Below are positions 1-7,307 of a stretch of 7,307 bases of DNA, one piece after another. The stretch lies in IMG/VR virus record IMGVR_UViG_2619619129_000005. One strand, given 5' to 3'. Origin of the DNA: a virus (lineage: Duplodnaviria; Heunggongvirae; Uroviricota; Caudoviricetes). Every line of letters begins with the position of its first letter. Positions within the stretch are counted from its first letter, which is position 1. Both the position numbers and the translations under genes were made by a program. The notes beneath the pieces are model-generated. The model made no database searches. It had not been told where the DNA came from and saw only the letters and a program-made list of their open reading frames with translations.

Positions 1-158
1 ATCTTGTAACAATCAGGCATACCACGGAGCTTGTTTGCTTCAATCCGGGGTGACTCAAGTACTTCAACCAGCTTCTTTTTCAACTGTTCACGTACCGTCG
101 AGCCCAGCTTTCGCCATTCCTTTAGTGCCCGCTCGTCAAAATCCAGAAAATACGCCAT
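1..158 (-). CDS. relE: RelE mRNA-interferase toxin, N-terminal 52 codons only (gene runs off the window start)
   Basis: Reverse complement of 1..158 translates MAYFLDFDERALKEWRKLGSTVREQLKKKLVEVLESPRIEANKLRGMPDCYKI, which matches the RelE N-terminus as I recall it. ATG at 158..156 overlaps the relB stop by one base (TGATG). Absent from the ORF track because no stop lies inside the window. Confidence 0.9.
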   Translation of the reverse strand, partial: MAYFLDFDERALKEWRKLGSTVREQLKKKLVEVLESPRIEANKLRGMPDCYK

Positions 159-397
159 CAGAGTTCATCCAGCGTCACACGTACTGGCTTAGGATTACGA
201 AGCCGTTCTTTCACTATCTCCACAAGTTCAGCATCTTCATCACTCAGGAGTGTCTGTTTGAACGGCAAGCGTTCATTGTCAGCGATATACTCGAGCATGA
301 GACGAAGCGCTTCAGAAGGAGTTACGCCCATTTTTTCAAGCGCGGCGTAAGAACGCGCTTTAAGTTCATCGTCAATACGCAGGTTAATGCTACCCAT
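158..397 (-). CDS. relB: RelB antitoxin (ribbon-helix-helix)
   Basis: 79-aa ORF MGSINLRIDDELKARSYAALEKMGVTPSEALRLMLEYIADNERLPFKQTLLSDEDAELVEIVKERLRNPKPVRVTLDEL, recognised as RelB. ATG at 397..395 with GAGG Shine-Dalgarno (complement of 406..409) 8 nt upstream. Immediately precedes relE. Confidence 0.93.
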   Translation of the reverse strand: MGSINLRIDDELKARSYAALEKMGVTPSEALRLMLEYIADNERLPFKQTLLSDEDAELVEIVKERLRNPKPVRVTLDEL

Positions 398-408
398 GTC
401 TTACACCT

Positions 409-434
409 CTTGTAATTACAAATGTCATTACAAG
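409..434. promoter_or_regulatory. relO-like operator of the relBE promoter
   Basis: Perfect 12-bp palindrome TTGTAATTACAA (410..421) inside a larger inverted repeat CTTGTAAT (409..416) / ATTACAAG (427..434), just upstream of the relB start on the minus strand. Repeated TTGTAA/TTACAA hexads fit the known RelB/RelE autoregulation sites. Confidence 0.6.
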
Positions 435-744
435 TATCGCACTACAACATGCTTAGGGCAAGTCACAAAGGAAGTCAGAAAGTAGTCGTAAGAACGGTGA
501 TCACTGTCCGCTTTGTGCCAGGAACGGACGTTACTACTAGCTCAAGCAAACCGCTCCTTAGCCCTTAATGAAGAATGGAGGTATTGGTATAAATAGGTGA
601 ATATCGGAATATCTCCAACAGGGAAAGGGACGTTTTTAGGGGATAACTATATTATCACCTAGTGGCCGTAAGAATATGCGCAGAGAGAACATATTTCACA
701 ACAGCCACCTTAGTTTTATGAAAAATCATAAACCGTAGGAATAT

Positions 745-1065
745 TTAAACGCATTTAAACGTCAGGCGAGCAACGCCATTAACAAGTAAGTGTGTATCAA
801 TATCAGTTCTGACTTCTTTCATAGATTTATTTTGTACCCTACAGAAATCAGAAGCCTTTTTTGTTGCAGTGCCAATAGCGCCTCGTATACGACCTGCAGC
901 AGGAGCAGCTTCTACCTCAGAGAGGTAGTTCCCATTATCCAGTTTTTTGACATCGGACTGATATGTCAGACCCAGGCCTTGAAACTGTGTTTTATCATTT
1001 TGCACAGAGCAACCGCTTAGAAAAGTACCAATTAAAATGGTGGTGGCAATTACTAATGTTTTCAT
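745..1065 (-). CDS. Putative lipoprotein (106 aa)
   Basis: ORF begins MKTLVIATTILIGTFLSGC: hydrophobic signal peptide followed by lipobox L-S-G-C with the invariant Cys, then a hydrophilic mature domain. ATG at 1065..1063, TAA stop at 747..745. Flanking DNA (about 1080..1200) is AT-rich. Not recognised as a named gene. Confidence 0.7.
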   Translation of the reverse strand: MKTLVIATTILIGTFLSGCSVQNDKTQFQGLGLTYQSDVKKLDNGNYLSEVEAAPAAGRIRGAIGTATKKASDFCRVQNKSMKEVRTDIDTHLLVNGVARLTFKCV

Positions 1066-1354
1066 GTAAAGAACAATCCTTATGTATTTGGTTAGTCTCT
1101 ATTCTACAAACTGAAATACAACATAAATTAAACCAATTGCTATTTATAGATTTGCATACAGCTATCGTATTGAATATTTAGAGAAATAAATCACACTAAC
1201 CGAAAAACAAGAACGTCAGGTGATCTGTTCCATATGATTCAGAACACATCGATGTAAACATGGATCCCTAACTTCCGCTTCTTGCTCTTAGCGGACATTA
1301 GCATAGGCTATTTACCATAACGCCTCATTACGCGCACCGCCCAGACTGACTCAG

Positions 1355-1420
1355 CGCGTTTCTGGCATATCCCCGGTAAAACAAGTAACAAACCACCCGA
1401 AAATGAACACCAGAAACGCG
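1355..1420. repeat. 11-bp perfect inverted repeat CGCGTTTCTGG (1355..1365) / CCAGAAACGCG (1410..1420), 44-bp spacer
   Basis: Read directly from the sequence. Lies in the non-coding gap between the lipoprotein gene and the 1475..1885 ORF. Function unknown. Confidence 0.5.
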
Positions 1421-1474
1421 ACTTAAGAATCTACCCTATGAATGGATATGCACTCAACCGAATCGATCTTGGTT

Positions 1475-1885
1475 TCAATCTTTTTTATCGGGATCAGGCT
1501 TCTTTTTAGGTAACTTCGGGGGCTTAACTTGCTGATGACTTTGCGTTCGGCGCGTAAGCCAGGGATGGTCAGCTTTAGGTTTAACATAGTATTTTGAGCG
1601 TAAATCAATACGGGCATTATCCACTCGTTCATGGACACTCTTTTCATCATCCAGTGGTATAGGCTCCGGGCCATCAACATACTTTTCCCAGCCCAGCGCT
1701 TTCCCGTCATACAGAACGTTAATTTCACCGTCAAAGTTCTCGCATACAGTAACAACCGAATGCCTAAGTCGATATCCCCGGCCCTCACTGCGTACCTGAA
1801 ACGCACTGCTTTTGTACTGGAAAGTGAGATTTTTAGACAGAACGCGCTTCGCCTGTAGGCTGAAGATATAACCCAGTATTATCAA
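1475..1885 (-). CDS. Hypothetical ORF (136 aa) with no ATG; possible gene remnant
   Basis: The translation contains no methionine apart from the TTG-derived first residue (complement of 1883..1885). The middle section (GEINVLYDGKALGWEKYVDG) looks like a real protein; the C-terminus is a Lys/Pro-rich tail (KPPKLPKKKPDPDKKD). May be a C-terminal fragment of a disrupted gene. Confidence 0.3.
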   Translation of the reverse strand: MIILGYIFSLQAKRVLSKNLTFQYKSSAFQVRSEGRGYRLRHSVVTVCENFDGEINVLYDGKALGWEKYVDGPEPIPLDDEKSVHERVDNARIDLRSKYYVKPKADHPWLTRRTQSHQQVKPPKLPKKKPDPDKKD

Positions 1886-2036
1886 CGGCTCGGAAGTGTC
1901 TAGATTATCCGTGGCGATTCAATTTTGTATATCAGCAGACCTTTTCGCGTCGTGTATTCAGCATCATGCTCAAGGGCTTTTGCCAGTACCGCACATGGTT
2001 CTATCTGATTGCTATTAACCTGACATTTTGATTCGC

Positions 2037-2459
2037 TCACAGCATCACCTCCTGAAATTCCCCCTGATAAAACGCCAGCGCTCGCTGCATAACCTCACTC
2101 TTCCGGCACTCGCGACAGATTATGTTCTGACGCCTGTCGTAGCGGCGTATTTCTCCGTCAGGTAATGACCTGATAAGGTCCGGATCAACCACAGCCGTTT
2201 TCTTCACCTTTGCCCTTGAGAGTTTTTTGCGGGCGTTTTGCCAGTCCTTACGGGCCTGTTCAGACGGGAATAATCCGCAGCCGGAGTTGTATACATCGCC
2301 ACTGGCTACCAGTTCTCTGGCAAGAACGCTCATCAGATATCTTGTTGCCCCAGTTTTAGCTTCCAGTTGTCGTAACGTCTCGCGCCCACTCTGGCGTACG
2401 AGTTCAACAACCTGCCCTTTAATTTTTTCCCGCTCTTCTTGTGTAAAAACTTTTGCCAC
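2037..2459 (-). CDS. Hypothetical basic phage protein (140 aa), directly downstream of the replication gene
   Basis: ORF MAKVFTQEEREKIKGQVVELVRQSGRETLRQLEAKTGATRYLMSVLARELV..., GTG start at 2459..2457 with AGGAGG (complement of 2464..2469) upstream. Arg/Lys-rich, one CxxC (ICRECRK). No family assigned. Same strand as the replication gene with a 40-bp gap. Confidence 0.55.
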   Translation of the reverse strand: MAKVFTQEEREKIKGQVVELVRQSGRETLRQLEAKTGATRYLMSVLARELVASGDVYNSGCGLFPSEQARKDWQNARKKLSRAKVKKTAVVDPDLIRSLPDGEIRRYDRRQNIICRECRKSEVMQRALAFYQGEFQEVML

Positions 2460-2499
2460 AAGTCCTCCTGAAAATTACCTCATGACCAGAAATTAACAC

Positions 2500-3576
2500 T
2501 TACCCCCTGAAGCCCGGCGGAATTTCGTTATCCGGTTCAGAAATATGATTCACACAACGCTGGTTGTTCGTGCCGCTTACCGGGAGCAACCAGGGGTTCT
2601 CAAAATTCCGGTCCGGTCCAAAAAACGTCGTCGCTCGCTGAACAAATTCCGTTCCCGTTTTCCCGGTAGCCGCCAAGTATCTTGCGTAACGCCTCACGCC
2701 ATCCAGCATGGCTTCTGGTGGCACCCCCTCGCGTAATCTGGCCTTCCAGGCACTGAAAGCGGATTTCTTCGGGTTTGCTCCGGCACGCAACGGGTACTCC
2801 CGCCAGACCTGTTCGAACACATCCGGATAATCCACTCGTCCCACAGACTGCCCGGTGTTTTCCGGGACTACCCGATCGGCTTCCCGCTGAATGGCGGAAT
2901 CGGCTTCGGGCTGCTGCAGTTGGTGTGATTGCTCCGGCCTTGCGGTCATCACCTGCTGCACAGCGCCCGAATCGGCTTTCAGCGCATACGCTGAATCGGC
3001 TTCCGGTGTCGTGCCTGCTGGCTGACCAAGATTGACGGTCTGAACATCCCCTGCCTGGTTCGTGGCGTTTTTTACGCCATGGACCATAGTGTTTTGATCT
3101 TCTTGATCTGTATCTTTATCTGTATCTTTATCTGTCGTGACTCGTCGTGACATGTGCGTGACATTTCGTGACGCGCCGTGACAATCGCCATTTTGTTCCC
3201 GCTTTCTTTCCCTCTCTCGCTGCGCCCTCTTGCGCTCTGCAGGAGATTTTGCGGTTTGCGAAATATTGCCGTTGTCCTCTTTAAGCACCTGGCGTTTTTC
3301 CCATCCAGTGATTAAATCACCATCAAGTACCCGCCCCTGCATCGTCTGCAAAATTGAATCAATTACCTCTTCTGTCACGTCGAGCGCACTTGCCAAATCT
3401 TCTGTCGTGACATCAATGTGACCTCGCGTGACATTTCGTGACGCGCTCACCAGGAGGTGGATATACACTGCCATCACTGTTGCAATTGGCTGCCCTGACA
3501 CTCTGGCAATTGTTCGCCACTTAGGGTCATTTGGCATGTCATGCCATAATCTGAGCCAGGCGTTAGCCATACTCAC
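2500..3576 (-). CDS. Phage replication initiation / replisome-organizer protein (358 aa, lambda O-like role) with the origin inside its coding sequence
   Basis: ATG at 3576..3574 with GAGGTGA Shine-Dalgarno upstream. N-terminus MSMANAWLRLWHDMPNDPKWRTIARVSG is typical of phage initiator DNA-binding domains. A low-complexity acidic/basic linker (ERKRAQRERERKRE, DKDTDKDTD) is encoded by the tandem repeats and iterons. Sits where O-like genes sit, downstream of the cro/cII-like genes. Confidence 0.75.
   Translation of the reverse strand: MSMANAWLRLWHDMPNDPKWRTIARVSGQPIATVMAVYIHLLVSASRNVTRGHIDVTTEDLASALDVTEEVIDSILQTMQGRVLDGDLITGWEKRQVLKEDNGNISQTAKSPAERKRAQRERERKREQNGDCHGASRNVTHMSRRVTTDKDTDKDTDQEDQNTMVHGVKNATNQAGDVQTVNLGQPAGTTPEADSAYALKADSGAVQQVMTARPEQSHQLQQPEADSAIQREADRVVPENTGQSVGRVDYPDVFEQVWREYPLRAGANPKKSAFSAWKARLREGVPPEAMLDGVRRYARYLAATGKTGTEFVQRATTFFGPDRNFENPWLLPVSGTNNQRCVNHISEPDNEIPPGFRG
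3096..3182. repeat. Candidate origin, cluster 1: 12-bp tandem ATCTGTATCTTT x2.5 (3106..3135) followed by five CGTGAC iterons
   Basis: CGTGAC at 3136, 3146, 3157, 3167 and 3177, spaced 10-11 bp (one helical turn). Immediately preceded by an AT-rich hexamer-periodic tandem repeat. Lies inside the replication-initiator gene, as ori-lambda lies inside O. Confidence 0.6.
3374..3446. repeat. Candidate origin, cluster 2: four (C/T)GTGAC iterons plus one inverted copy
   Basis: CGTGAC at 3406, 3427 and 3437, TGTGAC at 3417, spaced 10-11 bp; inverted GTCACG at 3374..3379. The 21-mer GCGTGACATTTCGTGACGCGC is identical at 3426..3446 and 3156..3176. TCTGTCGTGAC is identical at 3131..3141 and 3401..3411. 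Confidence 0.6.
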
Positions 3577-3641
3577 CTCTTCTGATACCGAATCTTTTTA
3601 CTCACGAGTTGCCGGAAGCGATTCGATATGGCTATTGTCAG

Positions 3642-4067
3642 TCAATGTACTGCCACAGCATTTCCTGCCGGGCCACCACGGTTCATCTGATTGAAACCGG
3701 CGATTGCCACTGCGACAAAATCATCAGCGTCTCTCACCAGTCGCTCCCGCGTCTCCACCAGCTCCCGAAAATAAGCTGAACTGTGGCTGCGCATTCTGGC
3801 CACCAGCAAAGGTGGCATTGCCTTTTCGATCGCTGGTAACAACGCCTGAATTTTTTCAACTGCATCAGGGGTGTCTTTCTCTACCCAGCGGAAAATTTTC
3901 TGGGTATTGCGAGCCAGGGCTTCCGGATGGCTGTCGTCATACAGTTCCGGGAACGTCATTCCCAGCTCGAAATACGCTTTGGTAATTTTCGCAGCCGGTA
4001 CTTTTTCGCCGTCCGGATGCGCCCAGGCATTCATCGCCATGCGGATGTGTTCATGCTTGATTTTCAT
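3642..4067 (-). CDS. ydaT: YdaT-like protein (141 aa); family once proposed as a toxin, later reported to act as a CII-like regulator
   Basis: ORF MKIKHEHIRMAMNAWAHPDGEKVP... resembles Rac-prophage YdaT as I recall it; length and position (immediately after the Cro-like gene) match. Its ATG (4067..4065) overlaps the upstream gene stop (ATGA), indicating translational coupling. Confidence 0.65.
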   Translation of the reverse strand: MKIKHEHIRMAMNAWAHPDGEKVPAAKITKAYFELGMTFPELYDDSHPEALARNTQKIFRWVEKDTPDAVEKIQALLPAIEKAMPPLLVARMRSHSSAYFRELVETRERLVRDADDFVAVAIAGFNQMNRGGPAGNAVAVH

Positions 4068-4279
4068 GAATCATTCTTTCCTTCGTTCGAGGTGCTATCC
4101 TGCTTCTTGTAAAGTTCTGGGTTGTATTTCAATTCACCGTTAGTAATTTCATCCAGTTCCATTGCGCGAAGTTTGGGAATAACTGCTTTCCACCGCACAA
4201 CAGCCACATGTGAAATTCCAAGAGCCTCAGCTACTAGTCGCTTTTTTTTGAAATAGCGCAGAACATCATCTTTGAACAT
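4064..4279 (-). CDS. Cro-like HTH protein of the YdaS/DicC family (71 aa)
   Basis: ORF MFKDDVLRYFKKKRLVAEALGISHVAVVRWKAVIPKLRAMELDEITNGELKYNPELYKK... with HTH signature (LGISHVAVVRW). ATG at 4279..4277 with AGGAG (complement of 4286..4290) 6 nt upstream. Divergent from the repressor gene. Confidence 0.8.
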   Translation of the reverse strand: MFKDDVLRYFKKKRLVAEALGISHVAVVRWKAVIPKLRAMELDEITNGELKYNPELYKKQDSTSNEGKNDS

Positions 4280-4370
4280 AAAACTCTCCTGTTATTCCGA
4301 GCAGGAGGGTAACAATAGTTACATAGCAATGTCAACCATAGCAACATCACTTGGTAGTAACATTGGTTAC
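4280..4370. promoter_or_regulatory. Divergent OR-like region with two GTAAC-N4-GTTAC operator palindromes
   Basis: GTAAC-AATA-GTTAC at 4309..4322 and GTAAC-ATTG-GTTAC at 4357..4370, centres 48 bp apart. TTGACA on the minus strand (complement of 4330..4335) is a candidate -35 for the Cro-side promoter. The 91-bp gap between divergent start codons is typical of an immunity switch. Confidence 0.55.
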
Positions 4371-5045
4371 ATGAAAAACACTATCAGCGAACGTATTCGG
4401 AATCGTCGAAAAGACGTTGGATTAACCCAACAGCAGGTTGCGAAAGCAATCGGCATATCTCGTGTATCCGTAACAAAATGGGAAAATGGCTCTTCAAAAC
4501 CTGACGGTGAGAATTTGCATCTACTGTCAAAATTGCTTTCCAAATCTCCTGAATGGATTCTTTATGGAAAGGACGGTCACGATAAAACCGATGATCTGCG
4601 TCTGAATCAGTATCTTTACATTAGTGACAACATCGCCCGGTTGCCCGTTTTAACGTGGGAACAGGCTGGTTATTGGGATATGAGTTGTCCAGTAACCGAG
4701 ATTCCTGGCATTAAGAATTGGGTTGATGTCATGACAAAAACCGCTGAAAACTCTTTTTTATTGCATGTTGAGGGAGATGCGATGACAAACTCTAACGGCC
4801 TCCCAACCATCCCCGATGGATCTACCGTGCTGATCACACCATGCTCAAGTAACATTAGAGAACTGGTGGGAAAAATAATCTTAATCCAATTGGAAGGAAC
4901 GCCAAACGTAACACTAAAAAAAGTTGCGATTGACGGACCAAACATCTATCTGTTGTCACTGAATCCGCTTTACAAACCCATCGAACTGAATGGTGGTTAC
5001 ACCATTAAAGGTAAAGTTTCACAAATACATCAATACTTAGACTGA
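4371..5045 (+). CDS. dicA: Prophage repressor: DicA-like HTH N-domain plus LexA/CI-type S24 C-domain, with Ala at the catalytic Ser position
   Basis: N-terminus MKNTISERIRNRRKDVGLTQQQVAKAIGISRVSVTKWENG resembles DicA as I recall it. C-domain LLHVEGDAMTNSNG...TLKKVA...LNPLYKPIELNGGYTIKGKV aligns by eye with lambda CI (VEGNSMTAPTG...FKKL...LNPQYPMI...VVGKV). Start placed at ATG 4371 so both operators stay intergenic (leaderless, like lambda cI from PRM). Alternative starts: ATG 4329 and TTG 4272 (ORF-track start). The symbol is by family resemblance only; K-12 DicA is shorter and lacks the C-domain. Confidence 0.75.
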   Translation: MKNTISERIRNRRKDVGLTQQQVAKAIGISRVSVTKWENGSSKPDGENLHLLSKLLSKSPEWILYGKDGHDKTDDLRLNQYLYISDNIARLPVLTWEQAGYWDMSCPVTEIPGIKNWVDVMTKTAENSFLLHVEGDAMTNSNGLPTIPDGSTVLITPCSSNIRELVGKIILIQLEGTPNVTLKKVAIDGPNIYLLSLNPLYKPIELNGGYTIKGKVSQIHQYLD

Positions 5046-5050
5046 GTCAG

Positions 5051-5075
5051 AACCCGCATTCATTGCGGGTTTTTC
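5051..5075 (+). terminator. Rho-independent terminator after the repressor gene
   Basis: Stem AACCCGCA (5051..5058) / TGCGGGTT (5064..5071), 5-nt loop, followed by TTTTT (5070..5074). Starts 6 nt after the repressor stop (5043..5045). Confidence 0.7.
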
Positions 5076-5107
5076 ACGCTCTCAAATGTACCTTTTGCAA
5101 CATCGTA

Positions 5108-5136
5108 TTGACTCGAAAGGTAACTCTTGTTACCTT
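5108..5136 (+). promoter_or_regulatory. OL/PL-like promoter-operator for the rightward ydfA-dicB operon
   Basis: Perfect 20-bp palindrome AAGGTAAC-TCTT-GTTACCTT (5117..5136), sharing the GTAAC/GTTAC half-sites with the OR palindromes. TTGACT (5108..5113) is a candidate -35 and TACCTT (5131..5136, 17-bp spacer) a weak -10. Position after the repressor terminator mirrors lambda cI-tL-OL/PL. Confidence 0.55.
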
Positions 5137-5317
5137 AACGGCATGCCAACCCACCCCGCCCCACAGAATGCAGGGCAATACTTCGAGTTACCAGGCAGTG
5201 GTCAGGGGTTAAGTAGCCAGCCCGAGGCGTAAGAACATGACGGCAGGGTTCAACTTTAATAACTATGCAGCAGGTTTTTGTTCCGCTACCCCGGCGTTAA
5301 GGGGAAATGAGGTCAGC

Positions 5318-5473
5318 ATGGATACTATCGATCTTGGCAACAGCGAATCTCTGGTATGTGGCGTGTTCCCCAACCAGGACGGTACGTTCACCGCGATGAC
5401 GTATACCAAAAGCAAAACGTTTAAAACCGAAAATGGTGCCCGTCGCTGGCTGGAAAGAAACTCAGGTGAGTGA
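5318..5473 (+). CDS. ydfA: Small prophage protein (51 aa), YdfA/YdaF-like
   Basis: ATG 5318 with GAGGT (5309..5313) upstream; product MDTIDLGNSESLVCGVFPNQDGTFTAMTYTKSKTFKTENGARRWLERNSGE. Size and position (first gene after the OL-like operator) match K-12 ydfA. The ORF-track version starts earlier at 5237 (78 aa), an alternative. Symbol is by size and synteny, not verified by alignment. Confidence 0.6.
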   Translation: MDTIDLGNSESLVCGVFPNQDGTFTAMTYTKSKTFKTENGARRWLERNSGE

Positions 5474-5474
5474 T

Positions 5475-5603
5475 ATGGATTTTGACACAATCATGGAAAA
5501 GGCTTACGAAGAATACTTCGAAGGCCTTGCCGAAGGCGAAGAAGCTCACAGCTTCAACGAATTTAAACAGGTGCTTTCCAGTTCGGCAAAATCTAACGGC
5601 TGA
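5475..5603 (+). CDS. ydfB: Small acidic prophage protein (42 aa), YdfB/YdaG-like
   Basis: ATG 5475 one base after the preceding stop (TGATATG) with AGGTGAG Shine-Dalgarno; product MDFDTIMEKAYEEYFEGLAEGEEAHSFNEFKQVLSSSAKSNG; stop TGA 5601..5603. Below the ORF-track size cutoff. Symbol by size and synteny. Confidence 0.6.
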   Translation: MDFDTIMEKAYEEYFEGLAEGEEAHSFNEFKQVLSSSAKSNG

Positions 5604-5632
5604 TAAGCGAAACAGCACCGCGAGGAATCAGT

Positions 5633-5851
5633 ATGCAGAAACGAGAACCCGTCATCATCGCGCCAGACTATACCGATGATGAACTTTATGAGTGGATGCG
5701 CCAGAAAATTAATGCAGCGCAGGATCTGAAATGGGCTAATGAAGCCAGGGTTAAGCAGGCTGAAAATCTGTCCGCTCTGGAGCAGGATATCACCAATCTG
5801 GAAAAAGCAGCGGCATTAAGCATTGCCAGAATGATTACATACCCGCGTTAA
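5633..5851 (+). CDS. ydfC: Small prophage protein (72 aa), YdfC-like
   Basis: ATG 5633 with GAGGA 6-7 nt upstream; product MQKREPVIIAPDYTDDELYEWMRQKINAAQDLKWANEARVKQAENLSALEQDITNLEKAAALSIARMITYPR. Size and position match K-12 ydfC; symbol by synteny. Confidence 0.65.
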   Translation: MQKREPVIIAPDYTDDELYEWMRQKINAAQDLKWANEARVKQAENLSALEQDITNLEKAAALSIARMITYPR

Positions 5852-6192
5852 TAGATAACCAACGAAGCTAAGGTTGGTAATTAAGGAGTTCTCCACGGGT
5901 GAGGTGGAGTGCGTGCGCCGGACACGGGTGAGCATCCGGCACTGACAGTTTACTGAAAGGATATTTCCCTGAAAAGTCAGACCATAACGCGAAAGCGCAC
6001 GGCGAGGTAGCTGGTTCATAGATAGCCTGTCGTTAAATTTTCGTCGACCGTGCGCTTCCGGTTGTGGCAATCCGCGAAATGGCGCGGCGGTAAGTATGGC
6101 GGGGGTATTCCTTCCCCCGTTGAGGACACCGGGTTGTCAGGTTGACCATACGCTTAAGTGACAACCCCGCTGCAACGCCCTCTGTTATCAAT

Positions 6193-6250
6193 TTTCTGGT
6201 GACGTTTGGCGGTATCAGTTTTACTCCGTGACTGCTCTGCCGCCCTTTTT
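6193..6250 (+). ncRNA. dicF: DicF-like small RNA (about 53 nt) with intrinsic terminator
   Basis: TTTCTGGTGACGTTTGGCGGTATCAGTTTTACTCCGTGACTGCTCTGCCGCCC (6193..6245) followed by TTTTT (6246..6250). GGCGG (6209..6213) pairs with CCGCC (6240..6244). The sequence agrees with my recollection of K-12 DicF and sits in the long gap between ydfC and dicB. Exact 5' end is uncertain because it is made by processing. Confidence 0.6.
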
Positions 6251-6419
6251 AAAGTGAATTTTGTGATGCGGTGAATGCGGCTAAGCGCACGCGGAACAGT
6301 TAAAACCAAAAACAGTGTTATGGGTGGATTCTCTGTATCCGACGTTAATTGTTAACTGGTTAACGTCACCTGGAGGCACCAGGCACTGCATCACAAAATT
6401 CATTGTTGAGGACGCGATA

Positions 6420-6608
6420 ATGAAAACGTTATTACCAAACGTTAATACGTCTGAAGGTTGTTTTGAAATTGGTGTCACTATCAGTAACCCTGTATTTACT
6501 GAAGATGCCATTAACAAGAGAAAACAAGAACGGGAGCTATTAAATAAAATATGCATTGTTTCAATGCTGGCTCGTTTACGTCTAATGCCAAAAGGATGTG
6601 CACAATGA
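6420..6608 (+). CDS. dicB: Cell-division inhibitor DicB (62 aa)
   Basis: Product MKTLLPNVNTSEGCFEIGVTISNPVFTEDAINKRKQERELLNKICIVSMLARLRLMPKGCAQ matches DicB as I recall it. ATG 6420 with GAGGA (6408..6412) 7 nt upstream. The ORF-track version (from 6315) includes an unlikely 5' extension. Confidence 0.85.
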   Translation: MKTLLPNVNTSEGCFEIGVTISNPVFTEDAINKRKQERELLNKICIVSMLARLRLMPKGCAQ

Positions 6609-6796
6609 ATTCAGCATTTGCGCTTGTTCTGACAGTTTTTCTTGTTTCCGGAGTGTCAGTTGATATTGCAGTCAGTGTTCACAGGACAATGCAGGAGTGT
6701 ATGACTGCAGCAACCGAACAGAAAATTCCCGGTAACTGTTACCCGGTCGATAAAGTTATTCACCAGGATAATATCGAAATCCCGGCAGGTCTTTAA
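6605..6796 (+). CDS. ydfD: Small membrane protein YdfD-like (63 aa), reported lysis-type protein
   Basis: ATG 6605 overlaps the dicB stop (ATGA); product MNSAFALVLTVFLVSGVSVDIAVSVHRTMQECMTAATEQKIPGNCYPVDKVIHQDNIEIPAGL with an N-terminal hydrophobic helix. Size and position match K-12 ydfD. Confidence 0.75.
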   Translation: MNSAFALVLTVFLVSGVSVDIAVSVHRTMQECMTAATEQKIPGNCYPVDKVIHQDNIEIPAGL

Positions 6797-6889
6797 AACA
6801 GTTCCGTAATAAATATCCGGTTTCATTTTTATATGCCAGCAATGGCAGGGATTTGTTCATCCTTAAATCTGTCATGAGGTTAAAACAAA

Positions 6890-7307
6890 ATGAGTAAAGT
6901 CTTTATTTGCGCCGCTATTCCTGACGAACTGGCAACAAGGGAAGAAGGCGCTGTGGCTGTAGCCACAGCCATTGAAGCTGGCGACGAACGCCGTGCTCGA
7001 GCAAAATTTCACTGGCAATTCCTGGAACATTATCCGGCTGCTCAGGACTGCGCTTATAAATTTATTGTCTGCGAGGATAAACCTGGTATACCCCGCCCTG
7101 CCCTCGATTCATGGGATGCTGAATATATGCAGGAAAACCGCTGGGATGAGGATTCTGCTTCTTTTGTCCCGGTTGAGACTGAATCCGATCTGATGAACGT
7201 CACTTTTGACAAGCTGGCCCCTGAAGTACAGAACGCTGTCATGGTTAAGTTCGACACATGTGAAAACATCACCGTTGATATGGTTATTAGCGCACAGGAA
7301 TTGTTGC
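6890..7307 (+). CDS. ydfE: Acidic prophage early protein, N-terminal 139 codons (continues past window end), YdfE-like
   Basis: ATG 6890 with GAGGT 9 nt upstream; open frame to the window end: MSKVFICAAIPDELATREEGAVAVATAIEAGDERRARAKFHWQFLEHYPAAQDCAYKFIVCEDKPGIPRPALDSWDAEYMQENRWDEDSASFVPVETESDLMNVTFDKLAPEVQNAVMVKFDTCENITVDMVISAQELL. Absent from the ORF track because it has no stop in the window. Symbol by synteny only. Confidence 0.6.
   Translation, partial: MSKVFICAAIPDELATREEGAVAVATAIEAGDERRARAKFHWQFLEHYPAAQDCAYKFIVCEDKPGIPRPALDSWDAEYMQENRWDEDSASFVPVETESDLMNVTFDKLAPEVQNAVMVKFDTCENITVDMVISAQELL

Follow-up and report, generated by a model that had tools for sequence, protein, structure and literature searches.

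The Qin cryptic prophage of Escherichia coli K-12 carries a repressor/cro pair that governs a PL-like dicBF operon (PMC10448788), an operon already known from several prophage contexts (PMC5069750). PhiR42_1 (PV340562, ECOR13), of an undeleted Qin type, contains a 4,799-bp stretch missing from K-12, with sequence 99.9% identical to Qin to either side; the stretch holds the remainder of an ISNCY transposase gene, small ORFs, a methyltransferase gene, DUF977/LygF, O, and the 3′ part of a cII-like gene of which ydfX is the stump. In a survey of 767 complete E. coli genomes, 44% had a prophage beside ompW (PPompW); the early regions of these prophages are conserved, recombination occurs between them and prophages integrated at ydfJ (the Qin locus), and most published examples are defective (Nakamura et al. 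2021, PMC8112680). A CII-equivalent role is described for the YdaT family (PMC9986795, PMC8630535), and the YdaT operator has the consensus TTGATTN6AATCAA (PMC9986795). Mosaic early regions of this lambdoid kind are already well known.

Comparison of a 7,307-nucleotide stretch of DNA (the window; features in Table 1) with these systems indicates that it is very probably the early region (immunity, replication, and leftward operon) of an ordinary lambda-like E. coli prophage of the PPompW kind, beside ompW, and a mosaic cousin of Qin rather than Qin itself. Its sole unusual detail is the replacement of the repressor's self-cleavage serine by alanine. Two source-like contigs, L006 and L005, are 99.93% and 99.77% identical to the entire window (99.8-99.9%) and place it within a prophage with int and xis, a full-length ydfE (823 aa), Q, and lysis genes, as well as terminase in L006. 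The integrase, which an earlier note on this DNA had proposed to seek outside the window, lies with the excisionase just beyond it and abuts ompW, so the element is not Qin itself, whose site is ydfJ/rspB. E. coli LS4 has a prophage at the same ompW site.

Table 1. Features of the window, with coordinates, strand, and supporting matches.
Feature	Position	Strand	Basis
relE, first 52 of 95 codons, cut by window edge	1-158	−	translation equals K-12 RelE residues 1-52; DNA 98.7% to Qin
relB antitoxin, complete, 79 aa	158-397	−	Pfam RelB E=1e-32, full length; Qin match
ydfV, truncated	422-568	+	against K-12 YdfV: Qin-like first ~34-38 codons, then foreign DNA and stop
Low-GC stretch in place of Qin ydfV 3′ part and flxA	506-1296		99.6-99.9% to large Klebsiella IncF plasmids
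YegR-family lipoprotein-like gene, 106 aa, signal peptide and Cys; moron	745-1065	−	PHROG 21109, E=1.5e-19
ISNCY (ISEsa1/IS1202-like) transposase gene remnant	1270-1877	−	100% to PhiR42_1 throughout; 100% to K-12 over 1270-1659
46-codon stump of the gene next after DUF977	1900-2040	−	PHROG 4030 positions 2-41 of 85, N-terminal half
DUF977/LygF/"Ren-like" gene, complete, 140 aa	2037-2459	−	Pfam DUF977 full length; PHROG 142
Replication initiator: replisome-organiser N-terminus, DnaD-like C-terminal part	2500-3576	−	PHROG 3729, 1-356/356, E=5e-258
Origin-like region within initiator gene (putative function)	3092-3442		iteron clusters A and B, A/T-rich tract
YdaT-family gene (CII equivalent), complete, 141 aa	3642-4067	−	Pfam YdaT_toxin; PHROG 163 "CII-like transcriptional activator"
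YdaT-operator-like inverted repeat TTGATTTTCATGAATCAT	4057-4074		cro/ydaT junction, the immunity cassette's left junction
cro-like gene, 71 aa	4064-4279	−	Pfam P22_Cro
Exchangeable cassette: cro, OR, cI, terminator, OL/PL	4074-5141		L007/L008 and Tritos differ within, match on both sides
OR, two perfect GTAAC-N4-GTTAC palindromes	4309-4370		4309-4322 and 4357-4370
CI-like repressor, HTH + S24, 224 aa from ATG 4371	4371-5045	+	Pfam HTH_3 and Peptidase_S24
Intrinsic terminator 3′ of cI	5049-5075	+	hairpin AACCCGCA-TTCAT-TGCGGGTT, then T-run
Candidate PL-like promoter	5108-5136	+	TTGACT, 17 nt, TACCTT
ydfA (5318-5473), ydfB (5475-5603), ydfC (5633-5851)	5318-5851	+	near-identical to K-12 translations; DUF1391; PHROG 1744
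dicF small RNA	6193-6245	+	Rfam RF00039 76.7 bits, E=4e-16; identical to K-12 dicF
dicB (6420-6608), ydfD (6605-6796)	6420-6796	+	NCBIfam CellDivInhibDicB 132.8 bits (cut-off 100); PHROG 1092
ydfE (exonuclease), first 139 codons, open to window end	6890-7307	+	

The flanks are of the Qin type, as the earlier note had recognized. By blastn against K-12 MG1655, positions 1-536 were 98.7% identical to Qin over relE (5′ 158 nt), relB, and ~38 initial codons of ydfV; positions 1270-1659 were 100% identical over ydfW and the 3′ end of ydfX; and positions 5280-7307 were 98.0% identical over ydfA, ydfB, ydfC, dicF, dicB, ydfD, and a 5′ portion of ydfE. Homology to Qin within ydfV stops at 536. DicB is identical to the K-12 protein, YdfD differs at three residues, and the dicF match (6194-6245) is to be read against an Rfam gathering score of 48. 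The ORF at 1475-1885 comprises the C-terminal ~133 codons of a transposase (PHROG 8463; NCBIfam ISNCY; ISNCY/ISEsa1 in the annotation of many genomes) and agrees at 100% with PhiR42_1 transposase residues 133-265 and with YdfW, which corresponds to its last 49 codons. The IS fragment on the core's left is thus the ydfW scar of Qin itself and part of the Qin-type flank. Beside it, the stump at 1900-2040 is broken at the junction with the remnant and is present in L005-L010; positions 1878-2031 had no megablast match in complete E. coli genomes.

Between the flanks, the lambda-style immunity and replication centre described by the earlier note was found, in a form missing from K-12 Qin: a P22-type Cro, an HTH + S24 repressor, a YdaT-family protein, and an initiator with iterons. 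Where the window has the YdaT gene, initiator, and DUF977, K-12 has just the ydfX stump, and where K-12 has flxA the window has a YegR-family gene. The relB-to-ydfA interval is indeed short in K-12 (2.6 kb, with ydfV, flxA, ydfW, ydfX, dicC, and dicA, versus 4.9 kb in the window), while calling it degenerate is only partly apt: it lacks replication genes, yet its dicA/dicC switch is functional (PMC10448788). The Qin gene rem was not found in the 20-kb source-like loci.

The initiator ORF spans 358 aa, with the ATG at 3570 the likely start (356 aa). Its product has 99% identity to the phage Tritos replication protein, a weak match to the DnaT C-terminus, and just its last ~19-20 aa in common with PhiR42_1 O and Rac YdaU; the DUF977 protein is 93% identical to PhiR42_1 LygF. 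Across the window, 11 copies of the hexamer CGTGAC were counted (expectation 2.85), and 0 of 200 shuffles reached that number. Five copies at 10-11-bp spacing make up iteron cluster B (3136-3182), which adjoins an A/T-rich tract (3092-3135) containing a 12-mer three times (3101-3135), and three exact copies plus a degenerate one make up cluster A (3406-3442). Because the copies within a cluster occupy different reading frames, CGTGAC is a DNA-level repeat, and from these repeats we infer that the region may act as an origin.

The YdaT-family protein is 100% identical to a Tritos protein, 37% to K-12 YdfX, and 33% to Rac YdaT. The repeat at the cro/ydaT junction has one mismatch to the YdaT operator consensus (chance expectation 0.06), and the 32-bp segment 4044-4075 has 97% identity to the ydaS/ydaT junction of Rac. 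Of the core's supposed Rac-type character, only this YdaT homologue after the cro-position gene holds up. Relative to Rac (racR, ydaS, ydaT, ydaU, ydaV), the window lacks RacR and YdaS similarity and a YdaV-type ATPase, and its initiator corresponds to YdaU in the last 19 residues only; short DNA stretches are shared with Rac at both cassette junctions and in ydaF/ydfA.

The CI-like repressor aligns with lambda CI over its length (E=1e-13). Annotators place its start at 4329 (238 aa); the Met of 4371 is the start in most homologues. Its HTH is 54% identical to DicA, which lacks the S24 domain, and the cro-like protein is 39% identical to DicC, with an NCBIfam DicC subfamily score under the cut-off. 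Within the S24 domain the Ala-Gly site and the Lys are retained, while the position of the lambda CI catalytic Ser149 is occupied by Ala (codon GCG, 4779-4781; GDAM aligned with GNSM), a position that is Ser in 72 and Ala in four members of the family. The earlier note's full-length repressor stands, but its intactness needs qualification: with Ala at that position, classical RecA-dependent induction is probably inoperative.

The motif GTAAC-N4-GTTAC has eight matches at up to two mismatches, against 2.2 expected, and three are perfect. Besides the two in OR, the third, GTAACTCTTGTTAC (5120-5133), overlaps the PL-like promoter and is kept in L016 and L017; L017, with an 81%-identical cassette, also preserves the positions of the OR palindromes. 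A TTGACA (complement of 4330-4335) between the OR palindromes could provide the -35 of a cro-ward promoter. The consensus promoter scan called neither PR nor PL, and both proposed -10 hexamers match at 3/6. The terminator hairpin has a folding energy of -18 kcal/mol (45-nt context). The layout resembles lambda and P22 in its divergent repressor and cro genes, the operators flanking a repressor gene that encodes HTH + S24, the regulator at the CII position, and an initiator gene with iterons beside an A/T-rich tract. It differs in having three operators in all instead of three at OR and three at OL, YdaT for CII, Ala for the catalytic Ser, and no P/DnaC-type loader gene after the initiator.

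Comparison of related prophages delimited the unit of exchange. Contigs L007 and L008 are 99.6% identical to the window over 1-4073 and 96.8% over 5142-7307, with another cro/repressor pair between; since the match stops at 4073 and resumes at 5142, the cassette is 4074-5141. The same junctions (4073/4074 and 5141/5142) were seen against Tritos, and they coincide with stretches shared with Rac (4044-4075, 97%; 5141-5305, 87%). Further junctions lie at 5279/5280 against Qin and at 2562 against PhiR42_1. The true swappable unit is this 1.07-kb cro-OR-cI-terminator-OL cassette with short conserved junctions at its ends; 702 of the 5,426 complete E. coli genomes have it, against 0 of 50,697 phage records. 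It is joined to three different replication modules: that of the window, HTH + DnaC-like ATPase in LS4, and, with a diverged cassette, DUF1376 + P in O178:H19. The backbone around it is shared at 95-99% by PPompW and the deposited phages Tritos, vB_EcoS-689R5, mEp460_ev081, and Evi, with the YdaT gene, initiator, and DUF977 on one side and ydfABC-dicF-dicB-ydfD-exonuclease-xis-int on the other, but the phages carry different repressor/cro cassettes. Prophages of L005, L006, and LS4 share the ompW-side integration described for PPompW, while O145:H28 PPompW records match window positions 5633-7302 only.

In the most likely working of the switch, the repressor would bind the three 14-bp palindromes: the OR pair would shut off the promoter for cro, the YdaT gene, the initiator, and DUF977, and the OL palindrome would silence ydfA-ydfB-ydfC-dicF-dicB-ydfD-ydfE together with xis and int, which lie outside the window. 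Derepression would allow Cro and YdaT to be produced, and a PRE-type promoter at the YdaT operator-like repeat would point back at cI. The initiator may bind the CGTGAC iterons in its own gene, and the leftward transcript would yield DicF, blocking ftsZ translation, and DicB, causing a MinC-dependent division block. The mosaic probably arose by homologous exchange at the short conserved junctions, the cassette being swapped whole between near-identical backbones and the replication module independently; the relB-side flank would combine the ydfW scar, as in Qin, with a small low-GC moron common to Klebsiella plasmids.

The earlier note had suggested that the window may be a less decayed relative useful for reconstructing what Qin lost; that it is a less decayed Qin, whose core shows the former content of the K-12 element, we consider improbable. 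The Qin-like flanks with their ydfW scar fit that idea, as do PhiR42_1, which matches the window's flanks at 98-100% and has the same order of repressor, cro, cII-like gene, initiator, and DUF977 and the similar LygF, and the L017 prophage, which carries a related CI-S24 cassette at the true Qin site by rspB. The position at ompW and the distant repressor, Cro, and initiator argue against it; because the cassette encodes diverged homologues of DicA and DicC, it does not represent an ancestor of Qin. Moreover, PhiR42_1, with dicA/dicC immunity, a 173-aa cII-like gene, and a different O, is nearly identical to Qin where the window core is not, and directly supplies the missing 4.8 kb. The less-decayed reading is already largely refuted, the window is a poor template for Qin's losses, and PhiR42_1 better shows what K-12 deleted.

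It is very unlikely that IS elements delivered or bounded the core as a recent, unrelated addition to a Qin-like element, the outcome that the earlier note had named as grounds for rejecting its own reading. The ISNCY remnant and the truncated gene at the core's left edge invite the idea, but the right edge has no IS, a repeat search of 2400-5300 found no inverted repeats or target-site duplications bracketing ~1878-5279, and the limits of the swapped units fall on conserved phage junctions rather than IS ends. The remnant, being common to K-12 Qin and PhiR42_1 at 100%, predates the difference. Nor is the core a separate piece between two Qin flanks: E. coli NT1F25 carries positions 2032-7307 as one block at 98.3%, as do dozens of genomes at 95-98%, so many prophages and phages have the core continuous with the right-hand flank. 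It is extremely unlikely that the arrangement is an assembly artefact joining two prophages of the same genome; E. coli genomes do hold several related prophages (median two matching places per genome, up to 16), which favours misassembly, but the same junctions recur at 99.6-100% in six independent assemblies or read sets, one of them a 4.97-Mb contig.

Within the left flank, the low-GC stretch (~0.8 kb, 36-40% GC; extent set by comparison with pDA12090.1) is absent from Qin, and its ends (506-536 and 1270-1296) overlap Qin-type sequence. Of the 5,426 complete E. coli genomes, none has the exact composite of stretch and junction as a single piece, and one has the stretch itself, on a plasmid. 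The stretch was found on 88 plasmids, 77 of them from Klebsiella and 86 matching at 99% or more. The 745-1065 protein is 48% identical to "putative protein YegR" of phage vB_EcoM-720R8, PF27694 YegR is recorded for an identical product, and the plasmids encode the same protein (WP_004197483.1).

The flanks of the window are those of the K-12 Qin prophage. In blastn comparisons with the Qin locus of K-12 MG1655, window 1-536 corresponds to relE-relB-ydfV' at 98.7% identity, 1270-1659 at 100% to ydfW together with the 3' tip of ydfX, and 5280-7307 to ydfA through ydfE' at 98.0%, and the K-12 DicF and DicB are identical to the window copies when sequences and translations are compared. The Qin-type gene order proposed in the earlier note (relBE on one side, ydfABC-dicF-dicB-ydfDE on the other) is thus borne out at 98-100% identity, with ydfV next to relB. 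The same search found no Qin counterpart for window 537-1269 or 1660-5279, and the middle does hold a CI-like repressor gene, a YdaT-like gene and a replication gene with an origin-like structure, as had been read there. The DicF RNA scored 76.7 bits against a gathering threshold of 48 and covered model positions 1-52 of 52 (Rfam RF00039). The dicA/dicC immunity pair of Qin is not in the window, and 1660-5279 gave no DNA match to it; the window CI is a diverged homologue of DicA, 54% identical in the HTH part only, and the window Cro a diverged homologue of DicC (39% identical).

Features of the window, compiled from the ORF list, Rfam, Pfam, PHROGs, NCBIfam and direct translation
Feature	Coordinates	Strand	Remark
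relE'	1-158	-	52 codons, truncated at window edge
relB	158-397	-	
ydfV, truncated	422-568	+	
YegR-family lipoprotein gene	745-1065	-	106 aa, within low-GC stretch
ISNCY/ISEsa1-like transposase gene, 3' remnant	1270-1877	-	ORF 1475-1885
Gene stump	1900-2040	-	46 codons, PHROG 4030
DUF977 gene	2037-2459	-	
Replication initiator gene	2500-3576	-	PHROG 3729
YdaT-family gene	3642-4067	-	Pfam YdaT_toxin
P22-Cro-like gene	4064-4279	-	
CI-like repressor gene	4371-5045	+	HTH+S24; start at 4329 per annotators
ydfA, ydfB, ydfC	5318-5851	+	
dicF	6193-6245	+	Rfam RF00039
dicB	6420-6608	+	
ydfD	6605-6796	+	
ydfE exonuclease gene	6890-7307	+	first 139 codons

To find contigs carrying the window, we queried public assemblies with the lipoprotein sequence. 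Two of them contain the whole window, L006 (GCA_900448095.1, a 4.97-Mb contig) at 99.93% and L005 (GCA_032704825.1) at 99.77%, and four further samples are 99.6-100% identical over the parts that they share with it. The gene order in both contigs is ompW, int, xis, ydfE (823 aa), ydfD, dicB and onward to CI, cro, ydaT, the initiator and DUF977, followed by ydfW, the lipoprotein gene, relB, relE, hokD, DUF968, rusA, Q, a methylase and lysis genes, after which L006 has a terminase gene. The integrase that the earlier note had suggested looking for outside the window was found, and it abuts ompW in both whole-window contigs, the window itself containing no junction. Since the integrase adjoins ompW, the element is not at the Qin site between ydfJ and rspB, as judged from these contigs; the prophage is lambda-like and of full size and lies next to ompW, like the one in E. 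coli LS4. Of 767 complete E. coli genomes, 44% were reported to carry such ompW prophages ("PPompW"), which have conserved early regions, are mostly defective and undergo recombination with those located at the Qin locus, ydfJ (PMC8112680). The reading of the window as a less decayed Qin relative is right in what it observed and only partly right in its interpretation.

What Qin has lost is now clear from phage PhiR42_1 (PV340562, from ECOR13), an undeleted element of the Qin type that has dicA/dicC. It matches Qin at 99.94% up to position 17359 of the K-12 locus (L003) and at 99.89% from 17358 onward, and between these parts it has an extra 4,799 bp (6884-11682 of its own sequence, L013). According to its annotation, this stretch encodes the remaining transposase fragments, small ORFs and a methyltransferase; it also encodes LygF/DUF977, an O gene and the 3' part of a 173-aa cII-like gene. 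Qin thus differs from PhiR42_1 at L003 17175-17637 by a single 4,799-bp deletion, which removed the replication genes, and two K-12 genes are stumps: ydfX is the 5' stump of the 173-aa YdaT/cII-like gene of PhiR42_1, its product being 37% identical to the window YdaT, and ydfW is the final 49 codons of the ISNCY transposase. As a guide to this loss, the window core displays the general design once present in Qin; for the reconstruction itself the right template is the PhiR42_1 type and not the window.

The core and the right flank belong together as a single block: window 2032-7307 runs uninterrupted through strain NT1F25 (98.3% identity) and dozens of further genomes (95-98%). The backbone is also present in the deposited genomes of phages Tritos, vB_EcoS-689R5, Evi and mEp460_ev081, all of which have other repressor cassettes. 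L007 and L008, which represent a prophage adjoining potC, are 99.6% identical to window 1-4073 and 96.8% to 5142-7307, with a different cro and a 139-aa repressor between the matches, and the comparison with Tritos breaks at the same two points. Because L007/L008 and Tritos both break at 4073/4074 and 5141/5142, the exchangeable unit (4074-5141) is cro, OR, cI, the terminator and OL/PL. Both ends of this unit lie at sequence shared with Rac by blastn: the left end is in 32 bp (4044-4075) with 97% identity to the ydaS/ydaT junction of Rac, and at the right end starts a leader (5141-5305) with 87% identity to Rac. Lambdoid modules classically undergo homologous exchange at short conserved junctions, and we infer that the cassettes were exchanged at these junctions by homologous recombination. 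The replication module is exchanged independently of the immunity cassette: in LS4 an HTH protein and a DnaC-like ATPase accompany the same cassette, and in an O178:H19 prophage DUF1376 and P accompany a diverged one (CI 87.5% identical). That prophage (L017, E. coli O178:H19, NZ_CP024289.1) lies at the true Qin site, where its int adjoins rspB; it combines a Ser-containing CI relative and all three of the operators with a YdaU/P-type replication module that is intact. With PhiR42_1 the joint of the window is at 2562, inside the final 20 codons of the initiator.

Two other origins of the core were weighed. The core had been described as lambda/Rac-type; we rejected Rac as the source, since blastn found only four short junction stretches (32-170 bp) and at the protein level only YdaT (33%) and a 19-aa YdaU tail match, so that homologues of RacR, YdaS and YdaU/YdaV of the Rac set racR-ydaS-ydaT-ydaU-ydaV were not found by protein comparison. 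An insertion of the core bounded by IS elements could be read from the ISNCY/ISEsa1-like sequence at its left. Window 1270-1877 is, however, 100% identical to PhiR42_1; ORF 1475-1885 equals residues 133-265 of the transposase fragment of that phage, and its final 49 codons are K-12 YdfW. Since the remnant is common to PhiR42_1 and K-12, it is part of the shared Qin-type flank and no mark of core insertion, and this origin was rejected as well. An intact ISNCY/ISEsa1 element is not present in the window; only the C-terminal ~133 transposase codons are left. The PHROG 4030 stump to the right of the remnant shows a deletion between the IS and DUF977. As posed, the mosaic is of little importance: the window belongs to an already well-described prophage class with near-identical copies in public assemblies, and mosaic lambdoid prophages with a dicBF operon behind varied immunity regions have been documented (PMC5069750, PMC8112680). 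The useful products are the base-precise junction map, with a 1.07-kb cassette between the YdaT operator and the PL leader, and the account of the K-12 Qin deletion; as leads, we regard the serine-less repressor and the Klebsiella-plasmid-like moron.

At the sequence level the cassette has the layout of a lambdoid CI/Cro region, with divergent repressor and cro genes and palindromic putative operators between them and at the leftward promoter. The palindrome GTAAC-N4-GTTAC occurs three times without a mismatch, at 4309-4322, 4357-4370 and 5120-5133; all three copies are at the same places in the 81%-identical cassette of L017, where the third differs in its spacer only, and they are also conserved in L016. 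PR and PL were not called by a consensus promoter scan and are proposed from a shared -35/operator geometry: both have a TTGAC(A/T) -35, 17-18 nt and TACC(C/T)T, and in both a putative operator covers the spacer and the -10. The cI gene is followed by a strong hairpin and T-run (terminator). The annotated cI start, ATG 4329, would put the second operator within the coding sequence; the Met of 4371 is the start in most CI homologues. Distant CI homologues with longer N-termini retain "...NIGYMK", a conservation that may come from the operator rather than from coding. We infer that the repressor binds the three palindromes and so controls the promoters, by ordinary lambdoid logic. The leftward operon is dicBF, whose DicF RNA represses translation of ftsZ and whose DicB protein acts through MinC to block division (PMC5069750, PMC10448788).

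The YdaT assignment rests on a Pfam YdaT_toxin match (39.6 bits against a cut-off of 21), on the position right after cro and on an operator-like repeat. This repeat, TTGATTTTCATGAATCAT at the cro/ydaT junction (4057-4074), has one mismatch to TTGATTN6AATCAA, with 0.06 such sites expected by chance; TTGATTN6AATCAA is the footprinted YdaT site of CP-933P, where it has the same position (PMC9986795). The left recombination junction of the cassette and the 32-bp Rac-like (97%) stretch fall at this repeat. These features fit a role of YdaT as a CII equivalent acting on a PRE-type promoter.

The repressor lacks the catalytic serine of its family. In the alignment with lambda CI, the Ala-Gly site is kept as EQAG|YW and the Lys within TLKKV, and lambda GNSM is GDAM in the window, so that the position of Ser149 is an Ala (codon GCG, 4779-4781) and the Ser-Lys dyad of self-cleaving S24 proteins is incomplete. 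Among 77 family representatives aligned at this position, Ser is found in 72 and Ala in only 4, all four of which are at least 70% identical to the window CI. The protein is thus predicted to be a structural member of the LexA/CI-type family that is catalytically inactive. In spot checks the Ala was present in L001, L002, L005, L006, L010 and L016, and the Ser only in the 87.5%-identical L017. A count of the two alleles in 5,426 genomes was attempted with two 80-nt queries: 59 genomes matched the Ala query exactly, none matched the Ser query exactly, and the other 627 had further mismatches. The Ala allele appears to be the common E. coli form.

Ser-to-Ala at this position abolishes self-cleavage in LexA and lambda CI, and the prediction for the window repressor is therefore that it does not respond to RecA. 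Of 5,426 complete E. coli genomes, 702 have the cassette; the 50,697 phage records searched lack it, although the same backbone does occur there with other cassettes. This fits poor inducibility but is no proof of it. It is conceivable, and we put it forward tentatively as somewhat less than an even prospect, that this prevalent allele, with Ala for the S24 nucleophile, is a natural non-cleavable ("ind-") repressor. If so, this would account for a cassette that is frequent in genomes yet missing from phage records, and about one in eight complete E. coli genomes would carry an SOS-blind lambdoid prophage whose toxic dicF/dicB operon is kept locked or is freed by another signal. It would also be a convergence with K-12 Qin, whose DicA is without a cleavage domain altogether. 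The missing serine of a repressor that is very common among E. coli prophages matters for the question of when such strains ever express DicF and DicB. The DicA antirepressor Rem, sought as a possible bypass of a non-cleavable CI, was not found in L005, L006, L007, L001 or L002 (loci of about 20-35 kb each). A literature search on natural Ser-to-Ala prophage repressors found nothing relevant, which is no proof of novelty.

The initiator aligns with PHROG 3729 over the full length, and its Tritos counterpart is 99% identical; it had no Pfam or NCBIfam match above threshold. Within the gene, five CGTGAC copies with 10-11-bp spacing lie at 3136-3182, directly adjoined by an A/T-rich tract with a 12-mer present three times (3092-3135), and a second cluster 260 bp away (3406-3442) has three exact copies and one degenerate copy. 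CGTGAC occurs 11 times in the window against 2.85 expected, a number reached in none of 200 shuffles, and because the copies lie in differing reading frames within a cluster, the repeat is one of DNA and does not stem from repetition in the protein. The DNA thus has the lambda-type arrangement of an initiator gene with iterons beside an A/T-rich tract. A lambda-type P/DnaC helicase-loader gene is absent directly downstream of the initiator, where DUF977 is found instead; the C-terminal part of the initiator matches DnaD-like loader PHROGs, and helicase loading may be built into this protein. Its final ~20 residues (2500-2562) are the only part common to the PhiR42_1 O and Rac YdaU. This tail weakly resembles the DnaT C-terminus, and a host or downstream protein may make a conserved contact with it.

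In the left flank, window 506-1296 is a low-GC stretch with the lipoprotein gene, in place of the 3' part of ydfV and flxA. The lipoprotein had no Pfam or NCBIfam match and was found via PHROGs and a precomputed PF27694 record. Among 5,426 complete E. coli genomes only one has the stretch, and there it is on a plasmid. It recurs at 99.6-99.9% identity on ~86 plasmids, most of them large conjugative IncF plasmids of Klebsiella pneumoniae. At the two ends of the plasmid copy, 31 and 27 bp are Qin-type, which would fit a prophage origin and a plasmid-to-prophage move equally. Finally, tandem 12-mers, TGTAATTACAAA twice at 411-433 and AAGTCACAAAGG twice at 460-482, lie in or just past the relB/ydfV intergenic region; the repeat at 411-433 is presumably the known relBE operator region.

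Follow-up and report, generated by a model that had tools for sequence, protein, structure and literature searches.

A YegR-family lipoprotein gene in a Qin-like prophage of Escherichia coli as the probable cargo of a palindrome-bounded, low-GC cassette

We consider a small gene in a lambdoid prophage that is annotated merely as "hypothetical protein". According to our analysis, the gene encodes a YegR-family lipoprotein, it is the cargo of a palindrome-bounded, low-GC cassette that has replaced ydfV'-flxA, and its product would be a lysogenic-conversion factor of the cell envelope. We give this reading a probability of about 0.7. The evidence comes from the gene itself, from the boundaries of the DNA that carries it, and from the places in which its relatives and the boundary palindromes are found.

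The DNA analysed (7,307 nucleotides, called the window throughout) is the early/immunity region of a Qin-like lambdoid prophage of E. coli. To the right of the lipoprotein ORF, the minus strand carries a DUF977 gene, a replisome-organiser-like gene, YdaT and a Cro-like gene, and the plus strand of the right part carries a CI-like repressor with an S24 peptidase domain, ydfA/B/C, the DicF RNA, dicB, ydfD and ydfE. With relB on the left and the DUF977 to CI/S24 repressor genes on the right, the lipoprotein gene lies, as an earlier note on this DNA had it, between the toxin-antitoxin locus and the phage early genes. The truncated ydfV' ORF is probably not a gene in the window. The best complete-genome match of the whole window is NCTC9699, with a coverage of only 82%. 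The exact lipoprotein sequence is on record for Escherichia coli in 30 contigs, and its surroundings are Qin-like in all six of the E. coli contigs among the matches listed. The coordinates of the features are collected in Table 1.

Table 1. Features in and around the cassette (window coordinates)
Feature	Position	Strand	Basis or remark
relE, partial	1-160		left of relB
relB antitoxin	158..397	-	Pfam RelB, E 1e-32; K-12 identity 99.6%
ydfV' ORF, truncated, crosses palindrome A	422..568	+	ORF list; K-12 ydfV position
Palindrome A, GTCCGCT-ttgtgccagg-AACGGAC, cassette 3' end	506..529	.	homology start; recurs elsewhere
Segment in place of 970 bp of K-12 Qin	524..1269	.	BLAST breakpoints; junction alignment
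YegR-family prolipoprotein CDS, 106 aa, stop codon included	745..1065	-	ORF list; PF27694; K-12 YegR likeness
Lipobox L16-S17-G18-C19	1009-1020	-	read from translation
Signal peptide (residues 1-18) and Cys19 codon	1009..1065	-	read from translation
AT-rich 5' leader/promoter region of cassette	1066..1269	-	31% GC; 1066-1200 26.7%
Shine-Dalgarno-like AAGGA	1077..1081	-	11 nt 5' of ATG; AGGA kept in Serratia, Hafnia
Candidate -10 hexamer TAGAAT, weak	1101..1106	-	aligned column: TAGAAT Serratia, TATAAT Hafnia
Palindrome B, TTCCGCT-tcttgctctt-AGCGGAC, cassette 5' end, IS terminal repeat	1273..1296	.	homology end
IS1202-family, ISEsa1-like transposase remnant, residues 299-430	1475..1915	-	NCBIfam ISNCY_2; tblastn

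The translation of the lipoprotein ORF begins MKTLVIATTILIGTFLSGC. It has a positive n-region (Lys2), a hydrophobic h-region (residues 3-15, uncharged) and a lipobox of the form [LVI][ASTVI][GAS]C within the first ~35 residues, the last being a rule of the PROSITE PS51257 type. The clean lipobox protein that had been claimed from the sequence is therefore borne out, with 106 aa and the lipobox LSGC ending in Cys19. For the product of this ORF, lipidation, outer-membrane sorting and a disulfide are predicted; the outer membrane is the predicted destination because residue +2 is Ser and not Asp.

To which family does the protein belong? In a large protein collection, the exact window protein carries the precomputed assignment PF27694 (YegR) of Pfam, and BLASTP gives 45% identity over 102 residues (E 2e-24) to YegR of E. 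coli K-12 (b2085, from NC_000913). The local Pfam and NCBIfam libraries, Lambda_Bor included, return no match for the lipoprotein; the local Pfam copy is one without the PF27694 model, and the family name comes from the precomputed annotation only. The family is small. A word-indexed search yields 67 clusters at 90% identity with a nearly constant length, and a profile search of 1.84 billion representatives yields 53 clusters (50% identity) at E <=1e-3, with 17 at <=1e-10, some of the weak profile matches being long repetitive proteins that are probably spurious. Nearly all members have 105-108 aa. They are found in the Enterobacterales (Serratia, Hafnia, Rahnella, Yersinia, an Erwinia-like genome, Salmonella, Cedecea, Shimwellia, Klebsiella and Citrobacter) and, outside this order, in Acinetobacter.

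In an alignment of 34 homologues, the residues Cys19, Gly30, Gly32, Leu33, Glu52, Ala54, Pro55, Ala63, Cys75, Asn96-Gly-Val-Ala99, Phe103 and Cys105 are invariant, and the motifs EAAPxAGR and, at the C-terminus, NGVARLTFxC characterize the family. Compared with the Erwinia-like gene, the differences at codon positions 1/2/3 number 9/5/38, and compared with the Yersinia gene they number 20/5/52. Within the cassette, the CDS is 93.5% identical to that of Serratia vs 84-88% in the flanks, and 90.0% identical to that of Hafnia vs 71-77% in the flanks. The divergence is concentrated at third codon positions, which indicates purifying selection, and the gene is a real one.

An AlphaFold2 model built from the 34 homologues has a mean pLDDT of 82.9, with residues 31-106 above 90 and residues 20-30 low. 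The modelled elements are two strands (33-36 and 47-53), a helix (60-76) and two further strands (82-92 and 96-105), and residues 20-30 read as a tether. The model has no significant fold match in the PDB or in the viral structure set (BFVD), a PDB sequence-profile search returns nothing for the lipoprotein, its sole PHROG match is a function-unknown family, and the best of the PADLOC models reaches only E 0.02. That the ORF arose by chance in AT-rich DNA, or hitchhikes without a function, would be consistent with its annotation as a hypothetical protein and with the missing promoter consensus. However, its length is constant and its motifs are invariant from the Enterobacterales to Acinetobacter, its divergence has a codon-position bias and its predicted fold is confident, which makes this highly improbable.

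We turn to the DNA that carries the gene. The window and K-12 Qin are 99.6-100% identical at positions 1-523 and from 1270 on, with the breakpoints at 523/524 and 1269/1270. The K-12 DNA that is replaced (970 bp) comprises most of ydfV, flxA and 230 bp beyond. In the same slot, the Qin prophages of K-12 and NCTC9699 have ydfV-flxA and no lipoprotein gene, and both palindromes are equally placed there, enclosing ydfV'-flxA. K-12 Qin and the window prophage are therefore variants that differ by the content of one cassette.

The cassette is a discrete unit of ~0.79 kb (window 506-1296), made up of an AT-rich leader, the gene that follows it and ~220 bp on the 3' side. It has spread to chromosomes of Serratia and Hafnia and to plasmids, with identities of 89% in Serratia sp. 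H1w, 79% in Hafnia and 99.6% in the Klebsiella plasmid pKP1-19. The homology runs from 507/515 to 1296/1299 and then ends, the flanks being unrelated in all three. In pKP1-19, the right-hand cassette boundary may coincide with an IS3-family insertion. The replacing DNA occurs in one of 5426 complete E. coli genomes, where it is plasmid-borne between IS fragments. Plasmids of Klebsiella, Enterobacter and Citrobacter, 86 in number, carry the cassette at >=99% identity (76 of the 86 in Klebsiella), and the Klebsiella variant of the protein is present in at least 1000 contigs. One Citrobacter plasmid has window positions 1-1313 with relBE included; IS1 interrupts this stretch and IS5 and IS26 cut it, and it is a captured piece of the present prophage variant. 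The phage records contain no near copy of the cassette DNA.

The contexts of the homologues are varied. In Salmonella, a homologue of 59% identity lies antisense between the GH19 endolysin gene and Rz in prophages with a P22-type portal, which is a classical moron position. An Erwinia-like copy (89% identity) lies between cheV and fliE with a prophage remnant 4 kb away, the Yersinia copies are on the chromosome, in an island close to invasin and T3SS genes, the Hafnia copies are in integrase-bounded islands, the Shimwellia copy adjoins a Transposase_31 gene, and the Acinetobacter copy is chromosomal. Across these contexts, all of them accessory, no neighbour is conserved, so the YegR gene stands alone. 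The only phage record with a YegR homologue, ON470606, was considered as a phage-borne yegR and rejected; it is a predicted P2-like prophage, and host genes (yegS, gatR) flank the prophage within the record.

The earlier note had described a lipoprotein moron next to relBE and pointed out that prophage lipoproteins at such positions often serve in superinfection exclusion or host interaction. The description as a moron in the sense of Hendrix and Juhala, a prophage add-on outside the backbone, is well supported by the comparisons above: the gene is missing from the same slot in the Qin prophages of K-12 and NCTC9699, its base composition deviates, it travels as a discrete unit in unrelated contexts, and its Salmonella homologue has the position just given. 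The proposed function receives no direct support. A homology check against the possibility of a housekeeping lipoprotein family leads instead to YegR, an accessory family.

The Salmonella context, where the homologue adjoins Rz, also brings to mind a phage lysis component, since a small lipoprotein of the outer-membrane type could be o-spanin-like. An o-spanin is a short proline-rich peptide embedded in Rz, however, while the mature protein here is globular with 88 residues; the window gene is far from any lysis gene, the Salmonella copy is on the strand opposite to the lysis genes, and the family occurs in non-phage loci as well. We regard a role in lysis as highly improbable.

The base composition of the cassette is unusual. 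The GC content at 1080-1200 is 25.6%, vs a window mean of 46.7% (sd 6.7%, 121-bp windows), about 3 sd lower. Only 12 of the 7187 windows are as AT-rich, and all 12 overlap this spot. The CDS has 40.5% GC and the replacing segment 524-1269 has 37.7%, vs 46-48% in the flanks. The AT-rich DNA that had been pointed out at 1080-1200 is thus the minimum of the window by local GC computation, and it is an upstream region in the proper sense, 5' of the gene on the coding strand. In 8 of 10 contexts, family members have 20-34% GC in the 150 bp upstream and a CDS with less GC than its surroundings; by these contexts, an AT-rich leader is a property of the YegR family. Horizontally acquired genes that are prone to silencing by H-NS would be expected to have such a leader. 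A consensus scan of positions 400-1500 finds no full sigma-70 promoter and no intrinsic terminator, and the 3' region of the gene folds stably (z = -3.6) and has no U-tract. The lipoprotein gene is co-directional with cro, ydaT, the replication genes, DUF977 and relBE. Because it points the same way as cro-ydaT-O-DUF977, read-through from the early rightward promoter upon induction is plausible.

Combining the information of the signal peptide, the model and the expression signals, we propose the following mechanism. Transcription would start at a weak promoter of the gene's own, which is probably silenced by H-NS or dependent on an activator, and would also reach the gene by read-through of the co-directional early rightward operon. 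The precursor would be exported by Sec and, following the lipoprotein pathway of E. coli, its Cys19 would be diacylglyceryl-modified by Lgt, after which signal peptidase II would cleave it and the lipoprotein would be N-acylated. Lol would then deliver it to the outer membrane, into the inner leaflet, where a flexible linker (~12 residues) would tether a compact beta-beta-alpha-beta-beta domain of 75 residues in the periplasm, a domain that is probably locked by a Cys75-Cys105 disulfide. In this position, the lipoprotein would act on the cell envelope as a lysogenic-conversion factor.

What the protein would do in the envelope can be approached by way of K-12 YegR. There, yegR is among the promoters strongly bound by EvgA, the acid-resistance regulator, with a role "to be investigated" (PMC8147483), and one transcriptome has it ~12-fold up along with ydeO, yfdX, frc and oxc (PMC5811628). 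YegR is contained in membrane fractions of O157:H7 as a predicted lipoprotein (PMC3210124), and exosomes from infected macrophages contain it among their E. coli proteins (PMC9973271). In one Tn-seq library, gentamicin depleted the yegR insertions (PMC10879529). An EvgA-box-like palindrome, TTCCTACTTATGTAGGAA, lies ~115 nt upstream of K-12 yegR. The window has no match to the EvgA box TTCYTACANNTGTARGAA with up to 3 mismatches allowed, so the K-12 regulation is not transferable to the window gene.

These reports would fit an envelope stress-protection factor (acid, bile or antimicrobial tolerance), the window gene being the equivalent of chromosomal YegR on mobile DNA. In favor of it are the full-length 45% identity to the K-12 protein, the reported direct control by EvgA and induction with the acid-resistance genes (PMC8147483; PMC5811628), the gentamicin Tn-seq depletion (PMC10879529), and the wide occurrence of the cassette on Klebsiella plasmids. 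The literature cited is without a demonstrated phenotype of YegR itself, however, the EvgA box is missing from the window, and 45% identity is no guarantee of the same partner or role. We therefore hold stress protection to be a tentative possibility, at less than even odds.

We return to the boundaries of the cassette, since they recur elsewhere. The palindromes A and B have 24 nt each in a 7-10-7 design, and together they make a 29-nt inverted repeat of 76% (with 1269-1297). In general form, A is GTCCGCT-N3-GGCAC-N2-AGCGGAC and B is GTCCGCT-N2-GAGCGA-N2-AGCGGAC. In one Hafnia island (L029), eight palindromes lie within 9 kb, with unrelated genes in between; every one of them has a loop of 10 nt, and they are often arranged as A-18 nt-B doublets with a conserved spacer. 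Exact-pattern scans of IMG/VR give at least 120 matches for each palindrome type, and degenerate patterns give at least 4 loci in genome contigs. Where the gaps between palindromes in the IMG/VR loci are short, they are mostly those of A+/B+ doublets with a 42-nt offset. Among the IMG/VR matches listed, 65 of 83 non-redundant successive pairs 0.3-4 kb apart have the orientation of the window (A-, B-), and each of the three remaining A/B orientation classes has a single pair, so that the loop orientation is direct in 65 of 68 A/B pairs; the loci were chosen by the patterns themselves, which biases the co-occurrence of A and B and leaves the orientation skew unbiased. With their loops in direct orientation, A and B are unlikely to be just the paired terminal inverted repeats of a transposon. 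Rfam has no family at the palindrome doublets.

The cargo between such palindromes is diverse: 80 IMG/VR cassettes (median length 1.5 kb) have 63 different longest ORFs. Some are of a defence type. The list has three reverse transcriptases of the retron/DRT type and TIR, HEPN, GmrSD, DpnII-type nuclease, Macro and deaminase domains, and also GNAT, HAD, LysR and glyoxalase proteins. One P2-like IMG/VR locus has two cassettes directly ahead of the tail-sheath gene, and in another locus a B is separated from the following A by a stretch with two tyrosine recombinase genes. The genome of phage P2 has an A palindrome at 15335-15358, after gene G, and a degenerate B at 17432-17455, ahead of the pF region, and the two enclose fun(Z), annotated as T5-blocking. 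For the two variable loci of P2, Nilsson et al. 2004 is cited, and its title names site-specific recombination. The hotspot papers of 2022 and 2026 make no mention of palindromes, hairpins or inverted repeats. By the matches of their patterns, the palindromes are a general cassette edge, in P2 as in the window. Such repeats may, reportedly, already be described by Nilsson et al. 2004.

Does this association make the lipoprotein a superinfection-exclusion or anti-phage factor, one that from the periplasmic side of the outer membrane would prevent the entry of DNA or hide or inactivate a receptor? Cor and Llp are lipoproteins that act so on FhuA. The gene is prophage cargo, a homologue in Salmonella prophages is a moron antisense to the lysis genes around it, and cassettes with the same boundaries occupy the Z/fun slot of P2 and hold retron/DRT reverse transcriptases and TIR, HEPN, GmrSD and restriction-enzyme domains. 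However, the GNAT, HAD, LysR and glyoxalase genes are carried by the same cassette type, so the cassette association is weak evidence for exclusion. In addition, the protein has no sequence or fold likeness to known exclusion or defence proteins (PHROG, PADLOC, PDB, viral structures), many homologues are in non-phage loci, and K-12 YegR is part of an acid-stress regulon (PMC8147483). We consider exclusion to be unlikely. Beyond exclusion and stress protection, the rest of the probability goes to other envelope roles of the lysogenic-conversion factor.

How the cassettes move is a further matter. Palindrome B is the terminal repeat of the neighbouring ISEsa1-like IS, whose transposase remnant was delimited by tblastn with the intact 446-aa copy in NCTC9699 as a reference. 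In four independent ISEsa1-like copies (NCTC9699 and three plasmids), the homology starts exactly at (T/C)GTCCGCT. The ends of the IS1202 family start with TGT (bioRxiv 10.1101/2022.12.17.520857), and ISEsa1 is reported to have 1609 bp and to make no target duplication (PMC10132070). The Serratia and Hafnia cassette loci have no such transposase within 6 kb. We also considered B as a 27-28-bp target duplication made by an IS1202-type element and rejected this reading, since the four independent copies have B on one side only. At the cassette junctions, the comparisons with K-12, Serratia, Hafnia and pKP1-19 reveal no target-site duplication, and no empty site was found. The ORF list and Pfam give no integrase gene in the window. 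A Xer/dif reading of the palindromes was rejected for lack of the XerC/XerD arms, and an integron attC reading was rejected as well, the cores being only loosely matched (CCCTAAC, and GTTAGGG on the other strand) and the breakpoints misplaced.

A bolder proposal may be built on these observations. A and B could be recombination sites of a widespread cassette system with the logic of integrons but with other sites, served by an IS1202-family transposase and/or a tyrosine recombinase pair, which in the Enterobacterales would shuffle single-gene morons and defence genes among P2-like hotspots, lambdoid prophages, islands and plasmids, with the YegR-type cargo acting in phage exclusion. Taken as a whole this is speculative, and we think it rather improbable. 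If it were true, the palindrome system would be a so far unnamed mechanism of the "rapid swapping" at phage defence hotspots; if the palindromes are recombination sites, a fast exchange of cargo would be explained.

Our preferred reading, a YegR-family cargo of a palindrome-bounded cassette, has consequences of its own. The gene is a modest addition, being one more prophage-carried envelope lipoprotein, yet it is common on Klebsiella plasmids. With its defined ends, the 0.79-kb cassette is a precise, testable unit that could open a first way to what the YegR family does. The palindromes matter more than the gene, since P2 fun(Z) lies between such palindromes, as do dozens of unrelated genes on prophage contigs, some of them of a defence type.

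It remains to compare the gene and its cassette with known systems. The closest is K-12 YegR, which has 105 residues vs the 106 of the window protein and the lipobox MSGC vs LSGC, and which has the C-terminal GVARLTFKC motif and the Cys positions in common with it. Both genes are low-GC with an AT-rich leader, and K-12 yegR adjoins mobile DNA too, the P2-like remnant ogrK-yegZ. It differs in its locus, in its EvgA-box-like palindrome and in having no A/B palindromes at its flanks. Lambda Bor, phi80/N15 Cor and T5 Llp are also small lipoproteins; their genes are accessory genes of phages, and their presumed site of action is the outer membrane. They have no sequence likeness to the window protein (Lambda_Bor gives no match) and no structural match in PDB/BFVD, and they are phage-restricted, whereas members of the YegR family are found on plasmids and in islands of the chromosome.

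For the cassette, the P2 gene fun(Z) provides a parallel, with an A-type palindrome on the 3' side, a B-type palindrome on the promoter side and the gene on the minus strand when written from A to B; like the lipoprotein gene, it is low-GC foreign cargo between backbone operons, in the Z/fun variable locus. It differs in that its product is an unrelated T5-blocking protein of 528 aa, the phage is P2-like and not lambdoid, and its B has 4 arm mismatches. The transporter IS of the IS1202 family (tISKpn21, tISKpn65, tISRel10) and ISEsa1 resemble the cassette in having a passenger ORF beside an IS1202-family transposase. The terminal repeat of the IS copies, which begins (T/C)GTCCGCT, is consistent with the TGT termini of the family, and a target duplication is reported as missing in ISEsa1 and is not seen at the cassette either. 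Unlike the transporter IS, however, the window has only a transposase remnant, the cassette is transposase-free in Serratia and Hafnia, and the A/B loop orientation is direct, unlike classical terminal inverted repeats.

Integron cassettes and the pdif modules of Acinetobacter likewise place one to a few genes between short, structured repeats that resemble recombination sites, and they share with the present cassettes the formation of arrays (as in the Hafnia island) and a very diverse cargo. The present palindromes have the 7-10-7 design instead, with no XerC/D arms, no RYYYAAC/GTTRRRY cores and no IntI, and the homology breakpoints of the cassette are at the outer palindrome edges and not at a G/TT site as in integrons.

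The 24-nt palindromes follow a 7-10-7 design and fall into two types, A and B, with loop cores GGCAC and GAGCGA. Cassettes of one gene each lie between an A and a B palindrome whose orientation to each other is constant, as seen for 65 of 83 pairs from the IMG/VR loci among the matches listed, and ydfV'-flxA of the K-12 Qin prophage is likewise enclosed by A and B palindromes. A further arrangement is the A-18 nt-B doublet. The segment of L107, a locus with two tyrosine recombinase genes, that runs from a B palindrome to the next A palindrome is a possible autonomous relative of these doublets; its gene set is Tn554-like.

In four independent copies, the B palindrome is the transposase-distal end of the ISEsa1-like element, and a remnant of the transposase of this element is found beside the lipoprotein cassette. 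One ISKpn65 insertion (MK552108) is listed at a distance of 5 bp from a "site" that is not dif and that ends in TTATGTCCGCT (PMC10132070, Table 8). This ending matches the palindromes' first arm, and the ISKpn65 case hints that other IS1202-family members insert beside the 24-nt palindromes.

Features in the window and in related loci
Feature	Locus	Coordinates	Strand	Remarks
Palindrome pair	window	506-529 and 1273-1296		bracket lipoprotein cassette
Palindromes	L029 (Hafnia island)	699-9850
Palindrome pair	L233 (phage P2)	15335-15358 and 17432-17455		bracket fun(Z)
B to next A palindrome	L107	2775-6702		125-aa ORF, two tyrosine-recombinase genes (335 and 707 aa)
Intact ISEsa1-like element	L005 (NCTC9699)	3494-5160		~1.66 kb
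ISEsa1-like transposase remnant, IS1202 family	window	1475-1915	-	directly adjoins lipoprotein cassette
relE-relB and lipoprotein cassette (= window 1-1313)	L004	4455-6674		Citrobacter youngae multidrug-resistance plasmid pCF10-tmexCD1
ydfV reading frame	window	422-568	+	starts in backbone DNA, crosses palindrome A into cassette
Short tandem run tctgtatctttatctgtatctttatctgt	window	3095-3190		inside replisome-organiser-like gene
46-bp repeat	window	3131-3176 and 3401-3446		85% identity, repeated GTGACA motifs; inside replisome-organiser-like gene
P22-Cro-like gene	window	4064-4279	-
CI-like repressor	window	4332-5045	+	full-length, S24 peptidase domain
DicF antisense sRNA	window	6194-6245	+	Rfam RF00039, 76.7 bits
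dicB	window	6420-6608		DicF upstream
ydfD	window	6605-6796		DicF upstream

In the plasmid copy of the cassette region, an IS1 is inserted within the segment while IS5 and IS26 lie at its borders, which marks the segment as a captured fragment of the window's prophage variant. On the same plasmid, a palindrome doublet (9442-9507) adjoins tet(A).

In the window, the ydfV frame is cut to 48 aa and has a different C-terminus; its truncation and its course across palindrome A cast some doubt on K-12 ydfV as a genuine gene. The cassette's 3' untranslated stretch (560-745, minus strand) folds at -46.7 kcal/mol, far more stably than shuffled controls (z = -3.6), into two long stems without a U-tract. 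On the plus strand a U-rich run follows the longer stem, which may therefore serve as a terminator for convergent transcription.

Elsewhere in the window, the repeats within the replisome-organiser-like gene are possibly origin iterons. The immunity region of K-12 Qin contains a short DicA/DicC pair, whereas the window contains a full-length CI-like repressor and a P22-Cro-like gene, and the window's prophage variant seems to have degenerated less than the K-12 one.

Follow-up and report, generated by a model that had tools for sequence, protein, structure and literature searches.

Positions 1066..2459 of the window, by which we mean the whole 7,307-nucleotide stretch of DNA analyzed here, lie within the early-right region of an E. 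coli lambdoid prophage of the Qin/Rac type. A preliminary description of this block had reported a 140-aa ORF, an ATG-less 136-aa ORF, and an 11-bp inverted repeat, and all three are present where it placed them. Read along the minus strand, the replication gene (2500..3576) is followed by a DUF977 gene, a truncated 84-aa gene, an IS3 stump, and an ISEsa1-like fragment. The features, with the evidence on which each is drawn, are as follows.

1066..1252, minus strand: upstream region, presumed promoter, of a YegR-like lipoprotein gene (745..1065, minus strand); identity to plasmid sequences and Pfam record of the lipoprotein
1253..1269, minus strand: probably the outer 17 nt of the terminal inverted repeat at the right of the IS, a tentative assignment; register with the left end
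1270..1474, minus strand: non-coding right end of the ISEsa1-like element; 15-copy alignment
1355..1420, minus strand: inverted repeat within the IS right end, conserved and able to form a hairpin; copy alignment and RNA folding
1475..1877, minus strand: 3' part (codons 314-446 of 446, and the stop) of a transposase gene, IS1202 family, ISEsa1-like; BLASTP
1475..1624, minus strand: 49-codon ORF named "protein YdfW" by RefSeq (E. coli K-12 Qin prophage); mapping of Qin copy L001
1873..1877, no strand: 5-bp microhomology CCAGT at a deletion junction; three-way comparison of the window, L001, and L094/L095
1873..1924, plus strand: right-terminal 52 bp of an IS3-family element; 100% identity to the 3' ends of annotated elements
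1900..2040, minus strand: truncated 5' part of an 84-aa phage gene (phrog_4030); profile and DNA alignment
2037..2459, minus strand: intact DUF977/Ren-like gene, 140 aa; Pfam PF06163 and phrog_142

We are highly confident that the block as a whole is one intact phage gene (DUF977) followed by the debris of two insertion sequences, one of the IS3 family and one ISEsa1-like. It consists of known elements throughout.

The intact gene has a GTG start with an AGGAGG ribosome-binding site 6 nt upstream, is separated by 40 nt from the 358-aa replication gene upstream of it, and encodes a basic protein (pI 9.75; 28 K+R versus 19 D+E). This protein had been left unassigned, and it turned out to be a full-length member of both Pfam DUF977 and PHROG 142. 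Its residues 1-136 cover positions 1-134 of the 134-position PF06163 profile (E 3.4e-32), with a score of 111.8 bits against a gathering cut-off of 22.1, and it matches phrog_142, "Ren-like exclusion protein," with an E value of 3e-46, its place downstream of the replication genes agreeing with that family. Lambda Ren matches the same profile with an E value of 1.6e-41. Direct comparison of the two proteins by BLASTP recovered a common C-terminal motif (E 7e-6), and homology to Ren outside this motif is suggested by the common PHROG membership. RefSeq records of relatives annotate the same DUF977 CDS.

Structure prediction, proposed earlier as a check on this protein, gave a winged helix at residues 7-65; the AF2 alignment was shallow, with only alleles at 89-95% identity among the homologues listed, and the C-terminal third of the model is of low confidence. 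Foldseek against the PDB returned generic winged-helix/wHTH regulators (E≥0.04) and no specific functional analogue, and the PDB sequence search gave no meaningful match. The opinion that the protein does not look like a helicase loader held, since neither Pfam, PHROG, nor NCBIfam produced a P or DnaC/IstB match and the predicted fold is a winged helix, not an AAA+ fold. The 358-aa replication protein plausibly supplies the loader function itself: it matches phrog_3729 and also, on residues 124-358, the DnaD-like loader phrog_1701. The companion opinion, that the protein does not look like a nin gene product either, did not survive, because PHROG 142 is the family of the gene that comes after the lambda replication genes, which makes the protein an accessory of the nin-region type.

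Two features had been overlooked in the preliminary description, a truncated phage ORF (46 aa, 1900..2040, minus strand) and the 52-bp IS3-family end (1873..1924). The truncated ORF belongs to a gene of 84 aa whose usual place is directly after DUF977, start and stop overlapping by 4 nt. Some 40 of its codons are native (1922..2040); the IS3 remnant, which cuts the gene short, supplies the final 6 codons and the stop. It matches positions 2-41 of the 85-position phrog_4030 profile (E 3.9e-14), to which the full-length 84-aa homologue at L005:2872-3126 matches with an E value of 1.8e-38, and the DNA alignment with L005 is identical as far as ...GATATACAAAAT and divergent beyond. In the IS3 stump, orfB survives as its final 31 nt, with a TAG stop at 1901-1903, and 1909-1921 is the terminal inverted repeat ...CCGTGGCGATTCA. 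The 52 bp of the stump are 100% identical to IS3-family 3' ends in >1400 E. coli genomes and on plasmids, for which RefSeq gives no specific IS name. In locus L094, the IS3 transposase occupies 1387..2531 and the 52-bp match 2501..2552, the element having TGAATCGCCACGG at its left and right ends alike. IS3 elements carry orfA and orfB with a programmed frameshift between terminal inverted repeats, and the window retains only the orfB tail and the right repeat.

At the CCAGT microhomology, the interior of the ISEsa1-like transposase gene is fused to the interior of the IS3-family orfB, as seen when the window is set beside an ISEsa1 copy (L001) and two IS3 copies (L094/L095). A reading of 1878-1916 as a leftover of the ISEsa1 left end, i.e., an internal deletion of a single IS, was rejected, as this stretch has no left-end match and is 100% IS3-family sequence.

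On the other side of the junction, the 136-aa ORF (1475..1885, minus strand) starts with TTG, contains no in-frame ATG, and ends in ...KPPKLPKKKPDPDKKD. Aside from three leading codons (TTG ATA ATA) read antisense from the IS3 remnant, it is a transposase fragment: 133 of 133 residues agree with positions 314-446 of an intact ISEsa1-family transposase of 446 aa, the stop codon is shared, and over 1270..1877 (608 bp) the DNA has 100% identity to positions 5001-5608 of the Qin copy L001. The alignment to relatives that had been suggested thus identified 1475..1885 as the tail of a longer gene. The ORF had been called decayed or frameshifted; it is decayed, by truncation at its 5' end and not by a frameshift, and the Lys/Pro-rich tail taken as a sign of decay is the native C terminus of the transposase. 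The HTH domains (residues 10-116) and the catalytic rve/rve_3 (DDE) region (144-291) of the intact protein are missing from the fragment, which matches phrog_8463 transposase at positions 316-380 of 380 and NCBIfam ISNCY_2 in its C-terminal region with an E value of 1.7e-6, below the full-length cut-off, as expected of a fragment. The family transposase of ~440 to 460 aa, TnsB-like and of the DDE type with N-terminal HTH domains, is therefore represented in the window only by a surviving part, identical in amino acids (133/133) and nucleotides (608/608). This piece is the remnant of a family member, not an element, and it is immobile because it is without the catalytic domain and has one end only.

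The extreme C-terminal tail of this fragment also carries a protein name. The ydfW gene of L001 (5206..5355) maps to 1475..1624, gene callers predict the same 49-aa ORF in assemblies with the window arrangement, and for the homologous stretch RefSeq lists, besides "YdfW," a pseudogene labeled "IS1202-like element ISEsa1 family transposase." A domesticated tail, in which the 136-aa ORF or its 49-aa YdfW part would be a functional small basic protein, could draw on this name and its accession (WP_011443592.1), on its retention in K-12 Qin and many other genomes, and on a frame open over 136 codons. We nevertheless regard domestication as highly improbable: the sequence matches that part of intact IS copies without a difference and gives no sign of independent evolution, the deletion junction is what created the TTG of the longer ORF, nearby promoter-like sites are no commoner than in shuffles, and the length of the fragment differs between genomes, as decay predicts.

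The right end of the ISEsa1-like element (1270..1474), delimited by an alignment of 15 IS copies from independent contexts, runs from the transposase stop codon to the terminal repeat and carries motifs resembling transposase sites, one of the AATGTCCGC type at 1270-1278 and an inverted copy, GCGGACATT, at 1292-1300. The homology of the other copies ends within window positions 1267-1284. The adjoining 1253..1269 reads TGTAAACATGGATCCCT on the plus strand, and the right end TGTAAACA is in exact register with the left end, TGTTAACA, in the outer part, with 16 of 26 positions matching over the whole repeat. In a Hahella relative (10 copies), another 17 nt, the last three of them ACA, follow GGGGACATT to make up the true right end. 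The outer 17 nt were not found in any independent copy, by pattern search of the retrieved loci or by BLAST in plasmids, and occurred in the same lipoprotein context only. The right end probably lies at 1253-1278, and the terminus is fixed only to within 1253-1270. A terminus at 1270, where the Qin homology stops, is the less probable, as the Hahella copies run 17 nt past the GGGGACATT site. The surviving right end measures ~205 to 220 bp.

The properties of the IS1202 family, to which ISEsa1 belongs and which has a TnsB-like DDE transposase, have been published, the ISEsa1 reference being 1609 bp long with a terminal inverted repeat of 15/22 (PMC10132070). Intact copies measure ~1620 to 1637 bp against these 1609 bp, the value varying with the placement of the right end, and the published 15/22 is regained only when the window's AACTTCCGC is swapped for the AATGTCCGC of other copies, the window's own value being 13/22. 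Family terminal repeats are imperfect and 22 to 26 bp long with outer 5'-TGT...ACA-3'; the left end is not in the window, whose probable right end has the above 16/26 to the left end. Left ends of intact ISEsa1 relatives combine TGT termini with a AATGTCCCC site that is repeated.

The inverted repeat lies within this non-coding right end, with perfect 11-bp arms at 1355-1365 and 1410-1420 and 44 nt between them. As RNA, it would form 14 pairs with G-U (1355-1368/1407-1420) and an inner 8-bp stem, the loop holding a conserved TTTTCGGGTGGTTTGTTAC and a GGGGA(T/C)A motif, and the 211-nt end folds with a minimum free energy of -67.7 kcal/mol (z -2.6). At least one perfect 11-bp inverted repeat (loop ≤100 nt) occurs in 14% of window shuffles. 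By itself the repeat is thus not beyond chance, and we take it as real because of its conservation in related IS copies. It had been viewed as a separate feature just beyond the ORF, possibly marking an insertion boundary; it is part of the same IS's right end, ~85 to 165 nt inside the terminus, present in full-length copies and conserved in every close ISEsa1-clade copy examined. A small, independent MITE-like element or an insertion boundary with these arms as its ends is suggested by two perfect arms just 44 nt apart, and it is the reading that we find hardest to credit, given that arms and loop are colinear in every full-length ISEsa1-clade copy, that no duplications flank them, that the 66-bp unit is missing from no copy (in L037 the loop is shortened), and that chance alone yields such repeats at the rate above.

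What the hairpin does in intact copies can be approached from its pattern of change. The 12-bp stem is retained in nine copies down to about 70% identity, with positions either invariant or changed on one side only and no double compensatory changes among the nine, and such conservation could mean sequence-specific protein binding or merely the low divergence of the copies. The repeat is absent from relatives at ≤62% amino acid identity (Hahella, Chlamydiae, Massilia, and Castellaniella). An intrinsic terminator was considered and rejected: it calls for a short GC-rich stem, a 3- to 8-nt loop, and a U tract, and the terminator scan found nothing at 1355-1420, where the loop measures 44 nt (20 nt when the inner stem is counted) and there is no T run. 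In intact IS copies the hairpin would serve the IS, as a 3' stem-loop of the transposase transcript or a protein-binding palindrome. In the window it is a relic. The Rfam scan of 1000-2600 at E≤1 found no family, and promoter and terminator scans gave counts not above those in shuffles.

Abutting the IS right end is a relBE-ydfV'-lipoprotein module that includes 1066..1252, is common to enterobacterial plasmids, and whose lipoprotein (745..1065) is recorded under Pfam YegR. The window matches pCF10-tmexCD1 at 99.9% identity over 556..1313, a K. pneumoniae plasmid at 99.6% over 506..1296, and pEF7-18-58_2 at 99.7% over 660..1266. The arrangement of the block is inherited and not an assembly artifact, because several E. 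coli assemblies carry it at 99.8 to 100% identity and the positions at which draft contigs end (1262, 1291, and 1879) are the edges of the repeated IS fragment. Draft assemblies thus break at these coordinates because IS remnants are stitched together there.

We propose that an IS3-family element would have inserted into the 84-aa gene and that a later microhomology-mediated deletion would have taken most of the IS3, together with the nin-region genes lying in between and the leftmost ~1 kb of the ISEsa1-like element. This order, insertion and then deletion, is read from the anatomy of the junction, and the left half is equally compatible with recombination with a plasmid carrying the relBE-lipoprotein-IS module. 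The earlier suggestion of a mobile-element scar is borne out, with two IS remnants as its source.

The block had also been seen as a possible defense or exclusion cassette, i.e., two small basic proteins with a regulatory palindrome. Such a unit would suit a variable accessory region of a prophage adjoining the relBE and hokD toxin-antitoxin genes, the PHROG label of the 140-aa family names exclusion, and ydaW, the DUF977 gene of the Rac prophage, was one of the genes recovered when overexpressed prophage genes were screened for blocking the toxicity of retron-Sen2 RcaT. We consider it very unlikely: none of the block's four ORFs has a match to any PADLOC component model, the second "protein" is 100% transposase tail without a start codon of its own, and the palindrome belongs to the IS. 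Moreover, the three features form no conserved unit, because unrelated genes follow DUF977 in intact prophages. Ren itself is said, from the work of Toothman and Herskowitz in 1980, to be a phage-side counter-exclusion function and not host defense. The outcome named in advance as refuting an uncharacterized module, in which both ORFs match known accessory proteins and the repeat is absent from homologous loci, was seen only by half: one ORF matches a known accessory family, and the repeat is present in homologous loci, not absent from them.

The preferred reading, one intact DUF977 gene and the debris of two insertion sequences, leaves two functions to consider. From its family membership, the DUF977 protein would act like lambda Ren, as a small early DNA- or protein-binding factor which, coexpressed with the replication genes, would shield the phage from host or prophage exclusion systems. 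DUF977/Ren-like winged-helix proteins may be a widespread prophage counter-defense against Rex-type abortive infection or retron toxins, a reading that fits lambda ren genetics, in which resistance to Rex exclusion is the defining phenotype, and the ydaW result. The 12- to 14-bp hairpin may be a 3' structure of the RNA or a palindrome to which the transposase or a host factor binds; to our knowledge, such a hairpin has not been described for IS1202-family elements. These possibilities, a DUF977/Ren-like counter-defense family and an ISEsa1-clade hairpin acting as a cis-regulatory element of transposition, are unlikely in our judgment, and neither is specific to this window.

Beyond annotation hygiene, the significance of the locus is small. 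Neither "protein YdfW" nor the ATG-less 136-aa ORF should be taken for a candidate accessory protein, both being C-terminal tail sequence from a dead ISEsa1-family transposase, and the block exemplifies how IS3- and IS1202-family remnants join a plasmid-shared relBE-lipoprotein module to the early region of a prophage. The one biological question that it touches is the function of the Ren/DUF977 family.

The transposase C terminus is identical to that of intact ISEsa1-family members, the window holding the last 30% of the gene and one end only, and the 52 bp of the IS3 stump, terminal repeat included, are 100% identical to complete IS3-family elements, the rest of the element being gone. The K-12 Qin prophage has the same IS remnant in the same orientation and neighborhood (relE-relB-ydfV ... 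ydfW). It differs beyond the IS right end, where flxA stands in Qin and the plasmid-shared YegR-like lipoprotein module in the window, and at the inner break: the retained part of the transposase gene is shorter in K-12 Qin and nearly complete in such strains as DSM 103246, and in the window, unlike Qin, the fragment is fused to an IS3 stump.

The DUF977 protein is one allele of many, hundreds at 89-95% identity occurring in E. coli prophages, and YdaW of the Rac prophage and other lambdoid-prophage DUF977 proteins are likewise full-length members of the Pfam family. With lambda Ren, it has in common PHROG 142, the slot right after the replication genes (O-P-ren-ninB in lambda), the size class, an N-terminal winged-helix signature, and the C-terminal motif (I/V)xx(R/K)ECRxSxxMxRxLAxY within a helix. 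It differs from Ren in length (140 versus 96 aa), in an additional helix and a ~28-residue disordered linker, and in pairwise similarity limited to about 20 residues, lambda Ren itself falling below the Pfam DUF977 model.

The block at window 1066-2459, between the replication gene and the lipoprotein gene, consists of an intact common Ren-like gene and, after it, a truncated phage gene, the stump of an IS3-family element, and the 3' third of an ISEsa1-like insertion sequence carrying its conserved right-end hairpin. The window covers the early region of an E. coli lambdoid prophage of the Qin/Rac type, and public records label the exact DUF977 and lipoprotein alleles E. coli. The ORF table and the sequence bore out the 140-aa ORF, the ATG-less 136-aa ORF, and the inverted repeat of the preliminary description, within the following features:

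158..397, RelB
745..1065, lipoprotein
1475..1885, minus strand, 136-aa ORF opening with TTG, no in-frame ATG, C-terminal end KPPKLPKKKPDPDKKD
2037..2459, minus strand, 140-aa ORF (DUF977 gene), GTG start, AGGAGG 6 nt upstream, pI 9.75
2500..3576, replication initiator of 358 aa, matching phrog_3729
further window genes: a YdaT/CII-like gene, a Cro-like gene, and a LexA/S24-type repressor gene

Alignment to related prophages and genomes identified 1475..1885 as the tail of a longer gene encoding a 446-aa transposase. In a BLAST search of complete E. coli genomes, 1270..1877 matched, at 100% identity, a part of the Qin prophage that RefSeq labels "IS1202-like element ISEsa1 family transposase" (pseudogene) and "protein YdfW," and an Enterobacter plasmid carries an intact copy. 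Residues 4 to 136 of the window ORF are identical to residues 314 to 446 of the intact transposase (133/133), with a common stop codon, so the Lys/Pro-rich tail is the native C-terminus; the gene is thus decayed, as had been proposed, but not frameshifted. The helix-turn-helix domains and the DDE (rve) core, upstream of residue 291 in the intact transposase, are missing from the fragment, and codons 1 to 3 (TTG ATA ATA) are foreign sequence at the junction. Since the 49-aa YdfW of K-12 maps to 1475..1624, it corresponds to the extreme tail of the transposase fragment. IS1202-family elements encode TnsB-like transposases, end in TGT/ACA, and carry further, subterminal copies of the inner terminal inverted repeat (TIR); the ISEsa1 entry gives 1,609 bp, a TIR of 15/22, and no target duplication (PMC10132070).

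On the other side of the junction, intact prophages carry an 84-aa PHROG 4030 gene after DUF977, with a 4-nt overlap, of which the window retains the first ~40 codons as a 46-aa ORF (1900..2040). Positions 1873..1924 match, at 100% identity, the final 52 bp of IS3-family elements found in >1,400 E. coli genomes and take in 31 nt from the 3' end of orfB (stop at 1901-1903) plus the terminal repeat. Five bases, CCAGT (1873-1877), are common to the IS3 stump and the ISEsa1 fragment and form, to judge from the sequence, a microhomology deletion junction. The decayed gene or mobile scar initially suspected is thereby identified as the IS3 stump and the ISEsa1-like 3' third.

The perfect 11-bp inverted repeat (arms 1355-1365 and 1410-1420) had been read as a possible insertion boundary. 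A repeat of that length and spacing is statistically unremarkable alone, being present in 14% of shuffled windows. We aligned IS ends from 78 fetched loci encoding relatives of the transposase. All close copies are colinear at their right end with the 205 bp from the transposase stop codon to 1270, and the arms GCGTTTCTG ... CAGAAACGC, along with a large part of the loop, are kept in copies down to ~70% nucleotide identity, which makes the repeat a conserved internal feature of the ISEsa1 clade, 85-165 nt inside the IS terminus, and not a boundary. It is absent from more distant relatives (≤62% amino acid identity). In transposase-sense RNA, the repeat lengthens into a hairpin of 14+8 bp, and the right end containing it folds better than shuffles (z, -2.6). 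Across nine copies, RNAalifold kept a 12-bp stem in which variable pairs change one side only, mostly via G-U (one pair being GU/GC/AU/AC), with no pair changed on both sides. The repeat is not terminator-like by a terminator scan, and no Rfam family matched it.

Homology to Qin ends at 1270 and to other copies at 1267-1284. A Hahella relative present in ten identical copies shows the true right end to be GGGGACATT plus a further 17 nt that terminate in ACA. Beyond the corresponding site, the 17 nt of the window (plus strand from 1253) read TGTAAACATGGATCCCT and, in exact register, match the outer part of the left end (TGTAAACA versus TGTTAACA; the ISEsa1-clade left end starts TGTTAACACCAAGCTGTAATGTCCCC), a match that places the right terminus probably at 1253. 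No copy confirming this position was found among the fetched loci or in plasmid BLAST outside the lipoprotein context.

The ISEsa1-clade right end (1270-1300 and homologues) carries a transposase-site-like motif in both orientations (AATGTCCGC, 12 nt, GCGGACATT; in most copies a 9-bp palindrome), whereas the two sites at the left end, and at each end of the Hahella relative, share one orientation. Hahella sp. SMD15-11 (L026-L036 and L052) holds at least 10 identical copies of this 62%-identical IS1202-family element, with sharp TGT...ACA ends and long target duplications (~13-16 bp), which points to an element active in that genome. Just outside the ISEsa1 left end, 20-28 nt are similar in Qin (L001, 6621-6648) and on several plasmids, reading ...GCAAGGAGAAG(C/A)AGGC(T/C)AT (loci L001, L006, L007, L008, and L017); on the plasmids, a DUF5431/hok-like gene lies next to them. 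Either the IS took some flanking DNA along when it moved or it has a preference for hok-like targets.

The left flank (1..564 and 556..1313) is 99.6-99.9% identical to plasmid pCF10-tmexCD1, whose copy is interrupted by IS1 and ended by IS26, and plasmids from Klebsiella and E. coli also carry segments of 1..1313; a relBE-ydfV'-lipoprotein-IS-end module is therefore common to plasmids and this prophage lineage. The same identity range holds for IncHI/IncF plasmid segments from Citrobacter, Klebsiella, and E. coli (L096, which is pCF10-tmexCD1, L097, and L004) spanning relE'-relB-ydfV', the YegR-like lipoprotein gene, and the outer ISEsa1 right end (1-1313), the plasmid copies being cut by IS1 (9-bp overlap, 556-564), IS26, or IS903B. 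The chromosomes of Serratia, Citrobacter, and Kluyvera carry lipoprotein homologues. Qin homology across relB-ydfV ends at 536, inside ydfV; in the window lineage, the lipoprotein segment (537-1269) takes the place of flxA and the remainder of ydfV.

Two E. coli assemblies contain the whole window (99.8-99.9% identity), and two more contain its left 3-4 kb with the block complete (99.6-100%), one of these two having another immunity region. Draft contigs break off at the borders of the repeated IS fragment, namely 1262, 1291, and 1879. The whole block occurs in 0 of 5,426 complete RefSeq E. coli genomes. Assemblies with the identical IS-scarred block (L088, L090, and L093) differ from window 4074-5141 in their immunity module, encoding a repressor of 139 aa and a Cro-like protein of 84-93 aa where the window has the LexA/S24-type repressor. 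An identical scar beside different immunity modules implies that the scar predates, or was spread by, recombination among prophages.

The C-terminal two thirds of the replication initiator also match a DnaD-like helicase-loader family. Its gene contains two CGTGAC clusters (3144-3182 and 3404-3442, 260 bp apart; four copies each at 8-11-nt spacing), whose iteron-like arrangement suggests a prophage origin inside the initiator gene, as in lambda O. In the cII position, the gene at 3642-4067 (minus strand) matches both Pfam YdaT_toxin (E, 7e-10) and the PHROG "CII-like transcriptional activator" (E, 2e-45), one family under two conflicting functional labels.

The 140-aa protein, thought unfamiliar and placed in a helicase-loader slot, matches Pfam DUF977 over its full length (E, 3.4e-32) and PHROG 142, "Ren-like exclusion protein" (E, 3e-46). 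Lambda Ren from NC_001416 matches this PHROG too (E, 1.6e-41) and has a C-terminal motif in common with the 140-aa protein (NIICRECRKSEVMQRALAFY/NLVFKECRQSAAMKRVLAVY). Lambda ren mutants reportedly become sensitive to Rex exclusion (Toothman and Herskowitz, 1980). AlphaFold (mean pLDDT, 73) gave a confident winged helix-turn-helix (residues 7-65), a helix (67-82), a disordered linker (86-113), and short C-terminal helices, while Foldseek returned generic MarR/GntR/IclR-type winged helices only. The literature describes Ren as "likely involved in DNA replication" and as contacting Rex proteins in two-hybrid assays (a RexB-Ren yeast two-hybrid interaction is listed), and ydaW, the Rac DUF977 gene, was among several prophage "blockers" of the retron-Sen2 toxin in a screen. 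The protein had no match in PADLOC or in a PDB sequence search, and the suggested defense cassette gives way to a Ren-like prophage gene and IS debris. Altogether, the block holds nothing new in kind. DUF977 immediately follows the replication gene(s) in the window and in intact relatives, as ren does in the lambda order O-P-ren-ninB, and thus occupies the ren slot and not a vacated helicase-loader slot.

Follow-up and report, generated by a model that had tools for sequence, protein, structure and literature searches.

A probable replication origin with two iteron arrays inside the initiator gene of a Qin/lambdoid-type prophage

In lambda, as in P22, phi80, 82 and the Stx phages, the replication origin is embedded in the initiator gene (O in lambda), at the junction of the regions coding for the N-terminal, origin-binding and the C-terminal, partner-binding parts of the protein, with an AT-rich unwinding region (~40 bp) after the iterons. 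The iterons are 18-19-bp inverted repeats that are bound by initiator dimers and form a single array, and the protein accommodates in-frame changes in the length of the AT-rich part (PMC6022878). SPP1, with gp38 and oriL, and its relatives among phages of Gram-positive bacteria carry direct repeats together with an AT-rich unwinding element inside the gene of their own replisome organizer, and in SPP1 the organizer itself binds the repeats. This one SPP1 protein has its binding sites in two sets, oriL and oriR, the second being a separate origin located ~13 kb away and equipped with its own AT-rich region (PMC6316719).

Here, we describe a region within the replication-initiator gene of a Qin/lambdoid-type prophage that, judging from its sequence organization and conservation, is probably the replication origin of this element. 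The window analyzed is the whole 7,307-nucleotide stretch of IMG/VR record IMGVR_UViG_2619619129_000005, to which all coordinates refer. The first-pass annotation had likened the region to ori-lambda, and the likeness bears out: iterons are followed by AT-rich DNA, in the same order, inside the initiator gene and between the parts coding for its two domains. The initiator is widespread, yet no origin has been assigned to it to date. A literature search covering iterons in replisome-organizer genes, paired iteron sets and phage replication modules turned up no description of this origin, and for no member of the initiator family did it yield results on binding or replication.

Repeat arrays and AT-rich DNA within the initiator gene

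The gene had been taken for a phage replication initiator, an assignment confirmed by a full-length match at E = 5.5e-258 to PHROG 3729, "replication initiation protein," in which residues 3-358 align with positions 1-356 of a 356-position profile. The length of 358 aa given for the product holds for the frame opened by GTG, the RefSeq start being the later ATG (Table 1). Weak matches were obtained to the PHROG replisome organizer profiles phrog_4880 (4e-6) and phrog_5968 (2e-4), and a further weak match to phrog_10469, "DnaD-like helicase loader" (7e-10), while a Pfam search retrieved no family at E <= 0.01, neither lambda O nor Phage_rep_org_N being matched; in RefSeq, the protein is mostly labeled "hypothetical protein," and some copies "phage replisome organizer." The N-terminal domain is modeled as a winged helix, with the DnaD N-terminal domain as the closest predicted fold. 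Homology of this domain among relatives stops at about aa 140 and that of the C-terminal domain begins at about aa 160, aa 131-147 being encoded by the linker array. At the C-terminus, resemblance to DnaT is confined to the last 21-24 residues (6aep, 2ru8, 9zbt); full-length DnaT homology was rejected, the NCBIfam model PRK02854 scoring 19 bits against a cut-off of 201 with a match to the tail alone.

Table 1. Features of the initiator gene and the proposed origin
Feature	Positions	Strand	Description
Replication-initiator gene	2500-3576	minus	358 aa from GTG at 3576; 356 aa from ATG at 3570
Parts of the protein			N-terminal winged-helix domain (modeled) and basic helix (~aa 1-130); low-complexity linker; C-terminal domain with DnaT-like tail
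Imperfect palindrome	3056-3086	both/none	13-bp arms, 5-nt loop; -10.9 kcal/mol, z = -4.95; possible accessory origin element
AT-rich region	3092-3135	both/none	12-bp tandem 3101-3135; GATC sites at 3096 and 3105; 70-75% A+T; proposed DNA-unwinding element
Linker iteron array	3136-3182	minus	five direct GTCACG (coding strand), one to each helical turn (10, 10, 11 and 10 bp apart); proposed as the origin's core array for initiator binding
Inter-array DNA	3183-3405	minus	223 bp; codes for the remainder of the winged-helix domain and for a basic helix that is conserved (AERKRAQRERERKREQ)
Inverted iteron core, single	3374-3379	plus	33 nt downstream (coding direction) of the N-terminal array; codes for "DVT" of ALDVTE
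N-terminal iteron array	3406-3446	minus	GTCACG, GTCACG, GTCACa, GTCACG (coding strand) at 10-11 bp spacing

The window contains 11 copies of the hexamer CGTGAC, the complement of the coding-strand core, where 2.85 would be expected, and none of 200 shuffles reached 11. The five copies reported in the linker start at 3136, 3146, 3157, 3167 and 3177 (spacing 10, 11, 10 and 10), and the inverted copy was found where it had been placed. As to the four copies claimed for the second cluster, three are exact (3406, 3427 and 3437) and the remaining one, at 3417-3422, reads TGTGAC, keeping only the GTGAC core. Exact copies of the 21-mer GCGTGACATTTCGTGACGCGC are located at 3156-3176 and at 3426-3446; chance alone predicts no such repeat. 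The N-terminal array codes for aa 44-57 (SASRNVTRGHIDVT), that is, the end of the helix at 31-47 and the following loop of the predicted winged-helix domain. In the 46-kb complete genome of Tritos, a phage that shares this gene, these two arrays are the only clusters of the core, and its overall frequency is that expected by chance (84 observed, ~90 expected). No DnaA box, at up to one mismatch, was detected between positions 2555 and 4173.

The peptide repeats noted earlier, ASRNVT twice and DKDTDKDTD, are indeed seen in the translation. The iteron copies nevertheless occupy all three reading frames and specify different peptides (SR, VT, GH, CH), and across 22 relatives, the codons within the N-terminal array are nearly invariant, with Val encoded by GTC in 44 of 44 cases (23% elsewhere in the same genes), Thr by ACG in 44 of 44 (26%), Ser by TCA in 21 of 22 (12%), and Gly by GGT in 22 of 22 (20%). 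Because all three frames are used and synonymous codons are frozen, the repeats are elements maintained at the DNA level rather than a by-product of peptide repeats.

The AT-rich 12-bp tandem adjoining the linker array was recovered with Tandem Repeats Finder as 2.9 copies of the unit TCTTTATCTGTA with 95% matches, and numbers 1-4 units among E. coli alleles, which can be compared with the length changes tolerated in the lambda-type AT-rich part. A+T content is 70% at 3096-3135 against 46% for the gene, and the AT-rich stretch is the least stable 30-40 bp duplex segment of the initiator gene. On the side away from the iterons, this stretch is abutted by an imperfect palindrome that the first-pass annotation did not mention and that is also present in POCJ13. 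It is the sole "terminator" prediction in the region and lies on the non-coding strand; overall, a promoter and terminator scan of the region yielded nothing above shuffled sequence. GC-rich hairpins following the AT-rich region are modestly enriched among relatives: the mean share of control blocks that equal or surpass them in folding is 30%, and this score is 0.2 or lower in 24 of 55 loci.

Conservation, co-variation and exchange of the arrays

Using megablast, the initiator gene was matched in 2,699 of 5,426 complete E. coli genomes, with coverage of at least 80% in 1,647, and relatives were detected in Gamma-, Beta- and Alphaproteobacteria as well as in Acidobacteria metagenome bins. Comparison with related prophage genes, the check proposed at the outset, revealed array positions that are kept and a copy number that varies: a phased linker array was present in 54 of the 64 relatives examined, with 3-7 copies, and the N-terminal array has six copies in three relatives (L091, L092 and L095). 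The 5-mer found de novo in the linker was also phased in the N region at 46 of the 54 loci with a phased linker array, at a density of 22.7/kb in the N region against 1.1/kb in the remaining gene, and across 54 relatives the DNA following the linker array was AT-rich throughout, at 66% A+T against 44%. The inverted copy occupies the same position in most relatives of the GTCAC class. A scan of viral contigs with the N-terminal domain returned only 100%-identical E. coli prophages, in which iteron positions are invariant and the tandem copy number is variable.

The two arrays are conserved in position across Proteobacteria and switch together among the motif variants GTCACG, CGAACGC, GCAACGC and GTAACGC. 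At loci with a GTCAC linker, the N region contains 108 copies of GTCAC and one of AACGC; at loci with an AACGC linker, the respective counts are 3 and 57, and the locus-specific base preceding AACGC (C, G or T) agrees between both arrays. Aeromonas phage pAEv1818 and Pseudomonas phage phi1 are ~70% identical to the initiator over the N-terminal ~140 aa only, with different C-terminal domains and downstream helicase or loader genes; in both, the same two positions are occupied by GTCAC(G) arrays, after which comes AT-rich DNA of the GATAAAGATA type. Among more distant relatives, GCAACG is found in Ralstonia phage Firinga at coding-sequence positions 131-162 and 402-432, and CGAACGC in a Manatee Spring podovirus at 297-319 and 487-538. 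Positional conservation, motif co-variation and the AT-rich DNA after the linker array of relatives together back the earlier reading of the region as an iteron origin.

Within aa 5-100, no residue was found to be strictly specific to the GTCAC or the AACGC class outside the array-encoded loop (aa 47-57), and this loop is the only segment of the N-terminal domain that differs consistently between the classes; the basic region at about aa 100-127 also differs between them, by a 10-residue indel. Given the behavior of the loop, it is conceivable, though unlikely, that the same nucleotides serve both as binding site and as code for a specificity-determining loop, in which case a change of the iteron would automatically change its reader.

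Mosaic exchange joints map to 3096-3112, inside the AT-rich tandem. On one side, the N-terminal domain moves as a unit with the two arrays and with the YdaT gene upstream (similarity to L091 and L092 covers 3113-4073); on the other, the palindrome and the C-terminal domain constitute a separate traveling module (similarity to L093 covers 2502-3095). A plasmid search matched mostly prophage-bearing large plasmids, chromosome-size records and two 51-kb circular Pseudomonas phage-like records, and offered no evidence on autonomous replication.

Proposed initiation and alternative roles of the arrays

From these features, we infer the following course of events. Derepression would start rightward early transcription, on the minus strand, through the Cro-like gene, the YdaT/CII-like gene and the initiator gene, so that the initiator is made. 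Its N-terminal portion (winged helix and basic helix, ~aa 1-130) would bind the one-turn direct repeats of GTCACG head-to-tail, and the five-copy linker array would nucleate a complex beside the AT-rich tandem, leading to melting. The C-terminal domain with its DnaT-like tail may then recruit the helicase system of the host; in this prophage, the initiator gene has no gene for a phage helicase loader next to it. The four-copy array and the inverted copy would be a further group of sites to which this protein binds, and would serve either as the other half of the nucleoprotein complex at the origin or as an inbuilt array for control. As for the part of the protein that would read the repeat, the putative recognition helix (aa 69-79, EEVIDSILQTM) has an acidic and hydrophobic composition, and oligomerization is the main role of the DnaD N-terminal domain; the conserved basic helix at aa 112-127 is an alternative candidate. 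Besides this composition, points that speak against the proposed course are the absence of strictly class-specific residues at aa 5-100 outside the array-encoded loop, the relatives without the N-terminal array, the lack of a DnaA box in or near the region and the unconserved helical phase between the arrays.

It is possible, although we consider it rather unlikely, that the origin consists only of the linker array and the AT-rich tandem, the N-terminal array being a separate control element for the same initiator that could work by titration or handcuffing, similarly to P1 incA and F incC, or by obstructing transcription of the initiator gene itself, as a form of autoregulation. Paired arrays of one iteron, one of them for control, are a known plasmid design (P1, F), and the DNA around the N-terminal array, with 43.9% A+T, has no AT-rich stretch adjoining it. 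The downstream inverted copy is unique to this array, helical phase between the arrays is not conserved (249-270 nt from last copy to last copy), and, because about 8 of the 54 relatives with a linker array lack it, the N-terminal array is not universally required. However, the arrays lie only ~225 bp apart, always in the same orientation, and are co-inherited as one module, which suits a single looped or wrapped complex equally well. More tentatively still, the bipartite layout may represent a portable, self-contained "specificity cassette," in which the array internal to the N-terminal domain acts as intragenic control or looping partner; if so, origin firing, initiator dosage and initiator specificity would be physically coupled within ~350 bp.

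Explanations that dispense with an origin fare considerably worse. That the repeats are sites for another factor, a CII/YdaT-like activator or a host regulator, and control transcription appears very improbable: lambda CII binds direct repeats within a coding region, and a weak sigma-70-like match at 3158-3185 of the plus strand overlaps with the linker array, but the promoter scan gave one match against 2.4 in shuffled sequence, the initiator is the sole gene common to all 21 GTCAC-class loci checked, with YdaT-like and other neighbors not conserved, and motif class follows the initiator lineage, while four to five copies spaced by one turn beside AT-rich DNA form the pattern of an origin. 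We give equally little credence to the arrays and tandem being mainly recombination hot spots for modular exchange between prophages, with replication starting elsewhere. The mosaic joints do fall exactly within the AT-rich tandem, and gene conversion could account for the 21-bp identity between the arrays; however, recombination leaves unexplained the one-turn phasing, the frozen synonymous sites and the co-variation of motifs across phyla, and lambdoid phages show mosaic joints at their ori as well, which is functional. Least credible of all is a passive origin of the DNA repeats, from peptide repeats, a low-complexity linker or replication slippage, with no function at the DNA level. The linker is of low complexity (DKDTDKDTD) and the tandem varies in copy number like a slippage-prone microsatellite, but the choice of codons is fixed far above the gene background, and the motif is kept from E. 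coli to Pseudomonas and, in other lineages, coherently replaced in the two arrays alike; the evidence from reading frames and codons led us to reject the peptide-repeat explanation.

Should the region act as an origin as proposed, it would offer a handle for predicting how compatible and how specific the replication of Qin/lambdoid prophages and Stx-type phages is, and the compact combination of origin and initiator might be of use in vectors. The natural series of co-varying site and protein pairs (GTCACG, CGAACGC, GCAACGC, GTAACGC) lends itself to the study of how initiator specificity evolves.

Comparison with known origins

Classical phage origins have no demonstrated counterpart of the second, intragenic array, a feature of the design that is conserved. 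A similar two-array layout was observed in an O157:H7 prophage (AAGGGGCTT) whose initiator has an unrelated N-terminal domain, which hints that the design is general. With the lambda type, the present locus shares the position of the proposed origin at the junction of the N- and C-terminal coding regions, the division of the protein into corresponding parts and the exchange of the N-terminal domain with its sites as one specificity module. Unlike in lambda, the repeats are direct, 10-11 bp long with a 6-7-bp core, and recur once per helical turn in two arrays ~225 bp apart, one of them inside the sequence coding for the predicted DNA-binding domain, and the initiator has no Pfam match to lambda O.

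The SPP1 type resembles the locus in having direct repeats and AT-rich DNA inside the organizer gene, and the predicted DnaD N-terminal domain fold belongs to the fold class of "replisome organizers" such as SPP1 gp38. The repeats of SPP1 are bound by the organizer, whereas binding is predicted here, and, unlike the distant second site of SPP1, the second array shares a gene with the first and lacks an AT-rich partner.

The P1 incC/incA and F incB/incC plasmid systems likewise combine two arrays of one iteron with one initiator, and only one of the arrays adjoins the AT-rich unwinding region, as is the case here; by analogy, this layout is suggestive of control by titration or handcuffing. The plasmid arrays flank the rep gene, the iterons are 19-22 bp long, and DnaA boxes are used, in contrast to the present locus, where the two arrays lie within the gene, each repeat spans one turn, and no DnaA box is present. 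Finally, OmpR/PhoB-type proteins, which are transcription factors with two to few sites, pair a winged helix with head-to-tail direct repeats at one-turn spacing (10-11 bp); the analogy concerns binding geometry only, and in this respect they resemble the arrangement proposed for the initiator and its arrays.

The candidate origin and its surroundings

The window comes from a Qin/lambdoid-type E. coli prophage and represents its immunity and replication region (see the table), in which a DicB-like ORF lies just downstream of the antisense sRNA DicF, both typical of Qin-type prophages. An ISNCY-family remnant, the C-terminal part of the transposase, is located downstream of the DUF977 gene, which suggests that this copy of the prophage has undergone local decay. 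In its listed form, starting at TTG 4272, the 257-aa repressor ORF overlaps the divergent Cro-like gene; translation probably begins at an ATG farther downstream, which would make the operator/promoter region shorter than the ORF list suggests. The 358-aa ORF is a full-length match to PHROG 3729, "replication initiation protein" (E=5.5e-258), and has no Pfam family match; in RefSeq, this gene, mostly named "hypothetical protein," starts at the ATG at 3570. Megablast-level matches to the initiator gene were found in 2,699 of 5,426 complete E. coli genomes (at least 80% coverage in 1,647), and isolated phages such as Tritos and Evi carry it at 98–99% identity.

Features of the window and of the candidate origin
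Feature	Coordinates	Strand	Remarks
relB	158–397	minus
ISNCY transposase remnant	1475–1885	minus	NCBIfam NF033594, PHROG 8463
DUF977/Ren-like gene	2037–2459	minus
Initiator (358-aa ORF)	2500–3576	minus
Imperfect palindrome	3056–3086		13-bp arms
Labile segment	3092–3131		75% A+T
AT-rich 12-bp tandem	3101–3135		2.9 copies
Linker array	3136–3182		five CGTGAC, starts 3136, 3146, 3157, 3167, 3177
Inverted CGTGAC	3374–3379		single copy
N-terminal (N) array	3406–3446		three exact CGTGAC, starts 3406, 3427, 3437
YdaT/CII-like gene	3642–4067	minus
P22-Cro-like gene	4064–4279	minus
S24-peptidase repressor, divergent	4272–5045	plus
DicF antisense sRNA	6194–6245	plus	Rfam RF00039, 76.7 bits
ydfA-, ydfC- and DicB-like ORFs	DicB-like about 6420–6608

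The sequence features listed in the first-pass annotation, including the AT-rich tandem and the exact identity of a 21-mer at 3156–3176 and 3426–3446, are present in the window save for one repeat copy: of the four CGTGAC counted in the second cluster, three are exact, and the one at 3417–3422 is TGTGAC, retaining the core GTGAC only. The window holds 11 copies of CGTGAC against 2.85 expected, a count reached in none of 200 shuffles. In the complete Tritos genome, where the motif overall occurs at chance frequency, the two arrays are the only clusters of the core motif. The labile segment has the lowest duplex stability of any 30–40-bp segment in the initiator gene and ranks 25–28 for instability among about 7,270 positions across the window, the more labile segments all lying in AT-rich regions elsewhere. 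Directly flanking the tandem is the palindrome (-10.9 kcal/mol as ssDNA, z=-4.95), which is common to POCJ13 and the O157 prophages; among relatives, GC-rich palindromes about 50 nt past the last iteron are common, yet their enrichment is modest.

Co-variation of the two arrays among relatives

Aeromonas phage pAEv1818 and D3-like Pseudomonas phages share the N-terminal ~140 aa of the initiator (about 70% identity), there joined to C-domains unrelated to that of the window and followed by different partners, a DnaC-like loader or a 609-aa protein annotated "replication protein P." Conversely, the C-domain recurs behind an unrelated N-domain in POCJ13 and Stx/O157 prophages, and this pattern of homology indicates that the initiator protein is modular. 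GTCAC(G) arrays (the coding-strand form) occupy exactly the same two positions in the Aeromonas and Pseudomonas genes as in the window: the N-domain part holds four copies and additional inverted ones, and the linker three or four, after which comes GATAAAGATA-type AT-rich DNA. POCJ13, with its different N-domain, has no GTCAC array. More distant relatives (35–48% identity) retain the two-array layout with a different motif, namely, GCAACG in Ralstonia phage Firinga (cds 131, 141, 152, 162 and 402, 412, 422, 432) and CGAACGC in a Manatee Spring podovirus (cds 297, 309, 319 and 487–538), the linker array in both being followed by purine- and AT-rich DNA.

A scan of one genome per species yielded 63 more loci, from Gamma-, Beta- and Alphaproteobacteria and Acidobacteria metagenome bins. 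When the best phased 5-mer was picked de novo from the linker only, 54 loci had at least 3 phased copies, and the same 5-mer was phased in the N region of 46 of these (at least 3 copies in 39), at a density of 22.7/kb compared with 1.1/kb in the rest of the gene. The table of motif classes in linker and N region is nearly diagonal: loci with a GTCAC linker had, in the N region, 108 copies of GTCAC and 1 of AACGC, compared with 3 and 57, respectively, in those with an AACGC linker. Even the locus-specific base preceding AACGC, be it C, G or T, is the same in both arrays. The first 45 nt past the last linker copy average 66% A+T in the relatives, against 44% for the genes, and only the initiator gene is present in all 21 GTCAC-class loci.

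Two further arrangements were observed. In an O157:H7 prophage, the initiator gene (L093, CDS 2499–3590) encodes an unrelated N-domain and the same C-domain and carries a motif of its own, AAGGGGCTT, in two arrays phased at 11-bp spacing, one in the N-domain coding part (cds 187, 198) and one in the linker (443, 454, 465), followed by (GAACAG)n. A layout with two arrays may hold for this class of genes in general. In some homologs of the N-terminal domain (P0041, P0060, P0073, P0102), an HNH endonuclease (PF01844/PF14279) replaces the replication C-domain.

Constraint on the DNA and boundaries of the modules

Coding-strand GTCACG copies occupy all three reading frames and so encode different residues (SR, VT, GH, CH). 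Among 22 relatives sharing the peptide S(R/Q)xVTRGHxxVT, codon choice within the N array is fixed compared with the rest of the same genes: Val is GTC in 44/44 cases (23% elsewhere), Thr ACG in 44/44 (26%), Ser TCA in 21/22 (12%) and Gly GGT in 22/22 (20%). This codon usage shows selection on the DNA sequence and, with the three-frame placement, bears out the earlier proposal that the DNA repeats impose the peptide repeats. Across 48 distinct E. coli alleles, iteron positions are invariant, and the number of 12-bp tandem units ranges from 1 to 4. In L091, L092 and the E. albertii locus L095, a 21-bp insertion in the N array (cds 129–181) adds exactly two iterons, giving six copies, and the peptide TCHGVSL in the loop after helix 31–47; thus, the coding sequence of a folded domain, the winged helix, can accommodate expansion of an iteron array.

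DNA similarity to the L091/L092 lineage extends from 3113 to 4073, spanning a portion of the tandem, the two arrays, the sequence that encodes the N-domain and the YdaT-like gene, and similarity to an O157 prophage with the same C-domain extends from 2502 to 3095. These limits place an exchange joint at 3096–3112, inside the AT-rich tandem, and indicate that the N-terminal coding part with both arrays is one inherited unit and the palindrome with the C-domain another.

The last 24 residues of the initiator (GTNNQRCVNHISEPDNEIPPGFRG, 2500–2571) match the C terminus of E. coli DnaT (PDB 6aep, 2ru8, 9zbt), and the Aeromonas homolog likewise ends in PPGF; the tail may be a DnaT mimic through which the initiator engages the primosome or helicase loader of the host. 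Neither the window (2459–2500) nor Tritos (L004/L157) has a helicase-loader gene after the initiator, and O157:H7 L093 and POCJ13 (L003), with the same C-domain, encode a DnaC-like ATPase and DUF1627 between initiator and DUF977, relative to which the window is short by about 1.5 kb. Recruitment of the host helicase system is therefore a proposed step. As a caveat to repeat binding by the N-terminal part, the canonical recognition helix (aa 69–79) is acidic, and comparison of the GTCAC and AACGC classes revealed no class-specific residues in aa 5–100 outside the array-encoded loop; the classes do differ by a 10-residue indel in the basic region at ~aa 100–127.

Proposed mechanism and comparison with known origins

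A candidate iteron origin within the initiator gene is supported, and strong comparative sequence evidence favors the lambda-like placement put forward in the first-pass annotation. The N-terminal part of the initiator would bind the one-turn direct repeats head-to-tail; the five-copy linker array beside the AT-rich tandem would constitute the core origin, where the DNA opens, and the C-domain would next recruit the helicase machinery. The N array would supply this initiator with a further set of sites. It may complete a looped or wrapped origin complex as its second half or, by analogy, may be a control array, acting through handcuffing, titration or as an autoregulatory roadblock; P1 incA and F incC are examples of control arrays. 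Bearing on this choice, the N array is conserved and under strong DNA-level constraint, has no AT-rich DNA of its own, and is missing in about 8 of 54 relatives; among the relatives, its helical phase relative to the linker array was not fixed.

No prior description of this origin or motif was found in the open-access papers searched. The distinctive feature is a conserved second iteron array in the initiator's own N-domain coding sequence, co-varying with the origin array. The closest system to the candidate origin is lambda ori in gene O, which has the same place in the gene, iterons followed by AT-rich DNA, an AT-rich part that tolerates in-frame changes of length and the same modular logic (PMC6022878); unlike those of the window, however, the lambda repeats are 18-bp inverted repeats in a single array (PMC6022878), and the window initiator has no protein homology to lambda O. 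The candidate origin also resembles SPP1 gp38/oriL, where direct repeats and an unwinding element likewise lie within the organizer gene and a second site set is found elsewhere; in SPP1, this second set constitutes a full origin at a distance of about 13 kb (PMC6316719).

Follow-up and report, generated by a model that had tools for sequence, protein, structure and literature searches.

We conclude that the three GTAAC-N4-GTTAC palindromes in this stretch of DNA (the window, 7307 bp) are almost certainly the prophage's own repressor operators. Taken as a whole, the region reads as the immunity region of a Qin/Rac-like lambdoid Escherichia coli prophage built on the P22/phage 21 plan, with three OR and two OL operators, a reading to which we assign a probability of about 85%. 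It displays the hallmarks of P22-type immunity, i.e., divergent HTH-S24 repressor and cro genes, an operator shared between OR and OL, and operators lying over early promoter elements. It is thus an ordinary genetic switch with an operator sequence that we did not find described, and involves no new mechanism. Our inferences from sequence concern binding and its cooperativity, the order in which the sites fill, where transcripts start, and whether the repressor promoter is activated. A literature search returned no description of operators, and no binding or transcript results, for this repressor and its family members, which is weak evidence since most subscription journals lay outside that search.

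Operator sites and gene layout

An exact search on both strands of the window returned only the sites starting at 4309, 4357, and 5120, all within 830 bp, matching the common half-sites and coordinates reported in an earlier note on this DNA; no exact match occurred in any of 200 dinucleotide-preserving shuffles. When up to two mismatches to the consensus were allowed, eight matches were observed vs. 2.2 expected. The sequence at 5117-5136 had been described as a perfect 20-mer: its 8-bp inverted arms (AAGGTAAC/GTTACCTT) stand, but its TCTT center is asymmetric, making it an 8-4-8 inverted repeat instead of a full palindrome. We did not adopt these 8-bp arms as the true half-site, as OL1 alone has them and the flanks of OR1 and OR3 are asymmetric; the conservation of AAAG beside the operators partly corresponds to the PR -10. 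A one-mismatch site at 521-534 was also discarded as a fourth operator, with ~0.2 such matches expected by chance and no counterpart in relatives.

Table 1 Predicted features of the immunity region, in window coordinates
Feature	Position	Strand	Description
cro-like gene	4064-4279	-	71 aa, P22_Cro family, Pfam PF14549, E = 2.9e-16
Shine-Dalgarno of cro-like gene	4286-4290	-	AGGAG; predicted anti-SD duplex -7.4 kcal/mol
Predicted PR (cro)	4306-4335	-	-35 TTGACA (4335..4330), 18-bp spacer, -10 TACCCT (4311..4306)
OR1	4309-4322		GTAACAATAGTTAC; exact consensus
OR2	4332-4345		TCAACCATAGCAAC; degenerate, 6/10 half-site positions
OR3	4357-4370		GTAACATTGGTTAC; exact consensus, abuts repressor ATG
Candidate PRM -10	4358-4363		TAACAT, inside OR3
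Repressor gene	4371-5045	+	224 aa; Pfam HTH_3 and Peptidase_S24
Repressor intrinsic terminator	5049-5078	+	10-bp stem (hairpin 5049-5073), then T run
OL2	5088-5101		GTACCTTTTGCAAC; degenerate, 7/10 positions
Predicted PL-like promoter (ydfA-dicF-dicB operon)	5108-5136	+	-35 TTGACT (5108-5113), 17-bp spacer, -10 TACCTT (5131-5136)
OL1	5117-5136		Core 5120-5133 = GTAACTCTTGTTAC; arms AAGGTAAC-TCTT-GTTACCTT
DUF1391/ydfA-like gene	5318-5473		
DicF RNA	6194-6245		
DicB gene	6420-6608		

The placement of these sites relative to genes agrees with what had been proposed. Pfam assignments confirm that the OR pair lies between divergent cro-like and repressor genes, whose start codons are separated by 91 bp, and the two clear OR sites are indeed 48 bp apart with the second abutting ATG 4371, a spacing kept in relatives. 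Similarly, hairpin and gene calls agree that OL lies downstream of the repressor terminator and upstream of the ydfA-dicB operon. The terminator hairpin, between the repressor stop and OL1, was missed by a simple terminator scan of positions 4000-5400 and recovered by RNA folding (-18 kcal/mol, z = -5.7), and a hairpin followed by a T run occurs at the equivalent place in relatives.

Two degenerate sites complete the proposed array. A third OR site had been predicted within 4323-4356, and a degenerate match occurs there at a position kept in relatives (OR2, a putative operator), with spacings of 23 bp to OR1 and 25 bp to OR3. For comparison, the annotated OR sites of phage 21 have centers 22.5 and 25.5 bp apart, the last abutting the c2 ATG. 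The count of a single OL site was too low: a second, degenerate site (OL2) lies 32 bp upstream of OL1, and a site is found 31-35 bp upstream of OL1 in relatives. OR2 and OL2 share the variant half-site GCAAC. In most relatives, the OR2 position reads CAAACAACAGTTAC, matching 8/10 half-site positions; 49 of the 120 IMG/VR loci have this sequence, and further variants in these loci also end in GTTAC or GGTAC. The OL2 equivalent shows no or one mismatch in several relatives (e.g., GTAACAATAGTTAC in locus L113 and GTAACAATAGGTAC in locus L006) and is more degenerate in others.

Conservation and specificity of the operators

We evaluated the conservation of this layout at several evolutionary distances. 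Among 20 other species with repressors 42-53% identical to that of the window, 19 displayed sites with 0-1 mismatch 48 bp apart, the second abutting an ATG, the exception (L010) having two mismatches in OR1. One to three sites with 0-1 mismatch followed the repressor stop in 18 of these species (none in L002 and L019), and cro homologs started 30-32 bp from OR1 in 18/20. The same layout was observed in intermediate relatives and in the functional phages ZF40 and AH07, and scanning the whole genomes of these two phages found exact operators confined to OR, in line with the site specificity that the earlier note had put up for checking. The layout also recurred in 118/120 IMG/VR contigs: OR1 was kept in 116/119 loci, and 110 of the 113 loci with a complete gene had at least one OL site with 0-1 mismatch, mostly 40-100 bp past the stop, these loci representing 66 distinct proteins. 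Across 28 loci, half-site positions were conserved at 97% for OR1 and 99% for OR3, compared to 51-61% for the surrounding intergenic DNA, and among 80 near-identical E. coli copies OR1 was unchanged in 79 and OR3 in all 80.

Of 5426 complete E. coli genomes, 702 (~13%) have the window's immunity region. Immunity-specific DNA stops ~5 bp past OL1, and the sequence from ~5141 on is common to 3702/5426 E. coli genomes, including the K-12 Rac prophage downstream of racR. In a megablast of the phage collection, matches were confined to the 100 bp of shared sequence that follow OL, and no sequenced isolated phage in it had this exact immunity region.

Comparison with heteroimmune relatives supports operator specificity tracking the predicted recognition helix. 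This helix, SRVSVTKWE, is invariant across the repressor family and goes with GTAAC. Relatives with NRVTVTGWE (mEp390 and vB_EcoM-720R4) have GTAGG-N4-CCTAC at the same positions and in the same 5-4-5 format, with outer sites 48 bp apart in mEp390 and a site abutting an ATG in both phages. Phage 21/P22-type repressors with helix SNVAISQWE are associated with TTAAG-N4-CTTAA, while the helix ISASAVTQWE pairs with GTAAG, again in the 5-4-5 format.

These patterns bear on three alternative readings. That the palindromes are functionless chance occurrences has a negligible probability: ten fixed bases would be expected ~5 times per 5-Mb genome, but no match arose in the 200 shuffles and the sites keep their position over >20 species. 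Binding of the palindromes by another protein than the S24 repressor, either the Cro-like protein only or a host factor, is very improbable. Cro binding is expected anyway, as a Cro of this type normally shares the repressor operators; however, the sites accompany the repressor gene from species to species and next to differing downstream operons, the half-site changes together with the repressor recognition helix, OL adjoins the repressor gene and is remote from cro, and the immunity-specific DNA block ends just past OL1. A more serious contender, although not the one we favor, is an effectively bipartite OR, a variant compatible with the main model in which OR1 and OR3 alone are functional, with plain PR repression at OR1, negative autoregulation at OR3, and no cooperative OR1-OR2 pair. 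The sequence at 4332-4345 would then be kept merely for the PR -35 and as a decayed OR2 remnant. Indeed, a 6/10 match has a ~2% chance of occurring at one fixed position, the left half of OR2 (TCAAC) is the complement of the PR -35, the right half drifts in the window lineage (GCAAC, ACAAC, GTGAC, GTAAC, GGTAC), and OR2 changed in 5/80 near-identical copies vs. 1/80 for OR1 and 0/80 for OR3. Yet the PR -35 leaves unexplained the perfect GTTAC right half found in most relatives, the three operators annotated in phage 21 have this 23/25-bp spacing too, and OL2, the other weak site, carries the same GCAAC variant half-site.

Promoters and the repressor start codon

The putative operators overlap predicted promoter elements: OR1 lies within the PR spacer and overlaps the PR -10, the left half of OR2 overlaps the PR -35, and OL1 spans the spacer and -10 of the predicted PL. 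At the threshold of a strict consensus scan, no sigma-70 promoter was detected in 4000-5400, and the -10 elements of PR, PL, and PRM match the consensus at 3/6, 3/6, and 4/6 positions, respectively. With a rough sigma-70 weight matrix, whose base frequencies are textbook values, PR (12.2 bits) and PL (12.1 bits) were the best promoter-like configurations in their regions, with 31 of the 72,720 configurations in the window scoring ≥8 bits. Relatives display TTGCTA-17-TACCTT at the PR equivalent and, in the same register, TTGACC-17-TACATT at the PL equivalent. Transcription from PR is predicted to begin near 4299 (minus strand). The start predicted for PL, near 5143, falls at the mosaic boundary (near 5141), and no Rfam family was found for the conserved leader downstream of PL. 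The candidate PRM has a poor -35 (ACCATA), comes to ~2 bits overall by hand calculation with the same matrix, and is absent from the top-scoring configurations listed. Its TAACAT hexamer is invariant and ends 7 nt upstream of the repressor ATG; the near-invariant or invariant A6 and T7 of the OR3 spacer are consistent with a -10 hexamer.

Under the P22/phage 21-like model, the HTH-S24 repressor, and presumably the P22-type Cro too, would bind as dimers to 14-bp operators, each with an A/T-rich 4-bp center flanked by the 5-bp half-sites GTAAC and GTTAC; the true contact region may reach ~18 bp. Repressor at OR1 (and OR2) and at OL1 (and OL2) would occlude RNA polymerase at PR and PL, so that cro, the replication genes, and the DicF and DicB division inhibitors stay unexpressed. 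OR3 would cover the -10 and start of the repressor promoter, and its filling, by high repressor or by Cro, would shut off repressor synthesis. In lambda, OR3 ends ~11 bp before the ATG and OR2, near -42, activates PRM. Here OR3 touches the ATG and the center of OR2 would be near -32.5, not ~-42, if the transcript starts at the ATG; we thus did not adopt lambda-style PRM activation from OR2, and the lambda precedent is no sufficient basis for assuming positive autoregulation here.

The repressor start at ATG 4371, on which the leaderless message suggested in the earlier note depends, is the only conserved start among relatives. Across 27 loci, no Shine-Dalgarno was found upstream of the repressor ATG, whereas cro genes have one (mean anti-SD pairing of -3.2 kcal/mol for repressor starts vs. 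-8.6 kcal/mol for cro). Because this conserved ATG lacks a Shine-Dalgarno, a leaderless repressor mRNA is plausible: the message would most likely begin at or within a few nt of the A of ATG 4371 and be translated without a Shine-Dalgarno. Leaderless repressor mRNAs have been identified by 5' RACE for paaR2 of CP-933P (PMC8630535) and PY54 cI (PMC4488713), and both studies describe lambda cI mRNA as leaderless too. Alternatively, the repressor might start at ATG 4329 (238 aa) or TTG 4272, in which case OR3 would be intragenic and conserved by protein constraint (as the residues NIGY). RefSeq/PGAP and most database entries annotate the 238-aa form, which is found on at least 1000 contigs, compared to 140 contigs for the 224-aa form. 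The reading frame also continues without a stop through the operator, and several database proteins contain NIGY. However, in 11/20 distant relatives the frame offers no start codon ahead of the ATG that adjoins the operator, with TAG at the position of ATG 4329 in 10 of these 11, and annotations of most family members give 218-220 aa, beginning with MKTE. In addition, the 14 extra residues vary freely except over OR3 or the -35, ATG 4329 is merely the complement of the PR -35 plus one base (TTGACAT), and no Shine-Dalgarno precedes 4329 either. We consider such an upstream start very unlikely.

Catalytic residues and relationship to known switches

The repressor retains the Ala-Gly cleavage site (EQAGYW) and the catalytic Lys (TLKKV), but alignment to the lambda CI structure (3bdn) places GDAM opposite lambda GNSM, i.e., the catalytic Ser is replaced by Ala (Ala137, codon GCG, 4779-4781). 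The Ser-Lys dyad of LexA/CI-type self-cleaving repressors is therefore incomplete, the nucleophile being Ala. This Ala codon is GCG in 80/80 near-identical E. coli copies and GCA in one 70%-identical relative, while most relatives display GESM or GDSM at this motif. Since relatives with Ser (TCA, TCG) fall between the GCG copies and the GCA relative, Ser may have been lost twice, in two independent events. Given the Ala at this position, the repressor is probably insensitive to the SOS response, and lambda-style SOS induction would not apply. More tentatively, and with less than even confidence, we suggest that the operators belong to a domesticated, SOS-unresponsive switch, in which a consensus-strength autoregulatory OR3 and a probably leaderless mRNA fix the repressor level.

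The lambda OR/OL logic initially ascribed to this region holds insofar as repeated operators are predicted at both early promoters, but P22/phage 21, rather than lambda, is the nearest model. The window repressor is a homolog of P22/phage 21 repressors (36% identity), its N-terminal domain matching PDB 1adr, 2r1j, and 3jxb, and its Cro belongs to the same P22_Cro Pfam family. The predicted architecture is also shared: three OR sites (the middle one putative here) over 48 bp center to center with 23/25-bp spacing, a repressor-proximal site abutting the ATG, OL after the repressor terminator, and a 5-4-5 operator core with a central spacer. In contrast, the half-site is GTAAC here vs. TTAAG and the helix SRVSVTKWE here vs. 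SNVAISQWE, so that, judging from these sequences, the window is an immunity specificity distinct from P22/phage 21. Other differences include the much weaker OR2 and OL2 matches, the ydfA-dicF-dicB operon downstream in place of a visible N/nut antitermination module, and the Ala at the catalytic Ser. With lambda, the window shares divergent cI/cro genes, an operator set repeated at both lytic promoters, an OR1-OR3 distance of ~47-48 bp, a repressor start codon without Shine-Dalgarno, and an S24 C-terminal domain (3bdn match, E = 1e-13), but lambda operators are 17 bp long and unrelated in sequence, and the Cro of lambda folds differently.

Two cryptic prophage systems of E. coli offer further points of comparison. 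The paaR2/ydaS/ydaT region of CP-933P (E. coli O157:H7) is likewise part of a cryptic lambdoid prophage: the repressor gene diverges from a Cro-like gene, after which comes a YdaT-family gene, and operators lie at PR, PRM, and a PL-like promoter (PMC8630535). PaaR2 is a protein of ~15 kDa (His-tagged form), for which the paper does not mention an S24 domain; the associated repeats form four 18-bp palindromes with the consensus GTTTAGTAA, and PaaR2 heads a toxin-antitoxin operon (PMC8630535). The Qin DicA/DicC system has the same ydfA, ydfB, ydfC, dicF, and dicB operon under a repressor-proximal promoter (bioRxiv 10.1101/2023.04.14.536235; PMC3441716), and DicA operators have been described at the dicA-dicC intergenic region (dicCp) and at dicBp (bioRxiv 10.1101/2023.04.14.536235). 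However, DicA is 135 aa long and lacks S24, vs. 224 aa with S24 for the window repressor, K-12 dicBp is induced via the Rem antirepressor, and K-12 matches only window positions 5141-5240, at Rac and not at Qin. We thus found neither orthology to DicA nor immunity DNA shared with K-12 Qin.

Taken together, this analysis specifies an operator, GTAAC-N4-GTTAC (or G[G/T]TAC), and likely promoters for an immunity type present in 702/5426 complete E. coli genomes. Pectobacterium, Pantoea, Klebsiella, Yersinia, Edwardsiella, and other genera have phages and prophages with the same operator type. It adds a clear case to the series of helix changes and half-site changes in P22-like repressors, which aids the prediction of immunity groups from sequence, and indicates that the RefSeq product of 238 aa should be 224 aa, i.e., a systematic start-codon error. 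In E. coli, the module would control the dicF-dicB operon, whose regulation has so far been studied only for the unrelated DicA immunity. If the switch is indeed domesticated and SOS-unresponsive, this division-inhibitor operon would remain silent despite DNA damage in ~13% of complete E. coli genomes, and its derepression would need an antirepressor or another signal.

Probable operator sites and their conservation

Exact matches to GTAAC-N4-GTTAC number three in the 7307-bp window (OR1, OR3 and OL1) and zero across 200 dinucleotide-preserving shuffles of it, which bears out the three palindromes reported in the earlier note. Allowing ≤2 mismatches, 8 sites were observed vs 2.2 expected. We compared this layout across repressor loci of 20 other species with 42–53% protein identity, including Yersinia, Buttiauxella, Kosakonia, Erwinia, Edwardsiella, Arsenophonus and Celerinatantimonas. 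Two sites with 0–1 mismatch lie exactly 48 bp apart in 19 of these species, the second abutting the repressor ATG (one exception, 3 nt away), and the remaining locus, L010, carries an OR1 with two mismatches. One to three additional 0–1-mismatch sites follow the repressor terminator in 18/20 species; at this threshold, distant loci L002 and L019 have none.

The layout is also kept in intermediate relatives (66–89% identity) and in two temperate phages available as isolates, Pectobacterium ZF40 and Pantoea AH07. Searching IMG/VR with the 18-mer “OR3 + ATGA” yielded at least 120 stretches; among the matches listed, a repressor homologue lies downstream in 118/120 (at least 66 distinct proteins), OR1 48 bp upstream in 116/119, and at least one OL site, mostly 40–100 bp past the stop, in 110/113 complete-gene loci. 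Across 28 non-identical loci, half-site columns are 97–99% conserved, compared to 51% for the cro 5′ UTR and 61% for between-site DNA. Site specificity, for which a genome-wide pattern search had been suggested, was assessed in the complete AH07 and ZF40 genomes: exact sites are confined to OR, and sites with ≤1 mismatch cluster at OR and OL, with 3–4 scattered elsewhere vs 1–1.4 expected.

Features of the immunity region and related operators (window positions unless a locus is named)
Feature	Position	Strand	Sequence	Remarks
P22_Cro-family gene	4064-4279	-		then YdaT-family gene
PR (predicted)	-35 4335..4330; -10 4311..4306	-	TTGACA, 18-bp spacer, TACCCT	12.2 bits
OR1	4309-4322		GTAACAATAGTTAC	exact match
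OR2 (candidate)	4332-4345		TCAACCATAGCAAC	6/10 positions match; phage 21 register
OR3	4357-4370		GTAACATTGGTTAC	exact match
Repressor gene, HTH_3 + Peptidase_S24	4371-5045	+
Repressor terminator	5049-5078			strong hairpin + T run (fold)
OL2 (candidate)	5088-5101		GTACCTTTTGCAAC	7/10 positions match; 32 bp upstream of OL1
PL (predicted)	-35 5108-5113; -10 5131-5136	+	TTGACT, 17-bp spacer, TACCTT	12.1 bits
OL1	core 5120-5133; 8-bp arms 5117-5136		GTAACTCTTGTTAC	exact match
ydfA-like gene (DUF1391)	past repressor hairpin, before DicF RNA
DicF RNA	6194-6245			then dicB
mEp390 operators	L105 (mEp390 locus) 1130-1195		GTAGG-N4-CCTAC	outer OR sites 48 bp apart
vB_EcoM-720R4 operators	L109 (vB_EcoM-720R4 locus) 530-595		GTAGG-N4-CCTAC

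A degenerate third OR site had been suspected between the two clear ones. The phage 21 record annotates three OR operators with centres 22.5 and 25.5 bp apart, the last abutting the c2 ATG, and applying this register to the window yields the candidate OR2. At this exact position most relatives carry CAAACAACAGTTAC (8/10 match), while the window itself reaches only 6/10. Because the left half occupies the PR −35 position, its conservation would be partly due to another cause, and whether OR2 is a working operator in this prophage is uncertain; the −35 leaves unexplained the GTTAC right half conserved in relatives. The earlier count of one OL site was too low: the degenerate OL2 has counterparts 31–35 bp upstream of OL1 in relatives, with 0–1 mismatch in several of them and weaker matches in the rest. 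In the phage 21 record itself (L110, OL657228.1, 586–1236), the label “OR2” is given to two operators and the repressor CDS, which comes with a “ribosome_binding_site” feature, is annotated from the internal ATG at 664; the P22-type N-terminus MNTQLMGERIR starts at 586, directly past the last operator.

Probable recognition by the repressor and predicted promoters

Among the computational arguments for recognition of these sites by the repressor, the strongest is the co-variation between half-site and predicted recognition helix, i.e., SRVSVTKWE, invariant across the repressor family. Relatives with NRVTVTGWE (mEp390 and vB_EcoM-720R4; 38–41% identity) keep the 5-4-5 format with different half-sites, one site abutting an ATG in each and related sites past the terminator. 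SNVAISQWE repressors (phage 21/P22-type) are associated with TTAAG-N4-CTTAA, and the ISASAVTQWE repressor of a Morganella phage with GTAAG-N4-CTTAC. Across these four groups, the half-site thus follows the helix within a constant architecture. The vB_EcoM-720R4 locus has two adjacent ATGs, of which the annotation uses the second.

A strict consensus scan found no promoter; the PR and PL candidates come from a rough weight-matrix scan, in which 31 of 72,720 window configurations reached ≥8 bits. Each candidate carries a perfect operator over its spacer and −10, a register retained in relatives. The natural reading is that the repressor would occlude predicted PR and PL.

Downstream of PL, we observed a conserved leader (window 5141–5240; relatives, e.g., L104 [AH07] 1950–2050, L006 3299–3400 and L107 1300–1400). 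It consists in relatives of CATCAACAGCGAAC-AGGCAGGACGCCCA-CGAAGTAGCC, a hairpin whose 5–6 bp stem varies with compensatory changes around a conserved loop (GGCGTATGAAG), and GGATGATTCGC. It also adjoins a repressor whose specificity differs (L107), the window's variant occurs in 3702/5426 E. coli genomes at up to 6 places per genome, and it matched no Rfam family. This leader is a possible RNA element, perhaps nut-like, in the early-left transcript.

Repressor start codon and proposed autoregulation

RefSeq/PGAP and most databases start the repressor at ATG 4329 (238 aa), which would place OR3 inside the gene. The comparative data argue against this start: 11/20 relatives lack any start codon in frame before the ATG that abuts the operator, 10 of these having TAG at the 4329 position; ATG 4329 is the complement of the PR −35 plus one base (TTGACAT); and the 14 extra residues (4329–4370, overlapping OR2, OR3 and the PR −35) are variable save where DNA signals overlap. 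No Shine-Dalgarno precedes ATG 4371 or its equivalents in any of 27 loci, with a mean anti-SD pairing of −3.2 kcal/mol vs −8.6 for neighbouring cro genes. The TAG codons and missing Shine-Dalgarno indicate ATG 4371 (224 aa) as the true start.

A TAACAT hexamer inside OR3 (4358–4363), ending 7 nt before the A of ATG 4371, is conserved including spacer bases that the repressor need not specify, and its position would fit a transcript starting at the start codon. Such transcripts have been demonstrated experimentally for paaR2 (PMC8630535) and PY54 cI (PMC4488713), and both papers remark that lambda cI mRNA is leaderless. The PRM candidate has a poor −35 and scores ~2 bits overall (hand calculation, same matrix), below every configuration listed. 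For a start at 4371 the OR2 centre would lie near −32.5, whereas activation of PRM by lambda CI takes place from −42. We therefore infer negative autoregulation at OR3, without carrying positive autoregulation over from lambda.

Induction, prophage context and relation to known systems

Alignable to lambda CI through the S24 domain, the repressor retains the Ala-Gly cleavage site (EQAGYW) and Lys (TLKKV), with Ala replacing the catalytic Ser at codon 137 (GDAM vs lambda GNSM; GCG at 4779–4781). Ala is found in 80/80 near-identical IMG/VR copies and in relatives at 89% and 70% identity (GCG, GCA), Ser in relatives at 88% and 66% (TCA, TCG), and GESM or GDSM in the remaining family. Because close relatives mix both residues, this substitution may have occurred repeatedly. 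LexA S119A is a precedent for loss of self-cleavage, and by this analogy the repressor probably resists cleavage and does not sense SOS, so that SOS induction of the lambda kind is unlikely for this prophage.

Gene and domain calls, the hairpin and DicF RNA support the gene context described earlier; the window belongs to a Qin/Rac-like lambdoid E. coli prophage. The 4064–5240 stretch is complete, at 98–99.9% identity, in 702/5426 complete E. coli genomes. Immunity-specific DNA stops ~5 bp past OL1, and sequence from ~5141 onward, near the predicted PL start, is common to 3702 genomes, among them K-12, where it lies in Rac past racR; the boundary is the mosaic joint classically seen in lambdoid immunity regions.

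The left part of the prophage appears degraded, with a putative relB antitoxin at 158–397 (−), spotted by eye in translation, and overlapping ORFs at 1423–1885 that may be an IS remnant or degraded gene. Between relB and the next gene, GGAACGGACGTTAC (521–534) fits the operator pattern with one mismatch; it lacks a counterpart in relatives, the window should hold ~0.2 matches of this kind at random, and we rejected it as a probable chance match. Directly 3′ of DicF and overlapping the dicB start, 6243–6452 gives a sub-threshold Rfam match to the sRNA STnc100 (33.8 bits vs gathering score 47), with a comparable weak match in AH07 (L104 2378–2493).

The P22/phage 21 immunity region is homologous and works alike, but operator specificity here differs; the K-12 Qin DicA/DicC immunity is different, whereas the downstream operon it controls is the same. 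We found no description of the GTAAC-N4-GTTAC operator in the searchable literature. Overall, this is an immunity system of a well-known type with its own operator specificity, mechanistically unsurprising, and its operator description is of use for annotation and for studies of dicBF regulation.

Follow-up and report, generated by a model that had tools for sequence, protein, structure and literature searches.

Alanine in place of the catalytic serine of the S24 domain in the probable immunity repressor of a Qin/Rac-like Escherichia coli prophage

The lambda CI and P22 C2 repressors (MEROPS family S24) have the same two-domain architecture and fold as the repressor described here, and share with it the Ala-Gly bond and the Lys; in each case a cro gene diverges from the repressor gene, which has palindromic operators to either side. 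P22 C2 is the closest to its N-terminal domain (E 2.6e-12), while lambda CI is only about 25% identical. The difference from both is that their nucleophile Ser is an Ala in the present repressor, which should therefore lack the self-cleavage chemistry. The laboratory mutants CI S149A and LexA S119A, known as ind-minus or lexA(Ind-), are non-cleavable and carry the same replacement at the same residue with the rest of the protein intact. Unlike these mutants, however, the Ala described here is natural and common, has long been kept under purifying selection, and alternates with Ser in close alleles. Repressors of the cI type that do not cleave themselves are a known class, in which the present repressor is a further kind, and non-cleaving lambdoid repressors under antirepressor or bistable control are documented (PMC10448788, PMC3121763, PMC2669165). 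The Gifsy-type phages, 186 and N15 (PMC3121763) have a repressor which SOS cannot destroy directly, as is probably the case here, in prophages that look largely complete by annotation; but their repressors are without the peptidase domain, which is present here, and they have a defined LexA box and an antirepressor, neither of which was found for our repressor. In the Qin prophage of strain K-12, DicA represses dicBp and is also uncleaved and unresponsive to mitomycin C (PMC10448788).

The repressor gene is located at positions 4371..5045 (+) of a 7,307-nucleotide stretch of viral DNA (hereafter the window; IMG/VR record IMGVR_UViG_2619619129_000005), as identified from the ORF list, Pfam, an alignment to lambda CI, fold matches and the RefSeq name 'LexA family protein', and its translation gives 224 amino acid residues. 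The RefSeq form starts at the ATG at 4329 and has 238 residues, but the choice of start has no effect on the finding at Ala137 (numbered in the 224-residue form). Everywhere the gene is annotated as encoding either a 'LexA family protein' or an 'S24 family peptidase'. Pfam matched residues 9-63 to HTH_3 (E 2e-16) and residues 92-216 to Peptidase_S24 (E 9.4e-17, covering profile positions 1-115 of 116), and the protein could be aligned over its full length to lambda CI, so the N-terminal HTH and the CI/LexA-type S24 fold at the C-terminus, the latter assigned by eye in the original prediction, are both present. In addition, the AlphaFold model (mean pLDDT 81) gave lambda CI, LexA and UmuD structures as best matches; those returned by Foldseek were 3bdn, 2hnf, 8gmu and LexA structures, and the fold matches include Ser-to-Ala LexA mutant structures (1jhc, 1jhh, 6a2s and 8s7g).

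The catalytic residues were paired using a phmmer alignment of the repressor to the lambda CI crystal chain 3bdn_A. In this alignment 'pvltweqAGyw' pairs with 'pvfshvqAGmf' of CI, placing A99-G100 at CI A111-G112; 'llhvegdAMtn' pairs with 'wlevegnSMta', placing A137 at S149; and 'vtlKKva' pairs with 'ftfKKli', placing K183 at K192. The cleavage-site dipeptide Ala99-Gly100 (codons GCT GGT, 4665..4670, +), a scissile bond of the Ala-Gly or Cys-Gly type of S24 proteins, and the general-base Lys183 (codon AAA, 4917..4919, +, with AAA in all clades) are identical in 80/80 IMG/VR copies. The nucleophile Ser of the G-x-S-M motif, which is at least 90% conserved at this column in a 43-sequence family alignment, is replaced by Ala137 (codon GCG, 4779..4781, +). 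A catalytic Ser elsewhere in the repressor is ruled out, as the Peptidase_S24 profile, the lambda CI alignment and the 43-sequence alignment agree on residue 137; hence the Ser column originally chosen by eye was correct, as was the claim that the Ala-Gly bond and the Lys of the dyad are kept. On the precedent of CI S149A and LexA S119A, the Ala137 repressor probably cannot cut its own Ala-Gly bond, and both RecA-stimulated and alkaline-pH self-cleavage are predicted to be absent. Without such cleavage, activated RecA would be unable to flip the switch directly.

Since a single base separates GCG from TCG, and TCG does occur in a natural allele, a sequencing or assembly error at 4779 could in principle produce the same appearance. 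The population data refute this explanation, whose probability is practically negligible. GCG was found in independent assemblies, comprising most of about 686 complete genomes and 78 of the 80 IMG/VR copies (the other two have TCG), every locus of the Ala clade that was read directly has GCG, and 24-25 nucleotides besides the codon set the natural TCG allele apart from the gene in the window. The Ala allele is thus genuine and fixed. TCG is indeed one base from GCG, as originally noted; but rather than a codon that correcting an error would restore, it is the natural allele of a sister sublineage in O55:H7 strains, 96% identical to the window gene at the nucleotide level. Among 5,426 complete E. 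coli genomes, 702 carry the gene, approximately 686 with Ala and 16 with Ser, where the Ala count is indirect, from short-probe matches, and the ratio is one of genomes, not of independent lineages, and is inflated by clonal over-sampling. Among the 16, the TCG allele was found in 8 genomes with a 61-mer probe from the natural Ser allele, and a TCA form of the same immunity group in 8 others. The Ala form is therefore by far the commoner of the two in sequenced E. coli. Across the clades the codon reads GCG, GCG, TCG, TCA, GCA and TCG, and parsimony requires at least three Ser/Ala changes under every tree resolution tested, a count which assumes no recombination between alleles, although lambdoid phages recombine frequently. 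As judged from these codons, the state of the position has changed several times within one immunity group; scenarios of repeated Ser-to-Ala change and of Ala-to-Ser reversion are equal in codon-change cost. Neither form of the immunity group was present at >60% identity in 50,697 sequenced phage records, and because the Ser forms are missing from them too, this absence is no argument that the Ala form is non-inducible. A scan of genome contigs with exact peptide patterns, for which near-identity is needed, gave two unrelated HTH matches, and its E. coli representative was without the gene. The Ala137 allele is not described in the literature retrieved, whether by concept or by accession number.

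The repressor gene is flanked by a divergent cro-type gene and by repeated palindromic putative operators, an arrangement which points to a lambdoid immunity role. The pattern GTAAC-N4-GTTAC has three perfect matches, where chance alone would give 0.15. The first, GTAACAATAGTTAC (4309..4322), resembles lambda OR1 in overlapping the spacer and the -10 of the putative cro promoter, which points leftward; the second, GTAACATTGGTTAC (4357..4370), abuts the ATG at 4371, like lambda OR3; and the third, GTAACTCTTGTTAC (5120-5133), extends over the spacer of a candidate dicBp-type promoter and into its -10 hexamer, of which it takes in the first half. All three are kept in position and sequence in the five clades, which reach beyond E. 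coli to Salmonella and Enterobacter, while the bases neighbouring them differ among the clades. A weak candidate operator (4332-4345, a 7-of-10 match) is also seen between the two perfect sites upstream of the gene, 23 and 25 bp from their centres. The cro-type gene (4064..4279, -) encodes 71 amino acids of the P22_Cro family according to the ORF list and Pfam, and is likely the first gene of a rightward-type operon under repressor control. It is followed by a YdaT-family gene (3642..4067, -; 141 amino acids, Pfam) in the cII position, YdaT having been proposed as a CII analogue (PMC8630535). The candidate -35 of the cro promoter is a TTGACA hexamer at 4330..4335 (-) with TACCCT 18 bp downstream, and the TGTCAACC motif at this -35 is kept in all clades; on the other side, a candidate leftward-type promoter equivalent to dicBp (5108..5136, +) is made up of TTGACT, a 17 bp spacer and TACCTT. 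Both promoter positions are putative, being weaker matches read by eye, and a stringent sigma-70 scan of 4000-5400 returned no promoter. Just past the repressor stop, a GC-rich hairpin followed by a T run (5049..5073, +; -18 kcal/mol, z-score -5.7) is likely a terminator, though a simple terminator scan missed it. Further downstream are ydfA, ydfB, ydfC, the DicF sRNA (6194-6245, Rfam 76.7 bits), dicB (6420-6608) and ydfD, forming an operon (5318..6796, +) which is 98% identical to that of K-12 Qin, has Pfam matches to DUF1391 and DicB, and is presumably controlled from the candidate dicBp-type promoter. Our preferred reading, which we hold to be probable, is that the protein is the immunity (master) repressor of a lambdoid, Qin/Rac-like E. 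coli prophage and has lost its S24 nucleophile. It would remain a working repressor: bound to the GTAAC-N4-GTTAC operators that flank its gene, it would shut off in one direction the operon of cro, the ydaT-like gene and the replication genes, and in the other direction the ydfABC-dicF-dicB operon.

The loss of the nucleophile could instead mean that the prophage is dead and that the gene, which once encoded a cleavable repressor, is decaying and has no function left. The window prophage does carry IS and rearrangement scars on its left, and the endosymbiont relatives P0027, P0010 and P0075 have lost catalytic motifs at many positions. Nevertheless, two Ala lineages (c1 and c2) that are separated by a dS of 0.69 show a dN/dS of 0.05 in the C-terminal domain and of 0.08 in the HTH, 0/80 IMG/VR copies have internal stops or frameshifts, the operators are perfectly conserved, and a single catalytic residue is changed, always to Ala. 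Furthermore, the Ala allele is not limited to a remnant: the ompW, potC, tRNA-Ser/mtfA and Qin sites all have lambdoid prophages with it, and these carriers look largely complete by annotation, with genes for integrase/excisionase, replication, Q, lysis, terminase and tail, although some of their genes are disrupted. The Ala allele is under strong purifying selection, which makes decay a very improbable explanation and, together with the largely complete prophages at several sites, weakens the option of a 'locked resident element' raised in the original prediction. Other HTH-S24 homologues have lost the Ser as well: among the nearest representatives at 50% identity clustering, 15/97 have no Ser at this position (Thr in 6, Ala in 4 and other residues in five), of which 11/15 are also without the Ala-Gly site and one is also without the Lys. 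Related endosymbiont copies similarly decay at multiple sites, whereas only the nucleophile is altered in the window allele. Judging from the role of the C-terminal domain of lambda CI, the S24 domain is probably kept as a module for dimerisation and cooperativity.

If RecA is unable to flip the switch, derepression, if there is any, must be non-proteolytic, and with the Ala variant the prophage switch would probably not respond to DNA damage. Carrier prophages that look largely complete should have some induction route, as the original prediction also allowed with its other route of derepression; it might be Cro-driven bistable switching, as for DicA/DicC, or an antirepressor, like Rem acting on DicA. 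The latter bears on a second alternative, namely that the repressor stays uncleaved and the prophage is still SOS-inducible through a LexA-controlled antirepressor of the same or a co-resident prophage, as in Gifsy, 186 and N15. The completeness of the carriers would agree with such a route, and it has precedents, as trans-acting LexA-controlled antirepressors act on short non-cleaving repressors related to DicA (PMC3121763) and Rem derepresses DicA in K-12 Qin (PMC10448788). Two carrier prophages have a strong LexA-like box, and in one carrier an ash/Rha gene pair is located at the far end of the prophage. However, it is a DNA methyltransferase gene that has the strong box at its 5' end, and the box is absent from other carriers (L001, L012 and L014), and there is no LexA box upstream of the ash/Rha pair. 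Neither a pattern search nor a position-weight matrix, for which 19 SOS boxes of E. coli were used, found a canonical LexA box in the window. Among the carriers examined, a lipoprotein gene is in the place of rem and no Rem-like antirepressor was found, and no antirepressor gene consistently linked to the Ala allele was found in the whole prophages of a few carriers. SOS induction via an antirepressor is unlikely, though it is the least unlikely of the alternatives to a switch that does not sense DNA damage.

A third alternative is that the repressor is proteolysed after DNA damage all the same, either in trans by a Ser-type homologue or by means of a substitute nucleophile. Intermolecular cleavage is known in vitro for the C-terminal domains of LexA and CI. 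The strict conservation of the Ala-Gly site and the Lys in the 80 copies and in all clades would fit cleavage in trans, and mixed oligomers are plausible, given that the Ser and Ala alleles share operators and have near-identical C-terminal domains. But the cleavage-site strand and the Lys are also structural, so that their retention needs no cleavage, and Ser-type partners are rare (16/702 carrier genomes). As to a substitute nucleophile, no candidate is specific to the Ala allele, since Thr139 is family-wide and Cys158 (in 'TPCS') also occurs in the Ser-type alleles of the group. Proteolysis by either way appears quite improbable, and the preferred reading remains that of a repressor which does not undergo cleavage.

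For the alternation of Ser and Ala, it is conceivable, though doubtful, that the catalytic-Ser codon serves as an evolutionary on/off toggle for SOS inducibility and that selection favours the ind-minus Ala state. Phages with Ser would then be inducible by DNA damage, and a single-base T-to-G change would give an ind-minus repressor, which could stabilise the lysogen and prevent DNA damage from turning on the toxic dicB/dicF operon. With operators common to both forms, the Ala repressor might also confer SOS-proof immunity to Ser-type phages of the same group and a dominant block of their induction. A G-to-T reversion could restore inducibility, while the strictly preserved Ala-Gly bond might allow cleavage of the Ala form when it is in a mixed oligomer with a Ser form. 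Whatever the origin of the alleles, domain-based pipelines would call such prophages SOS-inducible, given the LexA/S24 annotation, and about 13% of complete E. coli genomes have a prophage switch that RecA probably cannot flip. The genes dicB and dicF influence cell division and phage receptor function. As the switch would control both, the allele may decide whether DNA damage reaches these host-affecting genes. Moreover, the O55:H7 Ser allele and the window Ala allele, 96% identical and with identical operators, form a natural matched pair, which bears on how and why temperate phages give up induction by DNA damage and on whether related prophages that are inducible are kept in check by a resident repressor of the ind-minus kind.

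The prophage of the window shares its locus with K-12 Qin. The two DNAs are 98-100% identical at 1-523, 1270-1659 and 5280-7307, the last including ydfABC-dicF-dicB, and nothing between these segments matches, so that the two immunity cassettes share no DNA homology. The proteins encoded there differ as well: K-12 DicC and the Cro-type protein of the window are different proteins, and DicA has 135 amino acids against 224 in the repressor, with an unrelated C-terminal half. The original prediction was right that DicA is without the S24 domain, but its idea that the repressor may be the ancestral full-length form is not supported, because only the N-terminal HTH is common to the two (54% identity over 70 residues, with BLASTP similarity limited to residues 4-73). 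The NCBIfam DicA model NF007257 likewise matched the repressor over residues 3-88 only and below its cutoff (81.7 bits vs 101). A link by truncation from an ancestor was therefore rejected. Since the DNA homology reaches up to the borders of the immunity module and no further, the modules of the window and of K-12 Qin are, as their sequences indicate, alternative cassettes in a mosaic prophage and not parent and truncation.

The repressor ORF (4371..5045, plus strand, 224 aa) contains an HTH_3 domain at residues 9–63 (Pfam, E 2e-16) and a Peptidase_S24 domain at residues 92–216 (E 9.4e-17), which covers the whole profile, and full-length lambda CI (3bdn, E 9.8e-14) is the solved structure that the protein matches best. 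In the alignment to 3bdn, A99-G100 (GCT GGT, 4665-4670), A137 (GCG, 4779-4781) and K183 (AAA, 4917-4919), with the codons read from the plus strand of the window, lie opposite CI A111-G112, S149 and K192, respectively; across a family alignment of 43 sequences, conservation is at least 90% for the catalytic Ser column, for the Ala-Gly pair and for the Lys. Moreover, the closest folds to the AlphaFold model (mean pLDDT 81, low confidence only in the linker, residues 70-83) are lambda CI, its cleavage-competent fragment, LexA and UmuD, and its N-terminal domain matches P22 C2. The original prediction of a CI/LexA-type repressor that retains the Ala-Gly bond and the Lys but has Ala at the nucleophile column was thus right in all details of the protein, and the profile alignment it proposed as a check gave the same placement. 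The protein lacks the nucleophile, which is among the features that define the autoproteolytic S24 family, and is best regarded as a non-peptidase homologue acting in the manner of a lambda 'ind-minus' repressor.

The repressor gene is present in 702 of 5,426 complete E. coli genomes (at least 95% identical in 694 of them), and codon 137 is GCG in 78 of 80 IMG/VR gene copies and TCG in the other two. This rules out a sequencing error or a one-off at this codon, for which a check of other assemblies at 4779 had been proposed. Some complete genomes hold two copies, and one of the 704 matching places is on a plasmid, not on the chromosome. The two IMG/VR TCG alleles have 24-25 other differences from the window, mostly synonymous. 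A 61-mer with TCG on the window background had no exact match, the matches listed being those with the single designed mismatch, and such a probe is blind to TCG on a diverged background. A 61-mer from the natural TCG allele was found exactly in 8 complete genomes, most of them O55:H7 strains, and direct reading of the locus confirmed the Ser allele in O55:H7 strain CB9615. With two mismatches it reached 3 more genomes, of which the one read (locus L097) has a diverged Ala allele with GCG. Because these 8 TCG genomes are joined by 8 with the TCA codon of a Ser clade at 88% protein identity (c3), the tally among complete E. coli genomes is about 686 Ala vs 16 Ser, a count of genomes inflated by clonal sampling. 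In the O55:H7 Ser-type prophage, a gene annotated as 'phage antirepressor N-terminal domain-containing protein' (L098:6365-6934) lies within the lysis cassette.

The database homologues form five clades, in which the state of residue 137 is uniform per clade in every member read: c1, the clade of the window, from E. coli and E. albertii (Ala, GCG, 99% protein identity to the window), plus its O55:H7 Ser sublineage (TCG); c2 from E. coli (Ala, GCG, 89%); c3, also from E. coli; c4 from Salmonella (Ala, GCA, 70%); and c5 from Enterobacter (Ser, TCG, 66%). Residue 137 is Ser or Ala and nothing else in these clades, and Ser in all more distant relatives in the tree. Fitch parsimony requires at least three changes at codon 137 on every tree resolution tried, and the residue is among the three to five most homoplastic columns of the repressor, the others being freely variable or conservative positions. 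The switches are either repeated Ser-to-Ala changes or Ala-to-Ser reversions, and the number of events could be lower if alleles recombined. The O55:H7 Ser codon could have been brought in as a simple recombination patch; however, that allele has its local haplotype in common with an Ala allele (locus L041), and its third codon position is G, unlike that of c3.

Selection acts on the Ala repressor. The Ala clades c1 and c2 lie a dS of 0.69 apart, with a dN/dS of 0.05 in the C-terminal domain and 0.08 in the HTH domain; none of the 80 copies has a stop codon, and codon variation inside the clade is purely synonymous at 34 positions and changes the amino acid at 14, several of them in the linker. 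Ser-less S24 repressors are not rare, since among the nearest cluster representatives (50% identity) with HTH-S24 architecture, 15 of 97 have no Ser in the column (Thr in six, Ala in four, five others); the Ala-Gly site is also gone in 11 of the 15, and it is less usual to see a selected change that cleanly affects a single residue. Unlike the Ala allele, relatives from insect endosymbionts are altered at several positions together, with loss of the GxSM motif, the Ala-Gly site or the Lys. Three relatives, two of them from Arsenophonus, lost cleavage competence otherwise: P0010 has Ile-Ser for Ala-Gly, the GDSM motif of P0027 is destroyed, and P0075 has Ala-Val for Ala-Gly plus Lys to Arg. The representative search also returned three proteins of 1,002 to 4,162 aa (P0136, P0137 and P0151) with 11 to 30 separate HTH-domain matches each, which seem to consist of Cro/C1-type HTH domains in giant tandem arrays.

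Three perfect GTAAC-N4-GTTAC palindromes, against 0.15 expected by chance, are predicted operators. Two (4309-4322 and 4357-4370) lie between the repressor and a divergent P22_Cro-family gene (4064-4279), which is followed by a YdaT-family gene in the cII position, a replication gene and a DUF977 gene. By reading of the sequence, a weaker candidate with a 7-of-10 match (4332-4345) stands between these two palindromes at distances of 23 and 25 bp, so that the three left sites may recall the spacing of lambda OR1-OR2-OR3, and the cro promoter probably has its -35 in a conserved minus-strand TTGACA (4330-4335), where a stringent promoter scan found no promoter. Downstream of the repressor, a strong hairpin with a T run (5049-5073; -18 kcal/mol, z-score -5.7) is followed by a candidate promoter, TTGACT-17-TACCTT (5108-5136), with the third operator (5120-5133) between its hexamers. 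Beyond it lie ydfA, ydfB, ydfC, the DicF sRNA gene (6194-6245; Rfam RF00039, 76.7 bits), dicB (6420-6608) and ydfD, in a stretch 98% identical to K-12 Qin. Measured from the repressor start, the operators keep their positions in the five clades, with diverged intervening DNA, and the clades therefore make up one immunity group that holds both Ser and Ala repressors. The window protein is thus a CI-type repressor with conserved predicted operators over both putative early promoters. The 14-codon N-terminal extension in RefSeq, MSTIATSLGSNIGY (window 4329-4370), overlaps the operator at 4357-4370, there read as S-N-I-G-Y, so its apparent amino-acid conservation may be that of the operator and not of coding. 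Should translation truly begin at ATG 4371, a leaderless transcript, as for lambda cI, is possible, with TAACAT (4358-4363) as -10.

The Ala-allele carriers are lambdoid prophages, largely complete by annotation, with integrase, excisionase, replication genes, Q, lysis genes, terminase, portal and tail genes. They adjoin ompW, potC or tRNA-Ser/mtfA, while the window itself has Qin-type flanks. The allele therefore serves a widespread phage group as its working immunity module and is not a scar in one remnant. IS insertions or a frameshifted integrase are seen in some copies. The immunity group has no match at >60% identity among 50,697 sequenced phage records, which says nothing specific about the Ala form because Ser forms are equally absent.

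CI S149A and LexA S119A are precedents for non-cleaving Ser-to-Ala repressors. The S24 domain here lacks the nucleophile yet is selected; the Ala137 repressor would be unable to cut itself, and therefore activated RecA would be unable to flip the switch. The C-terminal domain was probably kept for dimerisation and cooperativity, and derepression would be non-proteolytic. Two published systems may serve as models: DicA/DicC, at the same locus of K-12, forms a bistable switch that flips spontaneously and independently of recA, with an antirepressor, Rem, and no mitomycin C induction (PMC10448788), and among its relatives, Gifsy-type repressors are controlled by trans-acting antirepressors under LexA control (PMC3121763). 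No canonical LexA box was found in the window and no rem homologue in the carriers examined. Two carriers have a strong LexA-like box, AACTGGATATTTTTACAGTA (L011:11769-11788 and L007:368-387), that scores 23.7 with a matrix built from 19 known SOS boxes (median 21.1); downstream of Q in these prophages, it coincides with the 5' end, as annotated, of a phage gene for a DNA methyltransferase, and this methyltransferase may be SOS-regulated. In addition, one Ala-type prophage carries at its far end, beside an ompW remnant, a gene pair (L013:479-1308) that is a possible antirepressor lead: an ash-family gene and a regulator gene of the Rha family (Phage_pRha domain), with a promoter-like TTGACA-17-TATATT and no LexA box upstream of the pair. 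These two are unlinked leads only. Non-autoproteolytic cI-type repressors are already a recognised class: the O157 Sakai prophages Sp4, Sp6, Sp9 and Sp10 have repressors without a peptidase domain, and Sp6, Sp9 and Sp10 are reported as non-inducible by mitomycin C (PMC2669165); Silpe et al. sorted cI proteins by whether the catalytic residues are present (PMC10432266). In the literature we found no description of the Ala allele, nor of Ser/Ala alternation within one immunity group. The allele is common, cleanly testable and relevant to predicting prophage inducibility from annotation.

The window is 98-100% identical to K-12 Qin at 1-523, 1270-1659 and 5280-7307, with no match between. DicA is 54% identical to the repressor over residues 4-73 and unrelated past residue 73, and the repressor scores below the cutoff of the NCBIfam DicA model. 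With similarity confined to these residues and the DNA homology interrupted, there is no sign of ancestry either way for the suggestion that the repressor is the full-length ancestor of DicA; the two regions are alternative immunity cassettes at one locus. Window 1-523 and 1270-2030 are a rearranged part of the prophage. The left end is 99.6% identical to K-12 and holds relB (158-397) with parts of relE and ydfV, and 1270-1659 is identical to the K-12 ydfW region. Between them, in a stretch without counterpart in K-12 Qin, the minus strand (745-1065) has an ORF of 106 aa whose product has a lipoprotein-like signal (MKTLVIATTILIGTFLSGC...) and no Pfam match. In NCTC9699, the nearest full-length relative, an ISEsa1 transposase remnant lies just past the ydfW-like segment.

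Follow-up and report, generated by a model that had tools for sequence, protein, structure and literature searches.

The window, by which we mean the whole 7,307-nucleotide stretch of viral DNA that was analyzed, comes from a Qin-like lambdoid prophage, of which it forms the immunity and early-left region. The operon order is repressor, ydfA, ydfB, ydfC, leader, DicF, dicB, and ydfD, and in the best genome match the operon runs on into exonuclease, xis, and int. Positions 5852 to 6192, the stretch under study here, are the spacer between ydfC and dicF, a noncoding DicF leader carried on the early-left operon transcript. The genes that frame it are the following.

4272-5045, + strand: S24/HTH repressor
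Divergent from the repressor: P22-type Cro and YdaT
5633-5851: ydfC
6420-6608: dicB

The Qin dicF locus of E. coli K-12 (Faubladier et al. 1990; Ragunathan et al. 2023) is of the same type, with a gene order identical to that of the window and ~97% upstream identity; positions 5821 to 6060 are 96.7% identical to K-12, and the conserved RNA domain described below, module C, is near-identical there. The 341-nt stretch as a whole is matched in 4324 of 5426 complete E. coli genomes (about 80%). Processing by RNase III as well as RNase E has been published for the Qin locus, where DicF is cut out of a polycistronic transcript (bioRxiv 10.1101/2023.04.14.536235). A 190-nt DicF species has a 5' end made by RNase III and is gone in an rnc mutant, and the 5' end of the 53-nt DicF requires RNase E (bioRxiv 10.1101/2023.04.14.536235; PMC5069750). 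Inactivation of RNase E causes the 190-nt form to accumulate, the 190-nt and 53-nt species both build up in stationary phase, and there is also a 72-nt form of DicF, the 3' end of which is made by RNase III (bioRxiv 10.1101/2023.04.14.536235; PMC5069750; PMC9438474). The original prediction had read the stretch as a probable sRNA precursor and substrate of these two enzymes, a reading supported by the published 190-nt and 53-nt species with those 5' ends. The locus and the processing of the DicF leader are, in this sense, already known. Positions 5852 to 6192 are not themselves DicF, the sole RF00039 match being downstream at 6194-6245; Rfam 15 scans returned only DicF at the gathering score, and relaxing the threshold to E<=10 added a sub-threshold STnc100 match, also downstream.

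The description of the stretch as highly structured is borne out by its predicted fold, which reaches -128.5 kcal/mol compared with -112.7 +/- 4.9 kcal/mol in shuffled sequences (z -3.2 for the 341-nt fold, with 0 of 100 dinucleotide shuffles equally stable). A check of the sequence found all four hairpins at the coordinates originally given (5858-5878, 5917-5940, 6100-6119, and 6131-6167), and the 10-bp inverted repeat AAGCGCACGG (5993-6002)/CCGTGCGCTT (6048-6057) is likewise present and grows to 13 nt (5990-6002/6048-6060) in a repeat search. The direct recurrence of AAGCGCACG that had been reported farther downstream does exist, but it lies at 6283-6291 rather than 6284-6292, a difference of one base. 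The minus strand of the stretch also folds well (z -4.4), as expected for hairpins. In the conserved structure, however, four G-U pairs would become A-C mismatches on the minus strand, and the RNA is therefore that of the + strand.

The structure is not of one kind throughout. The original prediction had spoken of conserved-looking structure, and covariation bears this out for the two 3' hairpins; those at 5858-5878 and 5917-5940 show no covariation and lie in mosaic sequence. The features of this 5' part are as follows.

5852-5980, + strand: mosaic 3'-UTR hairpins past the ydfC stop codon (from sequence and fold)
5858-5878, + strand: hairpin of the mosaic part, ACCAAC/GTTGGT
5917-5940, + strand: hairpin of the mosaic part, GCCGGA/TCCGGC
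5942-5980, + strand: hairpin of the mosaic part
5894-5903 and 5923-5932, + strand: direct repeat CACGGGTGAG

Similarity to other prophages begins here at differing breakpoints (5872, 5894, 5912, and 5964/5972), and unrelated hairpins occupy the same position in other prophage types. The hairpins at 5917-5940 and 5942-5980 are kept among close relatives only, with changes confined to the loops, and among these relatives no pair in the 5852-5980 stems was changed on both sides, i.e., there was no compensatory change. We infer that the ydfABC fragment remaining after RNase III cleavage ends in these hairpins, which fits with the published loss of ydfA RNA in an rnc mutant (bioRxiv 10.1101/2023.04.14.536235).

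Downstream of the mosaic part lies a long interrupted helix, stem U, the core of which is the 10-bp inverted repeat.

5982-6002 with 6048-6067, + strand: stem U, a 19-bp interrupted helix (from fold and covariation)

Stem U contains two small internal loops and is capped by a variable top of 45 nt. Folded alone, it has a z of -3.7, and the duplex of its arms reaches -30.6 kcal/mol compared with -21.8 +/- 2.4 kcal/mol for shuffled arms. It was found in all 123 lambdoid-type copies, which comprise 32 distinct arm pairs with loops of 34-131 nt. Changes on both sides of the helix occur at six positions (6048, 6049, 6054, 6057, 6059, and 6060), and between prophage types the arms diverge yet remain complementary, as with AAGCGCACGG/CCGUGCGCUU vs GAGAGCAUUG/CAGUGCUCUC. 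The pairs in these copies were found with RNAduplex, which favors pairing; despite this bias, stem U appears to be real because its position is constant and the shuffle control was passed. It is likely that stem U is the RNase III substrate from which the 190-nt DicF species acquires its 5' end. A distance of 190 nt upstream of the terminator U-run (~6250) leads to ~6059-6061, the base of stem U, a placement of the cut by length and not from primer-extension data. The locus has what would be expected of a processed precursor, namely homology to K-12, for which alone dependence on rnc and rne is published, and, at the 5' end produced by RNase III, a stem that spans about two helical turns. In some prophage types, boxA-like strings resembling GUGCUCUUU, which recall a lambda-type nut site, lie just 5' of module C, but they are paired in stem U and covary with their partner. 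The stem-U loops of other types hold T-arm-like strings, although ARAGORN found no tRNA.

The most widely shared part of the leader follows directly. In phage BLAST searches, conservation was modular, and the segment found in the most matches was query 210-333 (window 6061-6184), shared with phages cdtI and 2H10, Salmonella F1055, an Actinobacillus phage record, and phages P1 and P7. Within this segment, an alignment, its covariation, and the fold define a domain with the following parts, the helices being taken from RNAalifold together with a reading of the alignment.

6061-6176, + strand: module C, a conserved 116-nt RNA domain
6061-6068/6169-6176, + strand: helix P1
6072-6076/6083-6087, + strand: helix P2
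6088-6091/6128-6131, + strand: helix P2a
6100-6119, + strand: P3, a variable hairpin, in the window CGGGGG/CCCCCG
6132-6139/6159-6166, with inner pairs 6140-6142/6152-6154, + strand: helix P4, which corresponds to the hairpin with the 9-bp stem GGGTTGTCA/TGACAACCC at 6131-6167
6094-6099/6146-6151, + strand: probable pseudoknot of junction GUAUGG with P4-loop CCAUAC

The alignment consists of 74 distinct variants, collected by pattern scanning of viral contigs and of contigs taken from one genome per species, and its sources are E. coli, Shigella, E. albertii, E. ruysiae, Citrobacter, Trabulsiella, Erwinia, Izhakiella, and phages. Across the 74 sequences, 97.6% of the alignment cells are paired in module C. 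Eleven pairs changed on both sides, compared with 3.7 +/- 1.3 in shuffled alignments (0 of 500 as high) and 0-3 when partners were slid, at a depth of covariation that is modest. The strongest support falls on P4, helix P1, and P3: P4 has five covarying pairs (e.g., GUCA/UGAC, GCCA/UGGC, and AACCA/UGGUU), and P3 occurs in 40 distinct versions, nearly all of which are 4-7-bp hairpins with pyrimidine-rich loops. P2a is supported by one compensatory event (UA to CG, in the P7 phage group), and P2 covaries nowhere and is broken in a few copies. The pseudoknot, which we regard as probable, is suggested by one compensatory UA to CG event in the P1 phage group together with six complementary invariant bases. 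The minimum-energy fold of the window copy alone gives P1, P2, P2a, P3, and P4 (z -2.4). By eye, pairing of the P3 loop with the junction GAGGA is not conserved across types. These results support the view that module C, like stem U, is under selection as an RNA structure. It had been suggested that the amount of structure implied something more than a precursor, and on structural grounds this is borne out, as the hairpins at 6100-6119 and 6131-6167 lie inside a conserved, covarying 116-nt domain. That suggestion had been staked on covariation and on a stable RNA other than the 53-nt sRNA; covariation is present, and the 190-nt species is published. Module C would occupy the 5' two-thirds of that 190-nt RNA, as an independently folding and probably pseudoknotted domain that is newly described here.

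Conservation of this kind could also reflect a small protein gene or a site acting at the level of DNA. An ORF at 6050-6145 matches PHROG 8854 (E 1.6e-18), and hypothetical proteins are annotated over the match in several phage and genome records. Past P3, however, close relatives differ in which of the three frames continues, and early stops occur; a Pfam search for coding content gave no match, in agreement with the initial view that the stretch holds no plausible ORF; and the compensatory helix changes and the G-U pairs specific to the + strand are features of an RNA. We consider a protein or DNA-level explanation very improbable, and PHROG 8854 was rejected as a gene at this position, as its ORF is matched but the frame is not conserved among close relatives.

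Module C is not confined to dicF loci. The 'dicF-like region' of phage P1 (NC_005856, 68791-68892) and its equivalent in phage P7 hold module C with an identical core sequence and with compensatory changes in helix P1, P4, and the pseudoknot, and a terminator hairpin follows. Unlike the window, these regions contain no DicF by Rfam and no stem U, such that the conserved domain exists apart from DicF in these phages, and it is present in P1-type plasmid prophages. In phage P1, the C1-controlled Pban promoter immediately precedes the copy, and a short terminator comes after it, then tRNA genes and ban. The annotation of this 'dicF-like region' indicates that the similarity itself had been noticed before. 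Rfam 15 gave no match for module C even at E<=10, and Rfam holds no family for the domain or for the DicF-like variants in other phage loci. A covariance model built from the alignment gave exactly one copy per phage or locus when run against 100 viral loci and the complete genomes of cdtI and Tritos, and it found no second, putR-like copy in any of these.

What follows module C is constant in kind and variable in sequence. In the window, the features are these.

6177-6193, + strand: A/U-rich linker, up to the 5' end that RNase E gives the 53-nt DicF
6194-6250, + strand: DicF sRNA with intrinsic terminator and U-tail (Rfam RF00039)
6283-6291, + strand: third copy of AAGCGCACG, complementary to 6049-6057 (from the repeat search)

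DicF itself matches RF00039 over 6194-6245 with 76.7 bits; the Rfam model recognizes the E. coli type only, and phages P1 and P7 are without DicF. A hairpin followed by a T-run nevertheless lies beyond module C in all 85 distinct downstream contexts examined, P1 and P7 included, at 50-135 nt past the P4 loop motif. These cassettes have at least nine different stem-loop sequences, and UUUGG, which is typical of Hfq-type sRNAs when it precedes the terminator stem-loop, is found ahead of most of them. As a terminator hairpin follows module C in every context examined, the only constant neighbor of module C is a terminator-type sRNA cassette in cis. The linker differs in length and sequence between prophage types. 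In the predicted fold of 6059-6250, linker positions 6183-6190 pair weakly with the DicF 5' seed at 6197-6204, with the RNase E site in the loop of this pairing, but such masking of the seed is found in the E. coli type only and is weak, with three G-U pairs. In one phage record, the linker and sRNA are tandemly duplicated, and in Trabulsiella an extra hairpin is inserted between the domain and the terminator.

The third AAGCGCACG box is fixed at +26 nt past the terminator in E. coli-type copies, and other types have AAGAGCATC at +7 or +11, complementary to their own stem-U 3' arm. The energies of a long-range duplex between 6049-6057 and 6283-6291 were not better than those of shuffles (z about -2 to +1), and a 9-mer direct repeat within about 450 nt is near chance, with about 0.4 expected by our estimate. 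The box may be either an alternative partner in read-through transcripts or the 5' arm or relic of a lost tandem cassette. It is enclosed by a second, very strong stem at 6246-6412 (z -6.6).

A link between the RNase III step and the folding of module C is provided by GUUGUGG at 6061-6067, which serves both as the 3' end of stem U and as the 5' strand of helix P1. Its competing partners, CAUAAC/CACAAC upstream and CUGCAAC/CCACAAC downstream, are both kept in every lambdoid type. Stem U would be transcribed first, and GUUGUGG would be held in it during synthesis. As the strand is shared and stem U is made first, helix P1 probably closes only after the RNase III cut: cleavage at the base of stem U would free GUUGUGG, allowing helix P1 to close and module C to fold. 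By this argument, RNase III cleavage probably licenses the folding of module C. RNase E then cuts the linker at about 6193/6194 and releases the 53-nt sRNA. In the intervening period, module C may serve as the body of a 'pro-sRNA', acting in cis on the sRNA cassette to which it is joined. Helix P1 would bury the 5'-monophosphate end made by RNase III, blocking 5' entry of RNase E and allowing the 190-nt form to persist, and the single-stranded linker would be the only accessible RNase E site, so that both the rate and the precision of sRNA release would be set. For the explanation as a whole, combining a processed leader, a domain gated by RNase III, and a pro-sRNA role, we estimate a probability of about 0.5. 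The functional part on its own, i.e., a cis-acting pro-sRNA body, is a prediction offered tentatively. The invariance of certain unpaired bases (GGCGCGGCGG and the 19-nt P4 loop) counts against a simple cap and suggests a specific partner.

The pattern of invariance within the domain also bears on whether module C acts as a second RNA in its own right. Unpaired GGCGCGGCGG and most of AGGUUGACCAUACGCYURAGU, in the junction and loop, do not vary, while P3, the junction after P3, and both flanks diverge completely. In such a case, the 190-nt form or the ~133-nt leftover of RNase E cleavage would serve as a sponge, decoy, or scaffold by binding a protein or RNA of the host, and the DicF-like cassettes would be passengers. 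The invariant unpaired bases amid divergent surroundings would suit this, and conservation across unrelated phage types (lambdoid and P1) points to a partner in the host. There are processing sites on both flanks, as for a stable RNA, and the P3 loops are always pyrimidine-rich (UUCCUU, UCCUCC) and resemble an anti-Shine-Dalgarno sequence. However, module C never occurs without a downstream terminator cassette, no partner could be identified computationally, and no stable fragment of the region has been reported, the published probes having covered DicF only (bioRxiv 10.1101/2023.04.14.536235). A role as a second RNA is, in our judgment, doubtful.

The place of module C ahead of an intrinsic terminator raises the question of whether it acts on transcription instead. 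It always lies in a repressor-controlled early operon, before an intrinsic terminator that the downstream genes must pass. A cis antiterminator like HK022 put would bind RNA polymerase as a nascent domain, leading to partial read-through of the DicF terminator and to escape from Rho over ~570 nt of untranslated spacer, such that transcription would reach dicB, exonuclease, xis, and int; in phage P1, read-through would extend into the tRNAs and ban. The variable distance to the terminator suits a modifier of polymerase rather than an expression platform. Searching the window with Pfam revealed no N-like gene, and none is annotated in phages cdtI or Tritos. In phages P1 and P7, module C begins ~30 nt past the -10 element of Pban, and in P1 the long leader that follows is for the most part untranslated. 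Within the spacer, G exceeds C (C/G 0.63-0.84), but the neighboring coding sequence has a similar C/G, the flanking genes also having G>C. The HK022 putL and putR RNAs are alike in that they fold, act in cis, and lie before terminators in the early operons of a lambdoid phage lacking N (PMC9378689), but they are ~70 nt long with two stem-loops, and one is present in each early operon. Module C, by contrast, is single-copy, with none in the rightward operon, whereas put sites occur as a pair, and it shows no likeness to putL or putR in sequence or structure, the covariance model finding nothing in the HK022 loci at E<=10. In phage Tritos, the downstream terminators are no more than in shuffles, and published blots show termination at DicF to be a major outcome, with full-length transcript not detected (bioRxiv 10.1101/2023.04.14.536235). 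We regard antitermination as unlikely. As a put-type RNA in the strict sense, module C was rejected: the position past an early promoter and before terminators fits, but likeness to put and the occurrence of one site per operon were not found.

The same arrangement, with a compact, covarying, pseudoknotted domain that has conserved junction bases and precedes an intrinsic terminator and, past it, a toxic gene, is reminiscent of a riboswitch-like aptamer or attenuator, in which a ligand or condition would set the efficiency of the DicF terminator and hence the expression of toxic DicB. DicF levels are known to vary with growth phase (bioRxiv 10.1101/2023.04.14.536235). Nevertheless, no Rfam 15 riboswitch class was matched, even at E<=10. 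The spacing between domain and terminator varies widely, with an extra hairpin in Trabulsiella, and the terminator stems differ by type (F1055, P1) without a matching change in the invariant domain. Alternative pairing of the terminator 3' arm with the domain was not significant (z -1.8 to +1.1). An attenuator of this kind is improbable.

Returning to the pro-sRNA reading, which we prefer, the closest known parallels include sRNAs cut out of mRNA 3' regions (e.g., MicL, CpxQ, and SroC), in which RNase E, directed by flanking stem-loops, cleaves a longer transcript beside a structure and frees the sRNA together with its terminator (PMC9438474). Unlike in those cases, the upstream structure here is large, conserved in sequence, pseudoknotted, and common to many sRNA cassettes, and an obligatory RNase III step comes before RNase E. 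The arrangement also recalls the RNase III stalks of rRNA precursors, where the enzyme cuts a long helix that bounds a folded RNA, and the second stem at 6246-6412 lies past DicF. There are, however, two separate local hairpins at the locus described here, and only the weak 9-bp pairing of 6049-6057 with 6283-6291 could enclose the RNA. In the accessible literature on K-12 dicF, the 5' extension is treated as a precursor only, and no domain, pseudoknot, strand-sharing, or occurrence without DicF is described. Likewise, searches of Rfam and the searchable literature did not find the domain in its own right, the strand that it shares with the RNase III stem, or its association with many different DicF-like cassettes and with P1.

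DicF and DicB are toxic division inhibitors present in most E. coli strains, and the post-transcriptional control of their output is partly understood. The data presented here show that the 'long DicF' of 190 nt is more than an unprocessed tail, as it holds a conserved knotted domain that is common to phage P1 and to at least nine DicF-like cassettes. The ORF calls over module C, including PHROG 8854, are probably spurious, and module C is instead a candidate for a new RNA family. A more far-reaching possibility, which we consider doubtful, is that module C represents a new kind of structured RNA regulator among temperate enterobacterial phages, one that binds a host machine or acts as a gate. 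If true, it would be a put-independent antiterminator or anti-Rho element, or a ligand gate, deciding between making the sRNA and stopping and reading on into dicB, xis, and int, and RNase III cleavage would be the switch that lets module C fold. Module C thus offers a mutable element for questions of how phage sRNAs are matured and gated and of whether RNase III serves as a folding switch, and it bears on whether lambdoid phages that lack N use RNA to pass the terminator that precedes their excision genes.

At least nine variants of a DicF-like terminator sRNA were found 3' of module C, the conserved 116-nt RNA fold, at loci of other phages and prophages, including the following:

L007 (cdtI), about 2640-2690: DicF-like sRNA variant
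L005 (F1055), about 2640-2700: DicF-like sRNA variant
L034, L043, L046 and L023: DicF-like sRNA variants

The variants have a GGCGGUA.. stem and a UUUGG prefix in common but differ in their loops, and the Rfam DicF model recognizes none of them. Actinobacillus phage vB_Apl-pPE4 (2490-2760) carries a copy of module C that lacks the 5' strands of helices P1 and P2, and 3' of its first terminator the linker and sRNA cassette occur as a tandem duplication. In other respects the region resembles an early-left operon of the Escherichia coli lambdoid type, with DicA, YdaT, Kil, and exonuclease VIII. Other RNA elements were encountered at these loci as well. In cdtI, a C4 antisense RNA (68.4 bits) adjoins isrK (60 bits) on the minus strand at 40-228, and the pair lies near an antirepressor gene. 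In phage P1, weak tmRNA-like Rfam matches (3109-3276; E 0.01-0.1, far under gathering) sit between the module C copy and a tRNA-Asn gene.

About 60-120 nt 5' of module C in L005, L043, and L046, the strings GGTTCGATTCC and GGGTTCAATTCC resemble a tRNA T-arm. They lie inside the variable top or loop of the RNase III-type upstream stem, in its F1055, Erwinia, and Izhakiella types, and ARAGORN called no tRNA. Farther upstream in the window, a perfect 10-nt direct repeat, CACGGGTGAG, occurs at 5894-5903 and 5923-5932, 29 nt apart, with the second copy forming the loop of the hairpin at 5917-5940.

Module C itself is overlapped by an open reading frame, and a "hypothetical protein" is annotated over this region in phage and genome records:

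6050-6145, plus strand: 31-codon ORF, match to PHROG 8854 (E 1.6e-18)

Because the frame of this ORF is not kept among close relatives, PHROG 8854 is probably a family of spurious ORF calls made on top of a conserved RNA.

Directly 3' of DicF, a second, very strong stem was observed at 6246-6412 (z -6.6), with 28 bp when folded:

6255-6273 / 6384-6402: arms of the second stem in the fold

It starts at the U-tract of the DicF terminator, and its 3' arm reaches into the dicB Shine-Dalgarno sequence GAGGA (6408-6412). Within this stem, which separates DicF from dicB, Rfam gives a sub-threshold match at 6257-6397 to STnc100, a candidate Hfq-associated sRNA of gammaproteobacteria, with E 2e-5 and 33.5 bits where gathering requires 47. 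The sequence GTTGAGGAC is present both at the module C junction after P3 (6119-6127) and in the dicB ribosome-binding region (6405-6413), and the P3 loops are pyrimidine-rich in all variants (UUCCUU, UCCUCC), resembling an anti-Shine-Dalgarno sequence. The 5' seed of DicF, GGTGACGTT (6198-6206), is perfectly complementary to AACGTCACC (6362-6370) in the dicB leader, although about one such 9-nt complementarity is expected by chance in 650 nt. Judging from this complementarity, DicF could pair with the read-through RNA of its own operon. The 72-nt DicF has a published 3' end made by RNase III, with which the second stem is consistent, and this stem could link processing to the translation of dicB.

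Follow-up and report, generated by a model that had tools for sequence, protein, structure and literature searches.

DicF and DicB are textbook prophage inhibitors of cell division. How their dose is set is still being worked out (PMC10448788). In the 7,307-nucleotide stretch of viral DNA analysed here (the window), the ‘spacer’ of 175 nt ahead of dicB is bracketed by a long inverted repeat, which raises the question of what the repeat does. A preliminary description had offered two answers, a stem-loop in read-through RNA or a pair of protein-binding sites in DNA, either of which would gate expression of dicB and ydfD.

Domain and genome comparison identified the window as the immunity and early region of a Qin-like lambdoid prophage, with the genes and RNA elements collected in table 1. 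The ydfB and ydfC open reading frames (ORFs) have no Pfam family. DicF was matched by Rfam RF00039 at 6194–6245 (76.7 bits), and the MG1655 dicF annotation (1649382–1649434) maps to 6193–6245 of the window. Neither a terminator-like nor a + strand promoter-like site turned up at 5850–6850, and because there is no + strand promoter-like site between DicF and dicB, the RNA domain described below and dicB are made only by read-through of the DicF terminator. The repressor carries an S24 (LexA-like) peptidase domain; DicA of K-12 has been described without a RecA-cleavable bond (PMC10448788). Given the S24 domain, the prophage in the window may be SOS-inducible. The dicB frame is open upstream as far as a GTG at 6315, within the RNA domain, giving a 97-amino acid ORF (6315–6608, + strand). 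This extension is unlikely to be coding, because homologues carry indels in H2 whose lengths are not divisible by three.

Table 1. Features of the window in gene order, followed by the elements of the RNA domain upstream of dicB.
Feature	Position	Strand	Remarks
Cro-like gene and YdaT-like gene		−	first in the gene order of the window
Prophage repressor	4272–5045	+	HTH and S24 peptidase domains
ydfA (DUF1391)			after the repressor in the gene order
ydfB and ydfC			between ydfA and DicF; names from best E. coli genome matches
DicF sRNA, 53-nt form	6193–6245	+	3′ end is a Rho-independent terminator hairpin; U-tract 6246–6250
dicB Shine-Dalgarno (SD), GAGGA	6408–6412	+	from sequence; 4 nt outside P1
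dicB (62 aa), toxic cell-division inhibitor	6420–6608	+	ATG 6420–6422; Pfam DicB, 1.9e-40
ydfD	6605–6796		overlaps the dicB stop codon; DUF1482, 5e-25
P1 5′ arm	6253–6273	+	contains the perfect 15-mer 6255–6269
Junction AAU	6274–6276	+	invariant columns in alignments A1 and A3; GUGAAU invariant in 39/39 family representatives
Hairpin H1	6277–6292	+	6277–6281 pairs with 6287–6292, A6289 bulged; in the minimum-free-energy fold
Pseudoknot 5′ strand, CAGUUAA	6297–6303	+	pairs with 6352–6358
Variable region H2	6305–6340	+	length and sequence vary between copies (A1, A3)
Hairpin H3, the GTTAAC-rich palindrome	6341–6367	+	stem 6341–6348/6360–6367
Pseudoknot 3′ strand, UUAACUG	6352–6358	+	in the H3 loop
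Hairpin H4, CCUGG-AGGCA-CCAGG	6369–6383	+	from the Rfam alignment; 100% of cells paired, an invariance partly due to H4 serving as a search pattern in collecting copies
P1 3′ arm	6384–6404	+	contains the 15-mer 6388–6402

The repeat itself is as the preliminary description had given it: TGAATTTTGTGATGC (6255–6269) is the exact reverse complement of 6388–6402, verified on the sequence and by script. A repeat search lengthened the arms to 19 nt (6255–6273 and 6384–6402), and when G·U pairs are allowed the RNA helix, here termed P1, comprises 21 uninterrupted base pairs (6253–6273 with 6384–6404; 19 Watson–Crick and two G·U), in line with the largely unbroken RNA duplex of at least about 20 bp that marks an RNase III site. 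The GTTAAC-rich palindrome enclosed by the arms is also real, the repeat search returning GACGTTAA (6341–6348) and TTAACGTC (6360–6367) around an 11-nt spacer, with GTTAAC copies at 6351–6356 and 6359–6364. A perfect inverted repeat of at least 15 nt within a 250-nt span occurred in one of 300 dinucleotide-preserving shuffles of the whole window. The fold of 6194–6440 has a z-score of −5.96, with none of 200 shuffles folding as well, and P1 is present in both the minimum-free-energy and the centroid folds; the earlier proposal that the arms pair in read-through RNA, bracketing the whole DicF–dicB spacer, is borne out by this helix. In K-12 MG1655, a T at 6269 turns one pair into G·U, so that the perfect DNA repeat is just 14 nt long while the RNA helix is the same; K-12 and the window differ at three positions in the DicF–dicB region, none of which breaks a helix.

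Both arms are strands of P1, the closing helix of a structured RNA domain of approximately 150 nt, arranged in the order P1–AAU–H1–linker–variable H2–H3–H4–P1. The simple 135-nt stem-loop envisaged earlier thus gives way to a conserved, multi-helix, pseudoknotted interior related to STnc100. The palindrome forms H3, and the region is rich in GTTAAC because the H3 loop pairs with 6297–6303 to form the pseudoknot. The structure line of Rfam RF02076, as returned by cmscan, shows no pseudoknot.

An E-value-thresholded Rfam scan (201-nt search) matched RF02076, STnc100, to 6257–6397 with 33.5 bits (E = 4.8e-6), which is below the gathering cut-off of 47 bits for this family. At the gathering threshold there is no match in the window or in the other copies of what we term the GAAUGCGGC subclass; canonical STnc100 copies (for example, loci L007, L013 and L026) do reach it. 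The window shares with STnc100 and the related PasD sRNAs a closing helix ending in GGUG/CACC (the P1 of the Rfam model being aligned to 6266–6273 and 6384–6391), the invariant GAAU junction, an H1 with a bulged A, H3 and a prophage location. The 3′ hairpin has the common form CCNGG-AGGCA-CCNGG, which is CCGGG-AGGCA-CCCGG in STnc100, with a compensatory U–A for G–C in the window. The two differ in H1, which is GCGGC.../GC-CGC in the window and CCCCC.../GG-GGG in canonical STnc100 (CCCCC...GG-A-GGG), and in P1, which has 21 bp in the window against about 8 bp in STnc100 (8–9 bp being usual for the family). The window also lacks the 3′ tail and Rho-independent terminator of STnc100, matching positions 21–154 of the 206-position model with the tail (approx. 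155–206) absent, and its domain is part of an mRNA and immediately precedes an ORF, unlike the stand-alone STnc100 gene. Sequence and predicted structure place the domain, as a divergent member, in the prophage STnc100/PasD-type RNA family, within the GAAUGCGGC subclass. Both PasD, from EPEC/EHEC prophages, and STnc100 are sRNAs that associate with Hfq and have targets by RIL-seq, according to a 2026 preprint (bioRxiv 10.64898/2026.05.13.724894) that links PasD to STnc100 and makes no mention of DicF, dicB, kilR or RNase III.

Further copies were collected from IMG/VR, scanned for the 3′ hairpin pattern, and from GTDB genomes, scanned for a subfamily pattern, which together yielded 149 loci and approximately 100 distinct copies; alignment A1 holds 39 subfamily sequences and alignment A3 holds 39 family representatives. 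Covariation of the arms in homologous loci, which the preliminary description had singled out as informative, is evident, with pairing kept and sequence changed. In A1, P1 is 89% paired, compared with 33–40% when the partners are slid by 1–3 columns, and 16 of its 21 pairs have changed on both sides among these 39 related sequences. The outer arms AAUUUUGUGAU, ACCUUGCAAU and GCUUUAAGGUG each retain their complement. On the + strand, G·U outnumbers A·C in P1 by 58 to 14, which indicates that the helix has been selected as + strand RNA, not as DNA. Across the whole family (A3), P1 is 92.6% paired, H1 99% and the pseudoknot 77%. Changes on both sides were observed in three of five H1 pairs, with a wholesale GC-for-CG exchange between subclasses (A3), in seven of eight pairs of the H3 stem and in six of seven pseudoknot pairs (A3), while the variable pair of H4 is UA in 24 cases and GC in 15. 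Complementarity between the pseudoknot strands scores 5 or more in 36 of 37 representatives despite unrelated sequences (for example, AAGGUUG/CAACCUU, AGACUGACAAA/UUUGUCAGUCU and ACUGGAUA/UAUCCAGU), averaging 6.4 with the own partner and 4.2 with cross-partners. None of 500 shuffles matched the observed covariation score in A3. The covariance model built from A3, R1, scores the window at 103.5 bits and the P7 copy, which was outside the training set, at 104 bits; R1 found no second copy of the domain in the window.

Sensitive blastn searches against phage genomes revealed 6240–6404 as a stand-alone conserved block in phages without dicB, and this block coincides precisely with the arm-bounded stretch. 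It lies just upstream of kilR in Rac-SA53 and in the C1-controlled tRNA/ban operon, upstream of terB, in P7 and D6, and it is also carried by Stx phages. The module is found ahead of kilR and other prophage genes in Escherichia, Shigella, Citrobacter, Klebsiella and P1-like phages. The length of the P1 helix follows its context, at approximately 18–22 bp in operon-embedded copies compared with 8–9 bp in mostly stand-alone copies. All copies with a P1 of at least 18 bp are embedded in mRNAs and free of a terminator, with an SD and ORF 15–35 nt downstream. The 62 copies with a P1 shorter than 10 bp include 42 with a terminator-like hairpin within 120 nt and four with an adjacent ORF. The ORFs that follow long-P1 copies encode DicB, KilR, a Rha/Ash-family regulator, proteins of 94 and 64 amino acids, and hydrophobic peptides of 36–38 amino acids. 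Because a DicF-type terminator precedes most long-P1 copies, a DicF-like sRNA, the folded domain and a toxic or regulatory ORF make up a recurrent three-part cassette.

A Rac-type cassette consisting of a DicF-like terminator, a long-P1 domain and kilR is present in Rac-SA53 (locus L002, 2501–2716) and in loci L011, L022, L052, L068 and L072. Relative to the Qin type, its P1 is altered by a bulge of one nucleotide and a U·G pair, and the DicF-like part of L002 is below the Rfam gathering score. In loci from Klebsiella and related genomes (L036, L041, L095, L129 and L144), the long P1 is followed by strongly hydrophobic ORFs of 36–38 amino acids, such as MSRNGIRSLVIVLAICLVAWSATIIKILHVTGVLNG, with no Pfam match; these could be small membrane toxins.

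What, then, is the long helix for? A 72-nt form of DicF is reported to be made by RNase III, in statements that cite Faubladier 1990 (PMC5069750, PMC9438474), so that, for the near-identical sequence of K-12, RNase III dependence is established in the literature for an end approximately 19 nt beyond the DicF terminator. Another paper counts the dicA–dicF–dicB intergenic region among RNase III substrates, together with intercistronic processing sites (PMC2777011). Counted from the DicF start at 6193/6194, the 3′ end of the 72-nt form falls at about 6264/6265, a position taken from secondary citations and good to a few nucleotides. This is the middle of the 5′ arm of P1, with about 9 bp of helix above it and 11–12 bp below, a coincidence that the preliminary description had not remarked upon. 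No other long duplex takes in 6264, and we strongly infer that P1 is the duplex cut by RNase III. In transcriptome data, Table S1 of Gordon 2017 contains a ‘dicF-dicB’ site, flagged as known, at U00096.3 1649470, which maps to approximately 6281 of the window and has no reads in either wild-type replicate and 26 in the rnc mutant. What this coordinate marks is a peak in coverage ratio, not a mapped RNA end; it is based on those 26 reads and lies 17 nt from the inferred cut.

On this evidence, the helix is very probably the extended P1 of an STnc100-like domain serving as the RNase III processing site that generates 72-nt DicF. Transcription of the domain would require RNA polymerase to read past the DicF terminator. 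In operon-embedded copies, P1 would have been lengthened from 8–9 bp to approximately two helical turns and so become a substrate for host RNase III, which would cut both strands of P1, the cut at approximately 6264/6265 yielding 72-nt DicF from read-through transcripts. RNase III cuts leave a 2-nt 3′ overhang, and from this geometry the partner cut is predicted at approximately 6393–6395. That cut would free a dicB–ydfD mRNA with an unstructured leader of approximately 26 nt, and the two cuts together would excise a folded core of approximately 128 nt.

A further form, 190-nt DicF, has an RNase III-dependent 5′ end, expected at approximately 6056–6057 (PMC10448788). A hairpin at 6047–6090 (ACCGUGCGC...GCGCGGCGGU around a 6-bp inner stem) lies where this end should fall. 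A second STnc100-like copy upstream of DicF was considered as its source and rejected, since the fold of 6020–6200 has a z-score of only −0.83 and neither Rfam nor R1 gave a match there.

Two readings would deprive the helix of any role in RNA. A chance match might point to the one shuffled window in 300 that held a 15-nt perfect repeat, yet covariation over dozens of loci, the fold z-score and matches to both Rfam and covariance models make coincidence practically inconceivable. Alternatively, the arms might act in DNA, as the paired protein-binding sites proposed earlier or as MITE-like terminal inverted repeats, and the occurrence of an arm-bounded unit of approximately 165 bp in such unrelated phage contexts as Qin-like, Rac-like, P7, D6 and Stx phages speaks for this reading. 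Against this, arm sequences vary between copies while complementarity is kept; the excess of G·U over A·C is strand-specific, as expected of RNA; no target-site duplication is present at the ends (flanked by AAAG and TTGT); and the interior covaries in RNA fashion, pseudoknot included. A DNA-level function is therefore highly improbable.

Other readings accept the RNA and differ over what it does. The helix and domain could form a cis-acting gate on the toxic gene downstream, which we regard as possible and rather doubtful. Uncut structure might limit dicB translation until cleavage activates it, in the manner of the lambda N leader. Alternatively, cleavage might expose an unstructured leader with a 5′-monophosphate and speed decay, as in rpsO-pnp and metY-nusA. 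The invariable placing of long-P1 copies just upstream of an SD and ORF is in keeping with a gate, as is the toxic or regulatory nature of several of these ORFs (DicB, KilR, the Rha/Ash-family protein and the 36–38-amino acid hydrophobic peptides). By partition function calculation, the probability that the SD is unpaired is 0.15 before cutting and 0.30 in the predicted cut mRNA; the low value for the read-through RNA is due to weak pairing of the DicF U-tract (6247–6250) with UGAG of the SD region. This pairing is, however, not retained in kilR-type copies, and opening of the ribosome site takes a similar amount of energy or less before cutting (9.2–14.7 kcal/mol, compared with 12.4 kcal/mol after). 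The SD and AUG lie outside P1, unlike those of RBS-sequestering leaders, and occlusion of the SD by the helix was discarded as a candidate when thermodynamic modelling gave no clear effect. Of the stem-loop gate put forward in the preliminary description, then, the RNA pairing holds, whereas the modelled folding gives no sign that the helix buries the ribosome-binding site and the opening energies are similar. Cleavage could alter mRNA stability instead of translation. A perfect 10-nt complement between 6397–6406, in the dicB leader and P1 3′ arm, and 6602–6611, at the start of ydfD, was set aside as probably fortuitous, the ydfD junction varying among homologues without compensation.

Function might instead reside in the folded core (approx. 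6265–6393), as a trans-acting or protein-binding RNA product like STnc100/PasD, the long P1 allowing RNase III to free it from a polycistronic transcript in place of a promoter and terminator of its own. This idea, which we hold as tentatively as that of a gate, is compatible with P1 being the RNase III processing site for 72-nt DicF and merely places the function elsewhere. Canonical relatives are stand-alone sRNAs with terminators, as is mostly true of the short-P1 class; Hfq association and RIL-seq targets are on record for both PasD and STnc100 (bioRxiv 10.64898/2026.05.13.724894); copies divide into long and short P1 along the same line as into embedded and stand-alone; and the conserved pseudoknotted core suggests more than a spacer function. 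Embedded copies nevertheless lack the 3′ tail or U-rich terminator that is the usual Hfq-binding end, and a literature search turned up no mention of this RNA species. The absence of wild-type reads at approximately 6281, within the core, against 26 in the rnc mutant suggests that such a piece, once excised, fails to build up, a point softened by the possible loss of small fragments from RNA-seq libraries of this kind. A more ambitious proposal, to which we attach little weight, is that the spacer represents a widespread, unrecognised STnc100/PasD subclass, a compact pseudoknotted domain put by prophages immediately ahead of toxic or regulatory genes (dicB, kilR, rha-like genes and small membrane peptides), its closing helix extended into an RNase III site. 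The domain would then be a sensor or effector that controls both the formation and the cutting of P1, for example in response to a ligand, a protein or temperature. If that were true, the dose of a prophage toxin would be set post-transcriptionally, independently of the repressor.

As the probable RNase III processing site of the dicF–dicB transcript, P1 resembles the intercistronic sites of rpsO-pnp, metY-nusA-infB, the T7 early R sites, the lambda N leader and sib, in all of which a helix of approximately two turns in a polycistronic transcript is cut to part an upstream RNA from a downstream mRNA; in contrast to their simple hairpins, the helix in the window closes a conserved, pseudoknotted core of 110 nt. 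Leader hairpins that sequester a ribosome-binding site likewise place structure immediately 5′ of the ribosome-binding site of a toxic gene, and differ in enclosing the SD and AUG that P1 leaves free and that modelling does not show to be clearly occluded. The put antiterminator RNAs of HK022 are also structured RNAs in a lambdoid early operon, and an RNA of that kind could act in cis on the transcribing polymerase, but the element in the window lies after, not before, the DicF terminator. Homology with put was rejected, the best R1 score in HK022 24000–32000 (the PL/PR region) being 7.8 bits with an E-value of about 1.

The processing event itself has been known since 1990, and what the present analysis offers is a concrete structure for the RNase III cleavage that makes 72-nt DicF. 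We found no paper that describes the dicF–dicB spacer as a structured RNA, in a literature search that reached the 1990 work through later citations; the family assignment, the pseudoknot and the rule linking long P1 to embedded copies appear to be new. The 175-nt ‘spacer’ ahead of dicB becomes a conserved folded RNA related to STnc100/PasD, and the Rfam STnc100 family is extended by the GAAUGCGGC subclass, which its current threshold misses. Predicted from the model are RNA ends at approximately 6264/6265 and 6394 and an excised species of approximately 128 nt, both dependent on P1 pairing. With RNase III cutting here long known, this is an incremental step unless a regulatory role of the core itself comes to light.

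Two minor observations concern the wider distribution of the family. A 254-kb record for Aeromonas phage AP1 (MT713136.1) contains, at 249906–250152, a sequence 99.2% identical to window positions 6183–6429. Such a match is unexpected for an Aeromonas host and may reflect contamination or recent transfer. Canonical STnc100-type copies occur in tandem arrays of two to four, often beside phage tRNA genes (L013 2265–3380 on the − strand, L026, L029, L101 and L122), and the P7 copy, in the C1-controlled ban operon, is likewise flanked by tRNA genes. This adjacency may hint at processing shared with tRNAs.
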